Below, in pieces: positions 1-64,000 of a stretch of DNA of 64,000 bases. A program made the translations under genes and the position numbers. A model generated the notes under the pieces. The model saw only the letters and a list, made by a program, of their open reading frames with translations. It did no database searches and was not told where the DNA came from. Each line of letters begins with the position of its first letter. Position 1 is the first letter of the stretch. This DNA is from Diadema antillarum (Eukaryota), in NCBI RefSeq assembly GCF_040938485.1, contig NW_027271046.1, positions 496,001 through 560,000 of the forward strand. Reading direction: 5' to 3'.

Positions 1-98
1 AATAATTTACAAATTACAGCTATTTACAAGAGGATATATAGATAGATTGGATTATACTGGATGACATAAACAGCGCCATAATCTCTGCATTGCATATT

Positions 99-288
99 CA
101 GTGTACTCCCGTTATAACAAACACGGTTATAACGAAATTCCGGTTACAACGAAGTAAAAAATCAGGCCGCAACATTATCCACTCAATGTTTTTTTTTTCC
201 CTTGTTTATTTGTTTGGTTATAACGAAATTCGATATAACGAAAGAGAACAGCCGGTCCCGACGACTTCGTTATAACGGGAGTCTACTG
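99..288. mobile_element. pogo/Tigger-like MITE
   Basis: TIR CAGTGTACTCCCGTTATAAC / GTTATAACGGGAGTCTACTG. Second copy at 1275-1449 and a fragment near 14549-14590. Confidence 0.75.
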
Positions 289-300
289 TCTTGCATTTAT

Positions 301-455
301 GGGGGCGCTGTGGCATAGCGGATGAGATTCCCGACTCCCGATCGGAGGACCCGAGTTCGATTTCCGCCCAGTGCTTACGTCCTTTGACAAGATATTTTTG
401 CCCACCATGTCCCTCTCGACCCAAGTGTATAAATGGATACCTAGTAACGCCAGGG
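301..455 (+). mobile_element. tRNA-derived SINE
   Basis: A box TGGCATAGCGG (311-321), B-box-like GAGTTCGATTTCC (353-365), body shared with 9722-9955. Confidence 0.8.
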
Positions 456-908
456 TCATGATATATTTTTATTATCGGTCGCTTTTACTTTGGGGATTTT
501 ATCCAAAACAATTTTGTTTTTGTTTTTTCCTCTGATGAAGTATAACCTTCTAGAGGCTAATGAATCTGCCTATCATCGTATGCTGGAAACTGATTTTTTA
601 AATATCTTTTTTTATGTATGAATATTATGTACATGACTGCTCAAGACATTCTGACTACATATATATCAAAAAGTGATATTTCGTCGGCGAGTAATGAGTA
701 TTCTAACATCCTCGCGAAATCAGGAATATCAGTCTATGATAATAAATGTACGTATACAATCGACATAAAGCTATTCAGTAGCCCTAATAGTAGTCGAACA
801 TCAGCCATTGAAAATGGTATTCTGCGTTAGACTTCAGTTTACATTTCGTACATAAACTTCGCCAAGATGCATGACATTTCGGTGTTTTTGTAGTTAGTGC
901 TTTTTTTC

Positions 909-3900
909 TTAGTGCAATACGTCACGGAAAAGGGGTGTGGTAGGCCTATATGGCATTGTGGGGTGACTCTCACTTCGTGTGTCCACAGAGTCAAAGGTCA
1001 AGTCGTAGACAACCTGATGTCCATTATCCCATCCGTACAGTTTCTGGTCATGTGGGTTGTAGTCCAGTGACATCATTTCACTGAAGCGGTTGTCGAAGGG
1101 TACTTGAAGCTCTCTGGACACCGCTGTCTTCGTGTCGTAGACAAAATTGACCTTACGAAGAAAACAAAATTAGAACACATCATCAAACGTAAGCGTTTGG
1201 TGTACACACACACGCACACCATTATGCGGAGTAAATGAAAGACAGATAGGCCGTCATAGACCGAACATTATAAACAGTGCACTCCCGTTATAACATACAC
1301 GGTTACAACGGAATTCTTGTTACAACGAAGTAGCAATTCGGGTCCCAAAATTATCATCTATATACTCAACTGCTCGGCTATAACGAAATTATGATGTAAC
1401 GAAAGAAAACTGCCAATCCCGAGGACTTCGTTATAGCGGGAGTCGCTTGTAGCTATTGGGTGTGACAAAGAAAGAAAAAATATAGAAAGGGTGGAGGGGG
1501 AGAGAGTGAAGGCAAGTGGTCGACCTCTCACAATTTAACCCTATAGTAACTGGGCTATTTGAGACCAAGTTTTTACTGGGGGGGGGGGGGTCAATTTGAC
1601 CCCCCTTCAGATCTCAGCCGCCAATCGCGTGATCGCCGCAACGAAATTTTGCTTGAACATAGAACTGGATTTCAACTACAAGATTACATGGTCATATCAA
1701 AGAAAAAAAATTGATTTTCTATTTTTAGAAAATTAATTATGCAGATTTACGCATGAAATCATATTTTCACCTATAACTCCATTAAAAAGACTGAATGATT
1801 GCTAAATTTTTGTGTAAGAGTTCCTCAAGACACATTGAACAATTTTCTTGTTAAAAAAATAGCACAATAAAAATCAGTTACTTTTGTTTTTTATTGTTTT
1901 GTTAATTTCTTATGTATTTCATTGTTTGTTGACCTTTTGTTTTGTATTGTTTTTTGGCAAAAATTTGTTGCAGGCACTTTTTCAAGCTTATCTACATTAA
2001 AATTGATTAATTTCAATGATTAAAAGTTGAAATAATCTAATTATATCAATTTAGCCAAAAAACACAATTTGCATTGGATTTGCACACGATATCATGAATT
2101 TGAGCCATTTTCGGGTTGACATGCATACGCAAAGCATTACGTAACTTCAGAACGGTGTACCCGGACATCGCAAATTTGGTCTCAAATCTTTGCGCGTTGC
2201 TGAATCGCGGCGCGAAATGGTGGGGGGGGGGGTCAAATTGACCCCCCCCCCCCCCCCCCCGTTAGAATAGGGTTAAGTATCTCATTGAACTCTGACTTAC
2301 TATTAGTACGTGACCTGAATTAGTGACCTTCTCACTTTCTCGAACTGTTCCAAAGAAGACAAGACGACAAATTTCAATTATCGATTATAGTATTGCCTCC
2401 TCGTTGCACGTGTATGTTTCAGTAGATTTATTGCTGTTGTTGCTGTGGCCCGTAGTTTTAATACTTACCGAGGCGTCGTTGCTGAAATGATTGTTGACGC
2501 AGTAGAGCTTGGCACAAATCATGAAACAGTTCCCCGCCGTGAATTTGGAGAAGGACGCCATCTTCGTCGCAGTAATATCCAGCGTCTGCGGGTCAAGTTC
2601 ACCCACCGCAATGCGATCTGACAAAGTGTGACGATTAAAGAAAAACATTATCAGTGCATTGCTCCAATCAATGATGAAGATACGAATACGTTGAATTCGT
2701 TTCTATCTTTTCTTCCTCACTTTATAGCATTTTGACATTTTTCATTTCGTGTCGATAAAAGAGATCGCTTGTCAGTGCGTCCTGCCATTTTCGCAGAAAC
2801 ATACAAATTTATAGAAAATTAGATATATTTTTACCTCTTTATCACACTGTGTAACAAAAGAGCACTTGACTTACCTCTTTCAGAACGCATGGAGAGTAAT
2901 ATTAACCTTAACATATGCCAGTAATATGTCGATGAAAAGTGCACTTTTCCACGAAAAAAAAAGAATTGTTATGGAATTCTCCTTATATTTTCTTTATATT
3001 GTTGCCATAATGACGTCATGAAGTGTAGAAGTCTTCTTGTCGAGCAATTTGACGGCACCGAAGCTTTAAAAGATTCATAACTGTTGGCTCGATTGTCTGA
3101 TTTTCTCAATCTCCCACTGATGTGTTCTATTAATTTTGCTGCTTTCATTCAATTCACATTATATTTGGACTTCAGTTTCATAAATTGGAACTTTGAAAAG
3201 TATCTGTAATTTGCATAAACTACCGCCCTGAAACACCTCTCGGTCTTTCCTGCAGTGATTAATGGCGATAAAACTAAGACGTACCTCCGTTTGATGACGG
3301 TGTGTAGATGACCCAGAGACCGTACTCGTCGACAGCCAGATCGATGTCGGTGTACCCCATGGACGCGTAGGCCCCGTCATTGTCTACCAGAGCGTCGGGT
3401 ATCTCTCTCGCGGCGACCACGGCGTTGCTGTCCGCCTGGTACCTAGCCATTGGACGGACGTGATTATGCGTTTTCAGTTTCGTTTATTCATTCCAATAAA
3501 AAATCCGTGGTTACAAAACACACAAAACAATAATCAATCGAAAATTGACATAATACAGACAAACAAGGTTCAAGCTTACATATAAGTTTGCCAAAAATCA
3601 AAAATTCATGGAAATGAAAAAGAGAACTAGAGAAAGGCCTTGCGGCCTTGTATGAAATAAGTTCCCTCAGGTATGTACGAGTACTAGATTATGGAGGCAC
3701 ATAGAGTGTTTTACAGTTTCGAGACAAGAACAGAACAAAAACAACAAAAACATATAGATGTAACAGTCATATGAAAATGTGTAGAAAAAATATATGGTTC
3801 AGTATCTGTCAAGAAAGTACTTTTTGAGAGATTTTTTGAACATCTTTGAATATTTTTGACAGCGTATATCACTTGACAAAGTTTTAATGGAAAGTTTCGA

Positions 3901-4546
3901 AAAACTTCACTAAAAATGACGATATAGCGAGAATACTTCCAGTCACAATAGCTTAAACCATCATTAACAATAATATACTTTGTTCTTGAATGACGGATAA
4001 TAGTGTTGTTGGGGTTTTTTTAAGAAAAGAAGAGAGAGAAATATGGGGTCCTATGGTGGAGATCAGTATACAACAGGTCAAAATATCGAGCGAGGGGAAC
4101 CGTCTTGATGGGAAACTTACCTGATCACTCGATTGCTGCCTTTTTCGTGGTAGTAGAGCGAACCGTTATAAGCTACCATTCCCGGCCCCTGGGAAGGGCT
4201 GCCCGTTGGGAGAATGAAGCGACTCTCGTAATTCGTGCCACGGGTAAAATCCGCCACGTTTGAGAAACGATCTACCTGGTACGTGAACCTGAAAACAGTA
4301 GAACGACATTGTCAGACGAAAGACAACTGACCTGGCACCATCAATACATTATACATAAGTATCTACCAGCGCGTATAGTGTGACTTCTACAGAGTTATAT
4401 TTGAGTGAAGCTATATTAGTGCAGTCATCTTTGCGATTTGAGGAGTGAGGAGTTGGTTGAGAGTCTCACTCAGTTTTATTCCCTCATTCAAATCAAATCT
4501 GTTTTCAAGACGATTTGTCACTTGAGTGTGTGTATATGTGCATTTA

Positions 4547-4579
<33 letters not shown>

Positions 4580-7500
4580 ATAATTCATGTAAATTGCACC
4601 ATGTGGCAAGTTTTGATAATTTGACAGGACATGTTTCTGCATTTGTCATGAGTTGCAGAAAATGTAAAATCGAGTATTAAATGGAAACATGACCCCGACT
4701 TTTGACTTTGCATCATTTTTGATATATTATTTACTGGGACCCCCTACCTTCTATGATATGGATACTAATTCATTAAGTGACTACAAGCATAACGCGTACA
4801 ACAGCTGCAGGCCCGGCTGAGACCCTGCATGGTCACACACAAGCGAAGACCGGTCGCCGACTATTCAACGACCACCGGGCCATCACTGGTAGGCAGTTAG
4901 CTGTCAGAGGGCGTACACATGATAGATTATTATGAAGTCGGCAAATGGCCCCAGCCAGAGTTCTGCGACCGGTTAGCTAACAAATGACTAGATGTTTTCG
5001 ATGCTGCATCGAAAACCAAAGCCAAACTGGTCGGCTGAAAGTGTTCTGGTCTTTAAGTAGTCGTGAAAATGTCGGCAACTGATCGCTGACTGGTCGTCAA
5101 CCTCTTTAGGACTGGTCTTCAGTGATTTCTGTCCTTTGGCAATGTTTGGCTTGAAGATTTTTGGTCGCCATCCAATTGCCAACAAATTGCCGACCCATTA
5201 AAAACTGACTGCCGATCGATTAACGACTAACTGCCGATCATTTGCCAAGGGGTCGTCAACCAGATTATAAGAATGTTCTAGAGTTTACGAGTCCACGTGT
5301 CGCGTCCACGTGTCAAGTTCTGCATCAAAAAAGTGATGCAGTCAACATTAATGTACTAGTACTTTGTCCTGACTTCAAAAAGCGATCCCTACAATATACC
5401 TAAGGGACTAAGAGAGTGTCAACGAATAGTAAGGGCAAGGGTATGGGGCAGGGAATGACAGCGACGACAGCCTTATTCACATGATCAAGCAATCTGTACT
5501 TCTGAGGCTGAGGGAGAGAGAGGTGTAGAGCAACTTGAATATTGTTGCCAAGCGCTAAACGAACATCAGCAACCAATCGGCGACCAATTTGTTTTGGTCT
5601 CAGTCACCGACCAGTTGCAGACCATTTGCAAACCAATCTGCGAGCAGATTTTTCTTCCTGTGAACAAAATTGCGAACATTTATTGCGAGGGGGTCTCACC
5701 TAGAGTTGCGGAATGGTGCGTACCACACCTTCTCGTAGTCCAGGACCGGGTCCCGGAACCAGGCCCCGGATCTTGTCCCTCGACCCCGGACAGTGAAGGG
5801 CTCTGACACTTGGACCAGGTCTCCGCAGCTGTCTGAAATCAGTAAAAAAACATGTACAGTACTCAATAGTGTGTAACAAAGCGACGGGTCCAACGAATAA
5901 TCCCATTGATTCCTATGCAATAAACGCGTCTACTACACTTATGAAGCCCTAGCTACATACAATATTACTAATGATGGCAATGATGATGTTTAGAGTGATA
6001 GAATAGATGTCGATGATATCAACGACATTGACAGTGACAACTGCTCATGCTCTGCTCAACTATTTAATTATCGTTGTTGTATTTCAAGGAATTCTGTAGA
6101 TTAACATTTCCAGTGGCAACATCAAGAAACTTCTTCATTATTGGCTGTTTTTAATGACAGAAATTATCTTTTTTTTTTATAAGATAGGCCTGATAATTTT
6201 TGACGGGTACGAAATGTTCAAATTATATGGCACAAACATTTTGCTGGTTAATCCAGTGAATCAGCCAGTATACAACGGCTCAAAGACTTCATGGCTCATT
6301 CTTGATTGTGAATTCGAAAAATAATATACAGTATATGACGATGATATGCACTCAATCATAAACACTTTTTACTCAAATCAGACTACAAAGACATTGATAT
6401 ATTCAATATGATAAAATTATCTACTTTTTCTCCATCTACCTACTACACCCATTTTGTCTTACCTATCTATCTCTTTATCTACCTATTGTCAGTCGACCAG
6501 TTCTATCTATCCATCCTTTGTCTTTACATATATTCCTCCTGCGGGGGGGGGGGGGGGGTATTCCATGAAGCGTTTTGTCAGAATTTTTGTTTGACAGACT
6601 GTTACAAGCTGCTGAAATCCTTGCATCTGATTAGCTGAGAGCAAATTTGTCAGAAAAAATATCCGACCAAAACGATTCATGAAATGCCCCTCCCCCGAGA
6701 CATCTCTCTTTTCTTTTTGTTTGTTGTTTTGTTTTGTTGTGGGTTTTTGTTTTGTTTTGTTTTGTTTTGTTTATTATTTCTTTCTTACCTTGTGAAGCAG
6801 ATGAAGCCCAGGGCTGGAACAAACGGTCACGTTGGTCCTCCGTGTAGGCCTGCTCACATTTGGCCAACTTTGCCTTGAGGTTTTCAAGCTGGTGGCGAAG
6901 AATACGAACTTCGTTCGGATTCGACAACTTTAGGTCTTGGATGATCTTTGTGAGATTCGCGACCTGTGCATGGCAAAAAAAAAAGAAGGAAAAAAAAAGA
7001 GAGAGAAAAAAAAAAGAAAAGGACTGAATGAAGGAAAACTGACAATCGGGTAAGAGAGACAATCGGATTGACAATCATCTCATATTCCTGGCTTCAGACA
7101 ACGCGAGTATGCTAGAAAACGTTTTAGTAAAGTGTGTGGAATAAAAAGAGCGGTGTTTCTTCTAGTTACGCTATATATCGGATGTCTTTCCTGTAACCAC
7201 GTAGGTACGCGCACGTGAACAAGCGAACTCTCGCACAAACGGAGATATAAACAGACAAACACAAACACAAAGACCACTATACGCGTCCTTTGCCGAAAGC
7301 ACAAAGAAGATGAGAAAATATCTGCTCTTGCCAATTCAGGGACACTAAATCAGCTGTTTGTTTTGTTGTATCGAGGCGTTTATCTTTCTTTCAAAGGGGA
7401 GGTTTCTTACATTACAGACTATTCGCAGTTGTCTGTGATGTTCAACTATCAAACATGCTCTATGTAGTGCCTAGAAGAAGAAAATAATATGGGACCTTTG

Positions 7501-10500
7501 GACCTTCTGAACATAATTATCCCCATGAGCAGCCAACAGCAGCCTATGTCACATCCCTCTCAATGATCAGCATGAGTGGTTGCTGTAGAATAACGTAAAT
7601 CACAATCGTGGCACAAATGCGTTTCCTAAACAGTGCGTTGTTAAGGGGCTTAAATTGCCTCTTCGTTAATCCAGAGGCTGAAGGATGTAATGGACTCTAA
7701 AGCATGCAAAAGTAGAATGCAATGTATAAGGTACTCTATTATGACTATTGTAAGTCTCTTGTGTCAGAAGTGAGTTTGTAATTTTGCCACCAGAACGTCT
7801 TTGTTCAAAAGTACAAATTTATTAATCCCATTTCAACTTGAAAAAGACTAACCTCTTCTTGAAGCTCCTGCACCTCTGGGACATCTTGCACGGCTGATCC
7901 GATCCTACATTAAACAGCAAATCAAGGGTTCAAGAGTTAAAATCAAGCATACAGAAACAGAGAACACATTTATTAGTTATGACCTGTACATCTCGCAACA
8001 TCGCTTTTCTCTGGTCCTGTGTAATGGTTCAGTGTCAGAGGTAAACATTTCAGGGGTGAAAAAATGGGATAAGAAATAAAAAAAAATAAAAATAAAAGGC
8101 TAGAGACTCAGATCATACTCGAGGGTCAGAAACTCCACGTCTCTGCCTGGCTTTTCAGAAGAGTAATCCACAAGGGGACGGAACTTACTGCTCGAGGCTG
8201 GACGACATCTCCTTCAATTCTCGGTGGATAACCTCCACCTCGGATACAGAGATGACGATGGTGCCATCAAGCACGCCCTCTAGAGTTTCCTGCGTCGTAT
8301 TCAGCGAGGAACCGACGCTCTCGAGTTCGATGTGGAGTTCGACCACGGTCTGGTTGTACTCGGAGAGCTGCTGTCGAAGTATCGCGATCTGGGTTGGTGT
8401 GAGATATGAAAACAGGAAGCACTCGAATATGTACGCATGGTTGCATCGGGGAAACCTTGGACTGCGCATATTACAAACATTCCCAAAGTAAGTCTACTTT
8501 AGGCCTATTCTTAGCCATCTTCACTCTATCGCAATGAAAATTAAATCTGCACAACTGCGTATACCATTTGTGATATAACTAGCAATGAATGCATCTAGAT
8601 TATGATACACAATATGTAAATGATACAGCCCTTGATGTGATTCGTTGTAGCTTATTGTACTTTCCCCACCCCGACATCTAAAAAATGCTATAGTCCGACA
8701 AACGTGAAACAAAACAAACAAAATCTCTCTCCAATCATCATCATAATAAAAAAAAAATAAACATCTTGACAAATTAATCGTTCGTATGATACTATTACTA
8801 ATTCACTGAAAATTTATCCCCTTAGCTGCAGAAGAATAAGAAATGATTGGCGAAAAACGTTTCTCAAAACGCGTTTTGCTATCCACAGAAACGACAATCG
8901 AAAACCATGTAGGCCCTATTTCATAAGATTAATGTAATAAATTTGAAAATGACAAGTTTGGGAATGGCTAAGATTACTTTGCATTCATTTATGGGTGTGG
9001 ACTTATATCTACTTTGATCGAAATATGGCACTCAAACTAATTCGATGGCATATTTTGATATCATGGTATTTAGAAGGCGGCTGTCAGTGTTTTTGGAGCT
9101 GGGATGAAGAGTTAGTGACTAGATTACACCTCTGTTTACCACAATAACTACCGGTCCATAGGTTTACTTGTGGGACTTGTGCTCATTTCACTCATGGGTA
9201 TAGAAAGGGTTAGAAGAGACTCACCTCGACTTCTGCTTTCTCGAGTCTCCTCAAGAACTGTGGTTCAACGTAATCTGTGCAGGTAACCAGACTCGGCCAT
9301 TCGGCACGGCATGTGCATTGGTCATTGGTGGTTTCTCCGGTCGTCGCTTCGGCAGTCGCTCGGGTGAGTTCGGGAGATACGGAGTGGTAAGCTTCGGTAT
9401 ACCCTGCGTGAGTTATACCCAAATCTCCTTTCTGCTGAAACAAAGGTGAAACAAAAGCTCCCTTTTATGATTTTGTTTTATTCGAATTATCACAGTGTCC
9501 GTGTGACTGTCTTTAGGTGTACATTTGTATTATATACATCTTATAGTGTATATGACATTGTGTGTGTTTGTATGTAGCTTGACATTTTCAGAATAACAGA
9601 GACACAGTTACAGCGTAAGCATGGTAAGTGGTAGCTCAGTTTGAAATATAGGGAGATCTCAAACGAAGATTCCTCCGTTATACATTGCAGCATTTCTACC
9701 CTGAACTAGAATTAAGGTAAAGGGGGCACTGTGGCATAGTGGATAAGACTCTCGACTCCCGATCGGAGGACCCGAGTTAGAGTCCCGCTCGCATCAGCGC
9801 TTACGTCCTTGGACAAGATGTTTTTACCCACAATGTCCCTCTCGACCCATGTGTATAAATGGGTACCAGGCAAAGCTAGGGCAATAAAAATGGCAGGGCC
9901 CTCTGGTAGAGCAGTGACAACACTGAAGAGGCCACCCTGGATAAATAAGACCTTATCATTATTATTATTGTTGTTATTATTATTACTATTGTTATTATCA
10001 TTATTATAATTCTTATCATTATTATCATTATCATTAATATCATTATCATTGTTATTATAATCATTATAATAATAATAATTATTATTATTATAATTATTGT
10101 TATTGTTATTATTATCATTATTATTATTATCAAGTAGCAGTAGCCAGAAGAAACATTTACTATGCAAAAAAAAATTTGCAGTAACATAATATGCAGAGAA
10201 TAGATTTTATCTATGCCCGTTTTAGGTCTGTCTGTCCGTATGATTAACATGAACGTGGCTCGGATAGGAAAACGTATATCATCTTATATTCTCAAGCATG
10301 ATAGAGAAAATATGTTGGTCTTTTAAGAAAATGGAGAGCATACAGACCATACGTGTGTTGTCCCTGGTCATCAGCAAAGACAAAAAAAAAATGATAATCA
10401 GACATATTTCGATTACTCTATAGTTCGATGAAAATAACATCACCTTAAGAAACTACTCAGACGCAATATAAAATAAGACTATGATGACATTATGATTACA

Positions 10501-10777
10501 TATTATACATACAGCATTCCAGCGACATAGATATTCGTAAAATTTATTTTATATAATTACTTTGTGTTCCTTTCGTTCAGAGCATTGCTTTCAGTTGAGT
10601 GCGGCTTAATAGGGACGTAATCCATAGAGATTATCAAAGTAATTAGATGACATTTTAACGTTCACCTCAAATCTTTGAAAACTTCAAATGTCTTACCAAT
10701 GCCCGTAGGCGTGTAGCGGAGATCGACAAGAAAATTGAGAATCGCAGCAGCAGTAGAAATACTGACGATGTTTCCAT
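909..10777 (-). CDS. Secreted olfactomedin-domain protein (noelin/amassin-like), 10 coding exons, about 521 aa
   Basis: Exons on minus: 10697-10777, 9225-9431 (or 9434), 8189-8388, 7853-7904, 6789-6963, 5700-5832, 4121-4288, 3285-3442, 2469-2617, 909-1151. All GT-AG, phases consistent, total 1566 nt. Signal-peptide-like start METSSVFLLLLRFSIFLSISA, CxC...C motif (CTCRAEWPSLVTC), coiled-coil region, then OLF motifs GAWFRDP, GPGMVAYNGSLYY, DIDLAVDEYGLWVIY, AGNCFMICAKLY, MMSLDYNPHDQKLYGWDNGHQVVYDL. Confidence 0.95.
1275..1449. mobile_element. pogo/Tigger-like MITE, copy 2
   Basis: Colinear similarity to 99-288 with repeated GTTATAAC/TAACGAAA motifs. Confidence 0.7.
1539..2272. mobile_element. 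piggyBac-like non-autonomous element
   Basis: TTAA|CCCTA...TAGGG|TTAA ends; subterminal GGGGGTCAAATTGACCCCC palindromes. Confidence 0.85.
6553..6692. mobile_element. Short Harbinger-like MITE
   Basis: Ends GGGGTATTCCATGAAG / TTCATGAAATGCCCC. Related copies near 33245-33375 and 38940-39045 share ctgaaatccttgcatctgatt. Confidence 0.6.
9722..9955 (+). mobile_element. tRNA-derived SINE, fuller copy with (TTA/TCA)n tail
   Basis: Same head and body as 301-455, extra 3' segment, ends in an expanded simple-repeat tail. Confidence 0.8.
9955..10132. repeat. (TTA/TCA)n degenerate microsatellite
   Basis: Direct inspection; it explains the poly-I/poly-N ORFs in the track. Confidence 0.9.
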
Positions 10778-11696
10778 GGTGGTGTATACTGTTTGAACAA
10801 ATCGAGGGTAAGTGAAGAATGAGACTTCAAGAGCTCAGCTTATATTTATCGCGCAACCAGTGCATCACAGCTGCCGTGGAATATCCTGCTTGGGTCGCAG
10901 GTCATAAACGTGTGGGAATGAACACCATGTCATTTTCTAGAAGTCATCTATCTACTGTCTTAAATCCAAGCAACGCGAAATACATCATGCACCACGCTCT
11001 TCAGAACCCTCCTACTCCAGACAAATCACCACCACCAACAACAACTAAACATACTGTTGCTTTACTGCGTCATCGCAGTGACGTCATGTGTGGGTGCCAG
11101 TGACGTTTGACAATCTTTTAACGATTTTGGGGTGTTTTTTGTGTTTTATTTTCATGAGACATTCACTTTCAAAGTGAAGGTGGTCGGAGAATATGTTATG
11201 TTTGAGTTTATTGTGTACCCTGATGACGTAATTCCTTGTTTCGGGAGGAGTCGGAGCTATGGCTGTAGAGAACGCATGTATACAGTTTGTTTTGTGGAAT
11301 TCTTATTTGTTCTGTCTAATACTGCTCTTAAGTTGAAGTGATTTGCAGCTCTGTAGTCACAACGGTAGTTGTGATTCAGGGATCCATAGTAACTTTCTTC
11401 ACACTTGCCCTTCGGCTAAGTATAGATTTTTTAATTTCCATTTACTTGCAGTATAGGAAACACTACTTGCCCTGAATTAAAAAGAAGAAAAAAAATCAAT
11501 TATTTCAATAGTAATATTATATATATAATATTTCAATATTAATTATTTCATTAGTTTCAATTCCAGAGACCATTAAGGCACAAAAAAAATTGTTATCTTT
11601 AATCTTGGGTTGCGAAAGCTGAAATTTGTGGTATACGAATTAAATCTATTTTTGCAACAGAGTGGAACAGAATAGACGAGTGGGCCTTATGAAGAT

Positions 11697-11826
11697 TTGT
11701 TTGTTTGTTTGTTTGATTGATTTCCATTTGAGAAGATGGCTGGATAGCCCATACTCAGCTGCAATAGCTGGTCTTCCATGGGGTCCAGTTGAATGTAAGG
11801 CGGGACCACCACCGGGTTAAACACCA
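11697..11826 (-). mobile_element. 5'-truncated copy of the second SINE family
   Basis: Matches 42765-42890 (gagaagatgg...gctggtcttccatggggtccagttg...) with a (TTTG)n tail. Confidence 0.75.
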
Positions 11827-13625
11827 CGAAGATTTCATGGACGTCTCGGAATATTTCTGAAGACTTTTACTTCATTTTTTCCCTTAGATTTTTACAGGGA
11901 ATATGTTGAAGAGGCCCATGGAGCCGTCATTCTGATGTTCATGATTCTGATGACGGTGCCATTAAACAAAGAATTAAGTATTTTGATGTATCTTTATCAC
12001 GGTTCCGTCTTTGCGTCACTCCTATAGTTGCTTGTTTTCGTGACACGACTCTCGCCTTCAAAACATCGATGTCACGGCACGCCCTCAAAGTTAGGCACGA
12101 AGGCAAATATTAAAAGTTCAGGCACTTTTTTGTGTCATTACGAATGCATCTCAGTACAAAATGACACATGTTTTATGTTTGTTATTTCTCTGTTTTTCTA
12201 TATTCCTCGTCTCTAAAGTTTGATTTATCATTTCGTCACTTGTCACGGCTCACTTGCACTGGCTAACCTTTGACGTATCCTGGATAGCGAAGATCCGCGA
12301 TACTTTTTTTTCGCGTGTCGGAACTTTGATGCTCAAATCCTGTTAATCGGAGAAGTCGATATGCCTGGAAATGTAGGCCAAATTGTCATCATCATAACTA
12401 AACGTTGAGGGAGACATGGCAATATGATACGATAATGTCTCTTGACTGAGTTCACCTGTCAAGAAGACGAAGCATAGTAATCTCATAAGTGATTATAGTG
12501 TATACAACTTTCTGTATTCTTGATCTTTGACATGCTACAGAAATTGCTAGTACATTAGCCGTAACTTGAGCGTTTAGAGAAAGAATTATTCAACTTTGTT
12601 TTGCAGACAATTTTACGTTCGTATATGATATCTTGTAAAGATCTTACTAGGAAAAAGGAATAAAGTTTTAAAATCAAGAAAAACTTCATAGAAAATTAAA
12701 CGCAAAAACATTAACGAAACAAGCAGAAGAAAAACAAAAACTGAACATCAAGCATAATTTGACATCAATTTGTCATAACGATGTGAATGTGGACTGATTC
12801 CGCAATGACTTTCTTTAGTGATATGTTCTGCAGCAGGTTTACCTGTTCCGGAACTGATTGTTTGCACATTGAGTCCACTGTTACTGGAAGTGTATACCAC
12901 TTCGGAGTTCATGATTGTGTTTGTTTGTCTGTTTTGTTTGTTTTTTTTGGTATGAAAGAAAATTGTCCATTGTAAATACACATATTTCTTGGTCGTTGGT
13001 ATATGCGGTAAGATGATACAGAAGAGTTTACGTTTGGCCTTATACAATTCTTTTTAACTTTACATCTGTTAGACAAAATGCACGCATTAGCACAATGATT
13101 ATAATTATAATCATGATAAAATCTGAGATCGCATTTCACTTTGAAAGAAACGAACTGTTCTCTTTTCTTTTCTTGTTATGCTTCAACATGCGACTACAGT
13201 ACAAACAGAGGTTTATCTTCATTTTCCCTTATTCTTAAGAGGTTGCAACTTTAAGCATTAGATAGCAGTCGAAATGTCTTTGACGTTTCACGTTTGTTTC
13301 CTGTCGAATTTTAATCTTGACGTATTCAACGCAAGTGACGGAATAATTCAACATCTACTGTTGGGAATTTAATTTGTCTTATGGTACTGATTGTGGCTAT
13401 AAGTCAACGATCGTTCCGATAAAGAAAACAAAAAGAATAAAATAAAGCATTTGCAGCAAAGCAATAAAATATTACGATCGATGTATGGCTTAATGACATA
13501 CCTCCCGCTACGACACTTACACACATAATAGTTGGCTACCACACGTACTCGAACCGTTGTTCGGTATTTCTGGGAAAAGATGCGTTTGGGGACCTTGTTT
13601 TCTGGAACCCCATACGGAGCTGACA

Positions 13626-13823
13626 AGGACAATATCCGGGCAATTACCCCCAAGGGGCAATTACCCCCCATTCACTACTGGTTAGTGGTAAGGTTAGAGT
13701 GAAGATTAGGGTTAGGGTTAGGTTTAGGGCTAGGACTAGGTTCAGGATTAGGATTAGGATTAGGGCCAGGGTAAGGGTCCGGGATTAATTGCCCAGGGGA
13801 TAATTGCCCTGGACAATACTCCT
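13626..13823. mobile_element. Small inverted-repeat element with an internal TTAGGG-like tract
   Basis: Arms GGGCAATTACCCC / GGGGATAATTGCCC enclose degenerate (TTAGGG/TTAGGA)n at about 13705-13775. Confidence 0.65.
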
Positions 13824-15666
13824 CTAATGTCTTGGGTTGTTTTCATATACAGCACTGCTTCAGGATATTAACCAGAGGAAACGCATTTCATATCGTTAAT
13901 TAGATAAAACACGCATTTTTTGGTAAACAACAATTGGCATGCTCTGTCTGGAATTTTCGCCAAAGGGAAGTGGGCTAAAAATAATACACATTTATGTATC
14001 TAGTTCTCTACCTCCGGGATGACTTGATTTTCGCATCATCTCCGTCAAGAAACTGATTGACAACCGATATATATTTTTTTTTTGGGTCGATTTTCAACTC
14101 CCAACTTCAGCTAAAGGCGACATTTTTATAAAGAGGAAATATGACTGCCACTTCTTTGATGAGGCCCTCATATCCTGAAGTTTTAAATCCTGGGAGAAAT
14201 TTGCTTTGAATTACACGATCATAACGATAGAAATGAAGAATATTAGTTAGAATCTGGTGGATGCGCGACGGGCGATGAGAAAACTTGGATAGGATGTTCG
14301 AACTAATCACCCTGATCACAAAAAAAAAAAGAAAAAAAATGCACAGGGGAGCCTCTTTTTTTTTTTTTTTTTTTTGGGGGGGGGGGGGGGGTCCACGTAC
14401 TTTGTCTTATTCTAAACCCTGCCATAAAAATCCTAGTTACGGGCCTGCACTGTATTGAAATTTAGTTATAACCGTAGGCCTACAAATACATTACATGAAA
14501 TAATATAGATGATAAATTGGAACTTCATTTTTACTTCATTGTATGTGGAATTTCGTTATAACCATATTTGTTTTAACAGGAGTGCACTTTAGATACAAAT
14601 GAGCAGTATCCTTCGCATCCCATACTTGAAGACTTGTGATAGCCTATAAATGACAATGGGGGGGGGGGGGGGGTAGGGGGGCTTTGTACCATAGTAGTTG
14701 CTGAATCATTGAACAATAACATACTTTAATTTGTTGCTGTTGTTTTCAAAATACAAATGAATGCAAGATTTGTAAGGTGATAACACCACTGTCTCACCTA
14801 ACTTGTCTTTGTGGTTTCATTAGGTGTACGTGTAGTTAGTGAAAACGTGTAAAACTTCAAATTTCCATATCGTCAGCCGAGAACCAGAAAGGCGTTACAT
14901 GTACTGCAATTTTGAAGGGGTACTGAACTACTGGTACATGTACCACGTTGTAGAGCTCAATCTCCTCTACATTATGGTGTTAGTTCTAAATCATTTTCAT
15001 TTAAAAAAAATGTTAATAATCAAAACCACAATGGTGCTATTTACCCAATATTTAGAACAATGTTTATAAAATCTACCCACTTTTGATATAAATCAAATTT
15101 TAAAATTGATTGTTTCATTTTTATCTTTGGTCAAATCTTAAATGTGATAGCGCCCCTGTTATTCCTAGTTGATAATATATTCATATTTTAGATTTTCAAA
15201 AAGGAATGGTACAGTTTTGGTCGAGATAGAATTGAGGTTTCCAATATTTTTTGATGATTATTTTTTTAGCTAATGAGAAACCTCTTATGAAATATGAAAG
15301 AGCATATAATTCTAAGAGGGATTTAATATTTATTTTCATGAAAATTGGTTTTAAGCTGCTTGCGATATCCAAAACAAAGCGATTCTAATAAAAGGTGGGA
15401 CCTTTTTCTTAGGATCGTTTTGTTTTACTTAGTTTTTAGATACCTCAGCCATTTTAAAACCAATTCCCATCAAATAAACTTAGAATTCCTCTTAGAATTT
15501 TATTTTTTTTTCCCAAACATTTCACACAGTGGTTTCTGAGTATCTTGCAAAAAGTTAAAAGATGAGTTCTCACCTCAACCAATACTTCACCATCCCTTCC
15601 AGATGCAATTTGACCAGTCTGTTTGACTGATTTTATTCATTTCACTATTAAAAGTCAACATGTTCA

Positions 15667-15950
15667 CAGAGACTCCAACCCAAAGCATCTTCTGATCTGG
15701 AGATTCTCCCTAGCAAATGGGAGACTCCAAGTTGATGTGTGCGAAGTTCCCAGGGTTCTAGATGCTCTCCGGTGCTATCGAAGGCTTAATTTTTCAACAT
15801 ACAATAGCAATGAGTAAGAAATCCTTTCCAACGGGAGACACAGAGCCAGGGTGGGAGAAATTAAATCTCAAGCGGGAGAATAGGAGATTTTGCAAAAATC
15901 GGTTTTCGGTGGGAGATCTCCCGTCGAAAACGGGAGAGTTGGAGTCTCTG
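15667..15950. mobile_element. hAT-like MITE with apparent 6-bp TSD
   Basis: Perfect TIR CAGAGACTCCAAC, flanked by TGTTCA on both sides; internal GGGAGA repeats. Confidence 0.75.
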
Positions 15951-17799
15951 TGTTCATGCTGTACATTTTTGCTTTTCACATAAAACAATCACAGAAGAAG
16001 ACTTTCATTCGGTCCAAACAACACTCCCAGAACAATAACTGAACCTTTTGAAAACTTTGGTATTCATTTATACAATTGTACAATCTTGTACAAATATATT
16101 TCAATGTTGACCACAGTAGTGTCACAATGTAAAAAGCTGTTGGAAAAACATTCCACAGTCAATTGAGAGACAAGTCCAACACTAAAGTACATGTCAAAAC
16201 ATTCAAAAATGCTACTACACAAAACAATAAACTTGTAACATGATGCTCTTCAAAGACAACAATGAGTTTTGGAATAAGTCAGTTGAGAACAATAAGATCC
16301 CTAATGCTGTACATTAACATCACTCTGGCTTTGAATCTGTGAATACTCTAAGCACATTTCGGAAAATTTGGGCCTTGCTTTGACTGGGCATATTGGCATA
16401 ACTGATTCAAAATGGAAAAAGGACATAAATTTTATTTTGATACAGGTCAAGAAGTGTTGAAAGACTACATGACATTTTGAAGTTTATACTGGAACTTGCT
16501 TAATTAGCAAAGTTGAAGAAGCTCCTTTAAAATTGTGATCTTAACACTTGTACCAACAGAAATAATTCCTTGAGAGCCAAAGTTAAGTTATGCTGATGTT
16601 TTATGCTGTTTCATTGAGCATTATACACTGTACTGTATCAAAAACATTCAATATGCCAGTAACAAGATTTACAAACTATGTACAATCTTTCAAAATGCAC
16701 TCTATGAATGAACAGGCTTGTAACATTCCTAATCCTCCAAATGTACATATGAGACAAATTTTTATCTACACCATAAACTTCCATGTAGCTGACATTAAAT
16801 CACAATGACTATTCATGTTGTAAGCTAGGGTTTCCCATTTGTACAATGTAATGCTCAATGAGTTCATACCTCCAAACCTGCAAAATTAACTGTCAAACAT
16901 GCAATGTAATGCTCAATGACAATTCTGCATATATATTCACATTCGAATTAGATATTTATGATGTAATTATCTGAAAGGGCATTTGGATCTTTAGATTAGC
17001 TGAACAGTCTTGGTATGAGACTAGTAAAAAGAGCTGCACAATCTGGCAGCCAAAGTTCAAGTTCTTGAATATCTTTTTCTCAAGAATTTTCTTGGGGATA
17101 AGTGATGTGCTGATGGGGTTCACATCAAACTCATACCACAATTTCCTCCTAGTTGGTGAGAATATTGTCTTAATATGCAACACATACTTTAATAATTCCT
17201 TTTTAGATCAGTACAAGTGTATTAGGATGCAGCATGTGAATGGAACATCAATATGGACTATTTTTTGTTGCTGGATTGTGGGCTGATATCCAAACAATAC
17301 AAGGAGCACACACTTTTCAAAGAACATTGCTCTGGAAACACAAGGCATTATCTCACTGATATGCTGCAGTCACATGACCTCTTAATCTTACTTATATTTG
17401 ACCATCTTTTGCATTTGAAGATAAGTTAAAAAACAATCCCCTTATTTTTTGTTCTAATTGCCTTCCCTAGGAAAAAAAAACTAATCATAACAGGATATTA
17501 AATAACATAAATAATAAATAACCCTCCAGTGTCTTCAGAGAAAAATACCCATCATACATTCTCCTGACTTTGAAACAAAATAAAAAGCTGCCCATCATGA
17601 ATCACTATCAAATATGTGACTGAAAACATTATCCAAATAATTACGGCAAAATTCCATTTGAACTGCTAAATGAGGGAGGTGGGCAAGGCATGGAGCACTG
17701 AGAAGTCGGGTGTAGACTCTGATGGAACCGAGACTGGCTTGGTACTAAGTTTACGCCTGTAGTATGCTTCACTCAAAACAGCACTGAAGACCTCACTCC

Positions 17800-17826
17800 T
17801 CAGAATGAACCCATCTGCATACCCTC
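17800..17826 (-). CDS. Candidate alternative terminal coding exon of STAG (EGMQMGSF*)
   Basis: Strong acceptor tttttattttctgcag. In phase 0 (matching the donor at 24795) it reads EGMQMGSF-stop and is followed by about 1.7 kb of AT-rich UTR-like sequence. Confidence 0.4.
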   Translation of the reverse strand, partial: EGMQMGSF

Positions 17827-18808
17827 CTGCAGAAAATAAAAATACAACAGAAATCTTTGTCTCATTATATAGCCCAGTGAACTCTGCTGACAGGGGGGGG
17901 GGGGGGGGGGGGGAGTGAAGGAGCAAGATTTACTGATCAAATAAAAAAGTCCTTGACTGTGTCCTCGCAATGTAAAACAAGGAATGTTCGCAGAAATTTC
18001 AATTTCGTGAATTTTGCGAGAGCCAAGATTTGCAAAATTAAAAATGCTCATGAAAGTTCTTGTCTACACTACATGCACTGAATGTTAGAGGCAACTCGCG
18101 AAGATTTTGTGCCGTAAAATAGGCAATTGGCTCCAAGTTGCAAAAATGTCATGCCGCGAAAATATTGTGTTTTACAGTACATGTCTGTTGTACTTTCAAG
18201 ACTCAAAGAACTCCACTGCCTGTAAAATCTACACATTTCATACCTCCAGACATCTCTTTTTTCCCCCTCTCTTTTTCTTTGTTGTTGATTTTCTAAATAA
18301 TTGTCAGCAGTGGCATATTTTCAATGCTTATGCCAAAGAGTGGTGACACAAAAAAGCAGCTAGCTAACTGTATGGGTAGGGAATGAGGTGGGGGTGGAGG
18401 GACTGAGATGCATTGTACTGACATGACTGAACTCTGACCTGTCAGGTATCATAAAATACTGCAAGTTTTCAGGCAACAATGTTGACAAACCAAAAGCTTG
18501 TCACTCATATTTCACTAGACGGGAGTCGATGACATTCCAATGCATGACCTGCAATGCACATCTGACTAGTTTTAACAGCTCAGGCTGATCAGGCATGTTT
18601 ACTACCAGAGTAAATGTTGCTTGCCAGGAAAATGAACATGTTTTACATCTTGAAATTGTTGTCTGTAGGTAAATGAAGCTTCTACTGTATAGCAAAACTT
18701 TATCAGTAAACCAAGACGTGTATAGATTAGCTTCTCATGTTCGACAAATGATTCTTGACTGCTAATAAAATTAACACAAATACATGACAACTGTCTTATA
18801 ATCTACAC

Positions 18809-19032
18809 CAGGGATGCCAACTTTGTAAACAGAATTACAGTATTTTTGACGGCTGAAAAGGTGTATTTTTGGTGGAAAAACAGCATTTGTACATGTACCT
18901 TTTCTGCATAGACATGTGTAGTGCAGTCTAACAAATTTTGGGAAAAACAACATTTTCCATGAAACCTGCAGTATTTTGGTCAGAAATAAAAAGGTACATT
19001 ACAATGACGAAGAGGTACAGTTGGCATCTCTG
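18809..19032. mobile_element. hAT-like MITE with apparent 6-bp TSD
   Basis: TIR CAGGGATGCCAACT / AGTTGGCATCTCTG, flanked by CTACAC on both sides. Confidence 0.75.
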
Positions 19033-19498
19033 CTACACCCTACCTGATTGGTATTCTCGCTGAGCTGATAACTCTTCATTCACACAAGTTAAATGTACAG
19101 ACTTAAAATCTACTCCCTTGAATGGGCTCACAACAATATTTGAAAATGAAAAATCAAACCAAAACTCTACAAGAAAACATAATAAAACTTAAACTAAATC
19201 AAAGAATCATCTCAAATCCTGATTAGAAGCTTGAAATATATGCTGATGGCTCTGAAATTTTGTTACAGCAGCATCTCAAACATCACCGATATGTAATTAA
19301 AGATTTGAATAAGGGCTGTGATCAACGTCTACAAATATATAACATACGAATATTTTATATCAACACGCAAAAGACAAAAAATGCCAATTCTGAAACAAAA
19401 TTGTCATACAAATATTATCGAGATGACTTCTTATGACCAAAAATGTGATTACATTCAGAAGGAATGAATATAAGAAAAGAACAGCCTGTGTGACGTTC

Positions 19499-20668
19499 AA
19501 CAAGGCAATCACCAAATTGTGTCTCGCCCATTCGCGTACAAGGAATTAATATTTGTTATAACTCCCAGAAGTTAATTGACCTGCTTATGACCTTTGACCT
19601 TGTGGTGACCTTCAACACCCTAAGGGACATTTACCATCCAAGTTTGGGCACAAACGGACAAAGGGATCAAAAGAAATGAGCCATAATCGAAACGCGTCAT
19701 AAAAACTTAACATTGGGCCCTAAAAATTTGTTGACCCCTTTCTGTGACCTTTGACCTTGTGATGACCTTTAACTCCCCAAGGGACATCTACCCTCCAAGT
19801 TTGGTCACAAACGGACATAGGGATCAAAAGTTATGAGCCACAATCAAAACGCGCCCTAAAAACATGACACTGGGCCCTAAAAGTTTGCTGACCCCTTTCT
19901 GTGACCTTTGACCTTGTGACGACCTTAATCTCCCCAAGGGACATCTTTCATCCAAGTTTGGTCACAAACGGACAAAGGGATCAAAAGTTATGAGCCATAA
20001 ACGAAATGCGCCCTAAAAACTTAACATTGGGCTCTAAAAGTTCGTTGACCCCTGTCTGTAACCTTTGACCTTGTGGTCACCTTCAACTTCCCAAGAGACA
20101 TCATCTCTGACCATCACCCAAGTTTGATTGCCATTGTAGCAACATGTGTCGAGTTACATGTGATAAGAGAGTCTTGCAAGTAAACTTTAACGTATGACCT
20201 CAAATGACCTTTGACCTTATCCTGTGACCTCCAACGGCACCATAACATGAAGGTACCCCTAGTGCATCTATGACCCAAGTTAGGTTGAAATCCAAGCAAC
20301 TTATGTGAAGTTATTTGTCAAAAGAGAGTCTTGCAGGTAAACTTTAACATAGAAAAGAGAGTCTTGCACATACTCTTTAATATATGACCTCAAAATGACC
20401 TTTGACATCATCACATGACCTCTGACAACACCATAACATGAAGATACCCCTAGAGCTTCTATCACCCAAGTGTGGCTGCCATTGCTGTAACAGTTGCCAA
20501 GTTATGCATCATAAGAGAGTCTTGCAGGTAAACTTTAACATTTGTGACGGACGACGGACGACGGACGGACGACGGACGACGGACGACGGACGGACGACGG
20601 ACGGACGACGGACGGACGCCATTTGGATCCCTTAGTCTCGCCTTCACCTCCGGTGGGCGAGACAAAAA
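19499..20668 (+). mobile_element. Helentron-type non-autonomous element (HINE/DINE-1-like) with internal 157-bp tandem array
   Basis: Subterminal IR GTCTCGCCCA (19521-19530) / TGGGCGAGAC (20654-20663), 3' stem-loop GTCTCGCC...GGCGAGAC, (GACG)n near the 3' end, GACCTTTGACC units at 19589, 19746, 19903, 20060. Confidence 0.8.
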
Positions 20669-21846
20669 TGTTTCCAGAAGGTCAGTGAATGAAAGGGAGG
20701 ATGTAAAATGACTTGACAAATCTACATTTCAGGTGCTGAATATCATCAGAAGAGAGTTTTCTCCGCTACTTGTCAGTTACATATTCAGTTGTCTCATTGG
20801 CAAATTAAGTACAGTATTGTATAAGCTGTTATTTTCACATACAGATATTTTCGCGAACAGGGAGGTCACAGACATTTTCATGAGATGTTGTTTTCGTGAA
20901 TTGACACTGTGGCTATCGTAAGTGCACTAGATTACTCTAGGGCATGACAACATTTTTGAGTGTTGCTAGCATCATTAACCAACAATAATTGACAAAATTC
21001 TCGAAAAATTAAACTCGTCTGAAAATAACAGCATACACAGTAATCAAACATCCTTTCTATCTATAACTAAATCTATGACACACAGAAGGAAATATGGTAT
21101 TCAACACAGCAGAAAGACAATTTTATTGAAATGTTCTGCTGAATTTGAGAAGAAAAGAAAGATTAACCTTTCAGGAAAATCATCAAAACACAAACACTTC
21201 ATCTTTGAACAATTTGCTCTACATCCATGCATTAGAACATTAATACAAAACCAATGAGAAGAAAATTGATTAGTAAAAAAAAAACAGTAAACAAAGCATA
21301 CACACAAATTCTCACATACGAGATGCCAAAAACTTGTGAAGAAAGAACCAAAAAAAAAAACAACCACCTTACTTTGATGGAAACAAAGCGGGTGGTAATG
21401 CATTCTTTGAATCAAATGATATCACAAGCCATTATAATTTCAAACCAATACGCATCTAAATCACTGTATCTATTATTATCATGAGCGGTGAAAAGTTTGC
21501 TCATCGTGAAAGAAAACCGTTATATTAGTAATCTCAAGATCTGTCAAAAGCAAAAATGAAAAGTATAATGCTTTAAATATTGGTCAGCCATCAAACATCG
21601 TCAGCCAACAACGGTAAGCAGCCAAAACAAAGCAAAAACTGCCAACAGCCATCTGTTAAAAAGAATGGAAAAGAGAAAAAGTAACATTAAAACATGTGTA
21701 TCAGCTGAACGATGTTTGCTGATTAATCAATGTGGAATGTCATGCTTCTGATTATCTGTTCCCAACACAACAAACTGTAAGAAAAGAATGAAAAAGAATG
21801 GGAAACAAACAGAGAAGCTGAGGTGTTGATAGAGGGTACAGCTTGC

Positions 21847-24800
21847 CTAGAAGAAATCCTCCGAGGAGTCGTAATCTTGCACAAGCTGTGCCATGTCGTC
21901 CTCCTCCACACGTGGCAAAATCAGCCGCCTGCTCCTCCTCGTTTTCCGCGGCGGGCCCATCCTGCCGCGGGCTCCATTATGGTTCTCTCTGCCATAGTCG
22001 GAGCCTGCTCTAGTGGCCCGGCCCATGCTGGAGAAAGCCAGAGCTTTCTGCTTCCTCTGAGGAGGCGGAGTTTCCCGCGGTGTGGACCTGTAACGCGACG
22101 ACTACAAAGCAAAATGTGGGAAGCAAGAACCCTGTTTGGTGTAATTAGATCTTTTACGAGGTGTGAGAAGTTCCACTGCTGCACCACTCAGAACTCTCAA
22201 GCTGTGGAATAGAGAGAAGGGTTGTCAATCCATCCTTCACTATGTAGTAGGTCTAGGAAACTCTTATAAAAACTAGCGAAGCACTCTGAGAGTGCAGACC
22301 TCCGCCAAGCATGCAGCTCATTTCCACCACTGATCTTGTTCTTCCACAGAGATATCAGTGATTTCCACCCATACATACTTATACTTCATGCTGAAAGTGT
22401 TTATAATAGTGCGCTGAAAGTCTCCCGATTTCCCAATATAGAAGCCTTTGTTACGTCATAAATCCTCAGCTGCACAGCGCACCTAGCCCTAGCAGAAACT
22501 AGACCACGCACTTTAGTGCGCGCATGCAAACCTCAAATACGTGCAGCCTGAACTCCCAAGTTCATTGACCCTACCTGCCAAAATATCAAAAATCCTTCAT
22601 AAATTCCCGAAAAATTCTCGCATCACTACCAAAAGTTAATCGTTTGTTACTTGTATCGTTCTAAACCTTTCCTGCAAGTTTCATCCAAATCCGTTCACTA
22701 CTTTTTGAGTTATTTTGCACATGGACAAACGAATGAACGAACGAACGAACGAACGAACGACCAAAGCAACGGTAATGAAAACATAACCTCCCCCTTGGCG
22801 GAGGTAATGAAATGTGAGTACAGATGCTTCAGGAAGTTGACGAAGTTCCTGTAGACTTTCCTAAATAGAACATTTATGAAGAACAGCTACACACATGATT
22901 TCTTTTGGGAACACTGCCTAAAATTTCCCTGGGTGATGTTGATGTAGAAGCTGCTGGTGGCATTGAGAGGTTATAAAACAAAGAAAAAAAAAGGTGTAAT
23001 CAGTGTCTAAAGATGCCATGTCTGAGGTCTCTATCTACAGACAAAGGACTCACTCGTATTGACACTAGTAATTAACTCCAGTGCACTTTTCATGAACCGC
23101 AAATGAATAAAAGAACATGCTAATCTGAGATGAAAGAATAGGTTTGAGGGATCAGTAAACAGAAGCACTGCAAGTGGTGAGACGGTATACACATCACATG
23201 CACTCACGCACTATTAAACAGTGTATCCCCTGCTTACTAACTAAATCATTACATCCCCTAATAGAAAAGAAAAAAAAAAAGATATGGGTCAATCATCAAA
23301 TTTAAAATCTATGTGTCTTGATGCAATATTGCCGACTTCCATTATTCTGCATTCCTGCAGGAGTAATCATTTTATGTTAACCAAAGGTTTGGGGTCATAA
23401 CCTTTTACTTTTATGACAGTCTGACATTTGGAGTTATTCCTTTTTAGTTTCTTTGCTTTTTCATTTTACCATTTAGTGGACTCACATTTCTTTAGTGGAA
23501 GATTATTTTTCTCTATACTTAAACTTTTCATAATACATGTAGTCAGCAGTAACATTGATACTGTAAGATTATCATGAACAGAATGTGGTTAATGACTGTG
23601 CCACAATTCATAATCTAATGATGTTTCTATAGTTGTTGCTAAGAAGTTTTACATGCTTTTCTGTGCTTCTGATGTACAGTATAAGTTAGTGTTCCTCTAG
23701 TTCTGAACTGGCTATATACTGTATACAGCACATATTTTGTTGGATTTTTATTTTCGGAAATTTCACAAATCAGACTTATTTGTGAATTTTGAAACGCACA
23801 AAAATATCACTTCAGATCCTGACATAATGTGCACGTGTACATTTCTCCATTCATTGCTGTATTCCATGATCACGAATTCAAATTGCTGAGAAGTCCTGAT
23901 TTGCAAAAACCTAGACTCGCTGAATACATGGCTCATACAGTGCTCCATTTGCCATGTGTATTACACTTGTAGACACAGGGCCTCATCTTTGTCAGGTCCT
24001 CATGAGACAAGGGGAATGAGGGAGCATCTCAGACCATTTCATCAACATCACAGGGAAGGGAAAGGGTAGGGGGAAGAACAAGATAGACAACATATGATTT
24101 CAAACAAAGTCAACCAACCAATGGTGATATAGGTAGTTCAATGTTGTTTTTGTTGTTATTGTGTTGTTTTTTTAATCCTTTGTCTGGTCTCTAAAGGAAA
24201 CCAAACCCCAAAGAGAAATGTGGATTGAGTGGAAGCACCAACATTAGTAGAATACATCAGTGGAAGTTTGAGAAAAGCGGACAATCGATGGAAAAGTTAT
24301 GAATTTGTAAAGTTTTTGTGTTGGAACTGCTTGATGAGGAGACTACCTGAGTTTATGACATCATGTTTATGGACAACAATAATATAGAAAATAAAAAGAA
24401 AATTAAACATGATTTCACTTTTTTAGCATAATGACAGAGCACTTGACTAACGCTCTCAGAAAGCATAGGGAATAATTACTACCCTTAACGTATGTCAGTA
24501 TCAAGTTGATGGAATGTGTAATTTTCATGAAAAATTAATTTTTGTGGAATTCCCATTATATTTTCTTTATATTGTTGTCCACACATGACATTATGAACTC
24601 TAGTAGTCTCCTCATCCAGCTGTTCCCCCCATAAAAAAAAAAAACTTTAAAAATTCATTACTTTTGCAGCGATTGTCCGATTTTCCTCAAACTTTCATTG
24701 ATGTGTTCTGCTAATGTTGCTGCTTTCACTCAATCCACAATTTCTCTTTAGGTTTTAGTTTCCTTTAAGGGGGTGAGATTTGCACCGTCACTTACCAAGA

Positions 24801-27800
24801 CCTGCATGGCTTGGCCCTCCTGGAAATCCTCCTCCTCATCCTCCTCTTCGTCTTCCTCATCATCTTCCTCATCATCAACCTCTTGGTGCATCGGGTGCCT
24901 GAAGAGGTAAAGACAATACATCCAAATCAATTATCAGAAACACAAGCAGTCCGCATAATGCTTACTCTCCAAATGAAGCAAATAAGAGTTTTCATTAACA
25001 GAGACAGTTTGAAGACTGATCATGAACTCTGTTTACTGTTCACAGTTGCATATTCCCTAAGATTCAATGAGCTGATTATCCTGCTATATGCCTCAACTTT
25101 GAATGAAGTCTAATGAATGTGTGTTTGGTAATGAGTGAGTGTCTGAAACAAAACCATGGGCAGATAGACAGCGATGGATGGAGCCTCTCATGGTGTAGAA
25201 ACATGGAAAATCACTAGATTGTTAATAGTTCATACAACAATGGAATTGGATTGGAAGAGGTTCATCGTGGTGAAGAATGAATGAAGAAAGTAATCAGTTG
25301 TCTCACGATGTGCAAACGTTGAGAGGTTGTGACGTTTCGACTGCAAACTGCTAGTCTTCGTCAGGCAATGAACATAGCATGAACATCGCCGAGATGTTCG
25401 ACTTGGACGCACGGAGAGTTCCGCTGTCGCCGAACATGCATGGTCATCCGAGCACCATCCCAACTGGGAAAAGGTTAGCTGCATTATCCACATCCGTCTA
25501 CACCCGAACAACATCAACAGGGATAGCGGCATTGACATCCCTGACGAATGGTTATCGGCCATTCGACGCCACTCGACCAACCGGTTTGAACCGGTTCGAG
25601 ATAGCAACCCCCCCCCCCGGGAACAATAGCAGCACCGCGCCCAGTGATTGGCCATTGACAGCGGCCAACCACAACGCAGGAGCACCTCGACCAATAGCAG
25701 GCCAGCGGCACCGGCCAATGGCAGTCCAGCTCACACCTCAGTAGAGCCGGACAATAGCGCGCCCGGTCGCCCGGGCCCCCTTCACAGCTGTATAAACCGC
25801 ACACAGCGAAGTCTATGTTCATTGCCTGACGAAGACTAGCAGTTTGCAGTCGAAACGTCGCAACCTCTCAACGTTTGCACATCGAGAGACAACTGATTAC
25901 TTTCTTCATTCAACAATAGAATTATTGCACAAATATTGGTGCTGATCTGCTGATCCCTGATCACGGACACAAGAAACCCTAGGTATTCCTATGAATTTTG
26001 CAAACGTCTTTTTTATTCTCAGAATTATGTGTTTGGGCTACATTTCTAAACTTCTGTCAGAAAAATCTTGTGTCATGACAACTCAATACTCTTATCAACT
26101 TTGAAAGGAAGAAAAAGTTAAAACAACAGCAACAAACAGAAAGTGACCATGCCTAGTGCTTGAGAAGCACTATGTTGCATAGGATTTCAAATGCTGATAT
26201 GCAACAAAAATACAGTAAACCTCGGATAAGTCGACGTCGAGTGAGTCGAAAATCACTTAACTAGAAGCAAAATAAAAAGTCCCGATTTTTCCCTATGTGT
26301 TTTTTCTAAGAAATATTTGGATAAGCCGAAGTGCGATAGTCGAATTTCGGCTGTGTCGAAGTAAAACATTCAGTCCCTTTTGTACAAAATACACGTAGTT
26401 TACATCGCTTGAGCCGAAGAAAATTTCTCTGGCATTCTCATTACATTTAGAGGAGAATAAAAAATCGGCATGTCGCAGAACCCCGTCCCTGACCTGCTGC
26501 AGGTAAGCATGCACACTCACCGTACTGCTCCGCACGCATGTCGAATACATACACATGTATACACACAGCACATCGATCCATACTTTATCCATACACACAG
26601 CACATCCATACTTTATCCATGTCAAGCCAGAACTCCTTGGTCAACCAATCGCTGCTTTAATATTTTAGTGACAGGCCAAGTGGGCGGAGCTTGTTTGTGG
26701 GTGCCCGGCTGGCTGTATAGTTTTGTTCAATGGAGTTGGGATGGGCCTGGGAGAGTGTTTGTCTCATGGTAGGTTTATGGCTACCTATGTTGCACCATGG
26801 ACATAGCACATGCACGTTGCCACATTAGCGCAGACATTCTCAGAACTACGTTTAACTACACTAGTATTGATACAAATTCCATGTTCAATTTAGAACAAAA
26901 TAAGAACATTATCTTCAAGAACAGACAAATTTGAATGCAAACACACACACGCAAGCACACACACACATACATGCATGCAAATGTACTATAATACATGTAC
27001 ATAACTGTGAGTCGAAAAAAAATCGACTCTCGCGAGAGTCGAAGTTCACTTAAGTCGACGCATTTTTGTCAGTCCCGAGAGCTTCGACTCATGCGAGGTT
27101 TACTGTATGTGCAAATTTCAGAAATCAACAGGCAAAAACACAACATGATTTAATAGAAATATGTGAAAAAAAACACACACAAAAAAGGAGAAATTCATTG
27201 TGATGAAATGGTATGGCATGGATCACGACAGCACATGACTCTTAACTTCTAAGTTGTTTTCTATTTCGTTGTCATGAAGTGTTTTTTGTTGTGTGATTCT
27301 TGTTATCAGACCACACTACAAATGCATAACAACCACTGTATGCAAAGTAAACCCAGGTCAGGAAAACCCTATCAAAGGCTTGTGTTCACATCCCTCATCT
27401 ATCCACACCCCAAACAGTACAGAAACTCTACCCGTTGAGGACGGATTAATTTTGCTACAGCACATATTTTCCACAGACACTTACACAAGTATTCTCGGGA
27501 CTCATCTTCAATGGGTTAAGATGCTTATCGTCGCTGGGGCAACAAGACCTCGTATCTACAAAATGTCAAAGGTTCAGGAGAGCCCCAAAACATGGCAGCC
27601 AAAGCACAATATAGCAAATGGAAAAGCCTTTCCCTTGACATGCCTTGGTGGCTTCATTTTTGGAGTAAGACATCTAGGATTTGGACAGGACATCACTTAC
27701 CTGATTATTTGACCATAAATCCAAAAAAGTCATTTTCACCAAAATTTGAGATACACAGTCTTGTCACCCCAGTGACGTTATGCATCCTGGTCGATTCCCA

Positions 27801-30800
27801 TGGTCATTTTGGCATGAAAAACAATAAGACCCTAGAACAGTACGAAAACATGCATGTAAAGATTTGTATCTTCCTTGTGATATTTCAATTTGAAGTTACA
27901 AGATAGAAAACAAAACAATATCGTTTCATGCAAACTAACACACTCCTAACAAGGAGTAACATAGGGATTTGTTTTTTTTTTCAAAATAAAGATAGACTCC
28001 CTCCTCTCCTGTATTGCTCATGTGCTTCAGAAGGACTAATTCCTTCTAAGCACATTGGAGTTAATATACAAGTCATTAGTATCATTATGATTAAGGTAAA
28101 TGTAAAACATGGCAATCTTTTGTTTTCTCACATAAACATTAGACTGACTTTGAAGTGAGATCAAAAGATAAAATCTCCCCCTAAAAAAATAAAAAAACCA
28201 CAACAACAAACAACACACAAATCCAAAACCAACGAAACTAAACATGGCTAGTACCTTCAAGTTTCATAATCAAATTATCAGCAACACGTTAGTCACCTTT
28301 TTACATAATTTATGTAAAGAAGGTGGAACACAACATTTGAAAGTGTATCTCCACAATGTTATTCAACACCAAGGGAATGTCTTGAATAATAAATCATAGG
28401 AGACAAATAAACAGGAACACTGTTGAACATGGTGTAACTTAACACCCTGTACCTTGCCCTAGGTCTAGTTCCACTTGCTCTCGGCTTGCCCTCATAACTA
28501 TGCCTAGCTCTATTTTTCTTGGCCCTGACAGTCTGGCTGTTCAGCCAGGAGGCGACTGATGCCTGGGAGGACTGTGACAGGAAGTGTTTCCTGTGGAGGG
28601 GTAGCCATGACAACACTGCAAAAGTTGTGCATCCATTCATAATATATGCAGAAATAACATATACTCTTAAGTACTTCACAATGCTGAGTGAGGAATCTTG
28701 CATCTGCATCAAAAAGTGGCAGCTCTACTGCCTGAGGATTTAACACATATCTGAAGACAAATTTTGCATCTTAGACATCTAAACTACTGCAGCAAAGTTG
28801 ACACCATAGCCAAAAGTGATCACAGCCATCAATATCAAGATGAGGTAAACCCCCATCCTTCCCCCTCCTTTAAAAAAAAAGAAAAAAAAAGAAATGCCAC
28901 CAAGCTGTATATAACTGCAGAAGGGATGCGAAAAGAGAATGGATTAGACACTCTTCATTTAATGTGTATTCAATAGAGACACAGTAAACATCACTTGCTA
29001 GAAACTATCTTTGACTTCGCACTCAAGAAACATTTTACTGAATTTGGTCCCAGTGCAATCCATGCATGACCCTGAAAGTAGGGAGTAAGTACTGTAATAC
29101 CAAAAATTTTCGTGAGCATGAAACTTTTGTAAATTTCCTGAGGAACTGAGATTTGCGAAAGCAAAATGCACCAGCAAGTTTTTGTCTACACAATGCATCA
29201 AAGTCCAGTGGCTATTCGCTAAAGTTTCATGCTTCTGGTTTACAATAATTGTTTCCATCAATAACATGACACCATTCCCAGGCATGAAAGAAACAGTGAG
29301 CTGAATGAATGCAGACACTACTAAACCATGGATTTTTCACTTGGCTAGTAAATGAGAGACAGCAATATGGGAAAAAAAGACTCAGACACTCACTCAAAGT
29401 CTCTCTCTGATCCCTGAAGGGAAGCCTCTTCATCGGCGCGAAGACGTTTCGCAGCCCCTGTCACGTTCATGTGAGCATCGCGGGACAGCCACTGGTCGTT
29501 GGTTCCCTCCTCTACACAAACAGAAAGGACATCAGGATATTTGTTAACCCAAATCTTCCATTATTTTAAAAATAATTGTGAAGGGATTAATCAGAGTGTC
29601 AATACACATTTTCACAAATTAATTACAAAAACTATTCCATTATCTTGCAAAGAGATCGATCCTAGAGCATTGGCATGTTTGACTGTGAAAGGAAAGGGTC
29701 CTAGAAGCATGTCAGTGCACTCTGGGGAGAGGCTCTTAGTACAAATCATGGAATGATTTACAAATCAGAGCTATTGACTAATCATGAAGTAAAGTATCCT
29801 TTTTCAATGCCTGTATATCAAATAACTTGCAACGATTTAGGGTGAAAAAAAAAAAAATCACCATGATTTACTGCTGCAGTCCATAAAAAATCAGTGAGTT
29901 TATATTAATTATTATGTTAGACAGTAGACGTTATCAATTTGGAAACAACAAAAAACTTATCATTATTATCTTTTTAAAGAAATCTAATTCAAATTGATCG
30001 GAATCCATGTCCATTCTTACCCAGATAGCTATACATTTATCATTGCAAGGTTGGAAACTACAATCTCACTAATATCTTCCAACCACATCATATGAGCCAG
30101 TCTGACTCCCCTCTCAGATTATATGACTGCACCCTGACTGCATAATATGCCACCCTTCCCAAGAAGAGAAATGGTCGGATTCACTCACCCCCTTGCATGG
30201 CCATTTTCCTCTTGAGGTTCTTAGCCTGCTTCTTGGAGACCTTCAAGGGGCGTGGCACCTCTGGCAACCTCTCCACCAGGTCTCCCTGCAGGAGGCTGTG
30301 CCGGTAGATCCTCAGGGGCGCCCACTCCTCCCCCTCCTGCTCCGTCATGCCCTCCTTAAGGTTCTTGTCAAGGTACTGCAGCCTGTGGGGTGGGGGAACA
30401 GGGGAACCATGAATTGAAGAGAATCAGTTAAGTGACTGCAGCACTGAGTTCGCATGGGTAAAGGTCTCAACTCTCTTTGAGATTCTGGATTAAAATTAAA
30501 ATAAAAACAACTGGCTAAATTTGGCTAATTTTTGTACCCCCAGTTTTTGCCATTATAGCTCATGTGTGTTTTTTCTGGTTCATTACCTCTCAGATTGTCT
30601 GTCTGCCTATATGTATGTACATTTGTATGTACACATGTGTACACGTTTGTCTGGCTGTCTGTGAAACTTTGGAGTGTGCATATCTATACATGTTTATACA
30701 GTATGTATACATGCTTACTTATGAAGGTGTGTACATATAAATGTATGCATATCAACACCACATCACCGAATGTATCATTAGTTGTAATCATATGAGATAA

Positions 30801-31317
30801 GTTTTTCTTTCCTTGGGGGTCAAAGGTCAAACTATGAATGGTTTTCTTACACAGTGCGTTTGTCCTGCCTCATGAGTTTGCTGCTGAACTCGGTCAAGAT
30901 TTCCAGGTAGCCTACATTAGGGGGAGGGCCATACTCATTGGCTGGGTCCTCCAGTGGAGTCAGGCTGAACTGGATCCCTTCCCTGTGAGGGTGGGCGGGT
31001 ACACAAACAAACAAACAAACAAACAAATAAACAACTTGCCATGAATATAATCCAGCATACTAAACTTGGGCTTAACACACATTAGCCACACATATGATCC
31101 AATATACTGCACTTCAGTTTATGAGCTTTCCATGAATATGTATAAAATGATACCTGCTGATCTTCTTTTTGTATTATCATGGAATAATATTGTACATTTT
31201 AGATGATAATTCACCTGTTTCCACTATCATGATTTGAAAATTTGCTCAGTAACTTTGTTTAATTGACATAGTACTACATTTATGTATAGAAAAGTAATGC
31301 AAATAATCACTCACTCA

Positions 31318-31364
<47 letters not shown>

Positions 31365-34300
31365 CATTTATTGATCGATCGATCAATCAATCAATCAATC
31401 AATCAACACAATTGAGTACAAGTGTATACTGCGTTAGATATGGTGCATTATCTACGGTATGTAATATACAAAGCAGGGTCTTGGTTTCCTACTTGTGCAG
31501 GGCAGCCACTGCATCCCTGGTCTTGATCTGGTCCAGGCCAAAGGTGAGAGAGAATCGTCGGGCCAGCTCCTTGATAGCGTTCAGCTGGCTCTGAGTCTTG
31601 GCCTCATCATAGCCCATGTCACCCTTCATGTCCTTGAAAAGCTGCACACACACAATTTAAACAAACATCACTTGAAAAGGAACTTGTTACGAGTTTTAAG
31701 TTTTAATTACAACTTATGAGCAGCATCGGTGTTAGTTTGGTCCTATGACAGTATCTAAGCAAGGAGGTTCAAAAATGGAGTCACAACAGTCTTATTCGCT
31801 TTGATCCCATGCTCGAAGCCGCCACTCAAAATTTTTTTGAAGTATGTGTCAAACTGGATCTGCCGCTCAGATGTGAAGACAATTGACTCGTCTCATTGCA
31901 TAATCACCAGCCACTTTCCAAGGAAGATATGTCTTTGTGATGGTAATTGCTTTTCGCTATCCCTACTTACAAACGATGGGCGGTAGACAATGGTAAAGGC
32001 ACGGGGGTGCGCGAATAGAAATTGCTCAAATATTGCTGAAATAGATATCAAAATTACTTGACTGTACGTGTCTGTATGCTAATCTGACATATCAATTTAT
32101 AAAGAACTATACTTGAAGATGATACCATATTAGTTTCATTTGGCGGAAATAAGGAGAAAAGTGATAAAACCGGCTTTCCATGAGGGTAAAATTTCAAACA
32201 CTTTCACAAAATACAGCTCAGATAAACACTTTTACACATATTTTCAAACGGAATTGACTTTTGTTTTATATGCTTTATCATTAGGTGAAATTTCATTGCA
32301 TTTGATATAAATTTAGTTTATTTTTATCTAAATTTTATAAACGAGCAGCATATACCCGATATTATGTTAGCGTTAAAAATGAATCTTCAGATTGCTCAGA
32401 AAGATGGCGGCTTCAAGCATCAAACATCAAAGGCACAAATGCACCTGTGGAATTCTTTTGTCCATCCATAGAAAACTGACAGCTGATTGAATAATTATAG
32501 TCAGTTGCACTCCATCTCTCGAACCTCCTTGATCGAAGTGAAGACATGTGAGTAACAAGCATAACTGTAGATCTACCTGTTAAAACATGATATTTTGATT
32601 TTTCACAGAACCTTCTTGGTACTGGATGCATCAAAGCATATTGTTTTCATCTGAAGCATTTACTGTGGATCCGCAAATCATATCTTATTATCAACAGGAA
32701 ATATTGCAAAATAGGAATATCTCAAATTATTCATGATATCCCCTGCCAGCACTAATATCTTTATTGACAAAAACACAAATGAATGTATGTTCATTTTTCC
32801 CCTTTTTTAGGCTCAATCTTACAATGACTACCAGGAATATTTCACAGCATACACATAATAAGAAAACTGTTCAGCAGAGAAACGAAATAATGACATGACA
32901 TTACACAGCAGTCACAGTATAAGAGAGTGAATAGAATTAGGGCATCTGTTCATAGTAACAGACAGAGACAAAAACACGGGTCTAGACACTATAGAACATG
33001 GGTGAGTTGTGTCCAATTACATAGCAAGTGAGAAACAGAGAGAAAAATGGAAAAATAGACCAACTGGGTTTGGCTGACGTACACAGGGTACAATAAACAA
33101 AGGGAGGGTGGAATAGATGCTAGAGGTAGACAGACAGATGAAAGGTGAGGGACCCCATCAAACCTTAACCCCCAGCACAGTATGGTAAACAATGATGGGG
33201 GGGGGGGGAGGGATGGCAACAGGGAGATTGAAATCAAAACAGCTGGGCAGCATTTTCGTGAAGCTTGCCAGGCACTGACAACTCTTCTAAGCTACTGAAA
33301 TCCTTTCGTCTGATTGGCTGCGAGCAAATTTGTCAGTGAAAATCACCAATGAACCACTTCATGATATGCCCCTCCCCATCACAGCATACTTCGACTGACC
33401 TCACTGGCTTACAGGCCACGGGTAAAGAGACTGGCAGAGAGGGGCGGAGTCGCAGAGAGATGGAAAGTCCAGAGATATCAAATTACCACAATGAGCATTA
33501 AGTATGTACAGATTACAATCAAATGCCCAAGGGAGATATAGAGACCTGGAGACACTGAAGATAGACATCTTGACCTCATTTGATACGAGTGATGTACAGG
33601 GTGCAACAAGAAGGTATTGGGGAGGTGGGGGGGGGGGGGTAGGGACACAGAGATTTAAGCTATAAAGTCTCAAACAATATTTCTATAGTTTGCTGCTTTT
33701 TCCTTTTATTATTACAAGTGGGTACACTTTTTACCATCTACTGTTAGTATTTCATCGGGGAAGGCAAAAAAATTTCTTCTTTGTGAACCCTTTGTTGTTG
33801 TTCACATACAATTGTTTTGGTTGCATAATTGTCAAAAGCCTCTTAATTGCTAAATTCTAAACTGGCACTGTATTTGAGAAGATTTTTACTGAATTCTCCC
33901 TCAAATTGACAAATTATCGTACATTTATTTCTAATTTGTGCAGACTTAATTAATTTAGGCAGTTCCAACTACTTTTCTTTCTGCCCACAATAAGATAAAT
34001 GGTGAAATTCGGAGATGACACTTTAATGATGGCAAGATGATATCTGTCAAAGAAAATTCTCCCCTAACTCGATGGCTAAAAGTGACAAGGCTATATCTGA
34101 CCTGCGTGAGACTGAGACCCAAAGTACGTGCGCAGCTGATCTTGTTGTTTTCTCTCGACTTCGCCAGTGTCATCTTGATGATGTCCCCATAGTCATTATA
34201 AAACTGAAAAGAATGAAGTTAGCATTGGCTAATTACATCTTCAACTGGGCACTGACTGACACAGAGGCCCGAATTCATGAAGGTAGTTCAAATCTAAACC

Positions 34301-37300
34301 ATGGTTTAAATTTCGAACATGGTCTAAAACAAGCGTGAAATAAGCGTACCTTTGACATGCGCACATAAACATGCGTTTGTTACTGGACATCTGTTGCCGT
34401 ACTCAATCTGTCAATCGTATTTATGCAACAAAAAAATTTGCATAAACCGTGGCCTAAATTTAAACCACCTTTGTGAATTCGGACCATAGTGAGAATTACC
34501 AGATTCATAAAGAACATTGGGAGAGTATGGTACTTGTCCAATCAAATCGTCCTCATTTTAAGTGCAAGTGATCACAAAGTAATTTCACACCTACATTTCA
34601 CTTCAGTACAACAGATCACTCTTATTTTATCCTCATAAGTACAATTCTTGGTATGTGTTGAGATGCAGCTTCATACACACGTAAGTATCCTTATTTGCAA
34701 TGTTTTCATTGAAATAAAGGCAGCTGAAGGAACAAATACATACTTCAGCATCATCACATTCTCTTGCAATTTCAACTAAAACATGAGAGAATACACTCTT
34801 ATAGTCAAAATAAACTTTAGAACATCTTCAGCAAAGAAAGAGAATAAAATCAACTGGATTCACTTTTTTTTCCTCTCACTTCCAGAAAAAAAAAAGGTGT
34901 CTTGTTTGATCTAACATTCTGCATATCACTCTAAAAAGGAATAAAAGTCATCAGAAATAATGAGACAATTAAGCTCAAGGCCACCTTCAATTGCATACAT
35001 ATCAATAGTGTTACACACGATGTGTGAAATGTTTAGTTTATTCAAAGGCTAGTATCAAATCTGTAGAAACTGTTACATCTGATGTAAAACAATAAATAAA
35101 TAAATAAATGAATGCACTACCAATGAAATTATCAATATGAAACAAAATATATTTTGTGTAAATCCACATTATACAAAAGACAATTGAACATTCTTACAGC
35201 CATGATTACTAAGATTCATTTGTCTAATGTTCTGAACCATACCCAAGCAGCTGTTGAGATGATTGGTGTACTAACCTTCATGTAGTGCTTAAAGATGCCT
35301 GACGCGTTCCTCATCTCAATGATGCTGAAGACGATCAGCTTACAGAAGGAGGCCAGGAGGTTGCGCCTCTTGTGGAGGACCTCGATCTTGTGGGAGTCGT
35401 CCCCCTCCTCTTCATCTTCTGTCAACAGAGGGCGGCATGACCATGCTCAAGAAATGAATCGCGACTGCAGCACAGCACAGTAGCCTGCCACATTTATGCT
35501 CTTCAATCATACACATTTTGCATTTACCATGGTACTTTTATTTAGCAAGGAGTACAATACAATTAATATGCACTTAATATGCACCTTAAAGGGAAAATTG
35601 TACAGAGACTGTTATCGGACATGCTATAAAAGTAGTGTCTAATATTTCGTGAATTAGGACTTTCTGATAACATTGTGAGTGGATGAATTTGCAATAATGA
35701 AGTACAGCAGTAAACAGAAAAAGTTGGAAGTGTGTACATCCATTCGCACAGTAGGCATGCCAGCGCCAAGGCCTACTAAAATGTATTATCACGCACCTTG
35801 TTCATGTACTGTGTACTGCATACCAGCATGTGTGCGTGTGCACATTACATTTATTTTGGAGTCAAAGTTGATATTTTTGTGAATTTTTGAATTCACCAAC
35901 AGCATCCAACTCACTGGTTTCGAGAAAATAAAAACCTCACAAAATATATGCGATATGCAGCAGTTTTTTAACTAAAAGGAAAACACAAAAGCATCACTAA
36001 ACTTTTAAACCAGATTTCACACTGGAGAAGAATGTTAGAACTCAAAATCAGCAGATTATTAAACATCTTATTCTCCTGTTGCCTGCTCAGCAGAAGGGCC
36101 CTAATCCTTGCTGGTGTGAAAAATCACAAAAATTATGATCTCATCATATGAAAGAGCTTTCAAATCTCTGACAAATTATGTACAGAACAAAACTTTGATT
36201 TTGAGGTGGATTTCGTGCTAGGGAACTCTGTTCTTCTCTCTCACCTTCATCATCTTCTTCCACGAAGACATGCTCCTGCACAAAGTCCGACAGCTGCGTC
36301 TGCAGGTTGAGGTTGGCCTCGTAGACCAGCGGCGTGAGGGCGCTCTGTATGGCCAGCTGGCGGCTGAAGACCACCATCAGGTCGCAGATGGTGGTGAAGG
36401 CGTCCTCCCGGATCTGCTCGCTGCCGTCGATGAGGAGGGAGGAACAGGTCTTGATCAGCTCGCTGCACTGTTTCCTGATCTTCCTCATGTCAGACTGCTC
36501 ACCAGAAGGTGTGGGAGAGAAAAGAGTTTGAATGATATATATTGAACGAAAAGATAATATACAGAGAGAGATAGACAGATTAATAGATGGAGCTTAATAG
36601 ATAAGTACATAGATCGATTGGTAGGTTGATAGATAGATAGAGAGACAGATGAATAGATATACAGATGGATAGATATAAAGTTATATAGATTGATGGGTGG
36701 ATAAATAGATAAATAGATAGACAAATGAACAGATAGATGGAGATAGGCAATATTGTGAGGAAAAGATGAGATGGGAGGGTGAGAGAAAGACATGAGGAAT
36801 GAGAATTTCACATACAAGGACGTGATGACACATAATTATTCAAACCATGAGCTCCTAACAATACATGCCAACCTTTTCAGTTTATGCTCTGCTGAAAGAT
36901 ATACGTTTTAAAAAGAAAAAAAAAGGGAAGGGAGAAGAAAAAAATACAAATTCATATGTAGTGCATAGCAGGTAACGCTACATTTAAAGCATTAGGTTGT
37001 CATAGTAACACAAGAAGGATGGTTGGGGGGGATGATGGGAGAAGGGGTAAGGGAACATCCTTCTCACCATTTCTGGATTCAGGTTGTCCAGTTTGGACAT
37101 GTTCCACATGATGCCATAGTGGCAACAGGCAATGGCGTGGGTGAAGATCTGGTCTGGGGCTGTCCCACGGTCACTGCATCGCTTGACCAGACTGAACAGG
37201 GAGTCATACAACTCCCATGGTGTCAAGTCGTGGCAGCTATGGAGAGGCAAAACAGGACAAAAGGAACAAGAAAAAAAAAAAGAATGAATAAATCTTGTCA

Positions 37301-50952: not shown

Positions 50953-52147
50953 TGGTGGTTGGCTGCCATTGGAGGGAAAATCATTCAGTGATGTCAATTA
51001 CGGCAATAATGTGAAGAAACTAATGAAACTACTCATTCACACAAATTTACATCAAAAGAATTACTTGTAAATGTAACACAAACTTTAGAAGTGACATTGA
51101 TGTAATACATTGATCAGCATTTCAAGCAGTTTTAGATTTCAATTTATTATTAGAAGGCATGCACTTTATTGATGCACTTTCTTGATGCATAACAGAGTTA
51201 CTGCACGCCCACTTTCATCACCAATTTGTCTGCATTTTATGAGTAGAGTGTAGGTATAAAGAAACACTTTATCCATCATACTATGATTTTACCTCATATT
51301 TTGTATTGTAATATTTTTCTTTGGGAAATTGTGCCATTTACTTCCATGTCCTTTAAAAACATGCACACAGCCCATATTTAAACGGTTTATATTACTGACA
51401 GTGTATATTAAAAAATTTGCTGTCTGCATTCTTATGTACTTGTATCTTCATATCTTGTCTAAATTTCTTGCCAACTGCTTCACCCATTACTCATGTTAGA
51501 AATATATACAATACTTGGCAATTTCACAACTTTTTTCTGCTTTATATGATTATTTTTATCAAATTATTATTATGTATAAGGATTAACACATTACATTAAT
51601 TTGCCTAGTTGTTCTGCCTTTTGCTAGTTTTGTCCTTTGTAGTGTCTTCTGTTTAAGTCTTTGTGATGTGTGTTTGGTCTTGTCCATGTTTAAATGAATA
51701 TTATTATTTCTTGGGGATTAAAATTGAAAGCTGGTCTAAGCCTACACTGTATGTTGTACTTGATTCCTCCACTCCTCTCAAAATAAAGCTTATGTTTTGT
51801 ACATTTAACACTAAATCATTTGTTACTGGCAGAAGTGCATATTTTAGTGTATGAGATGATATCGCATTCCACTTCACTTGATTAATTCCAAACATTACAG
51901 GTACAGTACAATTTTTCCACCATTTATGGCATCTTCGCTTTGCAAGAAGGAGAATTAGGTTTTCACATACATATAAAATGGGTATCGCCACAGACGACGC
52001 ATACACTTCATTTTACATGCAATTTTGTGCATGGACAAAATGAACTTAGGTGATTGGTCAACCGTGAAATGTAAACGAACATGGCTACCTCTAGTCGCGG
52101 AGAGAGCATAGTTGTAAACACACATCAACCCAGATTTAATCTTATAA

Positions 52148-53035
52148 TGGAGGAGGAACTGCAGGAGATCATTAACTTTACTGACAGTTTAAATACCAAG
52201 AAGCAAATCGAATACAGGCTCTCTGTATTTTTTAGACTTTTGCCAGCAGTTTAAGACCAACTTTGAAAACATCAAGAACTATGAGTTGGATGAACTGTCC
52301 CAAGTCTATGCGGGTGCAAGAAACAAGAAAGGAGAATACTAATCAGCAAGGTCGATGTATTCCATTCGCTTGGCATTGCAGCGCCACTTTCTGGTTTCCT
52401 GCAATGTCGACTTCATCATAGCAGAAGAATTTTCTCTAAACAAGGCACTCAAGGCATTGTTAAGGAAGTTGAAAGAGTGTGGAAAAGAAAGTATGAAGCA
52501 TCACCCTCCAATCACTGCAGATGAAATGAAACTCATTAATTGACAAGTTTATATCTGAGTACAGTGAAAAGGCTGCAAGATAAAACGTTTCTGGATATAA
52601 TGCTTCATTTTGCTAATAAAAGACTGGAAACTTTGCATGCTATGAAGCCAGAAGATTTCATTTCACACCAGGAAGAAGATAGAGAATTTTTCACTCTTGA
52701 AGACATGAACACAGCAAACCATCAGAATGATGATGATGACCAGTGCTAAACAGGACAAATGCACTCATACTTATAGCCAAAAAATCCTTAAAGCCAAGTC
52801 ACCAACCTCAAAAGGTATTTGTCAAAACCAAACCCCGAATGTTTCTGGGTGGCATGGCACAGGCCAAAAGAAATGATCAGTGACAAAGAAGTGGTGTACC
52901 TAACTATACTCAGCCCAGTCGCTGTACGTAGATACGTAGCACAGCGTAGTAACAGCGTCTGGTCGGGCTATGGTGTACCGTGGTAAGGAAATGCACCACT
53001 GGGCAAAAACACAATGGGAACAATGACTAAACAAA
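52148..53035 (+). pseudogene. Decayed Crypton-type tyrosine recombinase (DUF3504/KCTD1-like) fragment
   Basis: Broken frames: EEELQEIINFTDSLNTKKQIEY; ELSQVYAGARNKKGEY*SARSMYSIRLALQRHF; LRKLKECGKESMKHHPPIT; LQDKTFLDIMLHFANKRLETL; W*GNAPLGKNTMGTMTKQ. The motif order matches Crypton/DUF3504 proteins. Stops and frameshifts present; catalytic C-terminus not seen. Confidence 0.78.
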
Positions 53036-53109
53036 ATAAACCACAATCCCCTACTGTTCAAGAGAGCGGTACCAACATGCAATCACCAGGCATCAAGACT
53101 TCACCCCTG

Positions 53110-53387
53110 TGTAGTGAAATAACATATGATTATATAGGTAGGGCACTCATATCCACACATACAGGTGCACATATGTGCCCGTATATGTATTGTCTGAACG
53201 ACACAGACCAGCAAGCGTGAGATGTCGTGGACCGGAGACCGAGCTTGAACCAGGAGAGAGAAGCTATTCTGGACGAAACCACCTCGACGCACTGTTTGTC
53301 TCCTATACCGAGATACAGTGACCGGGCAAGGCACTCTCCACTGACGGGAAGCGCACCAGGTGAGTAGACACTTCGGCCATTACAACA
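53110..53387. mobile_element. Solo LTR (Gypsy-like by TSD length)
   Basis: 278 bp starting TGTAGT and ending ACAACA, flanked by the 4-bp direct repeat CCTG (53106-53109, 53388-53391). Confidence 0.7.
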
Positions 53388-53430
53388 CCTGCTATTGAAG
53401 TCACCTCATCAAACTTTCAACCACTACCAG

Positions 53431-53597
53431 GGCCCCATTTCATAAAAGATGTTAGGATAGCAACTTTTAGTAGAATGACAACTACCAATGGCAATAGCAA
53501 CAGCTAATCCAACAGCTGGATTATTGTCATTACCATGACAGCAAATTGTCATTCCAGCAAGAGTTGCAATCATATCAACTTTTTATGAAATGGGGCC
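53431..53597. mobile_element. Harbinger-like MITE
   Basis: TIR GGCCCCATTTCATAAAA with 3-bp TSD CAG. Confidence 0.75.
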
Positions 53598-54111
53598 CAG
53601 AACCTCCCAGTCTCACACCTCACGTCAGTGCAGTGCAGGGCAGACTCGACTCACCTCAGCTCAGCTCAGGCCTGGCCTAAATAGGTAAAAATAAAAATAT
53701 TATCGTCTAGCAACTGTTATCTATTGACAGTATTATACAGGTAGGCCTAATGTAGTACAATGCATCGGTATATTCTATGGTGTAATGTAGCTAGGATGTA
53801 CTACTTGATGCGGGTGCCGATGTGGTTAAAATCCATAACTCAAAAGATCAGCAAGGCTACGCTACCTGCCTGGCGCTGGAGTAGTAGCGAGCGCGAGGTT
53901 AAAATACTACCAAGAGCTCCCTATCCCTCCTGTACAAAGTCAAAGTATCCGTACGCAAGTACATGTAGTAAGCTCAGTCAAGAGGCATTTGAGCACGACC
54001 GATCAAAATAATAGTGACATAGAATTTACACTCATAATTCACTCTTCAACCCAAGAACCAATGTCAAACAATCTTAGAAAAATTCTAGTTTGATACATGA
54101 TACAAACTTAC

Positions 54112-54200
54112 CAGAGCGCTCGACTTTGTTGCAGAAAATCAGCAAAACATATGAGAGTTTGCCTTTTCAAAATCCACCTTTCGCGCGAGATTGTCTGCTA
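54112..54200 (-). other. Probable non-coding first exon of STAG
   Basis: Canonical donor CTG|gtaagt at 54111 in a CpG-containing patch upstream of the ATG exon, which has its own acceptor at 50962. The 5' boundary is approximate. Confidence 0.45.
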
Positions 54201-54559
54201 CACAAGCTTTGTCGTGGAGTGGTGTATGAACTGGATTTAGTGTAACATCTAATAATAAACAGCGCAAAGATGTGGATAAAAAAGGATACCATTCTTCTAT
54301 TTATTAGTGGTGTTTGCTGCCCTCAACGTTGGCCAAAATACCACGCGAGGGAGAGAGAGAGGGGGAGAGGGAAATAAAAATACGACTGTACTAAAAGCAG
54401 TGTAACAAAAGTGCATGTATGTCGACAGTGTAAAAGCAAATACAAGTAAAGCAATACGTGTACTTCTACTACTTCAACTGTACACTGCATACTACATCAT
54501 GTACTAATAAAGGTTTCGATAATCATGATGACAATGATGACAATAATAATAATAATAGT

Positions 54560-54782
54560 NNNNNNNNNNNNNNNNNNNNNNNNNNNNNNNNNNNNNNNNN
54601 NNNNNNNNNNNNNNNNNNNNNNNNNNNNNNNNNNNNNNNNNNNNNNNNNNNNNNNNNNNNNNNNNNNNNNNNNNNNNNNNNNNNNNNNNNNNNNNNNNNN
54701 NNNNNNNNNNNNNNNNNNNNNNNNNNNNNNNNNNNNNNNNNNNNNNNNNNNNNNNNNNNNNNNNNNNNNNNNNNNNNNNNNN
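54560..54782. other. Assembly gap
   Basis: Run of N. Confidence 1.
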
Positions 54783-55040
54783 GTTTAGTTATAAAATATA
54801 CAAGATAATATTTTACAGCTTTCAGTCGAGTTTGTTTCGATGTATTTTAAAGAAAGAAGAGAGAGAAAATTTTGTTTCATATTTCTCAAAATAAACAATA
54901 CCTTTTAATGGTAACACAACAGACATAAAATGGACAAGACACATCTTATTAAAATACACAGGGAAAAATAGGTCTACATTAACGGTCGTGCGGATAAGTA
55001 CTACAGATTTTAAAAAAAAGAAAGAAAAAGGGTGGACCTA

Positions 55041-55105
55041 GAGAGAGAGAGAGAGAGAGAGAGAGAGTAACATGGCGGATACCTAGGCCTACACGAAAAG
55101 TAAGT
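55041..55105 (+). promoter_or_regulatory. (GA)n tract, YY1-like motif AACATGGCGG and splice donor: possible first exon of a divergent transcript
   Basis: gagaga tract, then taacATGGCGGATACCTAG (ATG at 55072, 4-codon ORF MADT*), then AA|gtaagt donor at 55100. Confidence 0.4.
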
Positions 55106-56399
55106 TCAAGTCTGCAGGAATTGCAGATTCCCCGGGAAATATGAGTTTTAGCATTGCGGAGGTTGAAAATGATTGAAACTGACCAAAATGAGCATTCATA
55201 TCAAAAAGAAGAAAAAAAAGAAAAAAAAGGAGAACTTCAGTAATTTCCGTATTAAGGCACAACCACGATGATGAAATAATTAAGTCATTTACACAGCAAT
55301 ATGTGATATGATATGCGTACAGTACGTACAAACATAATAGTACAGCAAGTCAAAAGGACAAATTAATTGTTAAGCTGAGTGCACGATCATCGATTTTATT
55401 TGATACTTGCACTAAAACACCTCACTAATCACCCCAAAAAGTGATGTTAACTTACGTCTGAACGCACAAAGCGATGCACTCTGAATCAAGAGTTGCACTC
55501 TGAATCATCTCTAACAATAGGGTCAAAATAACTGTCTAGATACGGTAAACATCAGGGCCGGTGCAACTGGGGGGAGGGGGCTCGGTCCCTAACTTTTTTT
55601 TTTGCACTAGAAAAATGTGGTTAAGATTTTGTTTTGTTTTGTTTTGTTTTTGCATGTCAGGTGATGAAACCCGGAAGTGGCACCACAAATAAAATCGATG
55701 TCCCTCGGATCATCATCACCATCATCACCATCTGTATAAAAGTAGGAGAGAAAAGGTATAGATAGCTCTGTGGGTCTCCTGTCGAATCAACTGCGATTCG
55801 GAAGGTTTTCTACAACTAGAAGTGTGTTGTGCGTGGTGGATCTGAGACGAAAATAAAGTGTTCACGAGCCCCAAATAATGCAGATCATTTTTTAATGGTT
55901 AAACAGCCAAGCAGTGACTAAAAACTCTGGTAGACCATTCCAAGCGTGTTTAGGCCCCACATTTAAGGTTCGTTTGCTGAAAGATAATGCTTTTGAGATA
56001 TCATATAGCTTGCAAGGTATAAGTACATTGAAGAGTTTCGTGGGATGACCCTGGGTATATGTGTGCTGATACTCCGTTTTCTTTAAAAAATATGCTCCGG
56101 GTTTATTTTGTCTATTCCATGTGTAAGACCTTGTACATCTGAATCACATATATTGCCTCCTTCACGAGTAGCGAGAAACAAGTTCAGTTGCCGTTCAAAA
56201 TCCGTCTGAATATTACCAGCTATAGGGATCATCTTTGTTTCACTATACGCTGAACAGCCTCAATATTACGGATTATCGTCATAATAGTTACACAAATCTG
56301 GAACTCCATGAAATACTTCATTATTCAAAACAAAGACGTACCGGCGTTTTGTACAGTGGTTATCAAATACATAAGAATCGTTTTATCAATTGGTCCTAC

Positions 56400-56775
56400 T
56401 AATTGACGCAAACTAATGCAAACTAATGCAACCTGATGCAAACTGACGCAAACTAATGCAAACCCAAAGCAAACTCAATGCAAACTACTAATTACACAAC
56501 GCTATCCTAGGGTCTATCCTATGTGAAAACCAAGTAATATCGATAACAAATATCGGAAAATGACACCCCGAAATACTAATTAATGCAAACTCAACGCAAA
56601 CTGCAAGACACAACGCTATCCTATGAGAAAACCACATAAATCGATTCTAAATTTCGGAAAATGACACCCCGAAATACTAGCGAAATTAATGCAAACTCCA
56701 AGACCCAACGTCATCCTATGTGAAACTGACCTAAATCGATTACAAACATCAGAAAATAACACCCCAAAATATAAA
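56400..56775. repeat. Composite minisatellite: AACTAATGCA units plus three roughly 100-bp units
   Basis: Recurring caacgctatcctatg(t/a)gaaaac...ggaaaatgacaccccgaaatacta three times. Confidence 0.8.
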
Positions 56776-57176
56776 ACAACATTATTGACAACCTAGGTCT
56801 CACGGAAAGTAGGAACAATTAAGCATCAAAACTCACTCTAGCAGAAGCAAAAGTACCATTAGTTAGCGGCAGATTAAATCAGGCTCTACATTGATTTAAA
56901 AGGAAGAGTGGCGCATAGATGTAGAAGAAATTTTAATCCCCAATGTTTGCACTATCGAATTTTCAACCAGGAGCTTCATTCTAAGAAATACCTCAAGCAC
57001 TTGAATGTATAACGCAAGGAAATTTTCATGCAAATTCCGTTGTGCTAATCACAAATCCCAACTGTTTCTGGAAGATATAATCAATTCACTTCAATCCAAT
57101 TCAATTCATTTTAATCGTTCAATAATAATAAAAAAATTACAGGAAATTCAGTGCGGGATTTTAACATATATAAATA

Positions 57177-57315
57177 NNNNNNNNNNNNNNNNNNNNNNNN
57201 NNNNNNNNNNNNNNNNNNNNNNNNNNNNNNNNNNNNNNNNNNNNNNNNNNNNNNNNNNNNNNNNNNNNNNNNNNNNNNNNNNNNNNNNNNNNNNNNNNNN
57301 NNNNNNNNNNNNNNN
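57177..57315. other. Assembly gap
   Basis: Run of N. Confidence 1.
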
Positions 57316-57888
57316 ATAGTGAATGGTCACGAGTGCAATGGTACGAGATTTCGCACGAGGTGAAAGATAGAGGCGCTCTATTCAACGAGGCGAAGCCGAG
57401 TTCACCGAGTGCGAAATCTCGTTCCATTGCACGAGTAAAGACCATACACTATTTGATTTATACAACGTCCAAGTAGATCTTTTTGGTCTAAGTAGGCCTA
57501 GAAGTCTATGTATGTATGAAAAATATAGCCATACTTACATGTGGATCCACTGCGATTCTCTTTCTGGCTTGTGCAGTCAGGGCGTTTAGATACAGGTCAC
57601 AGCCTAGCGCTCATACACGTACACTACCACTACGAAGGCCTACGTACGCGCATGCATGTACCGCACACGTACACTGCGCTAGCTGCATGCGATCCTCAAT
57701 ATGCAACACACAGTACACGCAGTACCGTACACTTTCTCGAACCGTGGAATAGAACGAAAAAATCGAACCAAGTTGCACGCAAAAATAGAACCAAAATTGC
57801 ACGGCGCACTGAATGGAGTACTTATTGAATATCACGTGACCAACAATCCTCCAATCAAATTACAAGGATCTACTTGGACGTTGTATAA
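57316..57888. mobile_element. Non-autonomous palindromic element (possibly Crypton-related)
   Basis: Imperfect hairpin of about 137 bp (57316-57452) around GAGGCGAAGCCGAG, plus perfect 22-bp inverted repeat TTATACAACGTCCAAGTAGATC at 57458-57479 and 57867-57888. The left end abuts an N gap. Confidence 0.6.
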
Positions 57889-58632
57889 TACATGATAAAT
57901 AATAAATAACTGAACATGCATGCAAAGTCAAACTGAAAAGAACAATCGTATAAAAACGCGGCATAAAACCGACTCAATTGGCATGATGGTAAAAACTGCA
58001 GAAACCTTCCCTGTTGCTACGTTCCCAGTCTCAACCCCCCCCCCCACCATGTCAACCAGCGATAAACTGAAACAACTCAAACCAACTCGCCCTAAAAGAT
58101 GACACAATAAGCAAATTAACACATACGAGAACAATATCAGTGATTACATCATCATCTACATTTCTTTCTACATTCCACCATTGTATTGCACATAATCACT
58201 TTACAATACAATTAACGGTAGAGAAAAGAAAGAAAAATAAGAATGGAAAAGGAAGCGGGGGTATAACAGCTCATAAATAACATAATCTATATTATACATC
58301 AGCAGCTAGCTATTACATCATAAATCCAAAAACTGTAAAATCCCAAGATGGTGATCCCAGGTAAAGATGACAATGACCCGTCTGTGGCAATGACTGTAAA
58401 AATGGCAATGATTGGATGATGAAGCTGATAATGAAGGTAGCGATAATGTCGTTGAGATGATAATGATGGTGATTAGAAAACAAGCAAACATGGGATCTTC
58501 AGTGCAGTTTCACTGTTTTACAATACCGCCCCAACCCGACAATTATTTTCCAAACCATAAATCACCACAAATTTGTCCCCTATCACAATTCATCCATTTG
58601 AAAGCCCAAGACTCCACCAAAAGACCCGCTCA

Positions 58633-59290
58633 TCACAAAAAACAATCCCAACACACTCCTGCTGGTGATCGTGCGTCATCGTGATCGTCGTCGACGTTGT
58701 CGTTGTCGACGTTGTCGTCGTCATCGTGATTGTCAACGATGGCGTAATCGTGATCGTCATTATCGGCGTCACTGCCACTATTGCCTTTGTGATCGCCAAC
58801 GACGTTGTCATCTTCGTAAGCACTATCCATATTGACCTCGTTTTCATCTTCATAATCATCGTCGTTATCGATGTCTACATCATCATTATTGTCTTCATGG
58901 TCATTGACGTCGTCTTCGTGATTATCGACATCGTCATTGTCATCACTATTATCACCTTCGTGATCATTATCGTCATCGACATCGCCTTCGTGGTCGGCAT
59001 CGACATCATCATCTTTGTAATCGTCATCGTCATCGACATCGTCTTTGTGGTCGACATCGACATCGTCTTCATAATCATCATCATTGTGGTCGACATCGAC
59101 ATCGTCTTCATAATCATCATCTTTGTGGTCGACATCGACATCATCATCTTTGTAATCATCATCGTCATCAACGTTGTCTTCATCATCTTTGTGATCTTCG
59201 CCATCATCGTCATCATCGTCGTCATCGTCGTCATTGTGATCATCATCATACATATCATCCTCATTGGCGTCATCGTGATCATCATTGTCG
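58633..59290 (-). repeat. Degenerate GAY trinucleotide tract with an open Asp-rich frame (206 aa)
   Basis: ORF 58633-59253 is dominated by D/N/H/V with repeated DVDVDHKDDDYED-like units; no homology recognised. Confidence 0.75.
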
Positions 59291-60478
59291 TTATGTCTTA
59301 TATTTCAATGATGGGAGTATACCCTGCATTACCACTTGCCCTCAAACTAGAGAAATTGACCTAAAAGAGTCAGCTACTTCAGATACCATATTATGTAATA
59401 TATTTCGATGTGCTTTTATTTTCTCAATAATTCACAAAAGTCAACCCTGTAGCAAAAATGTTGCCTTCTTTAACACATTGAAATGCACTGTATATTGTGT
59501 GAAAGCTAAAATATTGTTTCCTTCCATTTTGAAAGAGATGCATGGGCCTCACCAGGGGGGGAGGGTGCGTTGGGTGCGAACGAACCCCCCTTCAGATCCT
59601 TAAAAAAAAAAAAACTTCAGTCTGCAAGCGACCTCAACGCCGGACGCTAAATAATTATTCTTTTCTATTTTGTTTTTAATTTTGCACCAGGGACATTAAA
59701 AAAAAAAATCGTGGGCAAAAACAATTCGCACCCCTAGTTCTGGCAGCACTGTACCGTACGGTACGGAACACGTACACGTTTGCATGTACGTGTGCTACTT
59801 ACAAGTATGTAGGGTCTATGTAGGTTACTTCTGACCAATCCATATTGCCAGCCCAAGAGCGAGCCCTAAATTAGCCTCATAAAAAAAAAGAATCCGCGAT
59901 GCAGTGACATACTGCGAGCATGCATTGCCAAACGCAAGAAAAAAGCATGCCAAACGCAAAAAAAAAAAGAATGGAGGGGCAAGCATATCATTTTGCCCCC
60001 CCCCCCCTCCATAATTCCAGAGACGAGAAGATTTTCTTACCTTTTATTTGACAGAAAAAAAAGTTGCCCCCATAAAAATATTGGAGGGGCAAGCATAATT
60101 ATTATAATTTCGCCCCCCCCATAATTAATAATTCCCGAAATGAGAAGATTTTCTTGCTTTTGAAAGAAAAAAAATGTTGCCCCCATAAGAAATATTGGAA
60201 GGCAATTGCACCATTTGCCCCACCCCACATGCTCATAATTCCCGCGATGAAAAGATTTTCTTGCTTTTTTGTTAGAAATCTGTCCAATTATTTCACCCAA
60301 ATGCAGTGGCGTAACTACGGGGGGGGGGGGGAGGGGGGAGAGGGGGGGGGGGTAAGAAAATCATCTAAGGTAAGAAAATCTTCTATGATTTCTTTTAACC
60401 ATGAAATAGGTGTACAATGTGAAACATTGTTCAAAAAGCCCGGAGCCGACAAAAGATTGTGATTCAGCGTGATTCCTG

Positions 60479-60674
60479 GGGCCCGTTGCATAAAACTCCA
60501 ACCAGATTTTTTTTTTCCGGTTGAAAATCACAAAATTCCGGTTGGAAGCTCCCAACCAGAGTTTTTATGCAACGGATTTTACATTCTTAGGTTAGCAACC
60601 TTAAAAAATTCAGGTTGGGCAAATCCCAACCTGAATTTTCTAAGGTTGCTAAAAAAGTTTTATGCAATGGGACC
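60479..60674. mobile_element. Harbinger-like MITE
   Basis: TIR GGGCCCGTTGCATAAAA / TTTTATGCAATGGGACC with 3-bp TSD CTG. Confidence 0.7.
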
Positions 60675-61082
60675 CTGGTTGGCATCCTGCATAAAAGCAG
60701 TATGTGCGCAGTGTGTACTCAGAATATCCGAACGGCAAAAAAGAGTCGCTACAATGTTGCACAATGTGATGTAGAATTTACACCTTTGTACCTTACGCTT
60801 CGTTATATCAAAGCTAGATCATTGATTTTGCAGTGTTGCTTTACATATATACTATAGTCTATATAAAAATGTCTTGCATTGCCAATAAAAAGACTTGACC
60901 TTTATGGGCTAATTCCTAACTTTTCCATGTATATAATACACACACACAAACAAACACTCACAATTAGGGGATGCTCTAAAGTGCAGATTTTGGACATCCT
61001 TCCCCCGCTTGGTCACTTCGACGCCACCTCGCTGGTTATACCTCCCCCAGTCATGAACATAAACCGACACCCTTGACTACGA

Positions 61083-62275
61083 GTGGCGGATCCAGGGGGG
61101 GGGGGGGTGCACCGGGCGTCCCCCCCCCCCCCCTCACAATTTCCAAAGCGAAAAAACATAGCTTCAAATGGCAGTTTTTGTCCGCTCGCTCGCATTTAGT
61201 CGTATAATGCCATTGAAGTTGCTGCCAGTAATTGCCGGCAGTTGCACCCGGTGCGCCCCCCCCCCCCTCAATTTCCAAAGCAAAAAAATATAACTACAAA
61301 CGGCAGTTTGGGGACTGTAAAATAACACAATTTTCAAGCTCGCTCGCTACCGCTCTTGCATTTAAATTCTCCTGATATTGCTGCCAGTAATTGCCAGCAG
61401 TTGTGCCCGGTGCGCCCCCCCCCCCCTTAATTTCGAAAGCAAAAAAAGACAAAGCTTCAAACGGCAGTTTTTGGACTGTAAAATCTCAAAATTTTCGAGC
61501 TCGCTCGCATTTAAAATCTTTATGCAATTCTTCTGATGTTACTGGCAGTAATTGTCAGCAGTTGCGCCCGGTGCGCCCCCCCCCCCCTTAATTTCCAAAG
61601 CGAAAAAATATAGCTACAAACGGCATTTTTTTTTTACGGAAAATGTCAAAATTTTCAAGCTCGCTCTCTTCGCTCGCTCGCATTTAATCGTTATGCAATT
61701 CACCTGATGTTGCTGCCAGTAATTGCCAGCAGTTCCGCCCGGTGCGCCCCCCCCCCCTTAATTTCCAAAGCGAAAAAATATGGCTAAGAACGGCAGTTTT
61801 TGGACTGTGAAATGTAAGATTTTCAAGCTCGCTCGCTCGCATTAATAATAATCGTTATGCTCTCCTGATATTGCTGCCAGTAATTGCCAGCAGTTGCGGT
61901 CGATGCGCCCCCCCCCCCCTTAAATTCCAAAGCGAAAATATATAGCTAAAAACGGCAGTTTTTTTTTACTGTGATGTGTCAAAATTTTCCAGCTCGCTCG
62001 CTATACGCTCGCTCGCATTTAATTGTTTTGCCATTCTCCTGATGTTGCTGCCAGTTATTGCCGGCAGTTGCGCCCGGTGCGCCCCCCTTTATTTCCAAAG
62101 CGAAAAAAATATGTCTGCAAATGGCAGTTTTGGGACTAAATGTCAAACTTTTCAAGCTCGCTCTCTTCGCTCGCTCGCATTTAATTGTTATGCCATTCAC
62201 CCGATGTTGCTGCCAGTAATTACCAGCAGTTGCACCCGGTGCGCCCCCCCCCCCTTAATTTCCAAAGCAAAAAGA
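61083..62275 (+). repeat. Tandem array of 160-170-bp units behind a hAT-MITE-like end
   Basis: GTGCGCCCCC anchors at about 61251, 61410, 61571, 61742, 61903, 62077, 62239, preceded by GTGGCGGATCCAGGGGG. Confidence 0.85.
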
Positions 62276-63519
62276 AAAAAATAATAAAAAATGACTGTTT
62301 CAAGTCGATAAAACATGCAAAAAACTTGCATCAAATTATTCACTATTTACAACATCAAAATGCAAAAAGTGCTCACCGTGGGAGGGGGACACCCACATCC
62401 TCCCACTCGCTCACTCTTATCGCTCTTGCTTGGCCGCGTTCATGATATTCAGTGTAAATATTAAAACAGGAAGTTTATTTGGATGATACTATTTTACGGG
62501 CAAATTGTTCATTAATAATCTACATCAAAATTTACTGCTACCCTTAAACAAGTGGGACTGTTTCAAGTCGATAAAACATGCATCAAATTGCACCATTTAC
62601 AACATCAAAATGCAATTTCAGTTCTAAGAGTGGGAGGAGGGGGGGGGGACAACAGGTACTTCTACATCCTCCTCCCCCCCCCCCCCCCCCCAAAGATAAA
62701 ATCCTAGCTACGCCGCGCCGGTGCCCTTTCCCCGTTTGGTTTCCCTCAAAAAACAGTAAAAGTCTAGGGATTGAGAGCTTCCTATCATATTCCAAATGTC
62801 TGTCCAAAAAATCTCGTTACATTTTAGTGTCAAAACGCACCCCCCTTGAAAAAAAGCTGGTGACGCCCCTGGTTTTGTATGATATTATGTTATTATAACA
62901 CTGGAGGCGGCGAACTACGCGAGGTGACACAAATCTCTCACTCTTGGATAAATGTCAAGTAAAATTGATGCTTTTGGAGAAATTGAACATATTGATTATA
63001 ACAGGAGATTTACCGATATTTCTTAATTGATCACTGTGAACATAATTATGTAACACCTGGAGATAAGGTAAAAGTGCAACTGATTTTTTTTTTTAATGTT
63101 CAACTCCAAACCCTTCCGTTGGTAAGAAGCTGCCATCATTCCCCCTATCATAGTCCCTGTTAATAATGTTCTGCTGGAGTTTTACTCTGATTTGATGCTT
63201 GCGGCTCACCAGCCCATTGACTCCTATGATCTGTATCATTCTCCTTTAGTGTCCTTTTATCATCTCCACATTCCTCACAACTGTTCAACCCCTTATAGGA
63301 TCTATCATACTGTGATTCACTTTTATGCATGACAACATACACGGTTAACAAAGGCGTTGTTTAAATAGATCTTCCAAGACATTCTGCTTATAGGCGATTA
63401 AAGGAGGCTATGAGGAGGCTGTTGACTTAAAAAAAAAAATCATTCGACTGGAGCAGCAAGATATAGCAAGCCCAGTCCTGGAATGAAAGTGAACTCAACC
63501 ACCTGGAGAAGGAATGAAA

Positions 63520-63660
63520 TAGCTATGTGAATAGTAAGCGAGTGAATGAACAATCTGAAAGGAAAACTTGACCAACAGGAGCAATCTATATACTCCAAAA
63601 AGAAGCTGTGTCTGGTAATTCGGATCTTCGGCGTCCCTGAAAATACGAAGTGTCCATGAG
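63520..63660 (+). pseudogene. Degenerate LINE ORF1 fragment (CR1/L2/L1-type)
   Basis: Frame-broken LKGKLDQQEQ.YSKK..(L)RIFGVPEN resembles the EQYSR.N.LRI.G.PE ORF1 motif. Confidence 0.45.
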
Positions 63661-63861
63661 CCGTTTTAATTTTTAGAAAATTACCTCTGATCTATAGTTC
63701 TCCTAATAAGATCAGTGACTTCCACTCATATGCAAATGCAGCAAGATTTCCCAACATAAAAGCGTTTTGTTACGTCATCTGTGTCATGACCAGGTCAAAC
63801 TGCGGCACACACTTTATTGTAGTGCGGGTATGCAAACCTAAAGACCCTGTGTAGAGCCCAT

Positions 63862-64000
63862 GTCAAAAATCGACCACCAATGTCGTATTAGCAACCACTA
63901 ATGTCATATAACACGTCGAAGACAAATGTCAAAATGACCACAAATGTCATAACACGTCGACTACAAATGTCAAAACACGTCGACCACGAATGTCAAAAAT
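63862..64000. repeat. Short-unit minisatellite (cgac...aatgtca)
   Basis: Recurring cacgtcgac/aaatgtcaaaa units running to the window edge. Confidence 0.7.

Follow-up and report, generated by a model that had tools for sequence, protein, structure and literature searches.

The STAG locus and the boundaries of the insertion

The window (the whole 64-kb stretch of DNA analysed here) carries on its minus strand a cohesin SA/STAG gene whose STAG, SCD and HEAT_SCC3-SA exons, as recognized by Pfam, run from ca. 47.9 kb down to 37.1 kb. One of these exons led to a full-length STAG relative of 1262 aa (P0005), the cohesin subunit SA-2-like protein of the crinoid Antedon mediterranea, with which the STAG exons were placed one by one by tblastn at positions that are colinear throughout. 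The probable last exon ends near 21850, and the exons closest to the element under study are the following:

30190 to 30381, minus strand: nearest well-supported upstream STAG exon (tblastn, P0005 residues 1011-1072)
29402 to 29515, minus strand: weak candidate STAG exon (tblastn with P0005, E 0.6)
24796 to 24898, minus strand: STAG exon downstream of the element, with a canonical AG acceptor and GT donor

The tblastn match of the downstream exon spans ca. 24769-24870 and covers P0005 residues 1114-1146 (53% identity, E 6.6e-7 in an 11.5-kb target). Judged by the homology of these flanking minus-strand exons, the element appears to sit in an intron of the STAG gene, as the original prediction had proposed, and more precisely in a 3'-proximal one, with its edge 350 nt upstream of the 3' splice site of the exon at 24796-24898 and its body antisense to the gene. 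The parts of this Penelope-like element (PLE) and of its target site are arranged as follows:

25237 to 25247, no strand: left copy of the target-site duplication, ACAATGGAATT, from the junctions aligned to the empty site
25248 to 25277, minus strand: PLE tail extension of 30 nt, outside the inverted repeat and at the left end only
25278 to 25377, minus strand: short inverted arm, the final 100 nt of the element (inverted repeat I1, 98% complementary)
25378 to 25744, plus strand: remnant of the PLE open reading frame, corresponding to residues 487-616 (the last 130 codons) of a 616-aa ORF of the family
25745 to 25812, plus strand: element 3' UTR, with TATAAA at 25791
25813 to 25912, plus strand: right arm, the 3'-terminal 100 nt of the truncated body, without a tail at its end
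25913 to 25923, no strand: right copy of the target-site duplication, ACAATAGAATT, with one mismatch to the left copy

The two arms of 100 nt each are complementary at 98 of 100 positions and spaced by 435 nt, precisely at the coordinates and with the identity originally given for them, and the left arm is 97-99% identical to the arms of other copies of the same family. The outer limits of the element, which had been set at the outer edges of the arms (25278-25912), had to be revised at one side, since the insertion already starts at 25248 with the 30-nt tail. These boundaries come from a second STAG locus ca. 598 kb away on the same contig, which is 94-96% identical around the insertion point and does not contain the element. 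Aligning both junctions to its empty site (at about 1256-1274 of locus L036) gives a complete insertion of 665 nt (25248-25912) flanked by a target duplication of 11-13 bp, the length of 13 nt including a CA that the duplication has in common with the element end. For this PLE family of echinoderm type, the empty site thereby shows exactly where the insertion begins and ends, what was duplicated at the target and that the tail is confined to one side. The insertion is fairly recent, in line with what had been suggested from the arms: these share 98% identity, and a second locus that is 94-96% identical does not contain it.

The same anatomy recurs across the family. The identical 30-nt tail is found at exactly one end in eight distinct inverted pairs and also in two copies of which a single end was seen, while the tail-less end of other insertions stops at ...CATTCA and five other insertions of the family are flanked by target duplications of 10-12 bp.

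Hammerhead motifs in the two arms

Each arm contains one minimal type I hammerhead motif (min-HHR), and the two lie in opposite orientation. This part of the original prediction can be read directly from the sequence, and a covariance model (R1, see below) matches both sites:

25822 to 25863, plus strand: intact minimal type I hammerhead motif, antisense to the host gene, with a predicted cut at 25859/25860
25327 to 25368, minus strand: minimal type I hammerhead motif in the sense of the host gene, with a predicted cut at 25331/25330

In the right arm, the motif consists of TTGC, CTGACGA, A, a 19-nt stem II, GAAA, CG, TC and GCAA in this order, and the 19-nt stem-loop is formed by a 4-bp and a 2-bp helix with a bulged A between them. 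The motif of the left arm is the same except for ACAA in place of GCAA, which is one of only two differences between the arms; the other one (CGAGAG on the left, CGTGAG on the right) is located outside the motif. This G-to-A change of the left arm affects a CpG, as is typical of CpG decay, and produces a C-A mismatch in the pair adjoining the cut site (1.1-2.1), i.e., the innermost pair of helix I. Both arms have the conserved core CUGANGA ... GAAA ... UH as well as helices I and II, and the hallmarks of min-HHRs are present in the form of the A that follows CUGACGA, the G10.1-C11.1 pair closing helix II and a palindromic ACGU.

The motif thus shares with the min-HHRs published from PLE pLTRs (the terminal repeats of these elements) the CUGANGA and GAAA cores, the G10.1-C11.1 pair, a helix I of 4 bp, a longer helix II of 6 bp with one bulged A, a monomer without helix III in which the palindromic ACGU could form helix III upon dimerization, and the occurrence in opposed pairs 100-700 bp apart (PMC4209133). 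It stands apart from them by a C at N7, by a predicted competing GACG:CGUC pairing and, in the left copy, by the C-A at 1.1-2.1.

A scan with covariance models gave a divided answer. The Rfam hammerhead models found no match in the whole 64-kb window at gathering score and none in 25200-26000 even at E<=10, whereas a custom model built from PLEs recognized both arms. Published searches for min-HHRs, the monomers of which lack helix III, relied on RNAmotif structure descriptors and not on Rfam models (PMC4209133). Our model R1 was trained solely on other PLE families of the genome, with the family of the window left out, and scores the right-arm motif at 39.1 bits (E 1.1e-8) and the left-arm motif at 31.4 bits (E 1.8e-6), both E-values referring to the 64-kb window. 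The two arms are the only significant sites in this window, with the next best hit at E 0.87. Curated Rfam hammerhead models therefore miss min-HHRs that a small family-specific model finds easily.

Other PLE families of the genome (58% amino-acid identity to that of the window) show the same motif architecture with different helix sequences. In an alignment of small depth, comprising seven sequences from three PLE families of the genome, 7 of the 11 pairs in helices I and II change on both sides. The corresponding figure is 3.5 for shuffles and 0-1 for slid controls; just one of 500 shuffles arrived at 7, and the observed covariation values as a whole were matched by 0-1 of 500. Across the genome, the strict motif string is found at 194 sites as opposed to two for the reversed control. 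Together, the R1 match, the covariation and this enrichment indicate that the hammerhead motif in both arms is real, as a motif of putative catalytic activity.

The same results decide on the view that the hammerhead-like strings are chance matches devoid of RNA structure. This view could draw on the silence of the Rfam models and on minimum free energy folds that do not contain the catalytic fold, but it is contradicted by the ca. 100-fold enrichment over the reversed control, by compensatory changes in helices I and II across families, by the presence of every published min-HHR hallmark (PMC4209133) and by the match of an independent covariance model to both arms. Covariation, independent model and genome-wide enrichment effectively refute it, leaving it with next to no probability.

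Element family, coding remnant and proposed mode of integration

With a 635-bp query covering the two arms and the interval between them, we obtained 119 matches in the 1.75-Gb genome. The bodies of family copies start at query positions 100, 119, 265, 284, 342, 480 and ca. 503 and share one 3' terminus, and this combination of many start points with a single 3' terminus is a pattern of 5' truncation. A longer family copy of 2.1 kb (L033) has inverted arms of 107 nt and an ORF of 616 aa that matches the reverse transcriptase profile PF00078 (E 2.8e-10) and contains a DKG motif, as ILPADKGRA, at residues 20-28; neither is part of the window copy, the truncation point of which lies downstream of the reverse transcriptase. 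Against the GIY-YIG profile PF01541, the 616-aa ORF gives weak matches with E-values of 0.004-0.056 and 17.9 bits versus a cut-off of 22.6, and its putative GIY-YIG region displays the CxxC...HxH arrangement (VYKIPCSTCDKVYIGETG...HEH). In the genome as a whole, candidate PLE ORF sites number more than 1600.

The original prediction had recognized a PLE fragment enclosing a GIY-YIG remnant. The first part is borne out by the interior of the element, which aligns with the family ORF (C245) by tblastn in two segments in different frames, one at 78% identity over 91 aa (E 3e-47) and the other at 81% over 58 aa (E 6e-28). The second part holds by homology to the family ORF but has to be qualified: the remnant begins inside the GIY-YIG domain past the GIY and YIG motifs, which are thus lost, and a Pfam search of the window ORFs, including 25378-25608 in the right frame, gave no profile match. 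It appears recognizable as GIY-YIG solely via the family ORF. Moreover, 14 codons are deleted from the remnant and its frame shifts close to a run of C at 25608, while its stop codon is kept at 25742-25744.

The CCAAT/TATA stretch that had been noted between the arms is present as well, with CCAAT at 25691 and 25715 in the ORF tail, ATTGG at 25647 and TATAAA at 25791 in the 3' UTR. The terminal repeats of PLEs (pLTRs) hold a promoter according to Schostak 2008, as cited in PMC8557442. By analogy, the CCAAT/TATAAA stretch just upstream of the hammerhead motif is a possible pLTR promoter.

These features agree with Penelope-like elements (EN+) in their heavy 5' truncation, an inverted 5'-truncated copy that abuts the body, a tail of 30 nt confined to one end, a short target duplication and a hammerhead in the terminal repeat, and nothing essential sets the element apart from them, the window copy being reduced to the last 130 codons with a shifted frame. 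PLE insertions typically consist of an inverted 5'-truncated copy with a one-sided tail (PMC8557442), and this tail measures 30-40 bp (PMC8557442, PMC11167929). The locus is therefore very probably a 5'-truncated, dead-on-arrival PLE insertion in the STAG intron with its body antisense to the gene.

How such an insertion could arise is suggested by its anatomy and by in vitro work on a lizard PLE, the protein of which cleaves and extends both target strands and starts reverse transcription at two adjacent sites whose interval corresponds to the tail (PMC11167929). In a dual-strand priming scenario, the PLE reverse transcriptase-endonuclease would cut the two target strands ca. 11 bp apart, and each of the cut 3' ends would prime reverse transcription of the 3' region of the element RNA. 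A cDNA begun at the distal start site would comprise the 30-nt tail and ca. 100 nt and become the left arm, while a second one of 535 nt, begun at the internal start site and lacking the tail, would give rise to the right arm together with the ORF tail and the 3' UTR. Once joined, the two cDNAs would form an inverted repeat with a copy of the target duplication on either side. As a normal component of the PLE 3' end (pLTR), the hammerhead motif would be copied into both arms, on opposite strands.

The inverted layout, on which the original prediction had built its functional ideas, is accordingly no peculiarity of this copy. Among the first 100 listed of the 194 genomic motif sites, close motif pairs were divergent (-,+) in 13 cases, tandem in two and convergent in none, so that the divergent layout of the window is the commonest paired layout among the sites listed and shows no special design. 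This bias among the listed sites agrees with the priming of PLEs on both target strands in vitro (PMC11167929). Cervera and de la Pena (2014) already described dual min-HHRs that lie ca. 100-700 bp apart on opposite strands and probably stem from truncated PLEs (PMC4209133). The feature is thus a real, ordinary and already described kind of PLE insertion, a textbook case that matters little as a discovery.

The structure resembles the outcome of L1 'twin priming' in that two cDNAs from both target strands yield an inverted 5'-truncated structure with a target duplication. In twin priming, the second primer pairs with an internal site of the same RNA, and it is the 5' part that becomes inverted. 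Both arms in the window copy the same 3' end instead, as would follow from extension of both strands by the PLE enzyme starting in the 3' region of the RNA (PMC11167929).

The original prediction had further called the element a mini-element, and we considered in this context whether it could be a separate non-autonomous unit, i.e., a mini-PLE, a retrozyme-like element or a foldback/MITE-type DNA transposon with terminal inverted repeats. The 100-nt terminal inverted repeats with their target duplication and the recurrence of arm lengths near 100 nt in several copies would fit such a unit. Yet the genome-wide search with the 635-bp query found no second copy with identical internal boundaries, and body starts vary beside arms of ca. 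100 nt. The interior is moreover colinear with the 3' end of the RT/GIY-YIG ORF, and the tail at one end makes the two ends asymmetric, unlike true terminal inverted repeats. A MITE or foldback DNA transposon was rejected on these grounds.

Animal non-LTR retrozymes are short non-coding elements that form same-strand tandem arrays and can give circular RNAs. They are like the window element in their ties to PLE pLTRs and in their type I hammerheads, and a 2026 preprint argues for an origin of animal retrozymes from PLE pLTRs (doi 10.64898/2026.07.22.740005). The insertion, by contrast, is made up of just one inverted pair, in which each strand has one motif and the arms enclose a coding remnant, and no direct repeats beyond 20-nt chance matches were detected in 24800-26400; a retrozyme was rejected on the opposite strands of the motifs and this lack of a direct repeat. 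A separate non-autonomous unit of any of these kinds is very improbable, and the element is better described as one of many family copies that are 5'-truncated at differing points.

The lengths of inverted arms in the family cluster near 43, 100-107 and 126-135 nt, which is beyond what simple random truncation explains. Ends made by the ribozyme do not account for this clustering, since no more than two arms, of 51-52 nt, stop close to its predicted cut.

Predicted RNA folding and possible functions

A transcript of either strand contains one motif in ribozyme sense together with its complement. Sequence geometry and predicted folding agree in this respect with the original prediction, which had assigned one ribozyme to each transcript and expected the arms to pair. 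In a transcript of host sense, full pairing of the arms is predicted, with a minimum free energy of -378.7 kcal/mol for the element. The predicted duplex of the arms accounts for ca. -183 kcal/mol, compared to -8.1 for the hammerhead secondary structure of the right arm and -5.6 for that of the left. If the intron is transcribed, the arms would thus form an extended hairpin in which both the host-sense motif and its complement are hidden. Transcription in host sense would reach the complement at the start and come to the ribozyme-sense arm, the one with the helix I mismatch, only at the end. The isolated 42-nt unit is also predicted to prefer a non-catalytic GACG:CGUC pairing, and neither the catalytic monomer nor a helix III dimer was recovered by minimum free energy and cofold predictions. 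This failure was not counted against the motif because nearest-neighbour folding ignores hammerhead tertiary structure.

From the layout of the arms, the original prediction had envisaged a role for the inverted pair in the pre-mRNA of STAG, be it as a conditional device switching between ribozyme and duplex, as an ADAR substrate or as a source of small RNAs. The complete arm pairing predicted for the host-sense transcript and the distance of 350 nt between the element and a 3' splice site speak for such a role, and editing and dicing act on long inverted repeats in introns quite generally. Editing or dicing of the intronic hairpin is plausible in this generic sense, as it would be for any inverted repeat. 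Several observations nevertheless speak against a functional device. PLE integration yields this layout by default and it is common genome-wide, which leaves no sign of selection, and the second STAG copy lacks the insertion. The differences between the arms resemble neutral decay, and one of them disrupts helix I in the host-sense motif. With a duplex that exceeds the hammerhead fold in stability by over 170 kcal/mol, a complement that is transcribed first and a 42-nt unit that favours the non-catalytic pairing when isolated, the folding predictions disfavour a switch between ribozyme and duplex. Single min-HHRs showed no detectable cleavage in vitro and even dimers cleaved poorly (PMC4209133), and in the lizard PLE there were no read ends at the hammerhead site and hammerhead mutations had no effect on insertion (PMC11167929). 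We thus regard a function of the inverted pair in STAG pre-mRNA as quite improbable and infer that the element most likely does nothing specific at the STAG locus.

A more general idea is that foldback PLE copies in expressed introns, such as the one in STAG, which arise routinely when PLEs integrate, might yield long hairpin RNAs that feed into small RNAs or editing. We consider this unlikely, but if it were true, each such insertion would be an accidental, self-made silencing trigger against its own PLE family, with possible side effects on the splicing of the exon 350 nt downstream.

Hammerhead cores and their predicted competing fold

Both minimal type I hammerhead motifs of the window (25822-25863 on the forward and 25327-25368 on the reverse strand) carry a C at core position 7, which enables the core GACG to pair with a CGUC that spans the predicted cut site in either motif. 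In ViennaRNA predictions for these two motifs, the non-catalytic GACG:CGUC fold is 4.5-6 kcal/mol more stable than the secondary structure of the hammerhead. Some copies of the PLE family have a U at core position 7.

Across the genome, minimal hammerheads form at least four sequence families with a common core and common flanks and with fully compensated helix II sequences (GACU/AGUC, GCUC/GAGC, GCGUCC/GGACGY and GCCAAUU/AAUUGGC), and nearly all close pairs among the genome matches listed are in divergent (-,+) order. Example sites are:
C9:3040930-3041022, minimal hammerhead site
C70:2053463-2054499, minimal hammerhead site
C303:1034484-1034517, minimal hammerhead site

Arm lengths and individual copies of the PLE family

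We took arm lengths from the family copies among the genome matches of the window element, for example:
C1479:296809-296888, family copy
C300:1083696-1083775, family copy
C76:3868329-3868408, family copy
C443:453786-454045, family copy

The lengths of short or inverted arms, counted from the 3' end, are not evenly spread and instead cluster near 43, 100-107 and 126-135 nt. Tiny palindromes of 43+43 nt make up many of the family's insertions, and arms end near the predicted hammerhead cut in only two of the family copies listed, on C692 (52 nt) and C129 (51 nt).

The seemingly intact 616-aa RT/GIY-YIG ORF of the copy on contig C245 is probably 5'-truncated with a start codon supplied by the antisense arm, because its ATG (L033:1372-1383) falls within the upstream inverted arm (1277-1383) and its DKG motif appears as early as residue 24. 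C48 carries an identical copy, perhaps as part of a further region that is duplicated or represents a second haplotype. Tandem repeats adjoin two family copies:
L033:455-1320 and 3417-4050, array of 71-bp repeats enclosing the C245 copy and running on at both sides
L031:6343-7001, repeat of ca. 275 bp directly downstream of a copy on C762

A second STAG locus

The entire STAG locus occurs a second time on the contig of the window, ca. 598 kb away and with unchanged orientation:
C158, ca. 1,106,000-1,142,400 (L035, L036), second copy, compared with window 22000-48000

Exon scores of the two copies are almost equal, non-coding identity is 94-96%, and several large indels separate them; the PLE insertion is missing from the second copy. 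The doubling may reflect either a segmental duplication of recent date or the tandem placement of two haplotypes by the assembler.
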